Source: Nitrospirota bacterium (GTDB lineage: Bacteria; Nitrospirota; UBA9217). From it: a stretch of 60,258 nucleotides of DNA. A program made the position numbers and the translations under genes. The notes below the pieces were generated by a model. It had not been told where the DNA came from. It searched no databases and saw only the letters and a list, made by a program, of their open reading frames with translations. The stretch lies in contig JBBIMH010000021.1 in the NCBI GenBank assembly GCA_037444505.1, forward strand, positions 1-60,258, in the 5' to 3' direction. Each line of letters opens with the position of its first letter. The stretch's first letter is position 1. Positions 1 to 60,258 of the stretch are shown here, one piece after another.

Positions 1-224
1 TCCATCCACCTTAGAAAGGCTTATTTTTTGTCTTGACAATGGGGAGTACTTTAAATTACCCTCTTTGGAAAAGAGGGGTTAGGTGATATTTTCAAATCAT
101 GTCAATTCTATTTCGCTCTTCTTAATATTATTACAGAACGATCTTCATAAAACTTTTGACACTACTACTTGAGGAATGAGTCCGATTCGCTGTTAACATT
201 GGGAGGGCTTGCAGGAGAGAGGCG

Positions 225-1646
225 TTATCCAACTACATTATATTCCCTCACACGAAGCCTTGCGCCGAGCTCTTCCGCAATCCTTCTGCATGCCTCTATA
301 TCCACGCCGGGACAGTTTACTACAGTGGCGATGACCTCAGGGATGTGTTTCGCAGCCTCGCGGATGAACTCCTTCACCGCTTCGTATGCAGAAGGACCGA
401 ACTTCGGCTGGCAGATCTTATCGTAGAGCTTCGCATCCTGCGCATTCAGGCTCACGCTCACAGCATCCACCAGTCCCGCTAGCTCAGGGACGATATTCCG
501 CTTGTGTATCAGGTTGGCGTGGCCGTTCGTGTCTATGCGCACCTTCACCCTCTGCCGCTTGACCGCGGCGGCAACGGCCTTGACAACATCCAGCCTTATA
601 AGCGGCTCGCCGTAACCGCAGAAGACCACTTCATCATACTTTTTCGCATCTCCTATCGCTGTTATGACCTCTTCCGACGTAGGCTCATGCCGAAGCCTCA
701 GGTTATGGCCTTTCACGAAGTCCGTACGATATCGCACGCAGAATGAACAGGCTGCGGTGCAGCGGTTTGTGATATTCAGATAGAGCGAATTCCTTATCGG
801 ATATACAATCTCGCCCTGGCTCGGGAGAGTGCCTATGCCGAAGAGCTCTTTGGCATTGAAGCTCGTTATCCTCGCCACATCATCGAAAGAAAGCCCCTTT
901 ATCTCGGCTATGGTCTCGGCTGTATGGCGGATATAGGCAGGCTCGTTCCGCTGTCCTCGGAAGGCCTGCGGCGCGAGATACGGTGCGTCCGTCTCGATGA
1001 GAATGCGCTCTATCGGCACCTGCCTAACCACATCCCTCAAGGTCTCCGCCTTGGGATATGTGATCGGCCCCGCAATCGAGAGATAGAAACCCAGATCCAT
1101 CATCTTCCTCGCAAACTCCGCATCCCCGGAGAAGCAATGCATCACGCCCCCGATGGACGGATCCCATTCCTCGGACAGGATATTATATGTGTCTTCGTGC
1201 GCATCCCTGTCATGGACGATCACAGGAAGACCGAGCTCCCTCGCCTCTCTAAGCATGTCCCTGAATTTCCGCTGCTGCACCGTCCTTATCGTTTTTTCGT
1301 AGTAATAGTCGAGGCCGATCTCGCCATATGCAACCACCTTCTTGCTCTTGGCGAAGTGTCGGAGCACATCATGGGCGGGATGCAGCACATCTTTCGCCTC
1401 ATGAGGGTGTATGCCCACCGCAGCATAGATAAAATCATACTGCTCTGCGAGCAGCACCGCATCGCGGCTCGACTCCACAGTGGTGCCGATGGTGACGATA
1501 TATTCCACACCGGCATCCCTGGCCCGTCTTATCACATCATCCCGGTCTTCTTTGAATTCCCGCATCTCGAGATGCGCATGTGTATCGATCAGCATGAATA
1601 TCCACCCGTAACCTTCGACTGGAAGCGCTTGAGCCGGGCGCTCCAT
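225..1646 (-). CDS. TatD-family metal-dependent hydrolase fused to a TatD-associated radical-SAM domain
   Basis: The N-terminal half carries TatD motifs (IDTHAHLE, GEIGLDYY, HCFSG, ETDAPYL). The C-terminal ~180 aa carries a CX3CX2C radical-SAM triad (NRCTAACSFC). Both lie in one uninterrupted 473-aa ORF that starts 16 nt after the metG stop. Confidence 0.8.
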   Translation of the reverse strand: MERPAQALPVEGYGWIFMLIDTHAHLEMREFKEDRDDVIRRARDAGVEYIVTIGTTVESSRDAVLLAEQYDFIYAAVGIHPHEAKDVLHPAHDVLRHFAKSKKVVAYGEIGLDYYYEKTIRTVQQRKFRDMLREARELGLPVIVHDRDAHEDTYNILSEEWDPSIGGVMHCFSGDAEFARKMMDLGFYLSIAGPITYPKAETLRDVVRQVPIERILIETDAPYLAPQAFRGQRNEPAYIRHTAETIAEIKGLSFDDVARITSFNAKELFGIGTLPSQGEIVYPIRNSLYLNITNRCTAACSFCVRYRTDFVKGHNLRLRHEPTSEEVITAIGDAKKYDEVVFCGYGEPLIRLDVVKAVAAAVKRQRVKVRIDTNGHANLIHKRNIVPELAGLVDAVSVSLNAQDAKLYDKICQPKFGPSAYEAVKEFIREAAKHIPEVIATVVNCPGVDIEACRRIAEELGARLRVREYNVVG

Positions 1647-1662
1647 CCCGTCCCGACCCTGC

Positions 1663-3630
1663 CTATTTCACCCTGGCGCCTGGACCGATCTCACGGTCGA
1701 ATGTGACTACCGCAAGCCCATTGTTGTCGCTCGCGGCAAGAAGCATGCCCTGAGACTCCACGCCCATGAGCTTTGCGGGTCTGAGGTTGGCCACTATCAC
1801 TATGGTCTTGTCTATGAGATCCTCCGGAGAATAGCTTTTACCGATGCCTGCCACCACCTGCCTCGTCTCCGAACCCACGTCCACCTTGAGCTTTATGAGC
1901 TTTTCAGACTTCTCCACCCGCTCCGCTGAAAGGACCCTGCCGACTCTTAGTTCGATCTTCGCGAAGTCCTCTATGCCTATCATCTCTTTTTCCGTAGTAT
2001 CAAGCCTTGCGGCGGTGTTCTCTGCAGACCCCATTTTTTCCACAGTCTTCTCCCTCCTGATGTTCTTTCCCATCTCCATCCTCGGGAAGAGGTGCACGCC
2101 GGAAGCCGTCTCCGTTCCAGGCGGCATCTTTCCCCATATGACTTCTTCTTCCATCCGGCTCGCGCCTATCCGCCTGTCGAGGCCGAGTGCATCCCATATC
2201 CTCTGTGCGGTCCCCGGCATCACCGGATAGATGAAAAAAGCGATGAGCCTCAGAGATTCTGAGAGGTTGTATAATACACTACCGAGCCTGGCCATATCAT
2301 TCTTCTTTGCGAGGGCCCAAGGTGCATTCTCTTCCACATATCTGTTCGCCCTCGCCACGAGCAGCCACGAGTCCTGCAGATAGCGATTGAACGCCAGGAC
2401 AGACAGGTCTTCTTCTATCTTGGCCGGTATCTCCTGCGCAACGCTCCGAAGCTCTGCATCCTGCACAGATTCAGGTCCGGGACCTGGGAGCCTTCCCCTG
2501 AAATATTTTCCGACCATGGTGAGCACGCGGGACAGGAGATTGCCGAGGTCGTTCGCGAGCTCGGTGTTGTAGCGCTGGAGAAATGCCTCGAGCGAAAAGT
2601 CTCCGTCTAATCCGAACGGCACCTCCCGCAGCACGAAATATCGGAATGCATCGGCGCCGTACGCGTCCACAAGCTCATTCGGATCTATTACATTGCCCAG
2701 AGACTTGGACATCTTTCTGCCGTCCCTCGTCCACCACCCGTGCGCGAATATGTTTTTCGGAAGGGGCAGCCCGAGGGCCATCAGCATGGTGGACCAATAG
2801 ACGCTGTGGGTCGTAAGGATGTCCTTGCCAACAAGGTGATGGTCTGCAGGCCACCAGAAGGATTCACGCGCCTTCGGATCCCGGTCGCCGTCCGCCGGAG
2901 GACTGAGGTAGCGTGTGGCGGAAAGGTAGTTCACGAGCGCATCGAACCAGACATATGTCACGAAGTCCCTGTCGAACGGGATTTCTATGCCCCACGAAAG
3001 CCTGGCCTTCGGCCTTGAGATGGAGAGGTCTCCCAGGGGCTGGTTTTTCAAGAATCCCAATACCTCGTTCCGCCTCGTCTCCGGCAGGATATATCCGGGA
3101 TTGTCTTCTATGTGGCGGATGAGCCTCTCCTGATAACGGCTCATGAGGAAGAAATAGTTTTCCTCTGCGAGACGCTCGACAGGCCTGCCGCAGTCGGGAC
3201 ATCTGCCGTCCACGATATCCTTCTCGGTCCAGAAGCGCTCGTCTGGCGTACAGTACCAGCCTTCGTAGCTCCTCTTCACGATCTCGCCCTTGTCATACAG
3301 CCTCTGAAGCAGCTCCTGCACAACAGAAATATGCTCCTTGTCCGTCGTGCGTATGAAGGCGTGGTTGGATATCTCAAGTTTCTTCCAAAGCAGCCTGAAG
3401 TTCTCGGACATGATATCTGCATGCGCCTTGGGCGACAGCCCCCTCTCCGATGCGGCCTTGGCCACCTTCTGTCCGTGCTCGTCTGTTCCGGTGAGAAAGA
3501 AGACGCTGTCCCCTTTGAGCCTGTGATACCGTGCCATCGCGTCTGCTGCTATGGTTGTGTAGGCGTGGCCTATGTGCGGCACGTCGTTGACGTAGTATAT
3601 CGGTGTGGTTATGTAGAATCTGCTCTTCAT
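1663..3630 (-). CDS. metG: Methionyl-tRNA synthetase
   Basis: HIGH-type motif (VPHIGHAYTT), KMSKS loop and a C-terminal EMAP/Trbp111-like tRNA-binding domain. I moved the start to the ATG at 3630 (MKSRFYITTPIYY), just past the upstream stop at 3642. Confidence 0.95.
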   Translation of the reverse strand: MKSRFYITTPIYYVNDVPHIGHAYTTIAADAMARYHRLKGDSVFFLTGTDEHGQKVAKAASERGLSPKAHADIMSENFRLLWKKLEISNHAFIRTTDKEHISVVQELLQRLYDKGEIVKRSYEGWYCTPDERFWTEKDIVDGRCPDCGRPVERLAEENYFFLMSRYQERLIRHIEDNPGYILPETRRNEVLGFLKNQPLGDLSISRPKARLSWGIEIPFDRDFVTYVWFDALVNYLSATRYLSPPADGDRDPKARESFWWPADHHLVGKDILTTHSVYWSTMLMALGLPLPKNIFAHGWWTRDGRKMSKSLGNVIDPNELVDAYGADAFRYFVLREVPFGLDGDFSLEAFLQRYNTELANDLGNLLSRVLTMVGKYFRGRLPGPGPESVQDAELRSVAQEIPAKIEEDLSVLAFNRYLQDSWLLVARANRYVEENAPWALAKKNDMARLGSVLYNLSESLRLIAFFIYPVMPGTAQRIWDALGLDRRIGASRMEEEVIWGKMPPGTETASGVHLFPRMEMGKNIRREKTVEKMGSAENTAARLDTTEKEMIGIEDFAKIELRVGRVLSAERVEKSEKLIKLKVDVGSETRQVVAGIGKSYSPEDLIDKTIVIVANLRPAKLMGVESQGMLLAASDNNGLAVVTFDREIGPGARVK

Positions 3631-3641
3631 AGTCCGTCCAT

Positions 3642-4757
3642 TCATGTCTGCTGCGGCGTATCGCACTCGGGCCGCCCTTGTTTTGGCTTCTTCTTCCACC
3701 AGAACCTCCGTTTTTTCTTCTTCCCTTCTTTCTTTGGCTTTAGGACGGCCTGCACGCCTTCGTGCCTCTGCTGTCCGGGCCCGGCCTCTTGCTTCTCATG
3801 CCGCACTGCCGGCTGCATCGACCTCTTCTGCTGTCTGCGCTCCTCTTCTCTTCTCTGCTGCTCCCGCCTGCGCTCCTCCTCCCTCTTCTTCTCTTCAGCG
3901 AGGCGGCGCTCCATCTCCCTGCGCTCCTCCTCGAGCCTTCTCTCCTCCTGCTCGCGCTTCTCGCGCTCAAGCGCGCCCCGGATATCCGCCATATCCTTTT
4001 TTATATCATCGTACATCTCATACTCATATGACAAACAGCACAGCAACCTTCCGCAGACCCCGGATATCTTCGCAGGATTCAGCACGAGCTCCTGTTTCTT
4101 CGCCATTCTTATGGATACCGGCTCGAAATTGCGCAGAAACGACACGCAGCAGAGCTCCCTGCCGCACGGCCCGAAACCGCCGATGAGCCGGGCCACGTCT
4201 CTTACGCCTATCTGGCGCATCTCTATCCGCATGTGGAGCCTATGGGCGAGCTCCTTCACGAGCTCCCTGAAATCCACCCGCGTCTCGGCGAAAAAAAAGA
4301 ACGTGGCCCTCGTGGCATCGAAGGAAAACTCCGCTCGAACGAGCTTCATCGGAAGCTCCCGCTCCGCGATGAGCTGTCTGCACAAAAGAAAGGCCTTCGC
4401 CTCTTTGCCGCGGTTCTCTTCGTCCTTTTTTAGATCCTCTTCGGTGGCCCTGCGCAGCACCTTTCTGATGCCCTTGCTCTTTTCCGGAGGCGGCCCGGGC
4501 TGTTCCTTGAGTGCATCTTCGATGTCCACCTCTATCTCTGCATCCTGCGAATCCTCACCCTGCTGCTCCGTCCCGGCCACGGGCTGCATGACCTCAGGAG
4601 GCTGATCCATCTCCTTGACTAGCACAACTGTGGCGAGGCCGAGACCGCGCTCGGAGTCCACAATCACACTGTCTCCAGGAGACAAGTCCGAGCCTGTTGC
4701 ATCGAAATCGTATATCTTCCAGTTGTTTCTGAATTTTACGCCTGCAATCTTCACCAT
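3642..4757 (-). CDS. PSP1 C-terminal domain protein (RicT/YaaT-like) with a long Glu/Arg/Lys-rich tail
   Basis: Begins MVKIAGVKFRNNWKIYDFD and has a conserved Cys cluster (GPCGRELCC...GVCGRLLCCLSYE) typical of PSP1/YaaT. It sits in the holB-yaaT-metG neighbourhood. The last ~110 aa are low-complexity E/R/K. Confidence 0.8.
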   Translation of the reverse strand: MVKIAGVKFRNNWKIYDFDATGSDLSPGDSVIVDSERGLGLATVVLVKEMDQPPEVMQPVAGTEQQGEDSQDAEIEVDIEDALKEQPGPPPEKSKGIRKVLRRATEEDLKKDEENRGKEAKAFLLCRQLIAERELPMKLVRAEFSFDATRATFFFFAETRVDFRELVKELAHRLHMRIEMRQIGVRDVARLIGGFGPCGRELCCVSFLRNFEPVSIRMAKKQELVLNPAKISGVCGRLLCCLSYEYEMYDDIKKDMADIRGALEREKREQEERRLEEERREMERRLAEEKKREEERRREQQRREEERRQQKRSMQPAVRHEKQEAGPGQQRHEGVQAVLKPKKEGKKKKRRFWWKKKPKQGRPECDTPQQT

Positions 4758-4792
4758 TTTCTCTCACCGGTCACGAAGACGGGCATGTCAAC

Positions 4793-5776
4793 TTACATCC
4801 CGCTCAATTTCATCAGGAGGTTTTCCGCCACAAGCTGGCCGCCGACCCTCCGGTCTAGAAGCGACCTACTCTGCTCGAACAACTTCATATCTGACAGGAG
4901 CCTCTGCCTCGGCAGGGTCCCCGCCCACTGTCCAAGCATCTCCGCCATATGGCGGTGTATAATGATGCCGTCATCTCCTGTCTCGCCGAAGACCATGACG
5001 TCGCGAAGCCATTCCAGTCCTATCTCGAGGAACCTCTCGAGTTTCTCTCTGCTTTTGGATACGGCCTCCGCCGAAGAAAGGAGATCCTCCGTATCCATGC
5101 CGCGGTATGCCTTGGCCAGAAGCTCGAGCGCCTCTGCACGCTCCAACCTCTCTGCCTCGGGATCCATGCCGAGGCCGCGGCCTATACTGCCCCTTGCAAC
5201 AGCCGCTATGAACATAGCCTCGTCTTCCGCCATGCCCTGTTTTTCGATCAACATCTTTGCAAGCAGCCTCCTCGGCAGTGGATAAAAGGCAATCTTCTGG
5301 CACCTCGATCGTATCGTGGGCAAAAGGCTCTCGGAAGCAACGGCCACAAGTATAATCAGGCTGTCTCCCGGCGGCTCCTCGAGTGTCTTGAGAAATGCGT
5401 TCTGCGCGGCGCTGTTGAGGCTGTCCGCATCATCGACTATCAAAACCTTCATCTTTCCCTCGAACGGCTTGAGCGCCAGGATCGCCTGCGCCTCTCTCAC
5501 CTGGTCTATCTTGATCTCTCCTCCATCGGCTGAAAGGATGTGGATGTCGGGATGATTGCCGGAGGAGGCCTTGCCGCACGAGCCGCACCGTCCGCAGCCG
5601 GTGCCGTTCGAGGTACTGCTGCAGTTGACCGCAGCCCCGAGCGCAACGGCAACGGTCTTCTTTCCAATGCCCGACTCCCCTGAAAAGAGGTATGCATGCG
5701 CAATGGAGCCGCCTGCAACCGCCCTTCTCAAGATGGCAAGCTGTCTTTCATGCCCGATGATGTCGTCGAATGTCAT
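4793..5776 (-). CDS. holB: DNA polymerase III subunit delta-prime
   Basis: AAA+ clamp-loader pattern (HAYLFSGESGIGKKT, Zn-module CGRCGSCG, LIVDDAD, SRC motif TIRSRCQ). Located downstream of tmk. Confidence 0.85.
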   Translation of the reverse strand: MTFDDIIGHERQLAILRRAVAGGSIAHAYLFSGESGIGKKTVAVALGAAVNCSSTSNGTGCGRCGSCGKASSGNHPDIHILSADGGEIKIDQVREAQAILALKPFEGKMKVLIVDDADSLNSAAQNAFLKTLEEPPGDSLIILVAVASESLLPTIRSRCQKIAFYPLPRRLLAKMLIEKQGMAEDEAMFIAAVARGSIGRGLGMDPEAERLERAEALELLAKAYRGMDTEDLLSSAEAVSKSREKLERFLEIGLEWLRDVMVFGETGDDGIIIHRHMAEMLGQWAGTLPRQRLLSDMKLFEQSRSLLDRRVGGQLVAENLLMKLSGM

Positions 5777-5867
5777 ATCAAGGCCGAATATCCACTGAAA
5801 TCGCGTAAGATGGAGCCATGACCGCTTTGTGAGGGCGGCCTCGGGATAATCTACACTTTTTGTCCTT

Positions 5868-6560
5868 CTATTTCCACTTATTCGTCATGAGCATTCCATC
5901 TACGATCTTTCTTATCTCTCTATGCACATCTTCCGGACTTCTTGAGGCGTCGACGATCCGGATGCGCTCCGGCTCCTGCCCTGCGAGCGCTAGATACCCC
6001 GCGCGGACACGCTCGTGAAACGAGATATCCTCGTTCTCGAACCTGGCCTCCGCCTCGAGCCCCTCTGTGCTGTTCCTGCTCCGCGCCCTCTCGAGCCCTT
6101 TGCGTGCGTCTATGTCGAGCAGTATGGTCAGGTGAGGCTTGAGCCCTGATGTCACGATGCGGTCGAGCTCGTATATCACCGCCCTGTCCAGGCCGCGGCC
6201 GTAGCCCTGATACGCTATGGTCGCATCCGAGAACCTGTCGCACAGCACTATCTCCCCTGCCTCCAGGCCAGGCAATATGACCTCGCTCAGGTGCTGCGCC
6301 CTGCTCGCCGCATACAGGAGGAGCTCGGTCTTCGGATCAGGCCTGCTTCCCGGATCCAAGAGTATCTTCCTTATACGGTCTCCGATGGGCGTGCCGCCGG
6401 GCTCTCGCGTGAGCCTTACACTTCTACCGGCCGTGCGCAGGTAATCGGCGAGCATATATATCTGGGTGGATTTGCCCGAGCCCTCGATGCCCTCGAATGT
6501 TACGAATACACCCTTGCAGGCATCAGGGCCTTGCGACGGGCCTGTGCTATAGGTCGTCAT
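5868..6560 (-). CDS. tmk: Thymidylate kinase
   Basis: P-loop FVTFEGIEGSGKSTQ and the DRF motif (CDRFSDATIAYQG). Confidence 0.95.
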   Translation of the reverse strand: MTTYSTGPSQGPDACKGVFVTFEGIEGSGKSTQIYMLADYLRTAGRSVRLTREPGGTPIGDRIRKILLDPGSRPDPKTELLLYAASRAQHLSEVILPGLEAGEIVLCDRFSDATIAYQGYGRGLDRAVIYELDRIVTSGLKPHLTILLDIDARKGLERARSRNSTEGLEAEARFENEDISFHERVRAGYLALAGQEPERIRIVDASRSPEDVHREIRKIVDGMLMTNKWK

Positions 6561-8447
6561 CTACTTGAGCTCTATAAGGGCGTCTCCCCCCGCCCTGAGC
6601 GCGGGATTCGCTGCAAACAAGATCACCTGCGTCTTAGTGCTCAACTGCCTCAGCACCTGGCAGGCTGCGGCCTGCCTCGCAGGATCAAGCCCTGCAAACG
6701 GGTCATCGAGAAGAAACGGCAGCCGGAGTTTCCCCGCGAGCGCCTCCACAAGACCGGCTCGAAGACAGAAATACAGCAGCAACCGAGTCCCGTGGCTCAG
6801 GTCAGAAAACGGGATCCTGCGGTCATCCGTATCATACACGGCGGGGTCTCCGTCGTGGCCCGCCTCGAGCCTCGGATACCTGCCGCCTGTTATGCCGGCG
6901 AAATTGCGCTGCGCCGCCGCCACAACAGCGGCAATAAGCGTCTCCATCTCAATGCCTGCGATACGGCTCGCGATCTCGAGCTCTGCGAGAAATACGCCTT
7001 CCTGAGCATGTGTCATAGGCGCCGTAAGCGAGCCGAAATCATGGCCTGGACCGCCAAGGGGATCCCCCCACGGAGACTCGCCTGTCTCGGATTCGAGTCT
7101 CTCGATCTCCTGCCTGATGCTGTATGTATCGACTGCGTACTCTGCGACGGCGCTCGCAGCCCTCTCGAGCTCTATGATCTCCTGCTGCTGTCTTGCATAC
7201 TCCGCCCTGAGCTCTTCTACAGTCTCGCCTGCCAAGAGGCGCCTCATATCCTCGTCCGCCTCTCTCAAGAGGCTCCGGAAATGGTGGTAGTTGTCGGCCT
7301 TCTCCCTGAGCTCGGCGGTGGTAGTGGAGCCGGTGGCCTGCATATATGCCATTATGCCTGCACCCCCTTCGCCGAAGCCCTTCTCCACCTCGGCGAGCTC
7401 CGCCTCAAGCTCTTCGATATTCTTGGCCACCATCCTGCGCTGAGCATTCTTCTTCGAGCTGCGGTACCATCCCGCAGAGGCCAGCGCAATCGCCACTAAC
7501 ACCCCTATAGGGAAATAGTCTGCATACTCGCCGGTCAGAATGAACAATCCTGCTATGACGGAGATCGCACCGAGTATGACCCCTATGATGAACAGTGGAT
7601 CCTTCATGAGATCGGCCTTGGGCATGCCGGCGAGCTGGGCATTGAGGCCGTCAATGTCCCTCCTCAGGTCATCGCACTTCATCATCTTCTCGCTCTGGAC
7701 CTGCTCGTGCGCATCAAGCAGCTCGGCAAGATTATCCGGAAGCGTCTCGCAGCCCTTCAACGCCTCGACCTCCGCCCTGAGATGAGCGAACCTGTTCTCG
7801 TTTTCCTCTATGGACTCGAGCCTCTTTGCGATCTCGGAAAGCTTAATCTTCGCGCTCTCGAGGCGATACTCTACATCGGCAGTCTCCTCTGCCTTCCTGA
7901 GCTGCTCCCTTAGCTCGGCAAGCCTGGCCTTTTGCGGCGCGGAGGCCTCTTTGGACACCGGGACCGCCTTCGGTATGGATACGAAAGGCGCGGATGCCTG
8001 CCCTGACCGCCCCGCTTCGATGCCGTCATGCCGAAATATGAAGAGACGGGAAAATTCCTCTTCGGTCATTCCCGCTGTGAGTCCTGACATGAACTGAGCC
8101 GTGTCCTCCCACTCCCTGCGCAGCAGCACGAACTGTTTCGAGGCGGCATCGTATTTAGAGAGGTTCACGCCTGTCTTCGAGAAGTCCTGTATGATCCTGT
8201 AGTATGCGCCGTCATCCGCCGCCGCTACGAGCGCAGCACGCGATGCATCAGGCGTATAAAAAGAAACGAGCGGCCCGATGAGCTCTCGCCCGGCATCCGG
8301 AAACAGGAGGCGCTTGATAACATCTATCGATGTCGTCTTGCCCTTTTCGTTTCCAGCCAGCACGAAATTGAACCTCGGCTGGAACCTGAGCCTTGCAAGC
8401 TCTCGGAACCCCCGCACCCCCTGCATTACGAGCTCGACGATAAACAT
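6561..8447 (-). CDS. SMC/RecN-like ABC-type ATPase with central coiled coil and two predicted transmembrane helices
   Basis: N-terminal Walker A (LAGNEKGKTT), C-terminal signature-like LSHGTR and Walker B (LPFLLDDPFAGLD). The middle is a long heptad-rich stretch interrupted by a hydrophobic pair (PLFIIGVILGAISVIAGLFIL / FPIGVLVAIALASAGWY). Its stop abuts the tmk start. Confidence 0.6.
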   Translation of the reverse strand: MFIVELVMQGVRGFRELARLRFQPRFNFVLAGNEKGKTTSIDVIKRLLFPDAGRELIGPLVSFYTPDASRAALVAAADDGAYYRIIQDFSKTGVNLSKYDAASKQFVLLRREWEDTAQFMSGLTAGMTEEEFSRLFIFRHDGIEAGRSGQASAPFVSIPKAVPVSKEASAPQKARLAELREQLRKAEETADVEYRLESAKIKLSEIAKRLESIEENENRFAHLRAEVEALKGCETLPDNLAELLDAHEQVQSEKMMKCDDLRRDIDGLNAQLAGMPKADLMKDPLFIIGVILGAISVIAGLFILTGEYADYFPIGVLVAIALASAGWYRSSKKNAQRRMVAKNIEELEAELAEVEKGFGEGGAGIMAYMQATGSTTTAELREKADNYHHFRSLLREADEDMRRLLAGETVEELRAEYARQQQEIIELERAASAVAEYAVDTYSIRQEIERLESETGESPWGDPLGGPGHDFGSLTAPMTHAQEGVFLAELEIASRIAGIEMETLIAAVVAAAQRNFAGITGGRYPRLEAGHDGDPAVYDTDDRRIPFSDLSHGTRLLLYFCLRAGLVEALAGKLRLPFLLDDPFAGLDPARQAAACQVLRQLSTKTQVILFAANPALRAGGDALIELK

Positions 8448-8496
8448 AAAAAATCGCCCCTTTCAACGATTTTTTGTTAAATATAACCCAAGCCCG

Positions 8497-10026
8497 TCAA
8501 ACATGCAACAAGGAAAACGCCTTCTTGAGGGCCTCCGCCTTCTGTATAGTCTCCAGGTACTCCCTCTCGGGATCCGAGTCGGCGACTATGCCCGCCCCGG
8601 CCTGGACGAACGCCCTGCCGCCCTTCACCACAAATGTTCTGATTATGATGTTGAGATCCATGTCTCCGGAATTGGATATATATCCCAGAGAGCCTGTATA
8701 CGGACCGCGCGCAATAGGTTCGAGCTCGTCTATAATCTCCATGCAGCGCACCTTAGGCACACCCGTGATGGTGCCGCCGGGGAAGAGTGCGCGGATTAGG
8801 TCGAAGGCGTCCCTTCCCTCTGCAAGCTCGCCGCTCACATTGGAGACGATGTGTATGACATGGGAATAGTCTTCCACGACCATGAGCTCGTCCACACTCA
8901 CCGTGCCATACTTGCATACCTTGCCGAGGTCGTTTCTCTCGAGATCCAGCAGCATGATGTGCTCCGCCCTCTCTTTTTCATTTGTAAGAAGCTCCGCCTT
9001 GAGCAGCATGGCCTCGTCGAAATCCATACCCCGCCTGCGCGTGCCCGCAATCGGCCTCGTATCCGCCTTGCCATCCACGAGCCGGACGAGCCTCTCGGGC
9101 GAGGAGCTTACAAGCTTGATGTCTCCAAAATCGACATATGCGGCAAAAGGCGAGGGATTCACCCGGCGAAGGCTGCGATACAGCCTGAGCGCGTCGGCGG
9201 CCCCTATCTCAGCGAAGAATCTCTGCGAGAGATTCGCTTGGTAGATATCGCCTGCTGCGATATATTCCTTGCACCTTTCCACCATGGAGATGAATTGCTC
9301 TTTCTTCATTTCCGGCATGAGCCCGCCTCTCGATGGAAATGCGGCGGCATCATCGGACTCCGCCTTGGAAATACCGTCCACAAGGCGGGAGGCGATCATC
9401 TCTATCCGCGCGGCGGCCTCGTCATACAGCCTCGGCCATTCATCCGCCTGGATGGGACGATAACCCAGTTCTTGGTTGCGGGCCCCGGGATTGATGATGA
9501 CCCACGCGCGTCCTTCAATGTGGTCGAAGGCCACCACGAAATCGACGAATGCGAAATATGCTTCGGGGATATCGAGATCGTCTCGGACCGTGCGAGAGAG
9601 TTTCTCGAAATTGTGCACGAAGTCATATGAAATAAAACCTAGGATGCCGCCTGTGAATGGAGGCAGCCCTTGCATGCGCACTGTACGGTAATTGGACATG
9701 AGCTCCCTGAGCTTGTAAAGGGGCCTCCGCTTCAACGTGACGCGGCTGCCGAATCTGCCCGACGGAGCTGCAGGAAGACTGAGCTCGACTTCGTCTCGCC
9801 GGGACCGGAAAATGAGATACGGGTCTGCGGAAACAAAGGAATATCTCCCTGTGTTTCTGTTTATCCGACAGCTCTCGAGCAGCACAGCGTGGCCGAGGTC
9901 CCTCAGAGAGCCGAGAGCGGACAGGGGCGTGAGCCCTTTCATCTCGAGCTCCAGCGCCACAGGCATGACCCTGCCTTCTCGGGCATGCTCCATGAATACT
10001 TTCTTTGTAGGCAGCAGGATAGGCAT
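8497..10026 (-). CDS. Chorismate-utilising enzyme, anthranilate/aminodeoxychorismate synthase component I family
   Basis: C-terminal chorismate-binding motifs (SPERLV, AGTRRRG, LLTNEKERAEHIMLLDLERNDLG, FPGGTITGVPKVRCMEII, RGPYTGSLGYI, AGAGIVADSDPE). No adjacent component II or other trp genes, so TrpE and PabB cannot be told apart here. Confidence 0.85.
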   Translation of the reverse strand: MPILLPTKKVFMEHAREGRVMPVALELEMKGLTPLSALGSLRDLGHAVLLESCRINRNTGRYSFVSADPYLIFRSRRDEVELSLPAAPSGRFGSRVTLKRRPLYKLRELMSNYRTVRMQGLPPFTGGILGFISYDFVHNFEKLSRTVRDDLDIPEAYFAFVDFVVAFDHIEGRAWVIINPGARNQELGYRPIQADEWPRLYDEAAARIEMIASRLVDGISKAESDDAAAFPSRGGLMPEMKKEQFISMVERCKEYIAAGDIYQANLSQRFFAEIGAADALRLYRSLRRVNPSPFAAYVDFGDIKLVSSSPERLVRLVDGKADTRPIAGTRRRGMDFDEAMLLKAELLTNEKERAEHIMLLDLERNDLGKVCKYGTVSVDELMVVEDYSHVIHIVSNVSGELAEGRDAFDLIRALFPGGTITGVPKVRCMEIIDELEPIARGPYTGSLGYISNSGDMDLNIIIRTFVVKGGRAFVQAGAGIVADSDPEREYLETIQKAEALKKAFSLLHV

Positions 10027-10109
10027 AACAGGTGCGCCATATTAATGGCATTTGCAAAAGCGGTCAAGACAATTCCATGATAAAAATCGGCCCTCGCTTC
10101 AAAAGAATG

Positions 10110-10118
10110 TGGTATAAT
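10110..10118 (+). promoter_or_regulatory. Extended -10 promoter element (TGgTATAAT) facing the structured RNA candidate
   Basis: TGGTATAAT at 10110..10118. There is no good -35, which an extended -10 tolerates. Nothing coding follows it on the + strand for about 600 nt. Confidence 0.3.
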
Positions 10119-10170
10119 ATGGCTGAATGGAGAACAAGGGTAATTGAGCGATCTTTGTAATAAGAGATTC

Positions 10171-10481
10171 GGTAAAGGCGTTGCCGGGTCAACACCAATA
10201 GGTGTAGTATTTTAACCCGTTATCAGGGAACCGATGGCAGCGTAACTTAGGGCATACGAGACAGGCAAGCGGGCTGCAAGTCGAGCGGTCAGGCTCCCTG
10301 TCTGTCAGATGCTGTAAGTACGAAAGAGCCGGAGGTCCCGAAGCCTGGCCGGATGCGGGAAAGATAAAAGTTCGCTTCAAAGGGTCTGCTCGGCGGAGCC
10401 GCAGAAGCTGAGAAACCTTCCTGCAAAGTCCGACAGGCTCAACGGAAAGTTAAAAAACGGTCCGGTGGCAACGCCTTTTTT
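10171..10481 (+). ncRNA. Unclassified structured RNA candidate (about 300 nt)
   Basis: A perfect 12-bp long-range pairing, AAAGGCGTTGCC (10174..10185) with GGCAACGCCTTT (10467..10478), is followed at once by a T6 tract. The enclosed GC-rich segment holds several local hairpins (10192..10205, 10259..10303, 10329..10352, 10386..10404). The only ORF here (10189..10380, minus) looks spurious. Confidence 0.4.
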
Positions 10482-10709
10482 ATTCTTAAAACATCTCAAT
10501 AGACGGGGAGGATCCCGTATGCGCAGCTATCCCGCTGAAACAAATTCTGATTCCTTAATAGTCATTCCTTTTACACAAAAGACTTCATCGAATTCTAAAC
10601 TCTTTACCACCTCCAAGCCTGAAAGCGGCCTGAGCGCGGCTTGACAAAGTCTCTATCCATTTGCTTTAATCCAAGTAATCATACAACCCGCTCTCTAAGG
10701 AGGCTCCAA

Positions 10710-11555
10710 ATGATCAAGCGGCACATATCGAGTACAGTATATTTATTTTTGTTTTTTCTTTCAACCATATTCGCTTACCATGATGCAGCAGCGAAAGACA
10801 AGCTCATAATGGGCGTCCATCCGTACAAGCATGCCACAGAGCTCCATTCCATCTTCAAGTCCGTCGCCGACTACATATCCCAGAAGATCGGCATACCTGT
10901 AGAGCTCCAGTTCTGAAAGACATACGAAGACACAGCCAATAAGCTTGGAGCAGGCAGCTTCGACTTCTGCTTCATCGGCCCGACCATCTACGCCAAGTTT
11001 GCGCATCAGTACAACTACAAACCGCTTGCGCAGATCGTAAACGACGGCAGACCGAGCTTCTATGGAGTCATAGTGGTCAAGAAGGGCAGCGGCATCAAAT
11101 CCCCGAAAGACCTCAAGGGCAAGACCTTCGCCTTCGGAGACAGAAACTCCACCCTCACCCATGTCGTACCGCTCTATATGCTCGTGAATAACGGCATACA
11201 CCTCTCCGATCTATCTAAATATTCTTTCGTTGGCAGCCATAACAATGTGGCACTCAATGTAGCGGTGGGCACATTCAGCGCGGCGGGCCTCATGCCTGAC
11301 ATCGCGGAGAAATATATGTCGCAGGGGCTCGAGGTGATAGCCAAGTCTCCTGACTTGCCGGAGCATGTCTTTGTCGCTGCGCCATCGCTGGACAATGAGA
11401 CCGTAAAAAAGCTCCAGGAGGCCATCCTCTCCATGCCTCCGGATGTGTATAAAAAGATCAAAGGCTCCCTGACAGGCCTTCAAAAATTCAATGATAAGGA
11501 TTTTAATGTGCTCCGGAATATACTCAAGACCGTCGAAAAGGAGCTCGAGAAGTAG
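10710..11555 (+). pseudogene. PhnD-family (phosphonate/phosphite-type) periplasmic substrate-binding protein interrupted by an in-frame TGA at 10914..10916
   Basis: AAGGAGG RBS 6 nt before the ATG at 10710, then a signal peptide (MIKRHISSTVYLFLFFLSTIFAYHDAAA). ORFs 10641..10916 and 11073..11555 share one frame, and the family alignment reads straight across the stop (PVELQF*KTYEDTANKLGAGSFDFCFIGP). Confidence 0.7.
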
Positions 11556-11672
11556 TTGATATCTAAACCATGGTGAGTGGCAGGGGCGCTGGAGAAGCGC
11601 CCCTTTTTTATGCGTACACAGCCGTAAAGGCCCTACCGGGAGAAAGGTCAGGCCAATATACATACAGTCTAA

Positions 11673-13586
11673 CTAAAACCCGGACATGTCTCTAAAATAC
11701 GGATTGTGGACGGCTGCCGCTCTAGCCTCCTTCAGCTTTTTCAGAGCCTTCTTCGCACCCTCGGCCTTTGTCCCTCGCTGCCTGAGTGTCTTCTCTGCGT
11801 TCTCCGCCCTCATCGATACCTCTTTATACCACTCGAGGAATTCCTTATATTTCTTCGGATCCGCCTTTGGAATCGAAAAATCCCCTTCTGTCTTCCATAT
11901 ATCTCCGAGCCTGAGCCAGGGTGCGAAGTCCTCTACCTTGTAACCGGCCATCGGAGTTATCCTGGATATGGCCTCGAGCCCTTCTATCCTGAGCCCCTTT
12001 TTATCAGCGACGATTCTATGCCTGCCCGTGAACGGCTCCGCGCCCTGTGAGTCGAAGAACTCCCATGTCGTCTCCGCAGTCTGTCTCGTAGAGGTATGGC
12101 AGCTCTTGCACTCTCTGGCCTTGCCCAATGGATGGGCTGCCTGATCGAGTTGGAGCCACGCAAGATAGAGGTTGTTCCCCCCAGGGATGCTGAATGTGCC
12201 GAGCAACGCATATGCATCCCTCGTCTCTCCTTTGGGCCAGCGGAAAGTGATGCCGGGCTTCGGCGCCACAGGTTCCTTGATGAAACCCGCGCTGTTCGGC
12301 CATATCTTCATGGGTATCCATATGCCTTGCCGGTCTTTGAGTATGATGGGCGGAGATTGTGCGCCGTAGTAGAGCGAATATTTCTTGAAGGGGCTGGGCC
12401 TGCCCATTATCATGCCGGGGCCCCATGATGTCATCTCATACCCTCCGAGCACGCTGACATGGCATGCCTCGCATGAGACGTTCTTATGAACACTGATTGA
12501 AAGCGCCTCCTCCACCTCGATGTGGCAGTCTTGGCATGTCGCCCTGCGCTCTATGTGGCCCATCCCGGCCTCGCCTGTCTGATGGCAGTCGATGCAGACT
12601 ATACCCTTCGAGACATGCACATCCTCAGGAAGACCTGCGGGCTCCGAGAATTCCTTGCCGAGAAAGCTGTCCCCGCGCCTCCTCTCCATCGTACCTGCAT
12701 GGCAGACGAATGTGCCTCTGCCCCCCCCTGAGCAATTCTCAGGAGGCGGAATGCGGCTCATCGCATGCACTCCGCGCTCAGCAGACGGGGTGTAGTGGCA
12801 GTCCAGGCACCCTGTGTGGCAGACATTACAGATCCTCTGCCGATCCTCTGCCTGGCTTTGTGTAATATTCACATTCATCTGGCGCCTGAGGAGCTCTGTA
12901 TTCGCACTAGAAAACCTGTCGCCTTCCGCATGTCCAGTTGGGGGCGTGTCAGCAAAAGAGGGGCCGCAATTGTTGGGGCCGTGCAGATCCAGCCAGTGGC
13001 GCATGGAGCGCTGCCTGAAATTGGAGCCCATGACACTCTCGGAAAACTGCCTCGCTTCATCAGGATGGCAGGAAGCCTTTCCGCATGTCTTTTTTGCAAT
13101 GGATGGATCAAAGCCATATGTAAGAGGATTCCTGTCGTGATAGAGGATCGTGCCCACGTCATAATTCAGAGAGCCGTCAGAAAGCCTGGGCAGCATCGCC
13201 CATTGTCTGTCGCGGCCAGAGGGCAACAGCCGCCGCACCGCTTGGCCGCGTCTGATCAGGTTGAAGTCATGGTCGAGGACGAGAGGCCTTAGCATGCCTT
13301 TGTGGGCCGTTTCCGGATCGCTCGAGAGGCCGTTTCCGAGGTGGCAGTCCCGGCATTCTGTGTTGGGGTGCCTGGATTCCTTCTGCACCTGCTCGGCCGT
13401 CATGACGAACTGGGGATATCCAAGCCTCTCCATACGTTCTTTGTCCGAATGGCAGGAGACGCACCTGTCGCTCGAATGATAGCCGGAATAGAGCGCTATG
13501 AACAAGATCACCAAAACAAGCTGGAGGATAAGGATAATCATCCCGCGCCGATTGCCGAAAAACCGCCAGATTCCGCCGAGAGCCAT
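11673..13586 (-). CDS. Membrane-anchored multihaem c-type cytochrome (8 CXXCH plus 1 CX4CH)
   Basis: N-terminal hydrophobic anchor (MIILILQLVLVILFIALY). Haem motifs are CVSCH, CRDCH, CGKASCH, CNVCH, CLDCH, CIDCH, CQDCH, CEACH and CKSCH. Confidence 0.85.
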   Translation of the reverse strand: MALGGIWRFFGNRRGMIILILQLVLVILFIALYSGYHSSDRCVSCHSDKERMERLGYPQFVMTAEQVQKESRHPNTECRDCHLGNGLSSDPETAHKGMLRPLVLDHDFNLIRRGQAVRRLLPSGRDRQWAMLPRLSDGSLNYDVGTILYHDRNPLTYGFDPSIAKKTCGKASCHPDEARQFSESVMGSNFRQRSMRHWLDLHGPNNCGPSFADTPPTGHAEGDRFSSANTELLRRQMNVNITQSQAEDRQRICNVCHTGCLDCHYTPSAERGVHAMSRIPPPENCSGGGRGTFVCHAGTMERRRGDSFLGKEFSEPAGLPEDVHVSKGIVCIDCHQTGEAGMGHIERRATCQDCHIEVEEALSISVHKNVSCEACHVSVLGGYEMTSWGPGMIMGRPSPFKKYSLYYGAQSPPIILKDRQGIWIPMKIWPNSAGFIKEPVAPKPGITFRWPKGETRDAYALLGTFSIPGGNNLYLAWLQLDQAAHPLGKARECKSCHTSTRQTAETTWEFFDSQGAEPFTGRHRIVADKKGLRIEGLEAISRITPMAGYKVEDFAPWLRLGDIWKTEGDFSIPKADPKKYKEFLEWYKEVSMRAENAEKTLRQRGTKAEGAKKALKKLKEARAAAVHNPYFRDMSGF

Positions 13587-13914
13587 GATTGGTCAAGATT
13601 ACCACAAGCAGGCGAACAAGACAATTTAAAAAATACGATCTGTCAACCCAGAATAGAAATGTCTTGTCTTTAACAAAAATGGAGGTGTCCGGTTTTTAAA
13701 GGGATGGAGTGGAACGCAGGTCGGAGCCAGCAGATTCCGAAATGACAGCGCTCACAACCGTCCAGTCTGTTCTTTTGCAATTCAAAGCGTCGAATAGGAA
13801 ACTGGAATCCCGGAAAATTTCCATGCACTCGGCGTGCTTGGCGTAACACTTCGACATTACTTTCTTCTTGACAGGGAATAGGTTATATGAAATATTATTC
13901 GACAGGAGGCTGTT

Positions 13915-14466
13915 ATGATACAGACTGCTCCTGTCAAGAAAAAATATACCTACGCGGACTATCTCAAGACCCCGGATGATAAGCGGTACGAGCTCATAGA
14001 AGGAGAACTATACATGACCCCTTCCCCGAAGACCGATCATCAGAGGATTTTCCGGAAACTTGAGGTAAGAATGGCGCATTTTGTTGAGAAAAACGAGCTT
14101 GGCGAGGTTTTTTTCGCGCCTTACGATGTGTATTTCGATAAAGAGAACGTAGTACAGCCCGCCATCCTGTTCGTGTCAAAGGAAAGACTGGATATCATCA
14201 CAGAAGATAATATAAAAGGCGCACCCGACCTCATCGTGGAGATACTATCCGAGAGTACCGCATACCGAGACACCATTCAAAAAAAGATGCTGTATGCGCG
14301 GTTTGGAGTGAAGGAGTACTGGATCGTGGCGCCGAAGGAAGCCATGATTGAAGTCTATACGTTAAAAAATAAAGAGTATGCCTTGGCCGGCACGTATTTT
14401 AAGGAGGACACCCTCGTGTCCCGGACGCTCGCCGGGTTTAAGGTGGAGTTCAAAGAAATCTTCTGA
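13915..14466 (+). CDS. Uma2-family (DUF820) putative endonuclease
   Basis: Typical Uma2 N-terminus (YTYADYLKTPDDKRYELIEGELYMTPSP) and PD-(D/E)xK-like core (APDLIVEILSEST). GGAGG RBS upstream. Confidence 0.85.
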   Translation: MIQTAPVKKKYTYADYLKTPDDKRYELIEGELYMTPSPKTDHQRIFRKLEVRMAHFVEKNELGEVFFAPYDVYFDKENVVQPAILFVSKERLDIITEDNIKGAPDLIVEILSESTAYRDTIQKKMLYARFGVKEYWIVAPKEAMIEVYTLKNKEYALAGTYFKEDTLVSRTLAGFKVEFKEIF

Positions 14467-14681
14467 CCCTGCCTCATTTCTTCCTCATGGATTTATAAAT
14501 TTTCCCTTTCTCGCCGACGTCGCAAGCCCGATTGTCCGAGATAAAAATAAAATAGCACGCAATCCCAAAAAATATACTCTTGCAAAATAGGCCGCCTCAT
14601 TATCAGTCTAACATCTGACTGACGGGTTCGTTGCGAATGATAATGCCAAAATTTTTAATAAAAAAGTATCCTCCGTATGGA

Positions 14682-16049
14682 TCAAAACAACCTCTCCATC
14701 GCCTCTTCGACGGTACGCACGGCCATGAGCTCCATGGCCCTGATCGCAGCGGACTTTTCCATCTTGTCGAGATTGGCAATGGGGAGTATGCATTTGGAAA
14801 AGCCCAACTTTGAGGCGTCCTTGAGCCTTGCCTCCGCCTGGCTCACGGCCCTGACCTCTCCTGCGAGTCCGACCTCGCCCATCACCAGCATATCAGCAGG
14901 GATCGGCCTCTCCCTGAAGCTCGATGCAACAGCAGCGATCACGCCCAAATCCACCGCAGGCTCGTCTATCCTGAGGCCGCCGACTACGTTTACGAACACA
15001 TCCATAGACAGAAGGTGTATGCCCACCCTTTTTTCGAGTACGGCAAGAAGCAGCGAGACCCTGTTGTAGTCCACCCCGATGGTAGTGCGCCTCGGCATAG
15101 CAAGCTTGGAGGGCGCCACAAGGGCCTGGAGCTCCGCAAGGATGGGCCTCGTCCCCTCGATGGATGATACGACCACAGAGCCTGTTGCGTCTTTGGGCCT
15201 CTCGGCGAGGAAAAGCTCTGACGGATTGGCCACCTCTGCAAGGCCGGATTCTTTCATCTCGAAGACGCCGATCTCGTTCGTCGAGCCGAATCGGTTCTTG
15301 ACCGCCCGCAGCACCCTGAATGCATGACCCCTGTCTCCCTCGAAATAGAGCACTGTGTCCACGATGTGCTCGAGCACCCGCGGTCCTGCAATGGCTCCGT
15401 CCTTGGTAACGTGTCCGATGATGAATGTGGGGACGCCGCTCTGCTTGGCATACAGCATCAGCCTGCCGGAGACCTCTCGCACCTGGCCAACGCTCCCGGG
15501 AGCGGACGGGAGCTCGGACGTAAAGAGCGTCTGTATGGAATCCACGACCACGACATGCGGCCTGATCTCTTGCGCAATAGAGAGGATTTCTTCGAGCGCG
15601 GTCTCGGCGAGGATATAGAGATTATCCGCCTTCACACCGAGCCTCTCCGCCCGCATCTTTATCTGGGACGGGGATTCCTCTCCGGACACGTAGAGGGACT
15701 TTCCTCGAAGACTCGAGACCTGACGGAGCATCTGGAGGACGAGGGTAGACTTGCCTATGCCTGGATCGCCGCCTATCAGCACCACCGAGCCTGATACGAT
15801 GCCCCCGCCCAGCACCCGGTCGAGCTCTGCAATACCTGTTGCAAACCTGTCTTCAGTCGCGGTTCTGATGTCACCAAGAAGTATCGGACCGCTCGTCCCT
15901 GCCATGCCCGGCCTGGACCCGGTCCTCTCCATGCGCTCCTCGACCATGGTGTTCCACTGGCCGCAGTCAGGACATCTGCCCATCCAGCGGGGGGTCTGCG
16001 TGCCGCAGGACTGGCATACATATACGGTCTTCGTCTTCTGGGGTTTCAT
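14682..16049 (-). CDS. radA: DNA repair protein RadA/Sms
   Basis: N-terminal zinc ribbon (CQSCGTQTPRWMGRCPDCGQWNT), RecA-like P-loop (GGDPGIGKST), KNRFG motif and a Lon-like C-terminal domain. Confidence 0.95.
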   Translation of the reverse strand: MKPQKTKTVYVCQSCGTQTPRWMGRCPDCGQWNTMVEERMERTGSRPGMAGTSGPILLGDIRTATEDRFATGIAELDRVLGGGIVSGSVVLIGGDPGIGKSTLVLQMLRQVSSLRGKSLYVSGEESPSQIKMRAERLGVKADNLYILAETALEEILSIAQEIRPHVVVVDSIQTLFTSELPSAPGSVGQVREVSGRLMLYAKQSGVPTFIIGHVTKDGAIAGPRVLEHIVDTVLYFEGDRGHAFRVLRAVKNRFGSTNEIGVFEMKESGLAEVANPSELFLAERPKDATGSVVVSSIEGTRPILAELQALVAPSKLAMPRRTTIGVDYNRVSLLLAVLEKRVGIHLLSMDVFVNVVGGLRIDEPAVDLGVIAAVASSFRERPIPADMLVMGEVGLAGEVRAVSQAEARLKDASKLGFSKCILPIANLDKMEKSAAIRAMELMAVRTVEEAMERLF

Positions 16050-16143
16050 AGCCGTGGTGCGTGTGGCTGACAGCTTCGCGAGCCGGGACTATTCTATATG
16101 GCAAACAACTGAATTGTCAAACAAATTCCGAACCGCACACTGC

Positions 16144-19062
16144 TCATTTGGTGCGGACGATCGCCTCGTTGACGCACTCGATAAGGGCGCTGGGGGAAAA
16201 TGGTTTGAGAATAAATCTTCGGCCTGGGGAAAGCAGGCCTTTATCCCGCAGCATGTCCTCTGTATAACCGCTCATGAACAGCACCTTGACGTCCGGTCTG
16301 ATCTTGAGAATGGCGTCACATACCTCTGTTCCGTTCATCTTCGGCATCATAATATCAATGACCGCAAGCCCTATCCCGTCGACCGACTGCCTGAACCGAG
16401 CCACGGCCTCTTCGCCGTCAGATGCCTCTATCACCATATACCCGCTCGCCTCAAGCGCAGCCCGAGCGAATCTCCGGACATCTTCATCATCGTCCGCTAC
16501 AAGCACAGCCTTCGACATATCTATTCCGGTCGCAACATACTCCGGCTGCCGATGAATGATCGCCTGATCGAGCAAGGGGAGGAAGACGCGGAAGGTGGAG
16601 CCCTTTCCGAGCTCGCTCTCTACCGTTATATATCCCTTGTGAAGCTTCACAATCTCATAGGCGATGGCAAGGCCGAAACCCGTGCCACTACCTTCTTTCT
16701 TTGTGGTGAAGAATGGCTCGAATATCTTCTCCCTCGTCTTATCATCCATACCCACGCCTGTATCGGACACGTAGAGGACGGCGTAGTTCCCCTTCCTGAC
16801 GAAGCCGTGCATCTTGATGAACTCGTCGTCCACGTACGCCAATTCCGTGCCGATGATCAACCTTCCGCCGGACGGCATGGCATCCCTCGCATTGACCACG
16901 AGATTCATGATGACCCTGTCCATCTGGCTGGTGTCCGCAGCGACCGCGATGGAATCCTGGGCGAGCCTCACCACGAGCTCTATGCTCTCTCCGATCACGC
17001 CCAGCAAGAGCTTCTCCATCCCGCGGACGATGTCATTGAGATCTGCAGGCTTGAGATTCACGACCTGCTTCCTGCCGAACGAGAGGAGGCTATGGGTGAG
17101 ATTTGCAGCACGTTCGGTGGCTGACATAATCTGGTCGATATGCCTGCGGAGCGGATCGTCCTTGTCCATCTTCATCTGGAGTAGTGCGCCGTGCCCCACT
17201 ATGGTTGTGAGTATATTGTTGAAGTCGTGCGCCACGCCTGCGGCGAGCTTGCCTATGGCCTCCATCTTCTGGACATTGCGCAACCTGCCCTCCAAGGCCA
17301 CGCGCTCTGTGATATTGAAGAGTGTGCAGACGACAGCATCTCCGCCGGCGTATTCTATGTGCCCGGTGGTCATAAGCACCCATATCTCCTCACCATCCTT
17401 GCGCATGATCTTGAACTCGTACTGTTGTGGGCCTCGGTCTGAGTAGAGGTCATCGGAGCGGAGGTTGCTTACGAGGTCCCTGTAGGCTGGGTGCACAATG
17501 TCCATGAATCTTATGCGGCGCAAATCACCTCTATTGTAACCGGTGATAGCCTCGCCTGCAGGATTCACATATAGAAACTCGCCGTTTCTGTGTATGAAGA
17601 TCGCGGCCGGCGTGGTCTCTGCAAGTGCACGGAAACGCTCTTCGCTCTCGAGTAGAGATTGCTTCACCCTCCTCGCCTCGTCATACAACCTGGCATTCTC
17701 GATCGCCACGGCGGTCTGGGAGGCGAGAGTCTCGAGGAGCTCAATATCGCTCTGAATATACGGCTCGCCGCTCCTCTTAGGACCGAGCACAAGCACGCCC
17801 TGCATAACTGCCTTGATTACCATCGGAACGAACAGTATGTCCGCGTCCGGCGACGCATCATCCGCGGCAAGGTCCGGGCACTCATCCGAAAGCATATCAA
17901 CCAGTTCATGCCTCAGCATGGCATGCCCCGCCTGCTTCAGAAGCCGGGCGACACACTCTGGTAGGGTTTTGTCCATGCCCCGCGTCTCGGCGATAGACGG
18001 ATACAGTCCATAACCCCCGTCGGATCCGGTCAGGTAAAGACTGATCCGATCCACGCCGAAGCTCTTTCTTATATTGCCGATGATATAATTCAACAGCGAA
18101 TCAAGGTCGAGAATAGATGTGATCGCATCAAGTGAGCGCTTCAGGATAATTTGATATTCATATCTGTCCTTCACTATGATCCGCCTCATCCACTCGATGA
18201 TGCGGCGGGTGAAGGGCGTGCCGAAGAAGATGAGACCCACGACCGAGGGCGATACAACGAGTGCGATCCCTATGCCTGTGAGCGGCCTCGTCAGCTCGAA
18301 GAGCGGCCACGAAAAGCCGAAAAACAGCACAGAGACGAGCAATATGGAGATGGTATCCGAGACCACGATCCTGATGTCAAACAAGCGATGGCGCGTAATG
18401 GCATAAAACGTGAGCGCCACCCACGGAAGGCTGAAATATGCGCCGAGTGAGGGATTCACCCCGAATTCGCCGAAGACCTGCGCAAGACCGACTACTGCCA
18501 CGCCTCCAGCAGCGAATATCAGCGTGCCGTAGAACATGAAATCGAGCTGTCTCCTGCGGACGTAACTTACCTCTCTTCTCAGGCGCATGATGTCGATCAT
18601 GATCCAGATTATCATCGACGAGCCCAGTATTCTAAGCGGATCTTCGAGTGGACCGCGCCGATTTATGTACGGGATGAGAGAGGCGTCTCCGGGCTCAATG
18701 GCATCAGTAAGAAGGGTGAGCAGTAGCACCGCAGTCCAGAAGGGATAGAGGATCCATCCGATCCTGCGGGCCGCAAGGCTGTTTTCGTCCCTGAGATAAT
18801 GCAAAAACTGGAGGCAGGCTGGTATGCTGAGCCAGCCTATCCAGGCAGCCCTGTTGAAGAGGTTAAAATCCTTGCCGAGGGAGGCGAGGATGTATGATAC
18901 GGCATTGGCGAGGACATAGGCTGCAGAGAGGAATGAGAACGTCGCCACAGACTTGTTCAACCTGCTCTTGAGAGGATTGTACCTGATAAGAAGTGCACCG
19001 AGATATATCTGGAGCCCTGCGACTATGAACAAGGGGTAACCGAATATCTCGAAGAGGTTCAT
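16144..19062 (-). CDS. Hybrid sensor histidine kinase (multi-TM sensor, GAF, PAS, HisKA, HATPase, receiver)
   Basis: About 8 N-terminal hydrophobic helices. H-box ([13 protein letters not shown]), N/G boxes ([23 protein letters not shown]) and a C-terminal receiver ([10 protein letters not shown]...DIMMPKMNG). Confidence 0.85.
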
Positions 19063-19301
19063 AAACGGGCTCCATAGAAGGATGGCGATAAGGAACTAGC
19101 GAATAATCCTCGCAAATATCTTAAATGATAGCATAAAGGCGCATAGTGTCAAACTAAAAAAATTCGGATAATTTGCCGAAAAGATGGAGGAATGGCAACC
19201 ATTATTTTGGGTAATATTACCCAAGCATTTACTTGACAAAATTTCTCCCCATGATATTCTTTACCTCAGCAAAAAGGTATTATGTATAAGGAGGAAGATA
19301 T

Positions 19302-20513
19302 ATGAAAAAGATACGGATACTGAGCTTTCTAATCTTGCTCTTTTCAGCGCCTTCGCTCGTACACAGCCAGCCTTTCACCATTGTCGGGCCGCGCGCGCTC
19401 GGCATGGGCGGCGCATCTGTCGCTGCGGTTAACGACGCCACAGCGGTATACTGGAACCCTGCCGCGCTCGCTGATTTCATGAAATTCGAGATACGCATAC
19501 CTGCCGGCGCAGCCATCAGAGACCACATATCTCTCCAGGACAAGTGGGACAGGATCATTGAGATAGAAGGTTTGATAAATACATTGGATGCCCTGGCGCT
19601 GACAGAGTTCGATCAGTTGCTGACGGACCTCGAAAAACCCGGCACAGGCACTGACCTCGACGCCAACACAGGCCTGTATATATCGATACCTCTTAGCAAG
19701 TCTGCCATCGCAATAAGCAGCCCTGCATTCGGCTACGCAGGGCTTTATCCTACCATTGATACATACAATCGAAATACCAGCACGACACCGCCTCCGCCTA
19801 CTGATTCCATCGTAAACAACAACTCTGCTGTCACAGGCATAGGCGTGGTGACTGTCGAGCCTACTTTTTCATTTGCAACGAAACTCGGAGAAAAGGTCTT
19901 CGTCGGCGCGAATGCAAAGATGATATATGCATCTACATTCATCCACACCGACGATATAAGGACAGGAGATATAAATGACTTCATAGACAACCTGGATGCG
20001 AGCCAGACAGACAGCAGCAAACCCGGTTTTGACGCAGGCGTGATCATAAAGCCGACGAAGTCTCTCAATATAGGCGTCGTCGCCAGAAATCTCAACTCGC
20101 CCTCCTTCCCGGTCAAGGGGTATATAGCCGAGAAGCAGCCATCCGGAGACGTAACGACTATATATTCCGAAGGAGAGGTGAAGCTCGAGCCCCAATACAG
20201 GGCAGGCATTGCCTTCAAACCATTCGGTTTTCTGACCCTTTCTGCTGATTACGACATATCTAAGAATAAAAGCATAGGCATTCCAGGCTACGAAGACCAG
20301 ACAGCAGCTGCAGGGCTGGAGATCACCCTCCCGAAGGAGATCATAAGCATCCGGGGCGGGGTGTACAAGAACATGGCGGATGACAATGCCAACTTGGTAT
20401 ATACAGCAGGCCTCGGCATAAGACTCTTCTTCCTTCGTGTGGATGTTGCAGGCGCATACGACTTCGAGGAGCAGGAGGCCCAGGTCGCTGCGAACCTTGC
20501 GCTCAGGTTCTGA
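19302..20513 (+). CDS. Outer-membrane beta-barrel protein (TraF_2/PorV-like N-terminal motif)
   Basis: Signal peptide, then ALGMGGASVAAVNDATAVYWNPAALA, alternating beta-strand pattern and terminal ...NLALRF. AAGGAGG RBS upstream. Confidence 0.6.
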   Translation: MKKIRILSFLILLFSAPSLVHSQPFTIVGPRALGMGGASVAAVNDATAVYWNPAALADFMKFEIRIPAGAAIRDHISLQDKWDRIIEIEGLINTLDALALTEFDQLLTDLEKPGTGTDLDANTGLYISIPLSKSAIAISSPAFGYAGLYPTIDTYNRNTSTTPPPPTDSIVNNNSAVTGIGVVTVEPTFSFATKLGEKVFVGANAKMIYASTFIHTDDIRTGDINDFIDNLDASQTDSSKPGFDAGVIIKPTKSLNIGVVARNLNSPSFPVKGYIAEKQPSGDVTTIYSEGEVKLEPQYRAGIAFKPFGFLTLSADYDISKNKSIGIPGYEDQTAAAGLEITLPKEIISIRGGVYKNMADDNANLVYTAGLGIRLFFLRVDVAGAYDFEEQEAQVAANLALRF

Positions 20514-20587
20514 CAAATCTGCGATATGGCGCACCTGACACGGCCGGTATCCTGACCGGCCGTGTATTTTATACAAGGAGCCGTTCG

Positions 20588-21568
20588 TTGACATATAGAA
20601 TTCTCTTATCTATATTGCTGGGCGTGCTGTTTATTTCATCTTCGAGCTATGCTCAAAGTTTAGCAGAAGGCGGACAATTTGACAGCTTTTTTGGAATTGA
20701 AGAATGGCTTACATCCGGAGACGCGGGATGGCAGATATCGTTTCCTTACACCGATGCCGACAGCGGCGGAAACGGCTCCGGAAGGATAGAATCAGAGCTG
20801 CGCTTCAGGCATATCAACGGTCCTGTTACGATAATCCATGCTTCAGGCGCATTAGGTCCTGAATGGAGGCTCGACGCATCAATAGGTTTCGGGACTATAA
20901 GCGGAGGCAGAGGGACGGACACCGACCGTGACTATCCATCAGCAGGCGGGGTAATCGTCTTTTCCGAATCCACCCAAGACATCGCCGGAGACATCTCCCG
21001 CTATGCAATAGACTTATCTTATAGAAAGACATATCCTGACCGTAACCGATCACCTTGGGCAGTCATGCTCGGTTTTCTCCATTATGAAGACAGTCTCGCG
21101 ATCACGAACGGCGTACAGACCATATCCAAGCCTGGATGGTGGTGGGATCCATATTCGAACCCTCCCCTCGGCCCATTCTCCGGCCTTCATTCCACATATG
21201 ACTTCTCCTGGAGTGTCGTCAAGGTCGGGGCGTCTTATCAATACAGCTCGAGCAGCGGCGTCTCTCTTTCAGGGGCATTGTCGGCCTATCCATTCGTAAA
21301 CTATCAGGGAGAAGGCTACTGGAACCTGCGCGGCATGACATTTACACACAAGGCGACCACCGGTTTCGGTTACGAGGCGGTCTTTGAAATAGAATTTCCA
21401 TTGACCGATACAGCCGAATTGAGCGCAGGGTACCGCTATTTTCATCTCAAGGCCGAGAATGGAACCGACACCACCTATTTCTCCGGAGTGTATGGCGGTG
21501 CAGCGAATCTCGACTTTGCAGAGGTCACCCGGCAAGGTGCGTATGCAGGGCTGTTATTCAGGTTCTGA
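20588..21568 (+). CDS. Outer-membrane beta-barrel protein, family unassigned
   Basis: Signal peptide ending SSYAQS, aromatic-rich amphipathic strands and terminal GLLFRF. The start codon is non-ATG in the ORF track, so the exact start is uncertain. Confidence 0.5.
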   Translation: MTYRILLSILLGVLFISSSSYAQSLAEGGQFDSFFGIEEWLTSGDAGWQISFPYTDADSGGNGSGRIESELRFRHINGPVTIIHASGALGPEWRLDASIGFGTISGGRGTDTDRDYPSAGGVIVFSESTQDIAGDISRYAIDLSYRKTYPDRNRSPWAVMLGFLHYEDSLAITNGVQTISKPGWWWDPYSNPPLGPFSGLHSTYDFSWSVVKVGASYQYSSSSGVSLSGALSAYPFVNYQGEGYWNLRGMTFTHKATTGFGYEAVFEIEFPLTDTAELSAGYRYFHLKAENGTDTTYFSGVYGGAANLDFAEVTRQGAYAGLLFRF

Positions 21569-21669
21569 TTATGATTCGCCCTCCATCCCTCTAAGCTGCA
21601 TAACTTGCGCATTCCGCAAGCCCGCCTCTATATAGGGCTCTTACCCACAATCCCGCTCGAAAAAAGCAC

Positions 21670-21714
21670 TTGACATGAAGACTGCTCTTTTGTATAGTTA
21701 TGTGCATATGCACA
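21670..21714 (+). promoter_or_regulatory. Sigma70-type promoter with an overlapping perfect palindromic operator
   Basis: TTGACA (21670..21675), a 17-nt spacer, TATAGT (21693..21698), then the perfect 14-bp palindrome TGTGCATATGCACA (21701..21714), 16 nt before the DUF134 ATG. Confidence 0.55.
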
Positions 21715-21729
21715 AAATGGTGATGGGAC

Positions 21730-22032
21730 ATGTCTCCAAGGTATAAGAAGCCCAGGGCGTGCGGGTGCAGGTTCCGCGGCAGGGCGTTCAAGCCCACAGG
21801 CATCCCTATGGCCGAAATCGGCCGGGTGATCCTATATCGCGACGAACTCGAGGCGCTCCGCCTCTGCGACCTCCAAGACCTGACGCAGGAAGAGGCAGGG
21901 GAGCGAATGGGCATATCCCGCGGGACAGTACAACGCATTCTCACTGCTGGGAGAAAGAAGGTGGCGCAGGCGCTCACAAGAGGCGAGGCTATAGTATTCG
22001 AAGAATATCCAGACCAAAGGAGGAACACATAA
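21730..22032 (+). CDS. DUF134 (UPF0251) small DNA-binding protein
   Basis: Characteristic N-terminus (PRYKKPRACGCRFRGRAFKPTG) followed by a sigma70-region-4-like HTH (LTQEEAGERMGISRGTVQRIL). Confidence 0.8.
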   Translation: MSPRYKKPRACGCRFRGRAFKPTGIPMAEIGRVILYRDELEALRLCDLQDLTQEEAGERMGISRGTVQRILTAGRKKVAQALTRGEAIVFEEYPDQRRNT

Positions 22033-22415
22033 TGAAGATATGCTTTCCGGTACAGAATGACGAAGGTATCAACAGCAGGGTGTATAATCACTTCGGCTCC
22101 GCACCCATGTTCATCGTAGTGGACACGGACACAGGAGACGTCTCCACGATATCGAATGGAGATAGATACCACGTTCACGGCGCATGCAATCCGCTGAAGG
22201 CGCTGAACAACAGGAAGATAGACGCCGTGGTCGTGGGAGGCATCGGCGCCGGAGCGCTCAACAGGCTCAATGAACAGGGAATCCGGGTCTATCGTGCTGA
22301 GGCCGAAAACATTGGAGAGAACCTCGTCCTCTTCAACACCCGGCGGCTTCAGGAGATAGCTTTCGAATCGTGCTGCGGCGGCCGCGGCTCGAAGAGCGGT
22401 TGCGCTCATCATTAA
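22032..22415 (+). CDS. NifB/NifX-like (dinitrogenase FeMo-cofactor-binding domain) protein with Cys-rich tail
   Basis: MKICFPV...HFGSAPMFIVVD...KIDAVVVGGIGAGALNRLNEQGIRVY fits the Nitro_FeMo-Co fold. TAATG start/stop overlap with DUF134. The C-terminus is CCGGRGSKSGCAHH. Confidence 0.8.
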   Translation: MKICFPVQNDEGINSRVYNHFGSAPMFIVVDTDTGDVSTISNGDRYHVHGACNPLKALNNRKIDAVVVGGIGAGALNRLNEQGIRVYRAEAENIGENLVLFNTRRLQEIAFESCCGGRGSKSGCAHH

Positions 22416-22434
22416 TACATAGAGGAGGCATCAC

Positions 22435-22782
22435 ATGGAACCATTGAATCGGGTTCGGGGTTTCAGCTACATGTTAGGCGTGTTCCAAAATCAGCAGAAC
22501 GACCCGTTCTGCCGCTCGTGCAATTCATATGCAACTGTCCTGTCTGCGATGAAGGAAGGCATCTCCAAGTTCGAAACGGAGAATAAAGGCTTCATAAAAG
22601 GGCTCGATGAACGATTCTCGCGCCTCTTTGCAGAGGCGAAGGCCGGGATCATGGCGATAAAGGCCCCGGAAAACCCTTTAAGGCAGAAAAAGGAGGGCAA
22701 CTGCAGACTGCCTGAAGGCGTATGTTTCCTCAAGAACTCCATGGCCATACTGCAGAAGGCTGAGCCTCAAGCATCAGCCTGA
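22435..22782 (+). CDS. Hypothetical protein with two Cys pairs (CxxC ... Cx6C)
   Basis: GAGGAGG RBS 7 nt before the ATG, 19 nt after the upstream stop. I recognise no family. Confidence 0.5.
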   Translation: MEPLNRVRGFSYMLGVFQNQQNDPFCRSCNSYATVLSAMKEGISKFETENKGFIKGLDERFSRLFAEAKAGIMAIKAPENPLRQKKEGNCRLPEGVCFLKNSMAILQKAEPQASA

Positions 22783-22908
22783 AACCTATCCTCTCCGACC
22801 CCCCCCTTGCCTCAAGAGGGGGCGGCCCTTACTGTGCTATAATTATAATATAACACCGGCAAAAATTTAGACAGACAGACTCCTAATTCCAACAAAGAGG
22901 GGGATGAG

Positions 22909-23409
22909 ATGAATGCGCTCGAGATCGCAATGAAGATGGAGACGGATTCAATAAAGTTCTACACAGAAGCGGCTCAAAAGACGAAATATCCCGCCGGAAA
23001 GAAGATGTTCGAGACCGTCGCAGAGGATGAAAAGCGGCACCTGCAGATGATCTCGGACATCATCAAAGGGCTGGATATAAAGCCCGGTGATGTGAGCCCC
23101 ATGAGGCGCGTAAAGACCGTCTTCGAGTCTATGAAAGAGCAGATGATGAAAAAGGTGGAGGCGAGCTCGGACGAACTCGAGGCATTCAAGATCGCCATGC
23201 GGATGGAGCAGGAGGGTGAGGCCTTTTACAAAAAGTCCATGCAAGAGGCGAGGACTGAAAAGGAGAAGGCCCTATTCGAGAGGCTCATCGAGGAGGAGCG
23301 GCAGCACTATCAGATCTTCGCCAATACATACTACTTTCTTTCCAATACCGGTAGCTGGTTCCTCTGGGAGGAGCATTCTATAGTAGACGGAGGCACTCCC
23401 TGGGCGTGA
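22909..23409 (+). CDS. Ferritin-like/rubrerythrin-family diiron four-helix-bundle protein (no rubredoxin domain)
   Basis: Two repeats of the E...ExxH pattern (METDSIKFY...EDEKRHLQMI and MEQEGEAFY...EEERQHYQIF). GAGGGGG RBS. Confidence 0.75.
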   Translation: MNALEIAMKMETDSIKFYTEAAQKTKYPAGKKMFETVAEDEKRHLQMISDIIKGLDIKPGDVSPMRRVKTVFESMKEQMMKKVEASSDELEAFKIAMRMEQEGEAFYKKSMQEARTEKEKALFERLIEEERQHYQIFANTYYFLSNTGSWFLWEEHSIVDGGTPWA

Positions 23410-23428
23410 GACCAGAAAGGAGGCAGCC

Positions 23429-23704
23429 ATGACTTACACTATTGCGGATTTGAAGAACAAGATACTGGAGATGTATCCGGAGATAAAAGAGCACAATCTA
23501 TCAGTAGATATCAGCTTCGATCTCTCTAAGAATGCGTATATAGCCGCATTCACCCGTGGGAGTGAGAAGCTCACCACCCACATAGAAAAGCATGACGCAG
23601 ACGAATGCATGAACGGGATAAAATGCGTATATCTCGGTGTGCAGGTGGCGCAGTTCATAAGGAACTTCGAGGAGAAAGAGGAGTTTTCACGCAAGGCCGC
23701 ATAA
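23429..23704 (+). CDS. Hypothetical 91-aa protein
   Basis: AAGGAGG RBS, 19 nt after the ferritin-like stop. I recognise no family. Confidence 0.5.
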   Translation: MTYTIADLKNKILEMYPEIKEHNLSVDISFDLSKNAYIAAFTRGSEKLTTHIEKHDADECMNGIKCVYLGVQVAQFIRNFEEKEEFSRKAA

Positions 23705-23723
23705 AATCCGACGGAAAGGAAGA

Positions 23724-23753
23724 GCTGCCCCGCGGAGCGTGCCGTGGGGCAGC
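23724..23753. terminator. GC-rich hairpin shared by the two convergent transcription units
   Basis: GCTGCCCC (23724..23731) pairs with GGGGCAGC (23746..23753) around a 14-nt loop. It lies 20 nt after the + strand stop and 30 nt after the minus-strand mini-ORF stop. U-tracts are weak on both sides. Confidence 0.55.
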
Positions 23754-23782
23754 AGTCACTTGGCAATCCCGCCCATTCCGAA

Positions 23783-23845
23783 TCAGCAGGAGCTCTTGCA
23801 CTTGCATGTCACAGACAGCTTCTTAGAGACTTTTCTGATGGTCAT
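23783..23845 (-). CDS. 20-aa Cys-rich peptide MTIRKVSKKLSVTCKCKSSC, candidate RiPP precursor (not in the ORF track)
   Basis: My manual translation of the minus strand. A GAAGGAGG RBS sits 7 nt upstream of the ATG at 23845. The ORF starts 25 nt after the radical-SAM/SPASM stop and ends in TGA at 23783..23785, followed by the hairpin. Confidence 0.55.
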   Translation of the reverse strand: MTIRKVSKKLSVTCKCKSSC

Positions 23846-23870
23846 GACATTACCTCCTTCTTTAGAATAG

Positions 23871-25028
23871 TTATATTATACCATACAGGGCGCATCTATA
23901 GAGGTCCTTTCCGCCCCTGCCGGATATGAGCTCAGCCCTGTATCTGCATCCTCCGCGGCATAGCTCAAGATACTCGCAATCGCAATCGAGCTGCGACAGG
24001 AGGACAGGCCTTATCCTCTTCCAGCAGTTCGCAAGCCCCTCGCTGATGTTTCCCACGGAATCTTCTAGGCTGTTGTAGAATGTGCACTTGGCCGCCCTTC
24101 CGTCGGGAAGCACCGCCATGAGATGCAGCCCGCAGCCGAAGCCCTCGCCGGTTCCGTGGATGCCTCCGCCGTAGCCGTAACTCAGATACCTGCCGCCCTC
24201 CGTCGGGCTGAGTTTGAGATCATCATTTTTTCTTAGTCTTCCTGTATCGCAGGGTATGTCCACAGTCCAGTCCTTTATCCCCATCTGCTTGAAGAGCCGC
24301 TCCATCTCATCTAAGTCCGAGAGATTCCGTTTGTGGACCATAGTGGCGATGGACACATGCAGCCCCGCTTCAAGGCAGCGTCTGACTCCGTCCATAGCGC
24401 GGAGGAAGCTGCCGTCCCCCCTGATCGAGTCATGCGCATCCTTCATCCCGTCAATGCTGATCTGAACCTCATGGACTTTCAATTCTCGTACGGTTTCGTC
24501 GCTCAGAAGGAGGCCGTTGGTGAACAGCACCGTCCTTACGCCGAAAGCCGGCAGCATATCGTTTATCTCCCGGAATCCGCTGTGAAGCAGCGGCTCTCCA
24601 CCTGTTATCATCACCCTCAGTCCCTGCATTGCCTCGAATTCTCTGAGCACCTTCCGCACCTGTTCTATCGCCAGATCCTGATGGGGCTTTTCGTCTATGT
24701 AGCAATGCCTGCATCTCAGATTGCAGCGGTCCGTGATCTGGAGCTCTATGTATCTCAGCGAGGGGACAGGCGCCGGTGCAAGGGGAGGCCTCTTTATATC
24801 CACCTTCTCGGTTGTGACGATGCCCTCATCAAGGCAGTAGTCGATAAAGGCGCTGTCCCGCGTTTCGCACCCGGCCTCGGTCGCGCATGACCTGAGAAAT
24901 TCATACGAGACCTCGTCGAGCTCGTATAGCTCGTCATTAGCTATCTGATATACAGACGGGACCTCGAGCTGTTTTAGAACCGCCTGGGGAGACAGATAAT
25001 AACGCATAGACCTGCACTCTCTATCCAA
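23871..25028 (-). CDS. Radical-SAM/SPASM-domain peptide-modifying enzyme with an N-terminal RRE-like extension
   Basis: CX3CX2C (DRCNLRCRHCY) and GGEPL. The C-terminus has a full SPASM cysteine pattern (CGLHLMAVLPDGRAAKC ... CDCEYLELCRGGC ... C). About 90 aa before the core resemble a PqqD-like recognition element. The start could instead be the ATG at 25007. Confidence 0.85.
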   Translation of the reverse strand: MDRECRSMRYYLSPQAVLKQLEVPSVYQIANDELYELDEVSYEFLRSCATEAGCETRDSAFIDYCLDEGIVTTEKVDIKRPPLAPAPVPSLRYIELQITDRCNLRCRHCYIDEKPHQDLAIEQVRKVLREFEAMQGLRVMITGGEPLLHSGFREINDMLPAFGVRTVLFTNGLLLSDETVRELKVHEVQISIDGMKDAHDSIRGDGSFLRAMDGVRRCLEAGLHVSIATMVHKRNLSDLDEMERLFKQMGIKDWTVDIPCDTGRLRKNDDLKLSPTEGGRYLSYGYGGGIHGTGEGFGCGLHLMAVLPDGRAAKCTFYNSLEDSVGNISEGLANCWKRIRPVLLSQLDCDCEYLELCRGGCRYRAELISGRGGKDLYRCALYGII

Positions 25029-25124
25029 TCTCTCTCGTCCCTACGTGCCGGCTGAAAGAGTTTTATTATAATTATACACCATGCGACCGGGTCTGTTATA
25101 ATCCGAATGGGAGGGCATGTGATC

Positions 25125-25439
25125 ATGCCGCGTATATTCTGTGCAAGATACTGTAAATACTACAAGCCCGGCAAGGAAGAGATGTCTTGCATGGCGTATT
25201 CTGAAATAAACCGCCTCGAGCTGACGGATCTTCGCATAGAGCTCGGGCATAGGGATGAGCATGCGGCATATGGCAGAATATTGGATGATCTGAGACGGTC
25301 GTTATGCCTGAGATGCGAATTTTATGAGGATGGCTGCGACTTCATAGCCTCGAATGGAAATATCACTCCCTGCGGGGGACTGCTCGTTTTGGCGTATATG
25401 ATATCCTCGGGCAGGATAAAATATGATGATGTAAAATAG
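25125..25439 (+). CDS. Small Cys-rich protein (9 Cys in 104 aa), function unknown
   Basis: GGGAGGG RBS before the ATG at 25125. A TATAAT at 25097..25102 would exclude the upstream ATG at 25107. Cys motifs are CARYC, CLRCEFYEDGC and PCGG. It lies directly upstream of the oxidoreductase genes. Confidence 0.5.
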   Translation: MPRIFCARYCKYYKPGKEEMSCMAYSEINRLELTDLRIELGHRDEHAAYGRILDDLRRSLCLRCEFYEDGCDFIASNGNITPCGGLLVLAYMISSGRIKYDDVK

Positions 25440-25479
25440 AAGAGGCAGGTTAGCTTTTATTCCTAATAAAGGGGCGTAT

Positions 25480-27204
25480 ATGGATTATTCGATAAAGATC
25501 ACGGGCGAGGCAGGACAGGGCATTCAAACCATAGGCGAGACCCTTGCCAGGGTCTTCGGTCGGATGGGGCATTATATATTCTCGCACCAAGACTACGAAT
25601 CCCGCATACGCGGTGGTCATAATTTTTACCAGATACGCATTTCGGAGAGGCCTGTGATGTCTCCAAGGGAGAAGGTGGACATCATAGTCGCGCTGGACAA
25701 GGAGGGCGTGACCAGGCATAGGAGCGAGTTGGATCCGAAAGGCATGATCATATACGATTCCGCCTCTATAAAGGCGACGTTCGAAGGCCCTTCTTTTCTC
25801 GACATACCTTTCGCGGAGCTCGCAGTGGCGCACGGCGGGGATAAGATCATGTCCAATGTAGTCGCAACCGGCGCAGTGCTCGGGATGCTCGGGATGGAGA
25901 TCGGGCCTTTGCTCAGGCTTATCAAAGAAACATTCGTAAAAAAGGGGGAGGATATAGTTGCGAAGAATGAGAAGGCCTGTCGGGCTGGATATGACTTTGC
26001 GAAGAAAGGCTGCTTATCCTGCTCTTTTTCCGTGACCGGGAGCGGAGGGCCGAAGATGGTGATATCCGGTGTGGAGGCGATCGCCCTCGGTGCGATTGCA
26101 TCCGGCGTGAGATTCTATGCTGCATATCCCATGACGCCTTCGACAGGTATAATGAATTATCTCGCATCCAAAGAGGCGCAGTATGGGATAATAGTGGAGC
26201 AGGCTGAGGACGAAATCGCGGCCATAAACATGGCAATAGGCGCGTCTTTCGCCGGTGTCCGCTCCATGACAGCCACTTCAGGCGGTGGATTCTGCCTGAT
26301 GGTCGAGGGACTGTCCCTCGCAGCCATGACAGAGACGCCTGTTGTGATCGGCCTCGGCCAGAGACCCGGCCCTGCTACAGGCCTGCCCACGAGGACAGAG
26401 CAGGGAGAGCTCTTGTTTTCCATATTTGCCGGACATGGAGAATTTCCGCGCATCGTGTTTGCACCCGGTACCCCGGAGCAGGCCTTCTACCTCACGAACA
26501 AGGCGTTCGACCTTTCGGAAAAATACCAGATACCGGCCATAATCCTGTTCGATCAGTTTCTGGCCGACTCTCAATATACATATTCGGGATGGGACGGCTC
26601 CAAACTCAGATATACGGATTATCGTTTTCGCGGGGAGGGTGCGGCAGGTATAGACCGATACAAACGGCATGCCTTGACAGAAACAGGCATATCACCTCTT
26701 GCACTGCCGGGCAATTCGCGGCGCCTCGTGATAACCGACAGCGACGAGCATGACGAAGAAGGCCACATTATAGAAGATGCAGAGACACGGGTGAGGATGG
26801 TGGAGAAGAGGCTCCATAGGAAGACGGCCTTGCTGAAGGATGAGATCGAACCGCCGATTCTGTACGGTGATCACAGGCCTGAGGTCGTAATAGCGGGATG
26901 GGGCTCGACATTCGGGGTGATGAAGGAGGCGGTCGATCTGCTCTCACGCGAGCGCTCCATAGCGATGCTACATTTCAGCGAGTTGTGGCCGTTTCCGGAT
27001 AAGGTTCGGCTCGATTATACGGATATCCTGAAGATTGCAAAGGCGACGATCTGCATAGAGAACAATGCAACAGGCCAGTTTGCCAGACTCATGCGCTCCG
27101 AGACTGGTTATCAGTTCACTGGCCATATACACAAATTCGACGGAAGACCCTTCACTATCGAAAGGCTCAAAGGAGAGATAGATGCCCACATTGGAAAGCT
27201 ATAG
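25480..27204 (+). CDS. 2-oxoacid:ferredoxin oxidoreductase, fused gamma-alpha subunit
   Basis: N-terminal gamma-type domain (IKITGEAGQGIQTIGETLA) followed by the alpha domain (AYPMTPSTGI, EDEIAAINMAIGASFAG). Confidence 0.85.
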   Translation: MDYSIKITGEAGQGIQTIGETLARVFGRMGHYIFSHQDYESRIRGGHNFYQIRISERPVMSPREKVDIIVALDKEGVTRHRSELDPKGMIIYDSASIKATFEGPSFLDIPFAELAVAHGGDKIMSNVVATGAVLGMLGMEIGPLLRLIKETFVKKGEDIVAKNEKACRAGYDFAKKGCLSCSFSVTGSGGPKMVISGVEAIALGAIASGVRFYAAYPMTPSTGIMNYLASKEAQYGIIVEQAEDEIAAINMAIGASFAGVRSMTATSGGGFCLMVEGLSLAAMTETPVVIGLGQRPGPATGLPTRTEQGELLFSIFAGHGEFPRIVFAPGTPEQAFYLTNKAFDLSEKYQIPAIILFDQFLADSQYTYSGWDGSKLRYTDYRFRGEGAAGIDRYKRHALTETGISPLALPGNSRRLVITDSDEHDEEGHIIEDAETRVRMVEKRLHRKTALLKDEIEPPILYGDHRPEVVIAGWGSTFGVMKEAVDLLSRERSIAMLHFSELWPFPDKVRLDYTDILKIAKATICIENNATGQFARLMRSETGYQFTGHIHKFDGRPFTIERLKGEIDAHIGKL

Positions 27205-28033
27205 GGGACAGACGCCGGCCTGGTGTCCAGGCTGCGGCAACTTCGGGATTCTCAAAGCATTCAAAGATGCCATGCTCGGACTCGGTCTCGAGCCGCACAT
27301 GTTCACCATCGTCTCGGGCATAGGCCAGGCTGGAAAGTTCCCTCATTACACAAGGTGCAACACGTTCAACGGGTTGCACGGCAGGACCCTGCCTGTAGCA
27401 ACAGGGATAAGGCTCGCCAATCACGAGATGCCCGTCGTCGCAATCGCGGGAGACGGAGACTGCTACGGAGAAGGGGGCAATCACCTTATTCACGCCATAA
27501 GGCGGAATGTGAACGTCAAGCTCTTGGTGCATGACAATCAGATATACGGCCTCACAAAAGGTCAGGCCTCACCCACCACAGGAGAGGGGATGAAGACCAA
27601 GAATATGCCGTTCGGTGTTATCTCTGAGCAGCTCAATCCTGTTGCACTCGCAGTCGCCCTCGATTGCAGCTTTGTCGCCCGCTGTTATGCCGGTGAAACC
27701 AGCCATCTCACATCCATCATCATCGAGGCGATGAAGCACAAGGGCTTCTGTCTCATTGACATCCTCCAGCCCTGCGTCACCTTCAATAAAATAAACACGT
27801 ATGAGTGGTACTCGAAGCGTGTGTATAAACTGGAGAAGGACTACAACCCCGAAGACCGTGCAGCCGCATTCGTCAGGGCGCTGGAATGGGGGGACAGGCT
27901 ACCGCTCGGCGTGATATACAGAAACAGCAGACCAATCTACGAGGAGCGCATGCCTGTCATCTCGGACATGCCATTGGTCAAGAAGCCGCAAAGGAGACCG
28001 GATACAGCGGATCTCCTGAGTGAGTTCTTTTGA
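27182..28033 (+). CDS. 2-oxoacid:ferredoxin oxidoreductase, beta (TPP-binding) subunit
   Basis: WCPGCGNFGIL and GDGDCYGEGGNHLIHAIRRNVN. It overlaps the alpha-subunit end by 23 nt. Confidence 0.85.
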   Translation: MPTLESYRGQTPAWCPGCGNFGILKAFKDAMLGLGLEPHMFTIVSGIGQAGKFPHYTRCNTFNGLHGRTLPVATGIRLANHEMPVVAIAGDGDCYGEGGNHLIHAIRRNVNVKLLVHDNQIYGLTKGQASPTTGEGMKTKNMPFGVISEQLNPVALAVALDCSFVARCYAGETSHLTSIIIEAMKHKGFCLIDILQPCVTFNKINTYEWYSKRVYKLEKDYNPEDRAAAFVRALEWGDRLPLGVIYRNSRPIYEERMPVISDMPLVKKPQRRPDTADLLSEFF

Positions 28034-28197
28034 TAAGAAAGGCGTCTTTCGTCACACCTGTCTGCAAAGTCGGGATGATATATACATTTTCGTGGAGCAT
28101 ATTTCGGCATCCATCTAACCTCTGCCGAGGCGATTATTCTGATTTCTCTCATCAGGGCTAATCTGCGTTCAATTGGGTTCAATTGCCCTTGCTGGGA

Positions 28198-30378
28198 TCA
28201 TCGCTTTTCTGGAGCGGCCACAGAGTGAATCGCTTGGCTCAGGCTTTCCATTGTATACGGTTTGGCGATGACACCGTTAAATCCGTATGCTTCGAAATCG
28301 GACATAATCGGGTCATTGGAGTAACCGCTCGAAACAACGGCCTTTATGTTCGGGGCCATCTCCCTGAGCCTCTGCAGCGTCTCTTTTCCTCCCATCCCTC
28401 CCGGGACTGTAAGGTCGAGGATCACGAGATCGAACGGTTTGCCCTCCGCAGCCTTTTTCTTGAACAACTCGATTGCCTCAGCGCCGTCTGTCGCAGCCTC
28501 GACTTCATAGCCCAGAGAGCCCAGCATGGCGGAGGCCACGGCCCTCACTGTTTCCTCGTCGTCCATCAAGAGCACCCTCCCCCTGCCTGTCTTGAGCTCC
28601 GGTCTCGTCTCTGGATATGATGCCCTTTTATCGGATGCGGGCAGATACACATGAAAGACCGAGCCCTTCCCTTTTTCCGACTCGACATATATATACCCTT
28701 CATGCCTCTTGACGATGGAATAGCTTATGGCAAGCCCGAGCCCCCTGCCCCTCTGTTTGGTAGTGAAATAAGGGTCGAATATTTTTCCGATGTGCTCTCT
28801 CTGTATTCCGACGCCCCGGTCTGCTATGGATATTTTTACATATCTGCCAGGCCGGAGGGAAATACCGTCCGACGGCGACACGACGGTGTTTTCGCACGCG
28901 ACTCTGATGGTTCCCCCTTCCGGCATCGCCTGGTCGGCGTTCAGTATGATGTTGTAGATGACCTGGCCTATCTGGGCCTCATCCAATTCCGCATGCCACA
29001 GGTCGTCGGGAATTTCGAATTCGCACTTGGAGCGGCGGCCGCTCAATGCGAACGAAACCGAGTCTCGGATTAAATCTCTCAGGGAGGATGTCTTTTTTAT
29101 CGGCGCTCCGCCCCGCGAGAATGTAAGGAGCTGCTGCGTCAGATCCCTTGCGCGAAATGCCGCCTTCTCCGCCTCGATCAGTCTTTCGCGCACCTCGCTG
29201 TCCGCCTTTGCATAGAGATTCGCGAGGGAAATATTCCCAATTATCCCTGTGAGGAGATTATTGAAATCATGCGCCAGGCCGCCTGCAAGCATGCCCAGGG
29301 ACTCGAGCCTCTGGGCCTTTCTCGCCTCTGCCTCTAGCCGCCTGCGCTCCGTGACATCCAAAGCCAGGACGAGCTCGGCCCTTCTACCGCCAAAGTCGAG
29401 AGTGTGCGACGTGATTTCTACGTCTATGACGGAACCGTCCTTTTTTATGTGCCGCCAGATGCCCGCCTCATCCAGCCCGTCCGTGACCTTAGATACATTC
29501 TCGATAAGCCTTGGTATATCTTCCGGTGGTCTGATATCCTTTATGGTCATACTCAGGAAATCTTCTCGCGAATAGCCGTAATGTCTTATGGCAGCGTCGT
29601 TCACCGCCAAAAATCCGAGTGTCTCGAGGTCATATACCCACATAGGATGGGGATTGCTCTCGAACAAAAGCCTATACAGCTTAACGCTTGCGCGAAGATC
29701 CTCCTCCATTCTCTTCTGATCCGTGATATCCCTGACCAGCTCCACGCCGCCGACCAGCTCGCCGCGGCTGTTTTTGAGAGGAGACGCTGTAATCTCTACA
29801 TGGCGGGACCGTCCCTTTTTCAGAAGGGCCTTTCTGATCCTGTGGACCTTGCCGTCCTGGAATGCAAGGGCGAGGCCGCAGTCGTCGCATATTCTATCGC
29901 TCTCTTCATATATCTTATAACAGAATTCTCCCGGGTGCTCTCCCCAGTCAGCCTTGCACGGCCCGTTCTGGAAAATAATCTTGAAATTCCTGTCCTGAAT
30001 CGTGAGCGAATCCCCAATGGCTGCAATCACCGCTTCGGACCTCTCCTTTTCCTCATAAGCGGAATTCAGAGCCGCTCTTAATGCCTCCTCTGCCTGGGCC
30101 CTGATCTTTATCTCCTGATAGGAGTGCATAGAAAGGATGAAGAACATGAAGAACGGGAGGTAAAAAAGTTCGAGGTAATCTTCGTAGGGGTCTAAGGCAG
30201 ATGTGAGGCCTGAGTGTTCGAGTGCGTTGGAAAGGCCGACCAAGGCCATGACGCATGCGGAGAGGACGAAAAAAAGCCGAGAGGCCCTGTCCCATAGAGG
30301 CGGCCTTATCCTCAGGCCGAACACGATTGCGACGCCGAAGCCGATTGCGGAGATGAAATCGAAAGCGGCAGCGGTCAT
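28198..30378 (-). CDS. Hybrid sensor histidine kinase (TM, 2x PAS, HisKA, HATPase, receiver)
   Basis: H-box GGLAHDFNNLLT, N/G boxes (NIILNADQAM, DRGVGI, GRGLGLA), receiver (VLLMDDEETV...DLTVPGGMGG). I set the start to the ATG at 30378, which forms an ATGA overlap with the upstream small ORF. Confidence 0.8.
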   Translation of the reverse strand: MTAAAFDFISAIGFGVAIVFGLRIRPPLWDRASRLFFVLSACVMALVGLSNALEHSGLTSALDPYEDYLELFYLPFFMFFILSMHSYQEIKIRAQAEEALRAALNSAYEEKERSEAVIAAIGDSLTIQDRNFKIIFQNGPCKADWGEHPGEFCYKIYEESDRICDDCGLALAFQDGKVHRIRKALLKKGRSRHVEITASPLKNSRGELVGGVELVRDITDQKRMEEDLRASVKLYRLLFESNPHPMWVYDLETLGFLAVNDAAIRHYGYSREDFLSMTIKDIRPPEDIPRLIENVSKVTDGLDEAGIWRHIKKDGSVIDVEITSHTLDFGGRRAELVLALDVTERRRLEAEARKAQRLESLGMLAGGLAHDFNNLLTGIIGNISLANLYAKADSEVRERLIEAEKAAFRARDLTQQLLTFSRGGAPIKKTSSLRDLIRDSVSFALSGRRSKCEFEIPDDLWHAELDEAQIGQVIYNIILNADQAMPEGGTIRVACENTVVSPSDGISLRPGRYVKISIADRGVGIQREHIGKIFDPYFTTKQRGRGLGLAISYSIVKRHEGYIYVESEKGKGSVFHVYLPASDKRASYPETRPELKTGRGRVLLMDDEETVRAVASAMLGSLGYEVEAATDGAEAIELFKKKAAEGKPFDLVILDLTVPGGMGGKETLQRLREMAPNIKAVVSSGYSNDPIMSDFEAYGFNGVIAKPYTMESLSQAIHSVAAPEKR

Positions 30379-30659
30379 CTTCCACCTCGCTCCAGGCGGT
30401 GCTGGAGCCCAACTGCCAGCCAGGCCGCCGCTCCGAAACAAACACCTGCAAGGCCGTAGGATATGTGCTCCAGGAGGTCGAAGGCATCCAGCCAGAAAAT
30501 ACCCTCCAAGACGGTGAAGAGCGACGCTGAAAGCATGAAGAGGAACCCGGCGAGTATAAGCTTCCGTCTCGGCAGCCAGGTCTTCTTGTACATGCCGATA
30601 AAGACGGATAACGCGACGACGCCAAAAATGAGGTTTATGATTTCGCTTTCCTGGAACAT
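30375..30659 (-). CDS. Small integral membrane protein (about 3 TM) translationally coupled to the kinase
   Basis: 94-aa hydrophobic ORF whose TGA overlaps the kinase ATG (ATGA at 30375..30378). Confidence 0.45.
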   Translation of the reverse strand: MFQESEIINLIFGVVALSVFIGMYKKTWLPRRKLILAGFLFMLSASLFTVLEGIFWLDAFDLLEHISYGLAGVCFGAAAWLAVGLQHRLERGGR

Positions 30660-30742
30660 TTTGTCGGCCCTTGGCCGATATTATAACAGATTTTCCATAG
30701 ATGAATATACGAAAAATGTCATCGTCATGAGGCTGCGCATCC

Positions 30743-32578
30743 TCATAAAATTTTCTTCATTTCCTTCACAATGGCCTTACTGGATATCTCCTCATAGTCC
30801 AGAAGCTCCCCCGGCTTTCCGCTCTTCGGGACCTTTCTGACTGCCAGCGAATGAATAGGGACTTTACAATCGGAAAGGCCGCTCCTGACCGCCTCTCCAA
30901 GCCCGCCCTCTGCGAAGTGGTCTTCGACTGTGATAATCGCGCCGGTCTCTGCAGCCGCCTGGGCCAAGGTCTTTTCATCCAATGGTTTTATGCTGTAGAG
31001 GTCGATGACCCTTATGCTCACACCTTCTTTCTTGAGCTCCTCGTATGCCGCGAGCGCCCCATGCAGCGTAATGCCGGCGGCAACGATTGTCGCTACATCC
31101 TTTTTGCCCCTTCTTACGACCTTGCTTCCGCCTATCCGGAACTCTTCGTCGGGATCGTAGAGGATAGGCGTGTCCATCCTCGTCGTCCTGATATATACAA
31201 TGCCCCTCCTCCTTGCGGCCTCCTCCACGAGTCTTTCTGTGGAGACCGCATCCGAGGGGTAGAGCACCACGCTGTTCAGGATAGCCCTGAACGCCGCGAT
31301 GTCCTCGAGCCCCATCTGCGAAGGCCCGTCCTCGCCGATCGAGACGCCTCCGTGCGAGCCGCAGAACTTTATATTCGCATCTGAGTACCGGGCCATCCTG
31401 ATCTGGTCATAGGCCCTCATGAGAAATGCTGCAAAGCTTGATACGAATGGGATCTTGCCGCGCAGAGAAAGCCCCATGGCCGCTCCCACCATGTTCTGCT
31501 CTGCAATGAACATCTCGAAGAACCTCTCTGGATAGGCCTTCTTGAATATCTCAGCGAATGTGGAATTGCCCACCTCCGCATCCAGTACGACGATGTCCGG
31601 AAACACTGGATATATGCGGGCGAGCGCATTGCCGTATGCCCTGCGCGTCGCCACAGGCCTGTCCTTCGGATATGAGAGCGGCCGGACAGCAACTGGCCCT
31701 GCTGCAGGAGGGTAGAGGTCATCCGGCCTACTGATGACGCCCCTTGATTCTTTGTCTATCGGACTAAGTTCGGACAGGGCGTTGCTCAGTTCTTCTTTGC
31801 TCAGGGCCTTTCCATGCCAGCCGTCTTTGTTCTCTATGAACGAGACACCCTTCCCCTTCACCGTCCTCGCAATTATCATCGCAGGCCTGTCTTTGACCTG
31901 GAGCGCCGCCTCGTATGCCCTGAGAATGTCGGGGATGGAGTGGCCGTCTTCTATGACGATTGTCCGCCACCCGAAGGCTGAAACGCGTTTTTCATAAGCG
32001 GAGAGGTCATGTCCGTACATAGTCTCGCCCCGCTGGCCGAGACGATTCACATCGAGGACGGCTGTGAGATTGTCGAGTCTGTAGTAGGCCGCGAGCTGGA
32101 TCGCCTCCCATTGCGAGCCCTCTGCCATCTCGCTGTCGCCAAGAAGAACATATGTGCGGTATGGAAGCCTGTCTAAGTACTTTGCGCAAAGCGCCATGCC
32201 GAGGCCGATGGAGAGGCCCTGGCCGAGCGAGCCGGTTGCAGCCTCGGCATACGGAAATGCAGGGGTAGGATGGCCTTCGAGCGGGCTTCCGAACTTCCGT
32301 AGCGACAAGAGCTCTTTCTCGGACACCTTGCCTGCTGCAGCCCATAGCGCATACAGAAGCGGAGCTGCATGGCCTTTCGAGAAAATGAGTCGGTCGTTGT
32401 TCGGATGCGATGGGTTGTCCGGATCGAACCTGAAGGGACCGCCAAAGAGAAGCCCTGTCATCAGCTCCGTCGCCGACAAAGACGAGGTGGGATGGCCTGA
32501 GCCGGCTTCAGTAGTGGAGACGAGTATATAGTAGCGAATCAGCCTTGAAACCTTTTCGAGATGAGCGATGTCCGTCAT
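30743..32578 (-). CDS. tkt: Transketolase
   Basis: GSGHPTSSLSATEL, TPP-binding GDSEMAEGSQWEA, and pyrimidine-binding and C-terminal domains in one 611-aa ORF. Confidence 0.9.
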   Translation of the reverse strand: MTDIAHLEKVSRLIRYYILVSTTEAGSGHPTSSLSATELMTGLLFGGPFRFDPDNPSHPNNDRLIFSKGHAAPLLYALWAAAGKVSEKELLSLRKFGSPLEGHPTPAFPYAEAATGSLGQGLSIGLGMALCAKYLDRLPYRTYVLLGDSEMAEGSQWEAIQLAAYYRLDNLTAVLDVNRLGQRGETMYGHDLSAYEKRVSAFGWRTIVIEDGHSIPDILRAYEAALQVKDRPAMIIARTVKGKGVSFIENKDGWHGKALSKEELSNALSELSPIDKESRGVISRPDDLYPPAAGPVAVRPLSYPKDRPVATRRAYGNALARIYPVFPDIVVLDAEVGNSTFAEIFKKAYPERFFEMFIAEQNMVGAAMGLSLRGKIPFVSSFAAFLMRAYDQIRMARYSDANIKFCGSHGGVSIGEDGPSQMGLEDIAAFRAILNSVVLYPSDAVSTERLVEEAARRRGIVYIRTTRMDTPILYDPDEEFRIGGSKVVRRGKKDVATIVAAGITLHGALAAYEELKKEGVSIRVIDLYSIKPLDEKTLAQAAAETGAIITVEDHFAEGGLGEAVRSGLSDCKVPIHSLAVRKVPKSGKPGELLDYEEISSKAIVKEMKKIL

Positions 32579-33349
32579 TTATGTGTCTCCTGTATGATTC
32601 GATCGATGAGATTCAGCGCCTGTTTCATAGAGTATCATGCTTAAAACAGCCATTGCCGCAGTCTCTGTACGAAGTATGTTCTGACCGAGGCTTACTATCT
32701 CGACCCCTCTTTCCTCCGCCAACTTCGCCTCGTGCCCGCTGAATCCTCCCTCAGGCCCTATGAAGATGTTTATCTTTTCCGGTAATGCATCCCGTCTCAA
32801 GACCGTCTTGATATGCCTCGTCGCCTCCTCCCACGGCAGCAGATATAGAGCCTCCCGGCTTGATTCTATCGAGTCAATGCATTCATCGAACCTCTTTATC
32901 CGGCCGATAACAGGCAGAGTCGGCCTGTTGCTCTGCATCGCAGCCTCTCTCGCTATCTTCCGCCAGCGGGCATGACGCTTCGCTTCGTCTCTCAGCTTCA
33001 CGACCGTCCGCTCCGTAATCATAGGTATGATGATGTTTGCGCCGAGCTCTGTCGCCTTTTGCACTATCCAGTCCATCTTGTCCGCCTTAGGAAGCCCCTG
33101 ACAGAGGGTGATGAACGGCGGCTGTATTTCCCGCCTCTTCACGGATAGTATCTCTGTCAGGATCTCGGACCTACCGGCCTTCGCTATTCTGGCAGTATAT
33201 TCGCGTCCGCTTCCATCGAGAAGCAGAAGCTCATCTCCAATCCGCATCCTGAGCGATAAGAGGATATGCCTGACGTCGTCGCCCGTTACGGCGATCCGGT
33301 CCCCGTTGATCTGCTCAGCTGAAATGAAGAACCTTGGCGGCTTCGGCAT
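32579..33349 (-). CDS. rsmE: 16S rRNA (uracil1498-N3)-methyltransferase
   Basis: PUA-like N-terminus (RFFISAEQINGDRIAVTGDDVRHI) and the SPOUT knot motif (IFIGPEGGFSGHE...LGQNILRTETA). Confidence 0.85.
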   Translation of the reverse strand: MPKPPRFFISAEQINGDRIAVTGDDVRHILLSLRMRIGDELLLLDGSGREYTARIAKAGRSEILTEILSVKRREIQPPFITLCQGLPKADKMDWIVQKATELGANIIIPMITERTVVKLRDEAKRHARWRKIAREAAMQSNRPTLPVIGRIKRFDECIDSIESSREALYLLPWEEATRHIKTVLRRDALPEKINIFIGPEGGFSGHEAKLAEERGVEIVSLGQNILRTETAAMAVLSMILYETGAESHRSNHTGDT

Positions 33350-33379
33350 CCTTGTCCTTACCTTAGATATGGAGCGCCT

Positions 33380-34786
33380 TTACAGTACAGGGTCTGTTTG
33401 AGCAGCCGGAGGCCGGCGCCTTTTTCTCCGCCTCTTTCTCCTTTGCCTGTGGTGCAGAGCCTCGGGCTGCCTGCCGATGGATTCCCCGGATGCAGCATCA
33501 TGCCTATGTCTCAAGAACTCGGCCCACCAAGCAGAGAGGTCTTGATTGTCGCCCGTGATTTCCCTGACGAACCTGAAATAGGCATATGCGTCAGCAAAGC
33601 CTGGCCTGCTCGAGAAGACGAGCGGCGCCCTGCCGGATGTCTTTGCAAATCTGGTCTGATCCCGGAGCATGTCCCTCACCAAAAGCGCAGTCTTCTTGGG
33701 TATCAGCACCCGCGCCGACTGCTCCCTAAAAAATTCTGATAGCACGAGGTCTATTGCTGCGTGAGGATGCATGCCCACTGCAACCAAATCAGATGTCTTC
33801 GACTCAACGAACCTCCCGAACATGAATGCAAGGAGCACGTGCGGCTGTATCTGTCTGCCCGCCTGGACGCAGCCATCTATCCATTCGAGTGCCTTCCCGA
33901 TCCAGACATTCGGATAGCCCTCGCTTTCCGTCTCGAACCACTCGCCGAGGCTGGGGAAGAGCACGCCGAACAGTCCTGTCTTTCTCAACAGGTGATAGAC
34001 CTTTTCGGCCTCGCCCAAGAGAAAGAGCTTCAGCACCTCTTCATACAGTCGTGCAGGAGATGCGAGCGCCACCCTTTCTCTCTGCTCTATGAGCGCCTGC
34101 ATGGTCCTTTCTTCTAAATCGAAGCCGAGCATCGCGGCGAATCTCACCGCCCTGACCATTCTAACCGGATCTTCGATGAATCTCTGCACGGGCTCGCCAA
34201 TGGTGCGGATTAGTCCCGCCTTGAGGTCATCCATGCCGGCCACATAGTCGATGACGGAGAAATCCGCTATATTGTAAAACAATGCATTCACAGTGAAATC
34301 TCGGCGCAGCGCATCCTCCTCAGGCGTGCCGAACACATTATCCCTAAGTATCATCCCCTCTTCGGTCTTTAGAAGTCTGGGCGGCCTCGGCCTCTTGCGG
34401 TCCGAGTGCGGCGGCGCCGAGGTCTCGGAGGCCGCAGCCGGTTCCGGGGTTTCTTCCTGCTCATGCACATCAGATGCAAGCGAGCGGAATGTCGCCACCT
34501 CTATTATCTCGTCATGAAAATATACATGGGCGAGCCTGAACCTTCGTCCTATCAGCCTGCAATTTTTGAAGAGCTTTTTTATCTCCCCTGGATGGGCATC
34601 TGTTGCGACGTCGAAATCCTTCGGTTCCCTCCCGAGGAGCAGGTCTCGCACACCGCCGCCCACCAGATAGGCGAGGTGGCCTGCATCCTTCAGGCGATAG
34701 AGGACCTTAAGGGCGTTTTTACTGATATATCTTCTAGAGATATGATGCGATGCTCTCGGAATCACTACAGGAATTGCTGTACTCAC
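33380..34786 (-). CDS. pcnB: Poly(A) polymerase I / tRNA nucleotidyltransferase family
   Basis: LVGGGVRDLLLGREPKDFDVAT ... CRLIGRRFRLAHVYFHDEIIEVATFR closely resembles PcnB. Arg-rich C-terminal tail. Confidence 0.75.
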   Translation of the reverse strand: MSTAIPVVIPRASHHISRRYISKNALKVLYRLKDAGHLAYLVGGGVRDLLLGREPKDFDVATDAHPGEIKKLFKNCRLIGRRFRLAHVYFHDEIIEVATFRSLASDVHEQEETPEPAAASETSAPPHSDRKRPRPPRLLKTEEGMILRDNVFGTPEEDALRRDFTVNALFYNIADFSVIDYVAGMDDLKAGLIRTIGEPVQRFIEDPVRMVRAVRFAAMLGFDLEERTMQALIEQRERVALASPARLYEEVLKLFLLGEAEKVYHLLRKTGLFGVLFPSLGEWFETESEGYPNVWIGKALEWIDGCVQAGRQIQPHVLLAFMFGRFVESKTSDLVAVGMHPHAAIDLVLSEFFREQSARVLIPKKTALLVRDMLRDQTRFAKTSGRAPLVFSSRPGFADAYAYFRFVREITGDNQDLSAWWAEFLRHRHDAASGESIGRQPEALHHRQRRKRRRKRRRPPAAQTDPVL

Positions 34787-34890
34787 GAGGGCATATTAGC
34801 ATAGAGATGGTCTCTGGTAAAGAGGGAATAATGCTTCTCAGGGGACGCAAAACTACAGAGGATGTAGAGAGCCGAGAAACGCGGCAGACG

Positions 34891-34915
34891 AAAAAAGGCC
34901 GGAGCATGTCCGGCC
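34891..34915 (-). terminator. Rho-independent terminator closing the dsr region
   Basis: On the minus strand GGCCGGA-catgc-TCCGGCC is followed by TTTTTT, 19 nt after the ferredoxin stop. Confidence 0.75.
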
Positions 34916-34933
34916 TATCAGGATGACCCTTTG

Positions 34934-35119
34934 CTATATCTCTGTGACCGCAATAGCCTGCTGCGGGCAGTTCTCGACGCATGTCTGACAGTTTATGCAG
35001 TCGGACATGTTCACTGCCTCGGCCTTGCCGTTGTTGACCGCAAAGACCGACTGCGGGCAGACATTGGCGCATGTCCCGTCGCCGTCGCACTTGGCAAGGT
35101 TGATATTAACCATGTACAT
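34934..35119 (-). CDS. 2x[4Fe-4S]-type small ferredoxin (61 aa), copy 2
   Basis: MYMVNINLAKCDGDGTCANVCPQ...CINCQTCVENCPQ. AAGGAGG RBS. I moved the start to the ATG at 35119. Confidence 0.85.
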   Translation of the reverse strand: MYMVNINLAKCDGDGTCANVCPQSVFAVNNGKAEAVNMSDCINCQTCVENCPQQAIAVTEI

Positions 35120-35160
35120 AGCGCAGTAACCTCCTTTTGAAAATCTGTAGAAACTGTGGC

Positions 35161-35189
35161 ATGATAATCCCTTCTCCTGCAAAAATCAA
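35161..35189 (-). promoter_or_regulatory. Candidate sigma70 promoter for ferredoxin copy 2
   Basis: On the minus strand: TTGATT (35189..35184), a 17-nt spacer, TATCAT (35166..35161). It lies between the dsrP terminator and the ferredoxin RBS. Confidence 0.4.
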
Positions 35190-35225
35190 GAGAAAAGACA
35201 TCCTGTCTCGGGCGGCGGCAGCCGC

Positions 35226-35261
35226 AAAAAAGGCCCGACCGCTAATCGATCGGGCCTTTTT
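35226..35261. terminator. Bidirectional rho-independent terminator after dsrP
   Basis: GGCCCGA (35232..35238) pairs with TCGGGCC (35250..35256), flanked by A6 and T5 runs. Confidence 0.7.
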
Positions 35262-35317
35262 GATAGAAGGTGATTTACGCTCAGTGCGCCGGAGACCGAC
35301 AAACCGCCGATACCGCA

Positions 35318-36490
35318 TCAATGATCTATCTCGATCCCTGCCGTCTGCTCGCGCACCGATACTGCGATCTTGTATAGGAACGTCAGTATGAGAAAACCTA
35401 CAGCCCAGACGCCGATGGTGATCATGGTCTCAGGGAATGTCGGCCAGTAGGTATGCACCTCTTCAAGCGGGTTCGGAACGAAGCCGCCTATGATCAGCCC
35501 GAATCCCTTGTCTATCCAGAGCGAGATGAACAGCACGATGCACGCCAGAAGCAGCAGACCCTCGTTCCTCCTGATGGACGGCACGATGAGCATGACGAGG
35601 GATATCGCTGCGAATACAACCGATGTCCACATGAGCGGCACGAGTTCGGCATGTCCCTCGAGTCCGGTGAAGAGATATTTGAAAGGATGCATGTGTCCGG
35701 GTATCTGGCTGTAGAACGCAGTGAACAGCTCCAGGACCAGGAAGAAGACGTTCGCAAACATGGCGTATGCGACTATCTTTCCAACGGCCTGTATCGCCTC
35801 CTTGCCCGGATCGAATTTCGTTAGTTTCCTGACTATCATCGCGAGGATGATGAGCAGGGCCGGGCCGCCTGCGAATGCAGAGGCCAAAAAGCGAGCCGCC
35901 ATAATGGCGGTGAGCCAGAAATGCCTGCCGGGCAGGCCTGCGTAAAGAAAGGCCGTCACTGTATGGATGCTTATGGCCCAAGGGATTGAGAGATAGATGA
36001 AGGGCTTGATCCACTTCGGCGGAGGAACGCCCTTTCTATCGGACCCCAAGGTAATCCATCCGATCAAGGCGTTCAAGAAGAGATAGCCCGAGAGCACGAA
36101 CGCATCCCAGAACATGATGGAATTGGGCGTAGGATGCAGCAGCACATTCATGATACGCATGGGCTGGCCCATGTCCACGAAGATGAAGAGTATGCACATC
36201 GTGACGGCGGAAATGGCCAGAAACTCGCCCAAAATCACGATCTTGCCGAACTTCTTATAGTCATGCAGATAATAAGGAATGACGAGCATTACCGCAGATG
36301 CCGCCACACCTACCAGGAATGTGAACTGGCCTATGTACAGGCCCCATGACACATCCCTATGCATACCGGTGATGCCGAGGCCGATATTGAACTGTCTGAG
36401 ATAGAAGTATGTACCGATCAGGGCCAGGGCGCCTAAGAAGAATACCCATGCCCAGTATCTCTTACCCCCCTCCAATGCCTTCTCAAGCAT
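35318..36490 (-). CDS. dsrP: DsrP, NrfD/PsrC-type integral membrane quinone-interacting subunit
   Basis: About 10 TM helices, NrfD-like, last gene of the MKJOP order. It overlaps the dsrO stop. Confidence 0.85.
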   Translation of the reverse strand: MLEKALEGGKRYWAWVFFLGALALIGTYFYLRQFNIGLGITGMHRDVSWGLYIGQFTFLVGVAASAVMLVIPYYLHDYKKFGKIVILGEFLAISAVTMCILFIFVDMGQPMRIMNVLLHPTPNSIMFWDAFVLSGYLFLNALIGWITLGSDRKGVPPPKWIKPFIYLSIPWAISIHTVTAFLYAGLPGRHFWLTAIMAARFLASAFAGGPALLIILAMIVRKLTKFDPGKEAIQAVGKIVAYAMFANVFFLVLELFTAFYSQIPGHMHPFKYLFTGLEGHAELVPLMWTSVVFAAISLVMLIVPSIRRNEGLLLLACIVLFISLWIDKGFGLIIGGFVPNPLEEVHTYWPTFPETMITIGVWAVGFLILTFLYKIAVSVREQTAGIEIDH

Positions 36491-37313
36491 GGTCGCTTCC
36501 TCCTATGAGATAGTATATGGCAGGCCCGGTGCCCAGATCAGGCTTGCGGCGTATCGTAAGCTTGGTCTCCACGATCTTCCGCACCTCTGATGCAGGATCT
36601 TCGAGATCCCCGAATATCAGACCGCCTTTCGGCGCTGCCTCGACGCAGGCGGGCATCTTCCCGACCGAAAGCCTCTCGGTGCAGAATGTGCATTTCTCCA
36701 CCACACCCTTCGTCCTGGTAGGATATTCCTTGTTCAGGAACTCCTTCTTTATGGCAGGCCTCGGATCCACCCAGTTGAAGCTCCTGGCACCGTAGGGGCA
36801 TGCAGCCATGCAGAAACGGCACCCGATGCAGCGATGCATGTCCTGCATGGTAATGCCGTCCGGCAGCTTAAAGGTCGCCTTCGTGGGGCAGACACGCACG
36901 CATGCAGGATTATCACAGTGGTTGCAAAGCACAAGGAAAGGCATCTCCTTTATATGCTCGCTCATGTATCTATTCTCCTGGCCTGGGAACGCCCTCTCGA
37001 ACCCCGTCTTCCATATCCACTTTATCTCGAGCTTCTTGTCCACCTTTCCGTCTGGGGTCCTGAAGTCGGGTACGTTGTGCGTGTGGTGACAGGCATCGAT
37101 CGTCCTATTGAAATCGTCCTCGGTCTTGAACTTGCTCATATCGACGACCATGGCCCACCGTTTTGCCGTAAGCGCCTCTTTGTTCCGGTCCACCTGCTCT
37201 GGGGCCAGCCCCTTCATCCATATCGGATGCGTCGCCGAGGCGACGGTCGCGCCGAAGCTCAGGATGGAGGAGATCCCCGTGATTTTTAAGAATTGTCTCC
37301 TGTCCATGCTCAT
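36483..37313 (-). CDS. dsrO: DsrO, periplasmic 4Fe-4S ferredoxin-like subunit with Tat signal
   Basis: Twin-arginine leader (MSMDRRQFLKITG) and several CxxCxxCxxxCP-type clusters (CIGCRFCMAACP, CNHCDNPACVRVCP). The ATG at 37313 forms an ATGA overlap with the dsrJ stop and has a GGAGG RBS. Confidence 0.85.
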   Translation of the reverse strand: MSMDRRQFLKITGISSILSFGATVASATHPIWMKGLAPEQVDRNKEALTAKRWAMVVDMSKFKTEDDFNRTIDACHHTHNVPDFRTPDGKVDKKLEIKWIWKTGFERAFPGQENRYMSEHIKEMPFLVLCNHCDNPACVRVCPTKATFKLPDGITMQDMHRCIGCRFCMAACPYGARSFNWVDPRPAIKKEFLNKEYPTRTKGVVEKCTFCTERLSVGKMPACVEAAPKGGLIFGDLEDPASEVRKIVETKLTIRRKPDLGTGPAIYYLIGGSDHA

Positions 37314-37738
37314 GATTTCGCCTCCTCCTTTTCCTCGGGCTGAATATGGCAGTCCCAACAGAACGGCTTCACCGCCATGTAATTATGGCACTCGTCGCAA
37401 AACTTCTTCTTGTTGGAGTGGCACTTCAAGCAGCCGTTCTGAAGGCTCATGTTCCAGCGCTTTTTGTTCGTATCGCTTATATATCCTCTGTTGTAATCCC
37501 TCACTACAGAGTCGCGCCAGTGATTCAGAAGAACCATATGCTCCGCACGCATCCATTCCTTTGACTCGACACACTCCTTCTTTCCGTACTTCTGCTCCCA
37601 TTCCATTATCGCAGGCGTGTCGGTCTTCGGGTCCGGCTTTGTATGGGCCTTGCCTAAGTTGTACCAGAAAGGAAAGGATGCAATCGCTATGAATATGGCA
37701 AGGCCTATCAGTATTTTTCCGCCATCATATAGTCTCAT
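37310..37738 (-). CDS. dsrJ: DsrJ, membrane-anchored trihaem cytochrome c
   Basis: N-terminal anchor and three CXXCH motifs (CLKCH, CDECH, CWDCH). Its position between dsrK and dsrO fits. Confidence 0.85.
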   Translation of the reverse strand: MRLYDGGKILIGLAIFIAIASFPFWYNLGKAHTKPDPKTDTPAIMEWEQKYGKKECVESKEWMRAEHMVLLNHWRDSVVRDYNRGYISDTNKKRWNMSLQNGCLKCHSNKKKFCDECHNYMAVKPFCWDCHIQPEEKEEAKS

Positions 37739-39354
37739 GCCTTTTCCTCCTTCTTTTGGGCGCTCGGAAGCGGCTCGCCGCGCAGGTCGGTCGTGCGCTC
37801 CTTTTCGCCTTTCATCACAAGGGCATTGGCCACGAGCTCATGAAGACCGGTGACCTTCACGCCCGGCACCCAGTAATCCATGAGGGCCGGAAGCGCCGCC
37901 CTGTCGATGGCGCATATGTTGCCGAGCATATTGACGCCATAGTGATCGCGTACGAACTTCACGGCATTCGCCCGCGGGAATCCGCCCTTCATGCGGAGCT
38001 CCATATCTTCGGATGCATTGAGACCGGAGCCGCTGCCGCAGCAGAATGTCTTCTCTCGAATCGTGTCCTCAGGCATTTCGTAGAAGTGGTTCACCACATT
38101 TCGGAGGACATACCTCGGTTCCTCAAAAAAGCCCATTCCGCGCGATGTGTTGCATGAGTCATGCCATGTGACACGCAGATGGTCGTTCCTGCTCGGATCG
38201 AGCTTGAGTTTTCCGTGCCTGATGAGGTCCGCGGTGAATTCCACGATATGTATCATCTTCGTGGACTTTGCATGCTCGAACACAGTGCCTGTAATCGGAG
38301 ACTTGGGCACCTCGAGGAAATCCGCCGGTCCGTTCCACGTGTCCATGTACTGATGGATGACGCGCCACATATGGCCGCATTCTCCGCCAATGATGTACTT
38401 TACGCCGAGCCTCTTCGCCTCTGCATATATCTTGGCATTGAGGCGCTTCGCCATCTCATTCGAGGTAAAGAACCCGAAGTTTCCGCCCTCGGATGCATAT
38501 GTGCTCCAAGTATAGTCGAGGCCCAATTCATGGAAGAGCATGAGATAGCCCATGGCGGTATATGTACCCGGATCCGCAAAGAGGTCGCCCGAAGGGGTCA
38601 CGAATAGTATCTCCGCACCCTTTCTATTGAAAGTGGGCTTGATCCTTATCCCGGTGATATTCTCTATATCATCGAGCATGTACTCGAGGTTGCCTGTGAT
38701 CGTATGAGGCTCGAGCCCGAGATGGTTCCCTTTCATGTAACAGTTCGCCACAGGCCCTGCGATCCATTCTATGTTCAGGCCGAGCAGGTTCAAAAGCTCC
38801 CTGCCTATGATGGTTATCTCCGCCTGGTCTATGCCGTACGGGCAGAAGACGGAGCAGCGGCGGCACTCCGTGCACTGGTAGAAGTAATACCACCACTCCT
38901 TGAGAACATCGAGAGTGAGGTCTCTGGCCCCTGCCATCCTGCCCAGGATCTTGCCTGCCGTAGTGAATTCCTTTCTGTATACGGAGCGGATGAGCTCGGC
39001 CCTGAGAACAGGCATGTTCTTCGGATCGCCGGTGCCTATGAAGAAGTGGCATTTGTCCGCACATGCTCCGCAGCGCACGCAGATGTCCATGAAGAGCCTG
39101 AAGGAGCGGTATCTCTCGAGCCTCTCGGCGATGCCCTGGAGTATTATCTCCTTCCAGTTTTCGGGCAGCTTCCAGTCGGCATCGGCAGGCCGCCAGTCCC
39201 TGGGATTCGGGAAGCCCACTGTCTCGAGGCTCTTCGGCTTCGCGCCGTGGCAGTACATGCCCTCCTTGAAAACGACCGGCGTATCCATCCAGCCGGTCTT
39301 CGGCGGTTTGTAGTCTATCTTCGCGAGTTCTTCTGGTTTGGGTAGTTTGGCCAT
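37735..39354 (-). CDS. dsrK: DsrK, HdrD-like iron-sulfur catalytic subunit (CCG domains)
   Basis: Ferredoxin-type CxxCxxCxxxC motifs (CVRCGACADKC, CTECRRCSVFCP) and CCG motifs (CGHMW..., FCCGSGSG). Confidence 0.9.
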   Translation of the reverse strand: MAKLPKPEELAKIDYKPPKTGWMDTPVVFKEGMYCHGAKPKSLETVGFPNPRDWRPADADWKLPENWKEIILQGIAERLERYRSFRLFMDICVRCGACADKCHFFIGTGDPKNMPVLRAELIRSVYRKEFTTAGKILGRMAGARDLTLDVLKEWWYYFYQCTECRRCSVFCPYGIDQAEITIIGRELLNLLGLNIEWIAGPVANCYMKGNHLGLEPHTITGNLEYMLDDIENITGIRIKPTFNRKGAEILFVTPSGDLFADPGTYTAMGYLMLFHELGLDYTWSTYASEGGNFGFFTSNEMAKRLNAKIYAEAKRLGVKYIIGGECGHMWRVIHQYMDTWNGPADFLEVPKSPITGTVFEHAKSTKMIHIVEFTADLIRHGKLKLDPSRNDHLRVTWHDSCNTSRGMGFFEEPRYVLRNVVNHFYEMPEDTIREKTFCCGSGSGLNASEDMELRMKGGFPRANAVKFVRDHYGVNMLGNICAIDRAALPALMDYWVPGVKVTGLHELVANALVMKGEKERTTDLRGEPLPSAQKKEEKA

Positions 39355-39356
39355 GG

Positions 39357-40349
39357 CTACTCCTTTTCTACCGGAATTCCGGCGGCTTTCATCTTCTCCC
39401 TGAACTCGTTCTCGTACTCCTCATAGGTGTGCACATGTACAGGATAGTTCCAGGGATTCACATGGCGCTTGGCGCGGCTGTTGTTCGCCAAGTTCCTCGT
39501 AGGGCTCATGAACACGCCTCCGAGGTGCATAATCTTGCTCATGGGGATATAGGCGAACAGGAACGAGATCAGAAACAGGTGGATGTAGAAGATGACCCCG
39601 ATCCCTTTGGGCACCTCAGGGGCGAATGTCAAAAGTCCCATGACGAGTATCTTTACACTTACGACGTCGGTCTTGGTGAAATAGCGCATGAGCACGCCGG
39701 TGACTGCTATCGCAAGGATCAGAAAAAGCGGAAAATAGTCGTTAACCAACGATATGTATCTGACCTGAGGGATGAACACCCTCCTCAGGAAGAGATAGGT
39801 CACTGCGGAAATTAGTATGACGTCGGTTATGTATAGAAGTGGCGTCCCTATCTGCAGAAAACTGTCCAGCCCCTCGATCAACTGTATGGAGGCAGGCACA
39901 TCTTGTATGAAGAAGCGGAAGTGGCGCACCAGGACGATCAGAAAAGACCAGTGGAAGGCGAGGCCTGCAAGCCACAACCATTTCGCCTCGCCATATACAA
40001 TGCGTCCGCCCTCCGCCGTCTGCATCTTGAGATTTCTGAAAAGAGAGCGAAAGAAGAGGACCTCCAAGGCCATCCTGGCTATCACCCCAGGGGTGCCGAA
40101 GGGACTCTCGAGCTTGCTGTATTTTATCCAAGGGAGAGATTTCTGCTGGCCTGTCGTGGTAGTGATGCGGAAGGGAACAGGCGAGCTGCCCCACTTGAGC
40201 ACCCTCCAGACCATGCCTGCAATGAAGATGACGACCGCGGCATAAGGGACTACGACGCCGAACAGGCTGTGCAGCCCTGCAACGCCGACACCCAGATACG
40301 CGATCGCAATCAGAAGAAGAACCGCGACAAGAGAAATGATGGCTCTCAT
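39357..40349 (-). CDS. dsrM: DsrM, NarI/HdrE-like dihaem membrane cytochrome b
   Basis: Polytopic membrane protein with conserved His residues in helices. First gene of the MKJOP block. Confidence 0.85.
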   Translation of the reverse strand: MRAIISLVAVLLLIAIAYLGVGVAGLHSLFGVVVPYAAVVIFIAGMVWRVLKWGSSPVPFRITTTTGQQKSLPWIKYSKLESPFGTPGVIARMALEVLFFRSLFRNLKMQTAEGGRIVYGEAKWLWLAGLAFHWSFLIVLVRHFRFFIQDVPASIQLIEGLDSFLQIGTPLLYITDVILISAVTYLFLRRVFIPQVRYISLVNDYFPLFLILAIAVTGVLMRYFTKTDVVSVKILVMGLLTFAPEVPKGIGVIFYIHLFLISFLFAYIPMSKIMHLGGVFMSPTRNLANNSRAKRHVNPWNYPVHVHTYEEYENEFREKMKAAGIPVEKE

Positions 40350-40404
40350 ATCACTACCTCGTTTCTTTTAGAAAGTGTGAGCGATCAAACTCACCAGCGC
40401 AGAC

Positions 40405-40938
40405 CTATACGTCCTCGCCGGTGATGATGCGTGCCTTCTGAAGCAGCCGGAACGTAGCCTTCTGTGCCTCCCTCGCCTTTATATCGTACAGCTTCTCGCG
40501 GCACTTCATGTAGAGGTCGAAGGCATACAGGGCGAGGTCGTCGACAGCAGAGTCGAATTCGGCGAGTTCAGCTGCAAGGGCCCCGCCCCTTGGATCGTTC
40601 CGGAGTTCGTCCCTCACGATCCCCTTGAGTCTGAAGATAAAGGCCACCGCCTCCGAGGGCGCGAAGTCCTGTATGGCCCTGAGCCTCACTATGCCGTCGA
40701 GGAAGTCCGCCACTGCATCAGGGAGTAGACCTTTCACGAGGCCGTCGAACAGACCCTCGATGCCGTGGGCGAAGTTGTAGCCCATGGGATTCGTGAACTG
40801 CGCGGAGGTGTTCCTCATGAATGTCTTGACATCATCAGGGTAGGTCTCGACCACTGTCTCGTACCACTTCTTTACGAGGCCTTCCCTTTTCTCCGCCAGC
40901 AGTTGTCTCAGACTCTTTTCTATCGCGACCTGCTCCAT
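40405..40938 (-). CDS. dsrT: DsrT (RsbRD N-terminal domain protein)
   Basis: Soluble helical 177-aa protein directly upstream of dsrM. The sequence (LVKKWYETVVETYP...) fits the RsbRD_N type seen as DsrT in other dsr loci. Confidence 0.65.
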   Translation of the reverse strand: MEQVAIEKSLRQLLAEKREGLVKKWYETVVETYPDDVKTFMRNTSAQFTNPMGYNFAHGIEGLFDGLVKGLLPDAVADFLDGIVRLRAIQDFAPSEAVAFIFRLKGIVRDELRNDPRGGALAAELAEFDSAVDDLALYAFDLYMKCREKLYDIKAREAQKATFRLLQKARIITGEDV

Positions 40939-40993
40939 AAATCCGCTTTAAGATAAGCCTCCGAACGGAGTTCCGTCTGCCTATGGCGTTTCA

Positions 40994-41407
40994 TCAGAAG
41001 AAGAGCAGATGACCGGTATTCTCCATCTCCTTCTGGATGTCCGCGTAGGAGACGAACTTGGTCTTGAGCTCCGCGCCGAGGTCCTCTGCATCCGTGACCA
41101 TATCCGCCTCTTTGAGGCCTAAGCGCTCCATGTCCTCTTTGCAAACCCATATCTGCATGTCGATGAGCAGCGAGTTCTTTATATGGCTCTCGGTGCTCGT
41201 GACGCCGTAGAGCTTCATTGCCTGCTGATTCTTGACTGCATTGAGGACGCCGTCGCCTACAAACGCCACGATCGGCACGACCGAGTCGCCCTCGTCCATA
41301 TATATCTCCGCCGTCTGGCTCGCAATTGCATGTGTAAGCGCCAGCCTCGGATTCTCGCTCTTGTACGGCGGACGCTGTACTACGAACAGGAGTTTAACCG
41401 CGCCCAT
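40994..41407 (-). CDS. dsrF: DsrF/TusC-like sulfur-relay protein
   Basis: DsrE/F fold. VAFVGDGVLNAV and IWVCKEDMERLGL align with TusC FFIADGVFQLL and CWVCAASLRERGL. Ends ...HLLFF. Confidence 0.65.
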   Translation of the reverse strand: MGAVKLLFVVQRPPYKSENPRLALTHAIASQTAEIYMDEGDSVVPIVAFVGDGVLNAVKNQQAMKLYGVTSTESHIKNSLLIDMQIWVCKEDMERLGLKEADMVTDAEDLGAELKTKFVSYADIQKEMENTGHLLFF

Positions 41408-41766
41408 TATTCACCTCCTATATGTAACAGCCTGTCTGTCTTCACTGTCTTGGCGAGATACCAGTCCATGCTGGCGCGCTTCATGCCCTCGGGCGTGTCT
41501 TCCTTGTGATACCCTCGGGCCTCTGCGCACGCCTCGCACACCGTGATCGCGAGCCCCTTGGCAATGAGGTCCATCATGCGCTTCTGATTATGCGAATAGT
41601 CTTTGAACGGCTTCTGGCCCTTCTTCGCCATCATAACAGCATTACCTGAAAGCCACATGTTCACCTTGTGGCCCTTGGCCATGGCGGCTTCTGCAAGCTT
41701 GAACGAAAAATCCAGGCTCATAGATCCGACAAGGGATGAGAATACACCGATTGTCAGCTCTCCCAT
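41407..41766 (-). CDS. dsrE: DsrE/TusD-like sulfur-relay protein with the active-site Cys motif
   Basis: ITVCEACAEARG matches the TusD/DsrE motif (ICVAAALRRG). AGGAGG RBS. One-nt overlap with the next gene. Confidence 0.7.
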   Translation of the reverse strand: MGELTIGVFSSLVGSMSLDFSFKLAEAAMAKGHKVNMWLSGNAVMMAKKGQKPFKDYSHNQKRMMDLIAKGLAITVCEACAEARGYHKEDTPEGMKRASMDWYLAKTVKTDRLLHIGGE

Positions 41767-41902
41767 GGTCTCCTCCTTTAGAATAGATTATTGTGATGCA
41801 GGCGTTGGGCTCTAATGTCCGAATCCGGAACCGATCCAAAAACCTCGTCAACCGCGATTGAGGCCGGGTCGGCTGCCGGAGCCGCGGGATGAGATGCCGC
41901 CG

Positions 41903-42202
41903 TTACAGCCACGCCGTCTTTTCATAGTCGTTCATTATCAGGTCGACTACATCGCCATAGCCGATTACCTTCACCTTCGAATTCACATTCGCGGCGGTGA
42001 ATCCGCGGGTCTCTAGGTCATCAGATAGAACATAGAAACTCGCACCCGCCTTCGAAAGAATCGGAGACTCCTTGCCGTTCTCCTTTATCACTGCATGATA
42101 GATTCCGTTGCCGACGAGGATCACGCCGAGCTTGTCCGCCTTGAGTCTTTCGTATGTGTCCTCGGTCCTGCGCCAGTCGCTCAAGAATACTGCCAGTTTC
42201 AT
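41903..42202 (-). CDS. dsrH: DsrH/TusB-like sulfur-relay protein
   Basis: ILVGNGIYHAV, FYVLSDDLETRGF and C-terminal ...YEKTAWL mirror DsrH (LLFEDGIYAAL, LYVLGPDLKARGF, ...VQAWL). I set the start to the ATG at 42202, which has a GGAGGTG RBS. Confidence 0.75.
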   Translation of the reverse strand: MKLAVFLSDWRRTEDTYERLKADKLGVILVGNGIYHAVIKENGKESPILSKAGASFYVLSDDLETRGFTAANVNSKVKVIGYGDVVDLIMNDYEKTAWL

Positions 42203-42235
42203 CTTCTCACCTCCTATTGATTCGGTAGAGATGGA

Positions 42236-42271
42236 TAAAAAAAGAGGGGATTCGTCTTTCAACTATCCCCT
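42236..42271. terminator. Hairpin with flanking A/T runs after ferredoxin copy 1 (probably a leaky terminator)
   Basis: AGGGGAT (42245..42251) pairs with ATCCCCT (42265..42271), flanked by A8 and T6 runs. It lies only about 35 nt before the dsrH ATG. Confidence 0.55.
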
Positions 42272-42294
42272 TTTTTATCTCCGCTAATGAATCA

Positions 42295-42480
42295 TTATAT
42301 CTCGGTCACCGTGATCGCCTGCTGAGGGCAGTTTTCTACGCATGTCTGGCAGTTGATGCATTCCGACATGTTGACCGGATCTGCCTTACCACCTTCGATC
42401 TTGAATACCGACTGAGGGCAGACATTGGCGCAGGTGCCGTCGCCGTCGCATTTTGCCTTGTCAACAGTCACCATGTACAT
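42295..42480 (-). CDS. 2x[4Fe-4S]-type small ferredoxin (61 aa), copy 1
   Basis: MYMVTVDKAKCDGDGTCANVCPQ...CINCQTCVENCPQ. GGAGG RBS. Roughly three quarters of residues are identical to copy 2 by eye. Confidence 0.85.
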   Translation of the reverse strand: MYMVTVDKAKCDGDGTCANVCPQSVFKIEGGKADPVNMSECINCQTCVENCPQQAITVTEI

Positions 42481-42605
42481 CGCACATATTCCTCCACATG
42501 TGATATTTTCTCGCGCATCCTACTGTCTCGCCTCCGCCGGCGTCGGTTCGGTACGGCCGTCTGCACACCGTCAATATTTCGTCCTTGAGCGGTTCGGGAC
42601 GACCT

Positions 42606-42645
42606 GTGTCCGACCGGCGGAGTAATGCACTAACCGGTCGGACAC
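42606..42645 (-). promoter_or_regulatory. Perfect 12-bp stem hairpin in the dsrC-ferredoxin spacer
   Basis: GTGTCCGACCGG (42606..42617) pairs with CCGGTCGGACAC (42634..42645) around a 16-nt loop. There is no U-tract, so this is more likely an mRNA stability or processing element than a terminator. Confidence 0.5.
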
Positions 42646-42696
42646 ATCGGTCCCCCCGGAACTGCATACTGTGAAAGCAAAAACTCTCTCTTCGAC

Positions 42697-43032
42697 CTAT
42701 ACGCAGCCTGTAGGCTTCGGCAGGCCGGCGATCTTGCATGCCTGCTTTGCCGGTCCGCCCGGATAGAGCTGATAGAGATACTTCGTATTGCCCTTATCCG
42801 GACCGAGCTTCTTGCCGATCTCCTTCACGAGGATCTTGATCATCGGCGCGATCTGATACTGCTTGTAGTAATCGCGCAAGAAGTTTACGACCTCCCAGTG
42901 CTGGTCAGTCATCTGGATCCCCTCGACTTCAGCGAAATAGTTTGCGACGTCGAGGTTCCAATCATCGAGGTTGGCCAGGAAGCCGTCCTCATCCACTTCG
43001 ATCTGCTTGCCCTTCACTTCTATTGTAGGCAT
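42697..43032 (-). CDS. dsrC: DsrC, sulfite reductase co-substrate protein
   Basis: TusE/DsrC fold with the diagnostic C-terminal arm ...CKIAGLPKPTGCV carrying both conserved cysteines. Confidence 0.95.
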   Translation of the reverse strand: MPTIEVKGKQIEVDEDGFLANLDDWNLDVANYFAEVEGIQMTDQHWEVVNFLRDYYKQYQIAPMIKILVKEIGKKLGPDKGNTKYLYQLYPGGPAKQACKIAGLPKPTGCV

Positions 43033-43088
43033 TTTCCACTTCCCCTTTCTTTTATTGAGTTTCAGGATGCCATCTCGAGCATCCGTTT

Positions 43089-43526
43089 TTACCGGTTTTT
43101 TATAATAGCTGTTTTTTTTGACCTTATCACATACAGACGGCCGTATCCATCCATGTATCCGGTGCTTATGCCGGGGGAGCGGTGAGTCCTCCAGTCATAA
43201 CTCAGTATTGCATCTTCGTAGTCCTCGCCGGGAACCAAGTCGGTGAGTGATCTAGCCATTTCATCGGCTACGGCCTCCAGTCCGATCACCATTATCTCGC
43301 CGACGCCCTTGCCTGTTTCGTCCAATATATACAGGGCGCCGCAGCCGCACCTGCCCCCGGGACGCATCTCGCCCGGCATGACAGCCATCCTCACCGGTCT
43401 CGAAAGCTCTCTATCGCAGAAGGGACAGGCGACTTCTTTTTTTCTTCTGTGACCCCCGCTCAAAGCATCTCCCTTTTTCTGCGCCCTGCATACTCTCTCG
43501 CCTGCGTCACGAGTCCCTCCGCCCAC
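43089..43526 (-). CDS. Hypothetical zinc-ribbon protein encoded between dsrN and dsrC
   Basis: CPFC...CGC four-Cys ribbon followed by an acidic ~90-aa domain. The ATG at 43526 overlaps dsrN by 67 nt. A TTG at 43463 overlapping the dsrN TGA is an alternative start. Confidence 0.5.
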   Translation of the reverse strand: MGGGTRDAGERVCRAQKKGDALSGGHRRKKEVACPFCDRELSRPVRMAVMPGEMRPGGRCGCGALYILDETGKGVGEIMVIGLEAVADEMARSLTDLVPGEDYEDAILSYDWRTHRSPGISTGYMDGYGRLYVIRSKKTAIIKNR

Positions 43527-44854
43527 TCCGGCGAGCCGAGTGCATGGAGATGCGTGTATGTCGCGAGCACGTTTTTGTATGTCACGCCGTCCGTCTTTCC
43601 GTCGATGCCGACGCCGCGGCGCATCGTAAAAACCATCCCCGGCAGATCCTCCGTATTCACCACCCGCGAATAATGGAATTCATGCCCCTTTAGGATGCGG
43701 CCTGTCCCGAAAAAAGGATTCTCCTTCTCGACCTCGAGGATCGTATAGCCATGCGCCTGCGGCTTCTTTTCGAGTACAAAATCCACCGGCAGCACCGAGC
43801 TCATGGGATATGTCTTATCCTCGACCCTGAGACTCCTGCCGAGATAGATAAAACCGCCGCACTCTGCATAGACCGGCAATCCGTTCTCTACCGCCGCCTT
43901 CAGCGAGTTGCAGAATGGCTGGTTCTTAGCCAGCTCTCCGGCCTGGGTCTCGGGAAAACCCCCGCCGATATAGAGCCCATCTATAAGCGGCAATGCCCTG
44001 TCATTGAGGGCGTTTATCCTGAGTATCTTCGCGCCGAGCCGCTGAAGGGCCTCGAGATTATCGGGATAATAGAACTGAAAGGCCTTATCCTGCACTACAC
44101 CTATGACTGATTCGAAGCCTCGTTCAGTCTGCTGCCTGTTTATCTTTGCATTTAGGTCTCGGCCTGCGCTGATAGAGATATTCCAAAGAGCATAAAGATC
44201 AATATACTTTTCTACGACCTCTCTTGCAGCCGAAACAGCGGCTGCTACGTCCGGGTGCTCCTCCCGAGGGGTCAAACCCATGTGACGTTCAGGTATTTCT
44301 CCGCGCCTCAATCTCGGCACAGCCCCTATTACAGGTATGCCGCTTGCCTGCTCGACTGCCTTCCTTATGACCGACTCGTGCCTTGCCGAGGAAACGTTGT
44401 TTAGTATGACACCGCTGATTTTAAGATCCGGATCGTAGTTCTTGCACCCGAGCGCCAGCGCGCCGAGCGTTCCTGTTGCTTTTGTACAATCGAGGATGAG
44501 GATGACCGGCGCCTTGAGCAACTTTGCGAGCGCTGCGGTGCTATAAGTACCGGCCTCATCCACGCCGTCATACAATCCTCGGTTTCCCTCGATGACCGCG
44601 GCATCCATATAAGCAATATGCTCTATGAATGACCGTACAATGACCTCTTCCTCCATGAGGAATGGGTCGAGATTATAACACGGCAAGCCTGCTGCGGCGC
44701 TGAGCCAGCCGGCATCGATGAAGTCAGGTCCTTTCTTGAAGGCTGCAACCCGCCACCCTCTTTTCCTGAAGGCTGCTATGATACCTATTGCGAGGGTCGT
44801 CTTGCCTGTTCCGCCTCTCAGGGCCGACAGGACGAGCCGTGGAACACCATACAT
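43460..44854 (-). CDS. dsrN: DsrN, cobyrinic acid a,c-diamide synthase-like sirohaem amidase
   Basis: CobB/CbiA architecture, with a P-loop (GGTGKTT) and a C-terminal glutamine amidotransferase domain (YAECGGFIYL). Located directly after dsrD with a TGATG overlap. Confidence 0.85.
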   Translation of the reverse strand: MYGVPRLVLSALRGGTGKTTLAIGIIAAFRKRGWRVAAFKKGPDFIDAGWLSAAAGLPCYNLDPFLMEEEVIVRSFIEHIAYMDAAVIEGNRGLYDGVDEAGTYSTAALAKLLKAPVILILDCTKATGTLGALALGCKNYDPDLKISGVILNNVSSARHESVIRKAVEQASGIPVIGAVPRLRRGEIPERHMGLTPREEHPDVAAAVSAAREVVEKYIDLYALWNISISAGRDLNAKINRQQTERGFESVIGVVQDKAFQFYYPDNLEALQRLGAKILRINALNDRALPLIDGLYIGGGFPETQAGELAKNQPFCNSLKAAVENGLPVYAECGGFIYLGRSLRVEDKTYPMSSVLPVDFVLEKKPQAHGYTILEVEKENPFFGTGRILKGHEFHYSRVVNTEDLPGMVFTMRRGVGIDGKTDGVTYKNVLATYTHLHALGSPEWAEGLVTQAREYAGRRKREML

Positions 44855-45084
44855 CAGGGATTCGCCGAACCTTCTTTATGCGGAATCTCTATGAAGCTCC
44901 CGCCGAAATACGAGTAGACGAGTTTGCCGCCGTCGACAAGCTCGCGGATCGCTGCCTTCACCTCATCTTCTGTTGCACCCTCCGCGACCATCGCCTTTTT
45001 GATATCTCCAGCCTTGAGCTTCTTCTTGCCCATATTCTTCTCTACGAGGTCATATATCTTCTTCTGCAGTTCCTGGGCATCCAT
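44854..45084 (-). CDS. dsrD: DsrD, small winged-helix protein of reductive dsr operons
   Basis: 76 aa and Lys-rich. LVDGGKLVYSYFGGSFIEI parallels the DsrD ...VLEYWSSGSTTMYGL segment. It sits immediately downstream of dsrB. Confidence 0.8.
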   Translation of the reverse strand: MDAQELQKKIYDLVEKNMGKKKLKAGDIKKAMVAEGATEDEVKAAIRELVDGGKLVYSYFGGSFIEIPHKEGSANP

Positions 45085-45118
45085 GCTTATCTCCCTTCCT
45101 TTCGGGTAGATTGGAATT

Positions 45119-45148
45119 CACCTTGCCGGGTTTCATCCCGGCAAGGTG
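45119..45148 (-). promoter_or_regulatory. Perfect 12-bp stem hairpin between dsrB and dsrD
   Basis: CACCTTGCCGGG (45119..45130) pairs with CCCGGCAAGGTG (45137..45148) around a 6-nt loop. It lies 28 nt after the dsrB stop and has no U-tract. Confidence 0.6.
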
Positions 45149-45176
45149 ATATTATACTCATCTCCGAAGCTTCACG

Positions 45177-46250
45177 CTACTCCCACTTAAACGTCGGCGT
45201 CATCCGGAACGACTCGCGGGCGAAGGTGAAGTCGTCTATATGCTGATACGTAAACGGCAGGCCCGTGAGCTTAAAGAAGCGCTCCCAGCCTATCCGCTCG
45301 ATCCACTCGCCCATGCGTTCGTGCTTTCTCGCATTCGCGGCATATACCTCTACGAGGTGCTTCACCGCCTTCACGACCTCGGGCCAGCGCGGCGGATTGT
45401 TCGGAAGGAATGGAATGGCCAGCTTAGACATCCTTGCCGGGCCGCGTGCATTGGAGACCTTGCCGCCTACCCAGATGGAGATACCGTCGCCGGTGGCATC
45501 CGCAAGAGGAAGAGACGGACACATCGTGTAGCAGTTGCCGCAGTACATGCAGCGCTCTTCCTTGATCTTGACGGACTTGGTGGCCGGGTCAGGGCTGATT
45601 GCGCCGGTAGGACAGGCAGCAATCGTTGTCGGCGTCTCACACTGATTCGCGAATGTCTCTTTGAGCACCCTCGGCGGCTTCCTATGGATGCCGAGGATGG
45701 CGATATCAGAGCAGTGGACAGCGCCGCACATGTTAAGGCAGCAGGCGAGCGCAATCCGCACCCTTGCCGGAAGCGTCTTCGTAGTGAAGTATTCATGGAG
45801 CTCGTCCATTACCGCCTTCACGACGCCAGAGGCATCAGTTGCCGGTGTATGACAGTGTATCCAGCCCTGTGTATGCACGACATTGCTTATGCCGTAGCCG
45901 ATGCCGCCCACGAGGTGTCCGCGCTTCTTGAGTTCTGCCTGGAGCGGCTCGACCTTATCCTTTGTCGGAAAGAACTCAACATTGTGTCTTGTGGTATAGC
46001 GGAGGTGTCCGCCGCTGAACTTGTCCGCTATTTCGCACATCTCGCGGATGAAATCCGTGCTGCAGAGACGTGGTGTGGCCACACGGACTGTGTAGAGTTC
46101 GTCTCCCGTCTCTGAGACATGCTTCATCACGCCCTTGTTGATATATTCATGATACTTCCACTTGCCGTAGTTCTTAGCAATCACCGGCGGCAGGAATTTA
46201 TTGTAGTCTGGTGAGCCCAGGTCGGTTATTCTCTTCGGTTTGTCAGCCAT
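45177..46250 (-). CDS. dsrB: Dissimilatory sulfite reductase beta subunit
   Basis: Sirohaem/[4Fe-4S] cysteine motifs ([20 protein letters not shown]) and a ferredoxin insert ([12 protein letters not shown]). About 357 aa. Confidence 0.95.
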
Positions 46251-46291
46251 TATGATTATTCCTCCTTAGTGAAATTCGCAACATAGTAAAG

Positions 46292-47476
46292 TTATTTTAC
46301 TTCCTCAGCCTTCCAGAACACATAGGGGTTCGTCCTCGGGGCCTTTACCATTTGCGGCACCGGGGGGAGGCCCACTGCCTCGAGGAAGGCCCTCATGCCC
46401 ATCCGGTCGACGAGCTCGCCGATACGCTCGCGGTTCTTTCCATGCTCATCCCACCACTCCCACATCTTGCGGATGAGCTCCTTGAGCTCTGTATACGGCT
46501 TCTCGAGCTTCATGAACGGCACAATCACCCAGCTCATGAGCGCGCCCGTCACTATAGGCGCCTTGCCGCCCAGCATTATCGTTGCGCCCTTCTCCTTGCC
46601 CGGACGGAGTGCCTTTGGCATCAGGTTTATGCAATGCATGCAGCGGTTGCAGTCCTTGTCGTTTATCTTGAGGGTGCTGCCGTCCCAGCTCATGCACTTT
46701 GTGGGGCACATATCCACGACCTCTTCCTGGATATTGATATTCTTCGACTTGGCGTAATTCTTCACCTCCGCCTGATCGATGCGGATATTGTCCCTCCAAG
46801 TGCCTATGATGGAGAGGTCTGCGCGGGCGACGGATGCCGTACAGTCATTTGCGCATGCAGAAACTTTTATCTTGAATTTGTAAGGGAATGCCGGACGGTG
46901 GAGTTCATCTTGGAATTCATGGGTGAGCTCATGGCAGATATTCATGGAATCTATGTTTGCAAATTCGCAACGTGCCATCCCTACGCAGGAGCTCGGTGTT
47001 CGGAGGCAGGAACCGGAACCGCCCAGGTCCCATCCCTTTGCCGTCAACTCAGAGAAAATGGGCTCGAGTTTGTCTGTCTGGGTGCCCAGGAAAATCAGAT
47101 CTCCGGTGGAGCCATGGGTATTGGTGAGTCCGCTTCCATATTTGTCCCAGATATCGCAGAGGTCTCGGAGCGCTTGAGAGGTGTAGAAGAACCCTGAAGG
47201 CGGATTGACGCGGACGGTGTGGAAGTGAGCTACGCCCGGGAACTCCTCAGGCAGATCGCAATAGCGTCCGATAACACCGCCTCCGTAACCCAGAACGCCC
47301 ACGATTCCGCCGTGCTTCCAATGCGTAACCCTGTCTTTATAGGATCTTTCGAGGATGCCGAGCAAATCTTTTGCCGTGTCACTCCGCGCGGCGGCTTTCT
47401 TGATCTCCTTTGCGAAGCTGGGCCACTTGCCTTTTTCCAGGTCGTCAAGCATGGGTGTTTTTCTGTCGTTGCTCAT
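46292..47476 (-). CDS. dsrA: Dissimilatory sulfite reductase alpha subunit
   Basis: N-terminus [13 protein letters not shown], cluster motifs ([22 protein letters not shown]). AAGGAGGG RBS. Confidence 0.95.
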
Positions 47477-48264
47477 ATCAGGAAACCCTCCTTAAAGTGG
47501 ATGTATTGCACTAAAAGCGGTGCTGTATCATTTACATTGTCGCAAAAATCACTGGAGCGCCTTAGCTTTTAGAATTCCGACATGCGGCGGTCTTCGAGAG
47601 GGCATGGCCCCGACTTTGCTGCATACCGGCTTTTGGATCCTCAACCTTTTGGGGTGCTGAAATACTGCTTTTAAGGAAATGCTGTGCTGCTTTCTTGACT
47701 GCTTTGACTGCGGCTACCGCAAGGCCCTGAATATTCTCGAGGGCGATTTAGTATCGGGCATAACGCCTATTTTGTCAAATAAAAAAAACTAATCATTCCA
47801 TAACACGCCATAATTATATTAGCGATACAGTGCCTTATCAAACACTGTCTTTAAAACACGTATCTTAGCCGGCGGCCAAACAAACGCTCGAATTGTTTGC
47901 AATTTGATTGCCATTCTTAAACCTTATCAGTTATATCCCTAAGTTCCTATTTAATAATAAAATGATAACATATGATTATCATAAGTTTAGACCTTATTCA
48001 TGGCGAAAATACCAGCACAGAACAAGGAACAATGTCTAACAGCTCAAAAAATCATCATTTATTCCGCCAAATGAATGTTTTGGCATTTATACCAAAAATC
48101 ATGGCCTACTGAACGATTATCATAAATAGGTCGTATCGCATTGACATCCTACCTTCCTGTCTTCGGTTATATCCGCGGCTTAAGACAATTTGCATTCAAT
48201 ATTTGACTGCGTTTGGATGATCTGTTAGCATATAGAAACTTATTAACTATATAAGGAGACTACA

Positions 48265-48690
48265 ATGCTCGAGGCAAAAGTACGGCTCATAGAAGGGATG
48301 CATTTCGAGGGCTCCGCCACCTCAGGCCATACGCTTCATATGGACTCAGACAAAGAGGTTGGCGGAGAAAACAAGGGATTTAGACCTATGGAATTACTGC
48401 TGGTCGGCTTCGGCGGCTGCTCCGGCATGGATGTTATCTCTATACTCAGGAAAAAGAGGCAGAATGTAACAGGTTTTGAGATCAACATCCGAGGCGAGAA
48501 GAGAGAGGATTATCCGAAGATATACAAAGAAGTACATATAGAATATGTCATAAAGGGCAAGGGCGTCGAGAAGGCCGCAGTAGAACGTGCGATAGAGCTG
48601 TCTCTCACCAAGTACTGCTCAGTAGGCGCCACCCTGGCCAAGGCGGGAACAATAAGCCACAGCTACAGAATCATAGAGGATACTGAATAG
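48265..48690 (+). CDS. OsmC/Ohr-family protein
   Basis: OsmC-type pattern (GFRPMELLLVGFGGCSGMDVISIL ... KYCSVGATL) with both conserved Cys. AAGGAG RBS. Confidence 0.85.
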   Translation: MLEAKVRLIEGMHFEGSATSGHTLHMDSDKEVGGENKGFRPMELLLVGFGGCSGMDVISILRKKRQNVTGFEINIRGEKREDYPKIYKEVHIEYVIKGKGVEKAAVERAIELSLTKYCSVGATLAKAGTISHSYRIIEDTE

Positions 48691-48708
48691 TCAGGATCCG
48701 CAGGACGT

Positions 48709-49752
48709 TTATGACGTCCTGCGGCGCAAAAATCTGATGCACATCCCTATCAAGGATGCCGCTACAAGAACAACCACGGCGCCTATAACACCGGCTGCGG
48801 ATGTGCCGGCCTCTATGCTCGGCCAGGAAGCAGGTCCTGCATCCTCTGCAGCCGCGCCGTCTCCTTTATTTCCGAAGCTGTAGTCCGGCATGAATACCGT
48901 CTTCTCCTGCACTTTTTTAAGAGCGGATGTAATATTGTTCTCCGGCGTTAAGATTTCGGTGTCGCCGAAAACTTTTTCGATGGACCATTCGAGTCCGTCT
49001 GGGTGTATCGAGGCGAACCAGGAAAACACCCCGCCTGTCAGAAGCGCAGCAAGTCCTAATGTAATCAAGAGCTTCCTGAATGAAAGCCTGCTATCTACCG
49101 GCATGCCGTTCGAGATGCCTTGGAGTATCTCAGGCCTCACCGAACGCACATAGCTGATGACGCCGGCAGTTATAAACCCTTCCACGATCCCGATTGCGAG
49201 GTGAATGGGCTGCATCGCGAGGACGAAGGGCACAAATGGCAACTCGCTCCTTCCTGAAAAAAGAGTCTGCAATACCACAGAGAACGCCCCGAGTTGGAGA
49301 GAGACGATGCTGCTTATCATGGCGGCGGACACGATCTTCTTCGGGTCCTTCGCGGCTGCCGCGAGCGGCCGGTATATCAAAGGATAGGCGACAAAACTCG
49401 GATAGAACGCAAGGTTCCAGATATTGCAGCCGAGGGCGAGAAGTCCACCGTCCGCGAAAAACAGGGCCTGAACAGTCAGCACGGATGCCATCACGAGAAA
49501 GGCTGCATAGGGCCCGAGAAGTATCGAGAGCAGCATGCCTCCTGCGAAATGCCCGCTCGAGCCTGTTCCTGGGATAGTAAAATTTATCATCTGCGCCGCG
49601 AAGACGAACGCGCCGAGCACGCCCATGAGCGGTATCATTCTGTCATCAAGACCCTGCTTGAGCTTCTTGGATGCATAAGCGATTGTGGCGGCGGTGCCGG
49701 CCCAGAAGGCGGCGCCCACCGAAGGCGAGAGTAAGGCATCGGCCATGTGCAT
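48709..49752 (-). CDS. cbiM: CbiM/NikM-type ECF substrate-capture subunit fused to a PDGLE (CbiN-like) domain
   Basis: MHMADALLSP N-terminus (metal-binding His2 context) and about 6 TM helices. C-terminal ...IHPDGLEWS plus a final TM helix. Confidence 0.8.
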   Translation of the reverse strand: MHMADALLSPSVGAAFWAGTAATIAYASKKLKQGLDDRMIPLMGVLGAFVFAAQMINFTIPGTGSSGHFAGGMLLSILLGPYAAFLVMASVLTVQALFFADGGLLALGCNIWNLAFYPSFVAYPLIYRPLAAAAKDPKKIVSAAMISSIVSLQLGAFSVVLQTLFSGRSELPFVPFVLAMQPIHLAIGIVEGFITAGVISYVRSVRPEILQGISNGMPVDSRLSFRKLLITLGLAALLTGGVFSWFASIHPDGLEWSIEKVFGDTEILTPENNITSALKKVQEKTVFMPDYSFGNKGDGAAAEDAGPASWPSIEAGTSAAGVIGAVVVLVAASLIGMCIRFLRRRTS

Positions 49753-49776
49753 ATGATTGTCCTCCTGTTTGAAATA

Positions 49777-50556
49777 TCAGAACCTGACGGCAAGCCCCGC
49801 CATCAAGGACATGTCTGTCTCCGATGACGTCAGTCCAAATTTCATCCCAGCGTCGATATCGAAATTCTCATTGAGCGAATAAATCGCGCCCGCTATAAGA
49901 AAGGCAGGATCATCATCAGAAGCGCTGTCCGGATTTTTCTCGATGCCGATGTTTCCGACTATCTTCAAGTCCTTGACCGCCTCGTACATCGTTGCAAGAG
50001 AGGCATGCCAAATATTCTTCTCTTCTCCGAATTCGTTGTTGTTGCGGACATATCCCAGGTTCGCGTGAAACTCCCATGGCGCAGCCTCCATCGAACCGAT
50101 GATGAACAGATGATAGCCTGTCTTGCCTGCGCCGAGGCTTTTGTCCTCATCCCCTGTCGGCAGGACAATGCCTGGCTTTACAGCAAAGCTCAATCCCGCC
50201 GCCTCGTAAAAGCGCCACTTTACCTCGAATGAGATGTCCCCGGGACCGTTTTCGTCATAGACAAGGACACCGCCCTGTTTCTCCTCGGCATCTACATACG
50301 GCAGATTTAAAACCAGGTCGGCATTATCGGCAATGCCATATGAGAAGGCGGCCCCGATTTCCCATCCTGTAGATTCGATAGAGACCCCGGCCTGCGTCTC
50401 CTTGTCCTTGTCGTACTGGCCGTTCAACTCGAGTTGTGTCCTGCCCTTGCCCTGCGTGCCTGTGTCGTCGGTGATCAATGGATGCGCGGTCCATGAAACA
50501 GATGGAGAGAAAAACATTGCCGTAAGTAAAATCGCGGTAAACCATTTAGTATGCAT
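49777..50556 (-). CDS. Outer-membrane beta-barrel channel (MetA-pathway/transporter-like family)
   Basis: Signal peptide, HPLITDDTGTQGKGRTQLELNG motif and terminal ...GLAVRF. I set the start to the ATG at 50556, which has a GGAGG RBS. Confidence 0.65.
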   Translation of the reverse strand: MHTKWFTAILLTAMFFSPSVSWTAHPLITDDTGTQGKGRTQLELNGQYDKDKETQAGVSIESTGWEIGAAFSYGIADNADLVLNLPYVDAEEKQGGVLVYDENGPGDISFEVKWRFYEAAGLSFAVKPGIVLPTGDEDKSLGAGKTGYHLFIIGSMEAAPWEFHANLGYVRNNNEFGEEKNIWHASLATMYEAVKDLKIVGNIGIEKNPDSASDDDPAFLIAGAIYSLNENFDIDAGMKFGLTSSETDMSLMAGLAVRF

Positions 50557-50760
50557 TCCTGCCTCCATATTAGGTAGATTATCCATATCCGGCAGCCGTC
50601 CGGTGATGGTGTTACGATTTTTACAAAAGTAGCACATCGCAGCGTACAAGTCAAGTCTTTTTTTGGCGGCCTTCCGAGACGATGATTGAGTGGATGTTTT
50701 ATATTATCCGGTAGGACTGAAAAATTCCCGGGGCGACGGCGACGGGGTTATTCTGCAGAC

Positions 50761-51417
50761 CTATTTGTTTTCTCTCAGGGTTTTTATCTCGTCCTTCAGG
50801 AGGTCTATCTGCAACTGAAGCTCTATCAGTTTGTCCGCTATGGGGTCCGGGATGTGGATGTGATCAAGAAGGACCTCGTCTGGCACGCGCTCGTCCTTTA
50901 TCCTCACGACCTTGCCTGGGATGCCTACGACAGTGGAATGGTCGGGCACATCCTGGAGCACTACGGAGTTGGCCCCTATCTTGACGTAATCTCCTATCTT
51001 TATGGGCCCGAGCACCTTTGCGCCCGCGCCCACGACCACGTGGCTCCCCAGTGTAGGATGCCGCTTGCCCCGCTGCTTCCCGGTTCCGCCGAGGGTGACG
51101 CCCTGGAAGAGCGTGACGTTGTCGCCTATTTCTGTTGTCTCGCCTATGACGACTCCCATGCCGTGGTCTATGAACAGGCCCGCGCCGATTTCCGCACCCG
51201 GATGTATCTCGATGCCGGTGACGAACCTCGCGAACTGGGAAAGCGCTCGAGGAAAGAACGGCACGCCCTGCTTCCAGAGCCAGTGGGCTAAGCGGTGAAA
51301 AAGCATGGCATGAAAACCTGCATAGGTGAGCGCCACCTCGAGCCTGCTCGTCGCCGCAGGATCCATCGCAAGGGCTGCGCGGAAATCTTTCTTTATCTTA
51401 CGTAGCGTCTCTCGCAT
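50761..51417 (-). CDS. cysE: Serine O-acetyltransferase
   Basis: SATase N-terminal helix domain plus left-handed beta-helix hexapeptide repeats ([34 protein letters not shown]). Confidence 0.9.
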
Positions 51418-51451
51418 ATATTTTTGCGTAATCGCGTTCTCACGCAGGCGA

Positions 51452-52033
51452 TTATTCTCTCAGCCATCCAGGCGGTATGCCTGCCTTGCGCGCGGCTTCG
51501 GGAATCACTTCTTCCAATTCATGCCGCGCCTCGTTCATCTCCTTTTGCGTCTCTGTCAACTCCTCTTCTATCTGGACGGCCCTTTCCCTGACAGATAAAG
51601 GCGCATAAGCCGGCGCTCCCCAGGCCCGGAACAATCCCTCCCTTTCGGTCTTGAGTCTCTCGTACTTCTTCTCCGCCTCGGCCAGGCGCTCTTCCGCCTT
51701 TTTCACCCTCTCTTGCCAAGCCGCCTTGAGTTCTTGTTCATTGTTTTTTCCCGGCTCGGACGGCGCGGGATATTGTTCCCTGTACACAGGAGGCGCCTCT
51801 TTCTCCGACGGCTGCAATATCCTCTCCGCCTTGCCACGGTGCTTCGCAGGCACCTTACCGAGGTCGGTCGAGACATGGATATTGCCCTCTTCGTCCTCCC
51901 ATTTATATAGATACTGCTTCTTCTCCGCTTCGTCCTGCCCCTCTGTCTGCGCAGCATCCTGTGTCTGGCAGAACGAAGGCATCGGCGCCACAGCAAGCAG
52001 AACCAGCGGCAATATGATGTCCATCCTTTTCAT
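51452..52033 (-). CDS. Secreted DUF4124-type protein with coiled-coil tail
   Basis: Signal peptide, then [16 protein letters not shown] (the DUF4124 hallmark) and a charged helical C-terminus. Confidence 0.6.
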
Positions 52034-52537
52034 CTAAGCTCGACTTCCCTGCTCGGACTTTATCCGCCTTTCGATGACAGAGACGGCATATGCGGCAATG
52101 CCCTCTCCCCTGCCGGCGAAACCCAGCCCCTCTGTCGTCGTCGCCTTGATGTTGATCGCCGTCTCATCCGTACCGAGCGCTCGAGCGATGTTCGCGACCA
52201 TGGCGGGGATATGCCTTGCGATCTTGGGCTGCTCCGCCACGACAGTAGCATCGATATTGTTCACACAAAAGCCCTTTTCCTCGATGAGCCTCCTGACTTC
52301 AGAAAGGAGGCTAAGGCTCGATATGCCTCTATACCTTTCATCCGTATCGGGGAAATGCCTTCCGATGTCCCCCAAGCCTGCCGCACCCAACAGCGCATCG
52401 CATATCGCATGCAGCAGGACATCCGCATCGGAATGGCCGAGAAGGCCTTTTGCGTATGGAATATCCACCCCCCCGAGGAGCAGCCTCCTGCCCTCAACAA
52501 GCCTGTGCACATCATAGCCTGTGCCTATTCTCGTCAT
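52034..52537 (-). CDS. ispF: 2-C-methyl-D-erythritol 2,4-cyclodiphosphate synthase
   Basis: [11 protein letters not shown] ... [19 protein letters not shown] ... FPDTD motifs. Confidence 0.95.
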
Positions 52538-53223
52538 CTTCTCCTGAGTATCTCCTCGGCAATGACCAGGTCTTCTGGCGTCGTGATCTTGATGTTATCG
52601 TAGCTCCCCATAATCACCCGCACCTTCATACCGAGCCTCTCCACCAGCATGGAGTCGTCTGTACCGTAGTACCTCTTCTTGTATGAGTCCTCGTATGCGT
52701 GCATGAGCATCTTTGCAGGGAATGCCTGAGGCGTCTGGACTGCCCAGAGTCGGTTCCGCTCGAGGGTGCGCTTCACGATGCTGTCCGCATCCACTTCTTT
52801 TACGGTGTCCTTCACAGGCACGCCCACCACTACACACTCGCCCTTCCTTGCATGCTGCACCGTCTCCCTTATCATCTCCTGAGTGACGAACGGCCTCACC
52901 GCGTCGTGAACCACCACCACCTCTGTGTCCTTCTCCATTTTCATAAGTCCATTATAGACCGAGTCCTGACGCTCCCTGCCGCCGACCACCAGCGTCTTCA
53001 CCTTTGTGAGATGATAGTGCTCGATGATGTCTTTAAGACAAGACTCCATATCTTCCTGCGAAAGGATGGGTATGACCTCGTCCACTTCGGGCGCACGCTG
53101 GAATGCGAGCAGCGTATGAGCAAGCATGGGTTTGTCCCCGAGAAACAAAAACTGCTTCGCCGTCGGTTTCCCCATGCGCCTGCCCACGCCGGCAGCAGGG
53201 ATCAGCGCAGTGACCTTAGACAT
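52534..53223 (-). CDS. ispD: 2-C-methyl-D-erythritol 4-phosphate cytidylyltransferase
   Basis: [11 protein letters not shown] ... [10 protein letters not shown] ... AVQTPQAF motifs. Overlaps ispF by 4 nt. Confidence 0.9.
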
Positions 53224-53232
53224 AATCGCCTC

Positions 53233-54132
53233 TCATGCCTTTTTCAGACCCTTCACGACCACCTTAAAGCGCTTCGAGAGTGGTGCATCCATATTGATGG
53301 AGACCCTGAGTTGATACTGCTCTTCCTTTCCGGAGACGATCAAAGCGAAAGGGAGCACTATCTCGCCGTTGTCCATCTCAGCCCTCCCGAGGTCCACCTT
53401 CATCCCGGCATCCACAGCCTTCTCGAGCGCTGCCATTTCAGGCTTTGCCTCCGCCATCGGACCGCCTGGTATGGACGGCTCCTGAGGAGGCGCGTGCTCC
53501 GGGACGGGCTTCGAAACAATATCTCCTAAAGAGAGATTGTGTCTATCCGGATGCCTCTGCATGTCCTGCAGAACGAGTTTGGATATGGCGGTGAAGGTCT
53601 TGAGCACCCCTTCCCCTGTTGTCGCAACCGCCTCATAGAAAGGCGCGTTCCTCTTGTTCAGAGCCTCGTTCAGTTCCTCCACAGTATAGATGTCTGGAAG
53701 GTCTCTCTTGTTGTACTGAAGCACAAGCGGGAAGTCGTCCAGGTCTATGCCCATCTCGGAGAGGTTGTCTTTGAGGTTCGCCAGACTCTCAAGATTGGCA
53801 TCCATCATGGCACGCTGGGAATCCGCAACGAAGATGACCCCGTCCGCGCCCTTCAAAACGAGCTTGCGCGTCGCATTGTAGAAGACCTGGCCCGGCACCG
53901 TGTAGAGATGGAACCTCACCCTGTAGTTCTTTATGGTGCCGAGCTCCACAGGCAGGAAATCGAAGAAGAGGGTGCGGTCGGTCTCTGTAGCGAGGGATAT
54001 GAGCTTGCCGCGCTGCGTGGGCGCTATGCGACGATATATATAATGTATGTTGGTGGTCTTTCCGCACAGACCCGGGCCGTAGTAAACGATCTTTGCATTT
54101 ATCTCCCGCGTTGTGTGATTGACCAGCGCCAT
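53233..54132 (-). CDS. MglA-like Ras-superfamily GTPase with a C-terminal extension of about 100 aa
   Basis: INAKIVYYGPGLCGKTTN (P-loop), TVPGQ (switch II) and QYNKRD (G4) match MglA-type GTPases. Residues ~200-299 have no counterpart in ~195-aa MglA. Confidence 0.75.
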   Translation of the reverse strand: MALVNHTTREINAKIVYYGPGLCGKTTNIHYIYRRIAPTQRGKLISLATETDRTLFFDFLPVELGTIKNYRVRFHLYTVPGQVFYNATRKLVLKGADGVIFVADSQRAMMDANLESLANLKDNLSEMGIDLDDFPLVLQYNKRDLPDIYTVEELNEALNKRNAPFYEAVATTGEGVLKTFTAISKLVLQDMQRHPDRHNLSLGDIVSKPVPEHAPPQEPSIPGGPMAEAKPEMAALEKAVDAGMKVDLGRAEMDNGEIVLPFALIVSGKEEQYQLRVSINMDAPLSKRFKVVVKGLKKA

Positions 54133-54177
54133 GAGTTCATAATTACATAAAAGGAAGAGGATGTCAATACTAGCAAG

Positions 54178-54993
54178 CTACCTGTTCGCCGAGAGCAGGC
54201 CGAGCGCCTTTTGATGAAGCCTCGGATTTGCAGCAGCGAGCAGCGGTACGGTTCTGTCAAGCCCTGCAGAGATGCCTTCCAATGAACCGCCCTTTATGTC
54301 CGTTATCACGCCGCCCGCCTCCATCAGAATGAGGTAGCCCGCTGCATAATCGAATGCACGTGACGGATTGCCTGTCGCGAATACGCTCATTCCGCCGGAT
54401 GCCAGAAACACGAGATCCAGCGCTATCGAGCCGAAACACCTCGTGCGGCGTGCAGCCGCAAGAAGCGGCATGACGGCAGGGATGTCCGTCTTGGGATTGG
54501 ATGCCTCGAAGCCCACTATAACTATATCCTCTGAAGAAGAAGAATGAATCCTCCTGCCGTCTTTGAATGCACCCTCCCCCCTGACCGCCCAGTATTCATC
54601 TCCATTCGCGAGATTCATCACATAGGCAGCGGAAATGTCGCCGAATGTCTTTCCGCGAATCAGTGCAATAGACACCCCGAACATGGGTATACCTGATTTT
54701 GCATTGTTGCTCCCGTCTATGGGGTCGACCAGCAGTAATGTATCTGATTCTCCGAATCTTCTGACTCCCATCTCCTCCGAGACGAGAGTGAAATTTTCAT
54801 CTTTTGCATAGACATCCTCGAGCGCGGCTATGACTATATCCTCGGCCCACCTGTCCACTGGAAAGGTCTTGTCTCCTCCCGCTCCTTTTCCGACAGGAAT
54901 AGCGCCGCCATCGCGAGAAAGGAACTCCGCAATGCCTGCACGCATTTCGCGTCCGATCCCTTTGAATATATCCAGCCATTGTTTGTTCGTCAT
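54178..54993 (-). CDS. Inositol monophosphatase/FBPase-family phosphatase
   Basis: Metal-binding motifs (SEE, LVDPIDGSNN, WDYAAG-like FDYAAG). Confidence 0.8.
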   Translation of the reverse strand: MTNKQWLDIFKGIGREMRAGIAEFLSRDGGAIPVGKGAGGDKTFPVDRWAEDIVIAALEDVYAKDENFTLVSEEMGVRRFGESDTLLLVDPIDGSNNAKSGIPMFGVSIALIRGKTFGDISAAYVMNLANGDEYWAVRGEGAFKDGRRIHSSSSEDIVIVGFEASNPKTDIPAVMPLLAAARRTRCFGSIALDLVFLASGGMSVFATGNPSRAFDYAAGYLILMEAGGVITDIKGGSLEGISAGLDRTVPLLAAANPRLHQKALGLLSANR

Positions 54994-55173
54994 GGTTATA
55001 CTCCGAGATTCACAACATCAAAAGCCGATTTCACCACAAAATAGCAGCACTCGCGGATGCGATTAAAGCGCTATCCATGAGCTCTTCCCTGCACCCTCTC
55101 CCATGCGCCAAAAGTACTCTACAAGTCTATCATATAATTCTTGGTCGCCTCTGCGATTGAGACTTTGTACGTG

Positions 55174-56994
55174 TCATTTACGGCCGAAATACCCTGCTAC
55201 CTCTTCCGCCGCCCTCTTCGTCATCCCGGGCACGGCCGCAAGCTCCTCTACTGTAGCCTGTCTGATATTCTCGATTCCGCCAAAACGTCGAAGAAGCGCC
55301 TTCTTCCTCGCCACTCCGATGCCAGGGATCCCGTCCAACTCGGACTCAACAGCCTTCTTCTCACGCATCCTCCTGTGATATGTGATTGCAAAGCGATGCG
55401 CCTCGTCCCGCACCCGCGCTACAAGATGCGTAGCGGCGCTCGTGGGTTCGAGGATGACAGGCTCCTCCACACCAGGCATAAACACCCTCTCGAACCCGCG
55501 TTCTCCTTCTTCACCGCTCCTGGCCTTCGCAAGGCCGATTACATCTGGCCCCTCGATGCCGAGCTCCCAGAGCGCACCGAGCGCGGCACCAAGCTGGCCC
55601 CTGCCGCCGTCTATGATGATCAGATCCGGCAATGCGCCTTCCTCCTTGGCCTTTGCATAGCGCCGTTTGATCACCTCCGCCATGCTGGCAAAGTCGTCCT
55701 GACCGGAGACAGTGCGGATTTTGAACCTCTTGTATCCGCTCTTGTCGGGGATGTTGTTCTCGAATGCGACCATACTGCCCACTGATTCGCTCCCCATAGT
55801 TGTGGATATGTCGAAGGCCTCGATCCTTCTCGGCAGGTTCTTGAGACCTAGCTCCTTCTGTAGTTGAGCAAGTATCTTCTCCTTGCTCTTTCGAGAGAGC
55901 CTGTGTACGTTCAATGCCTGCCCGGCATTGTCTGCGGCCATATCCACAAGCTCACGCTTCCTCCCGCGCTGCGGCACAAGGAGGGTCACGCCGGCGCCCG
56001 ACCTCTCCCTGAGCCACATGCAGAATACATCCATGCCCGGAATCTCCACCGGAAGAAGCACTTCAGAGGGGATGATCATCTCCTTGCTGTAGAACTGCCT
56101 CAGAAAATCGGAGAGTATTTCCGGTTCCGACATGCCGCAGACATCATCCAGGTAGAAGTCCTTCCGGCCCAGGAGCATGCCGTTCCGGATAAAGAGAACC
56201 TGTATGTCTGCAAAGCATCCGTCCACTGCCATGCCTATTACGTCCTGATTCTCGAAATTCGGCGAGATGATCTTCTGCTTCTCCAGTGCACCTTCGATCT
56301 TAGCGATCCTGTCCCTAAGCTCCGCGGCCCGCTCATACTCCATCTTCTCCGATGCCTCTTCCATCTTCTTTTTGAGCATCTCTATGAGGCTTCGGTTCTT
56401 GCCCTCGAGAAACAGCCTCACCTCCATGACCATGTCCTGGTATTGCTTCTTGTCCGCCCCGCCGGTGCACGGCGCCATGCAGCGTCCTATCTGGAACTGG
56501 ACGCATGCCCGCTCCTGCCTTTTCCCCAGCTCTTCCTTTCTGCATGTCGCAAGCTTGAAGGTCCTCCTGATGAGCGCCAATGTCTCCCACATGCCCCCCG
56601 CAGGGACATATGGGCCGTAGTACAGGGCTCCGTCCTTCTTGATGCGCCTGACCACCTCGAGGCGGGGAAAATCGGATTTTATGTCTAGCCTGAGATACGG
56701 ATAGTTCTTGTCGTCCCTCAGGAGGATGTTATACCGCGGTCTATGCTTTTTGATAAGATTGGATTCAAGTGCGAGGGCATCGAGTTCCGTGTGCGTGACG
56801 ATGGTATCTATATCGGCTATCTGACGTACCATGATCTCGGTCTTCTCGCCCTTTGCGCCTTTTTGAAAATACGATCTCACCCTCGCTTTAAGGGACACGG
56901 CCTTGCCGACGTAGATGACATGCCCCTTGGCGTCCTTCATGAGATACACCCCGGGCTCATCCGGGAGATTCGCGAGTTTTTCATGGATGTTCAT
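55174..56994 (-). CDS. uvrC: Excinuclease ABC subunit C
   Basis: GIY-YIG (PGVYLMKDAKGHVIYVGKA), UVR domain, endonuclease V-like domain and a C-terminal (HhH)2. I set the start to the ATG at 56994. Confidence 0.95.
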   Translation of the reverse strand: MNIHEKLANLPDEPGVYLMKDAKGHVIYVGKAVSLKARVRSYFQKGAKGEKTEIMVRQIADIDTIVTHTELDALALESNLIKKHRPRYNILLRDDKNYPYLRLDIKSDFPRLEVVRRIKKDGALYYGPYVPAGGMWETLALIRRTFKLATCRKEELGKRQERACVQFQIGRCMAPCTGGADKKQYQDMVMEVRLFLEGKNRSLIEMLKKKMEEASEKMEYERAAELRDRIAKIEGALEKQKIISPNFENQDVIGMAVDGCFADIQVLFIRNGMLLGRKDFYLDDVCGMSEPEILSDFLRQFYSKEMIIPSEVLLPVEIPGMDVFCMWLRERSGAGVTLLVPQRGRKRELVDMAADNAGQALNVHRLSRKSKEKILAQLQKELGLKNLPRRIEAFDISTTMGSESVGSMVAFENNIPDKSGYKRFKIRTVSGQDDFASMAEVIKRRYAKAKEEGALPDLIIIDGGRGQLGAALGALWELGIEGPDVIGLAKARSGEEGERGFERVFMPGVEEPVILEPTSAATHLVARVRDEAHRFAITYHRRMREKKAVESELDGIPGIGVARKKALLRRFGGIENIRQATVEELAAVPGMTKRAAEEVAGYFGRK

Positions 56995-57117
56995 GACGGT
57001 ATAATACCATACACCTATACAATACGCCAATCAGGCTCAGCTCATGGAATTATTTTTATTTGATAATTTATCTTGGGGTGTATAATACACAAGCTTAAGA
57101 AAGAGGAGGTGCGGGCA

Positions 57118-58257
57118 ATGTTCGGAAAGATATTCATATCTATTATGGCCCTGTTTCCTTTTCTGTCCCTGCAGGCGGCCGAGGCCAAGGCCGAAAGGCT
57201 CGAGAAGGCGACATTCGCAGGCGGATGCTTCTGGTGCATGGAGCCGCCGTTCGAAAACATCGATGGTGTAAAAGAGGTCATATCAGGCTACACAGGCGGG
57301 TGGAAGCAGAACCCTACTTATGAAGAGGTGGCGTCCGGCACGACAGGCCATGTAGAGGCCATAGAGATAATCTATGATCCCGCGAAGGTGACTTACCAGA
57401 AGCTGCTCGATGTGTTCTGGAGGCAGATAGATCCCACCGATGGAGGCGGACAGTTTGCAGACAGGGGCCGGTCCTACAAGACGGCGATATTCTATCACAA
57501 TGATGAGCAGAGGAGGCTCGCCGAGAGATCTAAAAAGGCCCTCGAGCGTTCGGGCCGATTCAAAAAACCTATCGTAACCGAGATACGTCCGGCTGGCAAG
57601 TTCTTCAAGGCCGAAGAATATCACCAGGACTATTACAAGAAGAATCCCTTACAGTACAAGTCTTACCGCTCCGGATCCGGAAGAGAAGGTTTTCTGAAAA
57701 GGATATGGGGAAAGGAGTCGGAAATGAAGACCGAATGCAGAAATAAGACTTTAACAAAGCCGTCGAAGGAAGACCTGAAGAAACGCCTGTCGCCGCTCCA
57801 GTACAAGGTGACTCAGGAAGAAGGCACTGAGCCGGCCTTCGTGAATGAGTACTGGGATAATAAAAGACCTGGTATTTACGTGGACATCGTATCCGGAGAG
57901 CCGCTCTTCAGCTCCCTTGATAAATACGACTCCGGCACAGGCTGGCCGAGCTTCACCAGGCCGCTCGAGGCTGACAACATCGTAACGCGTGAAGACCGCA
58001 GCCTTCTCAGCGCCAGGACAGAGGTGAGGAGCAGGCTGGGAGACTCACACCTGGGTCATGTTTTCGAGGACGGGCCTAAGCCAACAGGCCTCCGCTACTG
58101 CATAAATTCAGCAGCGCTCAGGTTCATCCCGCTCGAAGAACTCGAGAGGGAAGGATACGGAAAATATCTCAGGCTGTTCGACAAGCAAAAGTCGGGCTCA
58201 GGAAAAGATGAGCGTGCCGGTCCCGAGCAGGATAAAGAGAAGACCGGAAAGAGGTGA
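57118..58257 (+). CDS. msrAB: Secreted bifunctional peptide methionine sulfoxide reductase MsrA-MsrB
   Basis: Signal peptide, MsrA GCFWC motif, MsrB CxxC pairs and RYCINS active site. GAGGAGG RBS before the ATG at 57118. Confidence 0.9.
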
Positions 58258-58764
58258 TATATACTTCTCTGGGATGAATTTATGCAGACGGCCTGCAATC
58301 AGCACGCCGATGAAAGTGGATAGAAAGAGCGCTGCAAGGCTCCCGAGAAACACGACAACAATGCTCTGATACTTAACAGACAGCAAAAGCGTGGCGATCT
58401 GGGTCTTGTCTCCCAGCTCTGAGACTGCGATGAGGCTGAATGCAGCAAGAAGCCCTGCCTTTGCCGAGGGCCTGACCTCCTCAGGACCATGCTCTCTTTT
58501 CTTTATGAGCATGAACACGCCGAAGGCGATGAACACCCAGGCGGAGGCCGTCTTGATGAGCTCAGGCTCGAGCAGCCCGCCGAGCCCTTTCCCTACGAGT
58601 GCGGCGCTGCCTGAAAGAAGGAAGAATGCGAGAAACGCGCCGAAAAGCACGGGCCGTGCGCCGTATCTCAGCGCGAGGGTCAACACCATGAGCTGTGTCT
58701 TATCTCCGAGCTCTGCTGTAAATATCAAGCCGAAGGAGATGAAGAATACGGTTAATAGAGACAA
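58198..58764 (-). CDS. GDT1/TMEM165 (UPF0016) family cation transporter
   Basis: Two ELGDKTQ repeats within six hydrophobic helices. Confidence 0.8.
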
Positions 58765-58857
58765 TCAAGCCTCCCAAGATAATCGAATCCAGAATCCGCA
58801 TTCTAACACTTCAGCGCTCTGGACTTTTTTGGGATTTCATGCTTAGGATCTGCGATT

Positions 58858-59565
58858 TTATCTCAGCGCTTCCTTCTGCTTCTTGATCAGGGCCTTTATC
58901 CCCTTCCCGCCGAGCTTGATGAGTTTGTTAAGCTCTGCAATGGAAAAAGACCCTCTTTCCGCCGTCCCCTGTATCTCGACTATGCCCCCTCTGCCTGTCA
59001 TAACGAGATTCATATCCACCTCAGCCTTGGAGTCTTCGGCGTAGCAAAGGTCGAGCACAGGCCTTCCCTCCACTATGCCGACGCTCACAGCGGCAAGATG
59101 GTCTGTGACAGGAATCTTCTCTATGAGCCCCTGCCTCTGCGCAGCCCTCAGACAGAGCACGAGCGCAATATACGCGCCAGTGATTGCAGCGGTCCTCGTG
59201 CCGCCGTCCGCCTGGATGACATCGCAGTCTATCAGCACGGACCTTTCTCCGAGCGCCTCCATGTCCACGACGGCGCGGAGCGCCCTGCCGATCAGCCTCT
59301 GGATCTCGTGTGTGCGGCCGCCCACCCTGCCGCGCTCCCGCTCTATTCTCTGCGGAGAAGAGCGCGGCAGCATGCTGTATTCCGCCGTCACCCATCCCGT
59401 GCCTTTTCCCCTGAGAAACGGGGGCACTGAATCCTGCACAGTAGCAGTGCAGATGACTCGGGTATCTCCGACCTCGATCAGCACCGAGCCCTCTGCGGTC
59501 TTGAGATAGTTTTTGGTGATCTTTACTTTTCTGAGCTCATCGCTCTTTCTGCCGTCTATGCGCAT
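58858..59565 (-). CDS. rph: Ribonuclease PH
   Basis: [12 protein letters not shown] start and the [11 protein letters not shown] phosphate-binding motif. I moved the start to the ATG at 59565. Confidence 0.9.
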
Positions 59566-60258
59566 TCTGATAATCCTCTCGGGTTCAGCGGATTGCAAAA
59601 AAGTCCGAATTTATTAAGGAGAGCATACTTGTATTGACACCGTTCATCATAAAAATCCATCCTAATGGGAGCACAGAGCATTTTACTCAAGCAATTTCTC
59701 CGTGCCCTGGTTTGTTTTTTTCATGACACTTTTGACATGACCCTTTCCCTTTTAGGCGAATCATTTCGATAAACAGACGCACCAGTTTCCGAATTCTAAT
59801 CCTGCGATGTATACTCGGTCGTGAAGTCGAAATAGCAGCGAAGCCATCTTTGGTAACCGTCGGAAATCAAGATAGGATGGCCTTCTGATTCAAGGCCGTA
59901 CTAAACAGCCTCGAAACGTCTTCAGGGATGGGGTGCGGTCAACGCTCCGGCAGCCAACTATTCTATTTTCGCACATTACTAAAGATTAAGATAAATCTAT
60001 GACACATGGGCTATCTCTTCTCTGCAAGAACTGTAACAATTTCAGGCAGTTATGTCAAGGCTTTTCCTTTAATTTTCTTGACAGCCTCTGTGCTCATTGA
60101 GCCTTACCGCGCCCTCGCCCTCTATGATAAGCTCGTGAAGAAGACATGGGTAATTTTCTGGTGGCAGATCGGCACATTTGGAGTGGGCATATCGCTTCTC
60201 GTTTTAGGTATCGCCGCATCAGTAAGTGAGAAGCTGCTATAAACCACACGCCTTTAAT

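Follow-up and report, generated by a model that had tools for sequence, protein, structure and literature searches.

A conserved 20-codon cysteine-rich gene beside a radical-SAM/SPASM enzyme in Nitrospirota: a candidate three-gene RiPP-type system

Described radical-SAM/SPASM peptide systems and the Nitrospirota locus

The SCIFF/ranthipeptide systems of Clostridia, such as CteA-CteB and Tte1186a-Tte1186, place one short Cys-rich precursor with a basic N-terminal leader beside one maturase that combines an RRE, a radical-SAM core and a SPASM domain. CteB binds the leader at its RRE in the form of a beta-strand, and the open iron of an auxiliary cluster is contacted by a substrate cysteine (PMC8326336). 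SCIFF peptides are conserved lineage-wide without a dedicated exporter or protease, which counts against an antibiotic role (PMC8326336). The precursors of the sactisynthases SkfB, AlbA and StsB are longer and hairpin-like, and usually come with transporters and proteases. In the PQQ and mycofactocin pathways (PqqA/PqqD/PqqE and MftA/MftB/MftC), a very short precursor (about 23 aa for PqqA) with a strictly conserved C-terminal motif is handled by a radical-SAM/SPASM enzyme that depends on an RRE and on a small partner protein. The streptococcal RaS-RiPPs (SuiA/SuiB for streptide, NxxcA/NxxcB and WgkA/WgkB) join short precursors to a single RRE/radical-SAM/SPASM enzyme, which in the case of NxxcB makes a Cys thioether. 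These systems are regulated by quorum sensing, vary between strains, and are associated with transporters and with Trp/Lys/Asn chemistry.

The locus described here lies in a window of 60,258 nucleotides of Nitrospirota DNA, which is the whole stretch that was analysed. It comprises a 20-codon mini-gene, the gene of a radical-SAM/SPASM maturase and the divergent gene of a Cys-rich protein, here called cys110. An earlier note, made from the sequence alone, had read the first two as a small RiPP system, and comparative genomics supports this reading. We consider it likely that all three genes form a peptide-maturation system of the RiPP type.

The locus shares with SCIFF the short Cys-rich precursor beside a single maturase, the basic leader and the lineage-wide conservation without dedicated exporter or protease; by analogy, a Cys-to-carbon thioether would be expected, with a substrate cysteine at an auxiliary cluster. 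It differs in the size of the precursor, which has 20 residues and three cysteines against about 45 residues and six cysteines and terminates exactly at the last cysteine, in the extra conserved Cys-rich partner, sometimes fused to the enzyme, and in the phylum, Nitrospirota. Furthermore, the peptide matches no NCBIfam model, the maturase stays below all listed cutoffs, and the known ranthipeptide acceptors Thr, Asp and Asn, to which the Cys sulfur is joined at a non-alpha carbon, are not conserved in the core. With regard to the sactisynthases, SkfB ranks first among the matches of the maturase both in the sequence-profile comparison (E 2e-21) and in Foldseek (E 2.5e-16 over 382 columns). In both proteins, an RRE or RRE-like domain precedes the radical-SAM core and a cluster domain lies C-terminal to it, and the small Gly and Ser residues near the cysteines would suit S-to-C-alpha links. 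However, the identity to SkfB is about 20%, in the core only, and the long, hairpin-like precursors have no counterpart here.

As in the PQQ and mycofactocin pathways, inheritance appears to be vertical and the function is probably intracellular, but the enzyme includes the RRE-like domain in its own chain, the separate small protein is Cys-rich and belongs to another, unnamed family, genes for a peptidase or for downstream tailoring are absent near the loci, and the core contains neither Glu/Tyr nor Val-Tyr. The RaS-RiPPs provide both the top NCBIfam match of the maturase (WgkB, 106 bits against a cutoff of 650) and one of its top whole-length structural matches (SuiB). Unlike them, the system described here has no aromatic residue in its peptide and no transporter, and it is conserved throughout the lineage.

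The mini-gene and its conservation

The precursor mini-gene occupies 23783..23845 on the minus strand and, as read from the window, runs from an ATG at 23843..23845 to a stop codon at 23783..23785. Its 20 codons encode MTIRKVSKKLSVTCKCKSSC, in which residues 1-12 form a basic leader and residues 13-20 a Cys-rich core whose C-terminal residue is Cys. A 25-nt gap separates it from the stop codon of the enzyme (23871..23873), and a Shine-Dalgarno sequence, GAAGGAGG (23853..23860, minus strand), lies 7 nt 5' of its ATG. On the other side, a terminator-like hairpin (23724..23753, minus strand) has an 8-bp GC-rich stem, GCTGCCCC/GGGGCAGC, which appears among the listed features as GCUGCCCC/GGGGCAGC, and is followed by UCUUCCUUU. 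Its RNA fold reaches -34.5 kcal/mol (z = -2.2), and it is absent from a simple terminator scan because its loop exceeds 8 nt. Judging from its sequence, this hairpin may close the transcription unit of enzyme and peptide; in the printed flanks of most loci, comparable GC hairpins with T-runs stand 3' of the peptide gene. The sequence features reported in the earlier note, among them the distances of 25 nt and 7 nt and the 8-bp hairpin, were all found again in place, base for base.

A mini-ORF is present directly 3' of the enzyme gene and on the same strand in 69 of the 80 homologous genome loci, at distances of 25-225 nt. Every one of these 69 enzyme-linked copies has exactly 20 codons, with a Shine-Dalgarno sequence present, and the 46 distinct peptides that they encode are invariant at I3, K5, T13, C14, C16, K17, S19 and C20. 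A DNA-pattern scan for the tail added 120 further copies, so that the mini-ORF is conserved in about 190 independent loci; in 100 shuffled versions of the window, the degenerate tail pattern never matched. Nearly all of the peptide genes (184 of 186) are preceded by a purine-rich, Shine-Dalgarno-like motif 3-18 nt 5' of the start. The summed entropy of the mini-gene copies is 7.8, 6.9 and 22.8 for codon positions 1, 2 and 3, respectively, and all three types of stop codon are used. In the 72%-identical relative, the peptide is the same despite four synonymous changes, and its gene is uncalled there too. The fixed length, the codon-position pattern and the Shine-Dalgarno sequence therefore show that this is neither a non-coding sequence nor a chance ORF but a real gene, on which purifying selection acts. 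Two other readings of the region were rejected. A non-coding RNA is ruled out by the codon-position pattern and by the lack of any Rfam match in the mini-gene region, and an attenuator leader peptide by the terminator, and then a convergent gene, that lie 3' of the ORF.

Conservation extends to distant relatives, with enzymes down to ~38% identity, in which the gene order is altered and the peptide is retained. Their peptides keep a leader of the form M-x-I-[KR]-K-V and the tail C-K-C-x3-C-COOH. The tail is found in every arrangement other than L205, the most distant relative, whose peptide (MTIRKVAKM...ICKSGGKCS) keeps the leader and has a changed core; this independent behaviour of the two parts agrees with the division into leader and core that was first proposed. 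The TCKCKSSC tail of that proposal holds as far as C-K-C-x3-C-COOH is concerned, which is invariant, but distant clades differ at T13 and at residues 17-19: residue 13 may be T, L or A, and the residues between Cys16 and Cys20 read KSS, SGS, GMG or SSC.

The suggestion that the peptide belongs to no named precursor family agrees with the searches, since comparison with NCBIfam (E up to 1) and Pfam matched 0 families and the peptide motif occurs in no searched paper. Exact look-ups in a collection of 15 billion proteins gave no match for nine of ten peptides. The 20-codon gene thereby represents a hidden gene family, present in hundreds of species-level genomes and essentially missing from protein databases. 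A literature search on SPASM proteins or ranthipeptides in Nitrospirota or Thermodesulfovibrio found nothing specific. On sequence grounds, the peptides mark an undescribed family of candidate enzyme-modified mini-peptides that occur with a radical-SAM enzyme and a Cys-rich partner across Nitrospirota.

Domain architecture of the maturase

The maturase gene (23871..25007, minus strand) encodes 378 aa with an RRE-like domain, a radical-SAM core and a SPASM-type auxiliary-cluster domain. The ORF of 385 aa described earlier is present, but its start at TTG 25028 gives way to the ATG at 25007, which is the most likely start and the one found in all homologues and in the public gene call. Full-length identity to the best 120 homologues is 60-72%. 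The previously noticed CX3CX2C triad, CNLRCRHC, is located at residues 95-102 (24702..24725, minus strand) and would hold the SAM-binding [4Fe-4S] cluster; all 29 homologues compared keep C95, C99 and C102, and the match to Pfam PF04055 (84.1 bits against a cutoff of 29.5) places the enzyme in the radical SAM superfamily. The C-terminal Cys region (23892..24134, minus strand) has the pattern C292-x10-G303-x4-C308, C342-x-C344-x5-C350-x3-C354 and C372, and its seven cysteines are likewise invariant in 29 homologues. The earlier claim of a complete SPASM set thus stands for the cysteines, but the spacing in this clade is CxC instead of the Cx2C of the general motif CX9-15GX4C, gap, CX2CX5CX3C, gap, C. 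The canonical Cx2Cx5Cx3C occurs in distant members such as P0132. Over the C-terminal 101 residues, the Pfam SPASM model PF13186, whose cutoff is 21.5 bits, reaches 13.8 bits. Since the model remains sub-threshold, SPASM membership rests on the motif and on the similarity in fold to SuiB and anSME. An eighth cysteine, C253, is not conserved in distant members.

The AF2 model of the maturase has a pLDDT of 81, which drops below 50 for residues 342-378 in the C-terminal Cys region, and its best PDB folds are SkfB, BlsE, SuiB, MoaA, anSME and PqqE. The first 80 residues (24768..25007, minus strand) are predicted to fold as beta-beta-beta-beta-alpha-alpha and, when modelled alone, have a pLDDT of 83.5. 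The best Foldseek matches of this domain in the PDB are RREs, namely those of TbiB1 (TM 0.62, probability 0.99), SuiB, lasso B1, LynD/TruD, CteB and MccB, with E-values that are weak (at least 0.06), as expected with 80 residues. No PqqD Pfam match (E up to 10) and no PDB match by sequence search were found. The N-terminus had been described as PqqD-type, which is borne out insofar as its predicted fold is closest to RREs, but not as a match to the PqqD family. The domain is acidic, with a net charge of -8 in the window protein and of -1 to -8 among 22 homologues, whereas that of the peptides is +5 to +8. The architecture of the enzyme is that of an RRE-like domain, a radical-SAM core and a SPASM-type domain; the RRE and SPASM assignments are supported by predicted fold and motifs where the Pfam models miss or remain sub-threshold.

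None of the best 25 of 80 NCBIfam matches (E up to 0.01) reaches its family cutoff. The sactisynthase models score 72 bits (SkfB, cutoff 300), 67 bits (AlbA, cutoff 850) and 73 bits (StsB, cutoff 625), and the mycofactocin maturase model 87 bits against 265, which places the enzyme outside these families. PqqE is a remote PDB match only (E 1.7e-10, over the core), genes of the PQQ and mycofactocin pathways are absent from the neighbourhood, and neither the SCIFF maturase model nor the anSME model is among the best 25 of 80 matches.

These comparisons also bear on the possibility that the protein is a SPASM enzyme of the anSME type or of the NirJ/AhbD/MoaA heme/cofactor type, next to which the mini-ORF would be incidental or non-coding. 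Matches of ~100 bits to NirJ1, AhbD, AhbC and MoaA over the radical-SAM core would fit such an assignment, as would the structural similarity to MoaA and anSME (TM about 0.5), although the latter appears to be generic (about 0.54 for anSMEcpe). Nevertheless, the NCBIfam matches lie 3- to 6-fold below their cutoffs and cover the common core only, the anSME and NirJ/AhbD/MoaA-type enzymes, the former acting on the Cys or Ser of a C/S-x-P-x-R motif in sulfatases, have no RRE, and neither the neighbours scanned with Pfam and NCBIfam nor the recurrent genes include a sulfatase or heme-pathway gene. Moreover, the mini-ORF has the codon-position pattern, fixed length and Shine-Dalgarno sequence of a gene and no Rfam match. 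We regard this possibility as highly improbable. Placement in a non-RiPP clade was what the earlier note had named as speaking against a RiPP system, and the RRE-like domain, together with scores below every NirJ/AhbD, MoaA, mycofactocin and sactisynthase cutoff, gives no sign of it.

Genomic coupling, the cys110 partner and a proposed function

Peptide, enzyme and partner are genomically coupled. Homologues were expected to keep a mini-ORF downstream, and besides the genome loci described above, the enzyme is adjacent in 58 of the 81 peptide-anchored metagenome loci with at least 1300 nt of upstream sequence. The other 23 peptide genes (about 28%) have no enzyme nearby, and a search around such unlinked genes found no recurrent neighbour family, the peptide standing alone there. 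Conversely, a peptide is missing within 4 kb of 11 of the 80 enzymes. Two of these 11 loci extend less than 300 nt downstream, and a search of all 11 for other Cys-rich mini-ORFs found none. In rearranged or deeply diverged loci, the peptide gene lies upstream of fused enzymes in L202-L204 and of an enzyme with 38% identity in L199. In L206, L208 and L210 it is downstream of the enzyme, in L211 the two genes diverge, and in L099 and L140 they converge. A linkage that survives inversion, reordering and fusion is hard to explain without a direct interaction. The loci thus present the general picture of a RiPP, in which a precursor with conserved leader and core is coupled to its modifying enzyme.

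The solitary peptide genes, a quarter of the total, in varied contexts and with their own Shine-Dalgarno sequence and terminator, could instead point to a metal-binding, redox or regulatory mini-protein that is not a substrate and is either co-inherited with an enzyme that acts elsewhere or helps that enzyme. C-x-C-x3-C with flanking Lys may resemble metallothionein-type metal-binding motifs, and the frequent rubrerythrin-like neighbours, and the superoxide-dismutase-like ones in L099/L140, would fit as well. An unmodified peptide seems distinctly improbable, given that the enzyme has a dedicated peptide-recognition domain by its predicted fold, that the linkage outlasts inversions, reordering and fusions in distant clades, and that no alternative substrate gene is conserved nearby.

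The third conserved component of the system, missed by the earlier note, is cys110 (25125..25439, plus strand), which encodes a Cys-rich protein of 104 aa, divergently from the maturase. The protein has seven invariant cysteines and the motifs C-x3-C-x-YYKP, C, C-x2-C-x-F-x4-CDF and PCGGF, and is the divergent neighbour of the maturase in 65 of 80 loci. In five cluster representatives (P0132, P0134, P0136, P0137 and P0156; E 1e-13 to 1e-26) it forms the N-terminal part of a fusion with the maturase, and a short form of 57-83 aa lies within the operon in L199, L206, L208, L210 and L211. The gene fusion argues that enzyme and partner act together. With a profile built from sequences of the loci, 357 homologues were retrieved, every one labelled 'hypothetical', while the window's own sequence retrieved 3 proteins, owing to a word-index effect. 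Searches of Pfam, NCBIfam and the PDB found no relative, the profile and per-member matches in Pfam and the PDB being at chance level; a weak NCBIfam match to a SPASM-like stretch of TIGR04311 (20 bits) is at most a hint of cluster-binding Cys spacing. The locus would thereby add a new precursor/enzyme/partner triad to the radical-SAM/SPASM RiPPs, with a 7-Cys partner domain that has no named relatives.

In the RiPP-type system that we favour, the peptide would be the substrate of the enzyme. The 20-residue peptide would be translated from its own strong ribosome-binding site, and its basic leader (M-T-I-[KR]-K-V...) would dock as a beta-strand on the acidic RRE domain, bringing the core C-K-C-x3-C-COOH into the active site. 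There, a Cys thiolate of the core may lie at or near an auxiliary Fe-S cluster of the SPASM domain, while reductive cleavage of SAM would produce a 5'-deoxyadenosyl radical that abstracts a hydrogen atom from the core. The most likely outcome would be at least one intramolecular sulfur-to-carbon (thioether) crosslink. Residues 13 and 17-19 vary by clade, so that no conserved side-chain acceptor is obvious apart from Lys15; this invariant lysine could be the acceptor, and so could a carbon, in the backbone or in a side chain, of the small residues that separate Cys16 from Cys20. The cys110 protein may work in physical association with the enzyme, and its task as a metal or Fe-S module would be the handling of electrons, of a metal ion or of the peptide.

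With regard to function, the mini-gene is distributed lineage-wide in Nitrospirota, mostly in single copy and without immunity or export genes. The window was noted early on to have no adjacent transporter or protease gene, and none is conserved near the loci compared. The lack of a conserved exporter or leader protease, the invariant tail and the lineage-wide inheritance indicate that the product probably acts inside the cell, for instance in metal or redox chemistry, and that an antibiotic role is unlikely; the invariance of the tail in itself suggests a cellular role rather than an antibiotic one. Together with the absence of export and immunity genes, it points to a physiological role in the poorly studied anaerobic Nitrospirota (Thermodesulfovibrionales and relatives), and the SCIFF peptides of Clostridia raise the same question.

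The peptide might also be a scaffold and not the end product, with enzyme and partner building on it a Cys/Lys-derived cofactor or metal-binding unit that housekeeping proteases would release or trim, following the logic of PqqA to PQQ and MftA to mycofactocin. A C-terminal C-K-C-x3-C that is invariant across enzymes diverged to ~38% identity is more like the tail of a cofactor precursor than that of an antibiotic, and the lineage-wide, mostly single-copy distribution without immunity or export genes agrees with this, as do the metal-flavoured accessories, namely the 7-Cys partner and, in 10 loci, a His-tailed cupin-like protein. We nonetheless judge a scaffold unlikely, because its chemistry is wholly hypothetical, no conserved peptidase, dehydrogenase or other tailoring gene is found at the loci, and the PqqE and MftC models are far below their cutoffs (87 against 265 bits for mycofactocin).

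A broader proposal, possible but rather doubtful, is that peptide, enzyme and cys110, joined in some lineages by the His-tailed cupin, produce a metal-binding or redox cofactor that derives from the peptide, acts within the cell and occurs throughout the lineage, by novel chemistry on C-K-C-x3-C-COOH. If so, the anaerobic Nitrospirota would have a housekeeping RiPP with a logic comparable to that of PQQ and mycofactocin, and its chemistry would be new to the enzyme class, for example a Cys-Lys crosslink or the capture of a cluster or metal. For the RiPP-type system in general, a peptide of only 20 residues, four of which (Cys14, Lys15, Cys16 and Cys20) are called invariant, could be made by synthesis, and the 20-mer would be a convenient model for how SPASM enzymes choose donor and acceptor atoms.

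Some further features of the neighbourhood were recorded. A small cupin-like protein with a His-rich tail is encoded in 10 loci; neighbours are often rubrerythrin-like, and those of L099 and L140 are superoxide-dismutase-like. Synteny with 2-oxoacid:ferredoxin oxidoreductase and rubrerythrin-like genes was considered as a functional clue and set aside, as distant loci lack it and only the main clade has it; it is probably inherited gene order. The divergent intergenic region between maturase and cys110 (25008..25124, 117 nt) holds back-to-back sigma-70-like promoter matches. The match on the minus strand is ATAACA-17-TATAAT (25099..25071) and that on the plus strand TATACA-18-TATAAT with a TG (25073..25102), each agreeing with the consensus, as a sequence match only, at 10 of 12 positions.

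The mini-gene downstream of the enzyme

Downstream of the radical-SAM/SPASM enzyme, also on the minus strand, lies a 20-codon cysteine-rich ORF (MTIRKVSKKLSVTCKCKSSC; ATG 23843..23845, stop 23783..23785). Its ATG stands 7 nt after a Shine-Dalgarno sequence (GAAGGAGG, 23853..23860), which falls within the 25 nt after the enzyme stop codon read at 23871..23873, and a hairpin with an 8-bp GC stem and a U-rich tail follows 3' of it (23724..23753, minus strand). All of these elements were found where the earlier note had placed them. Scanning a single genome for each species gave 403 enzyme loci, of which the best 80, almost all from Nitrospirota or Thermodesulfovibrionales metagenome-assembled genomes, were analysed. 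The expected conservation of the mini-ORF downstream of homologous enzymes was borne out, since an ORF of the same family and length follows the enzyme on the same strand, at 25-225 nt, in 69 of these 80 loci. Their 66 distinct nucleotide versions encode 46 distinct peptides with no indels, in which I3, K5, T13, C14, C16, K17, S19 and C20 are unchanged. The summed column entropy at codon positions 1, 2 and 3 is 7.8, 6.9 and 22.8, respectively; TGA, TAA and TAG are each in use as stops, 184 of 186 copies have an SD-like motif upstream, the flanking sequences cannot be aligned and the region has no match in Rfam. The closest relative, whose enzyme is 72% identical, carries an identical peptide with four synonymous differences in a gene that was also skipped by the gene caller. 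The mini-gene is real; it is under strong purifying selection and, at the sequence level, codes for protein. Two contigs of one metagenome-assembled genome (L070, L078) carry near-identical enzyme-peptide pairs, and one locus labelled Betaproteobacteria (L001) is typical of the Nitrospirota clade and may be mis-binned.

In the reciprocal scan, metagenome contigs were searched with the degenerate DNA of T-C-K-C-K-[SN]-S-C-stop, which returned at least 120 loci, every listed one being the mini-gene. Among the 81 listed loci with at least 1300 nt of upstream sequence, the enzyme lies directly upstream in 58, while the remaining 23 (about 28%) occur by themselves in diverse surroundings, where no neighbouring gene recurs. 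Conversely, for 11 of the 80 enzymes no peptide is encoded in the downstream sequence available, which extends up to 4 kb and covers only 149 and 290 nt in two of them; five of the 11 belong to one enzyme clade. The most economical explanation is a relocation of the peptide gene in some lineages.

The stand-alone genes (among them L082, L085, L089, L096, L098, L100, L116, L117, L119, L123, L131, L133, L141, L142, L152, L153, L156, L164 and L172) each have their own SD site in unrelated contexts; radA adjoins two of them (L085, L152), and a few are apparently 18-19 codons long or use GTG or TTG starts. Directly downstream of the enzyme, a DsrE-like gene occurs in L009, L014 and L022 and a methyltransferase-like gene in L053, L072 and L077; all of these except L014 form one enzyme clade without an adjacent peptide.

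The enzyme and its putative recognition domain

The enzyme gene (23871..25007, minus strand) contains the radical-SAM motif CNLRCRHC at residues 95-102 and the complete SPASM set C292-x10-G-x4-C308, C342-x-C344-x5-C350-x3-C354 and C372, as had been read from the sequence, and these seven SPASM cysteines are invariant among homologues. The start had been placed at TTG 25028 and is corrected here to the ATG at 25007 (MRYYL..., 378 aa), which is used by all homologues and by the public gene call. Distant members have lost an eighth cysteine, C253, and one of the auxiliary clusters may therefore have a site left open, as it is in CteB.

Database relatives of the enzyme number in the thousands, the best 120 being 60-72% identical along the entire protein. 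When cluster representatives at 50% identity were searched, about 55 family clusters, full-length or partial, scored 250-455 bits, below which scores drop to generic radical-SAM levels. Only the core is recognised by Pfam. The NCBIfam models, whose use the earlier note had suggested, gave no score near a cutoff: the best was WgkB with 106 bits against 650, and NirJ1, ScmE, AhbD, MftC, SkfB and AlbA all fell 3- to 13-fold short. A PDB profile search returned remote matches to the core only, SkfB first. In the AlphaFold model (pLDDT 81), a barrel core is preceded by an N-terminal beta-beta-beta-beta-alpha-alpha domain and followed by a cysteine-rich tail of low confidence; the closest structural neighbours of the model are SkfB, BlsE, SuiB, MoaA, anSME and PqqE.

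The PqqD-type recognition element proposed to precede the core is supported by the fold of the model but missed by sequence models. When residues 1-80 (24768..25007) were modelled alone, the structural matches were almost all RiPP recognition elements (RREs), including TbiB1, SuiB, lasso-peptide B1, LynD/TruD, CteB and MccB. This domain is acidic, with a net charge of -1 to -8, and the peptides, at +5 to +8, are basic. In the main clade, cysteines C41, C47 and C58 of the domain show little or no variation; distant relatives (L099, L199) mostly do not have them.

The cysteine-rich partner and the gene neighbourhood

Divergent from the enzyme lies a gene of an unnamed family (25125..25439, plus strand; 104 aa), whose product has seven invariant cysteines in the pattern C-x3-C-x-YYKP, C, C-x2-C-x-F-x4-CDF and PCGGF. 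It is the divergent neighbour in 65 of the best 80 loci, with an identity between loci of only about 30-37%. It has no relative in Pfam, NCBIfam or the PDB, and all 357 homologues in the databases carry the label 'hypothetical'. In five cluster representatives of about 500 aa (P0132, P0134, P0136, P0137, P0156) the partner domain forms a fusion ahead of the RRE (hmmsearch E from 1e-13 to 1e-26), and in the distant loci L199, L206, L208, L210 and L211 a short partner of 57-83 aa, corresponding to its C-terminal half (C-x2-C-x-F ... C-G-[GA]-F-x-[IL]-L), adjoins the enzyme in its operon. The fusion, and an adjacency that is kept through different arrangements, argue strongly that the partner works with the enzyme.

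Convergent to the peptide are a rubrerythrin/ferritin-like gene (22909..23409, plus strand, 166 aa; 49 of 80 loci) and an unnamed 91-aa gene (23429..23704, plus strand; 30 of 80), the latter with a conserved E-C-x5-C and no Pfam match. In about 40 of the 80 loci the partner is followed, in the same orientation, by the two subunit genes of a 2-oxoacid:ferredoxin oxidoreductase (25480..28033, plus strand; alpha 574 aa, beta 283 aa), which could supply low-potential electrons. Since this synteny is absent from distant loci, it probably reflects inherited gene order and not function. In L099 and L140, the SOD-like, rubrerythrin-like, 91-aa and peptide genes follow one another in this order on a single strand and converge with the enzyme gene. 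At a distance of about 1-2 kb from the system, 8-9 of the 80 loci have a gene of the NifX/NifB-type 'dinitrogenase iron-molybdenum cofactor' family (PF02579; 22032..22415, plus strand) and one for an unnamed 115-aa cysteine-containing protein (22435..22782, plus strand). Genes for transporters, proteases or immunity do not recur around the system, in agreement with the lack of an adjacent transporter or protease remarked on earlier.

A cupin-like protein of about 110 aa (Cupin_2 sub-threshold, 22 bits) ends in a His-rich tail (...GGHSxGGHH, with as many as nine His) and may be an accessory for the handling of metals. Its gene is absent from the window; it follows the partner in eight main-clade loci (L005, L023, L025, L057, L071, L086, L130, L168) and the fused enzyme in L202 (3160-3489) and L203 (4497-4856), thus recurring beside two very different architectures.

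Known systems and the leader and core of the peptide

The system resembles, in architecture and logic, the RiPP systems built on radical-SAM/SPASM enzymes, and most closely SCIFF/ranthipeptides, in which a lineage-wide cysteine-rich precursor is served by one maturase and no exporter (PMC8326336). The same three traits are found here. However, the peptide does not conserve the usual acceptor residues, and the cysteine-rich partner has no counterpart in the systems compared. Since, in addition, neither peptide nor enzyme has an NCBIfam match at cutoff, the system lies outside every named family tested. In the literature searched, the peptide motif does not appear, which agrees with its proposed position outside the named precursor families. 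Nor does any paper there connect SPASM enzymes with Thermodesulfovibrio, and biosynthetic-gene-cluster surveys give generic 'ranthipeptide' counts only. Of ten peptides looked up for exact matches among a collection of 15 billion proteins, nine have none and the tenth matches an unnamed entry. This is evidence for an undescribed system, as judged apart from the supplements of the RRE-associated radical-SAM compendium (PMC10288494).

In the extended family, the peptide lies upstream of the fused enzyme in L202 (MKIRKVRKCKKGLCKCKSSC), L203 (MKIRKVTKTSRGLCKCKSSC) and L204 (MKVKKVVKKSSGLCKCKSSC), precedes the short partner and a 38%-identical enzyme in L199 (MKIRKVRKTVKGTCKCKSSC), lies downstream of the enzyme in L206 (VKIRKSGKKSSSTCKCSSCC), L208 (MKITKVVAKSSSTCKCSGSC) and L210 (MKIKKVVLKKSSTCKCSGSC), and is divergent from it in L211 (MHIKKVKKKVKKTACKCGMGC). 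With the most distant enzyme, L205 (MTIRKVAKMRNNGPGKFPFITRICKSGGKCS), the leader is kept and the core is different. From these peptides, the constants are a leader M-x-[IV]-[KRT]-K-V and a protein-ending tail C-K-C-x3-C, while T13 and residues 17-19 vary between clades, a pattern that follows the leader/core logic of RiPPs. The mini-gene of the earlier note is real and its RiPP reading is supported; we infer that the peptide is the substrate of the enzyme, and likewise its chemistry and function. That first reading is extended in two ways, by the partner protein and by a sharper definition of the core, and the candidate reactive atoms narrow to those of the three cysteines, Lys15 and backbone or small-residue carbons.
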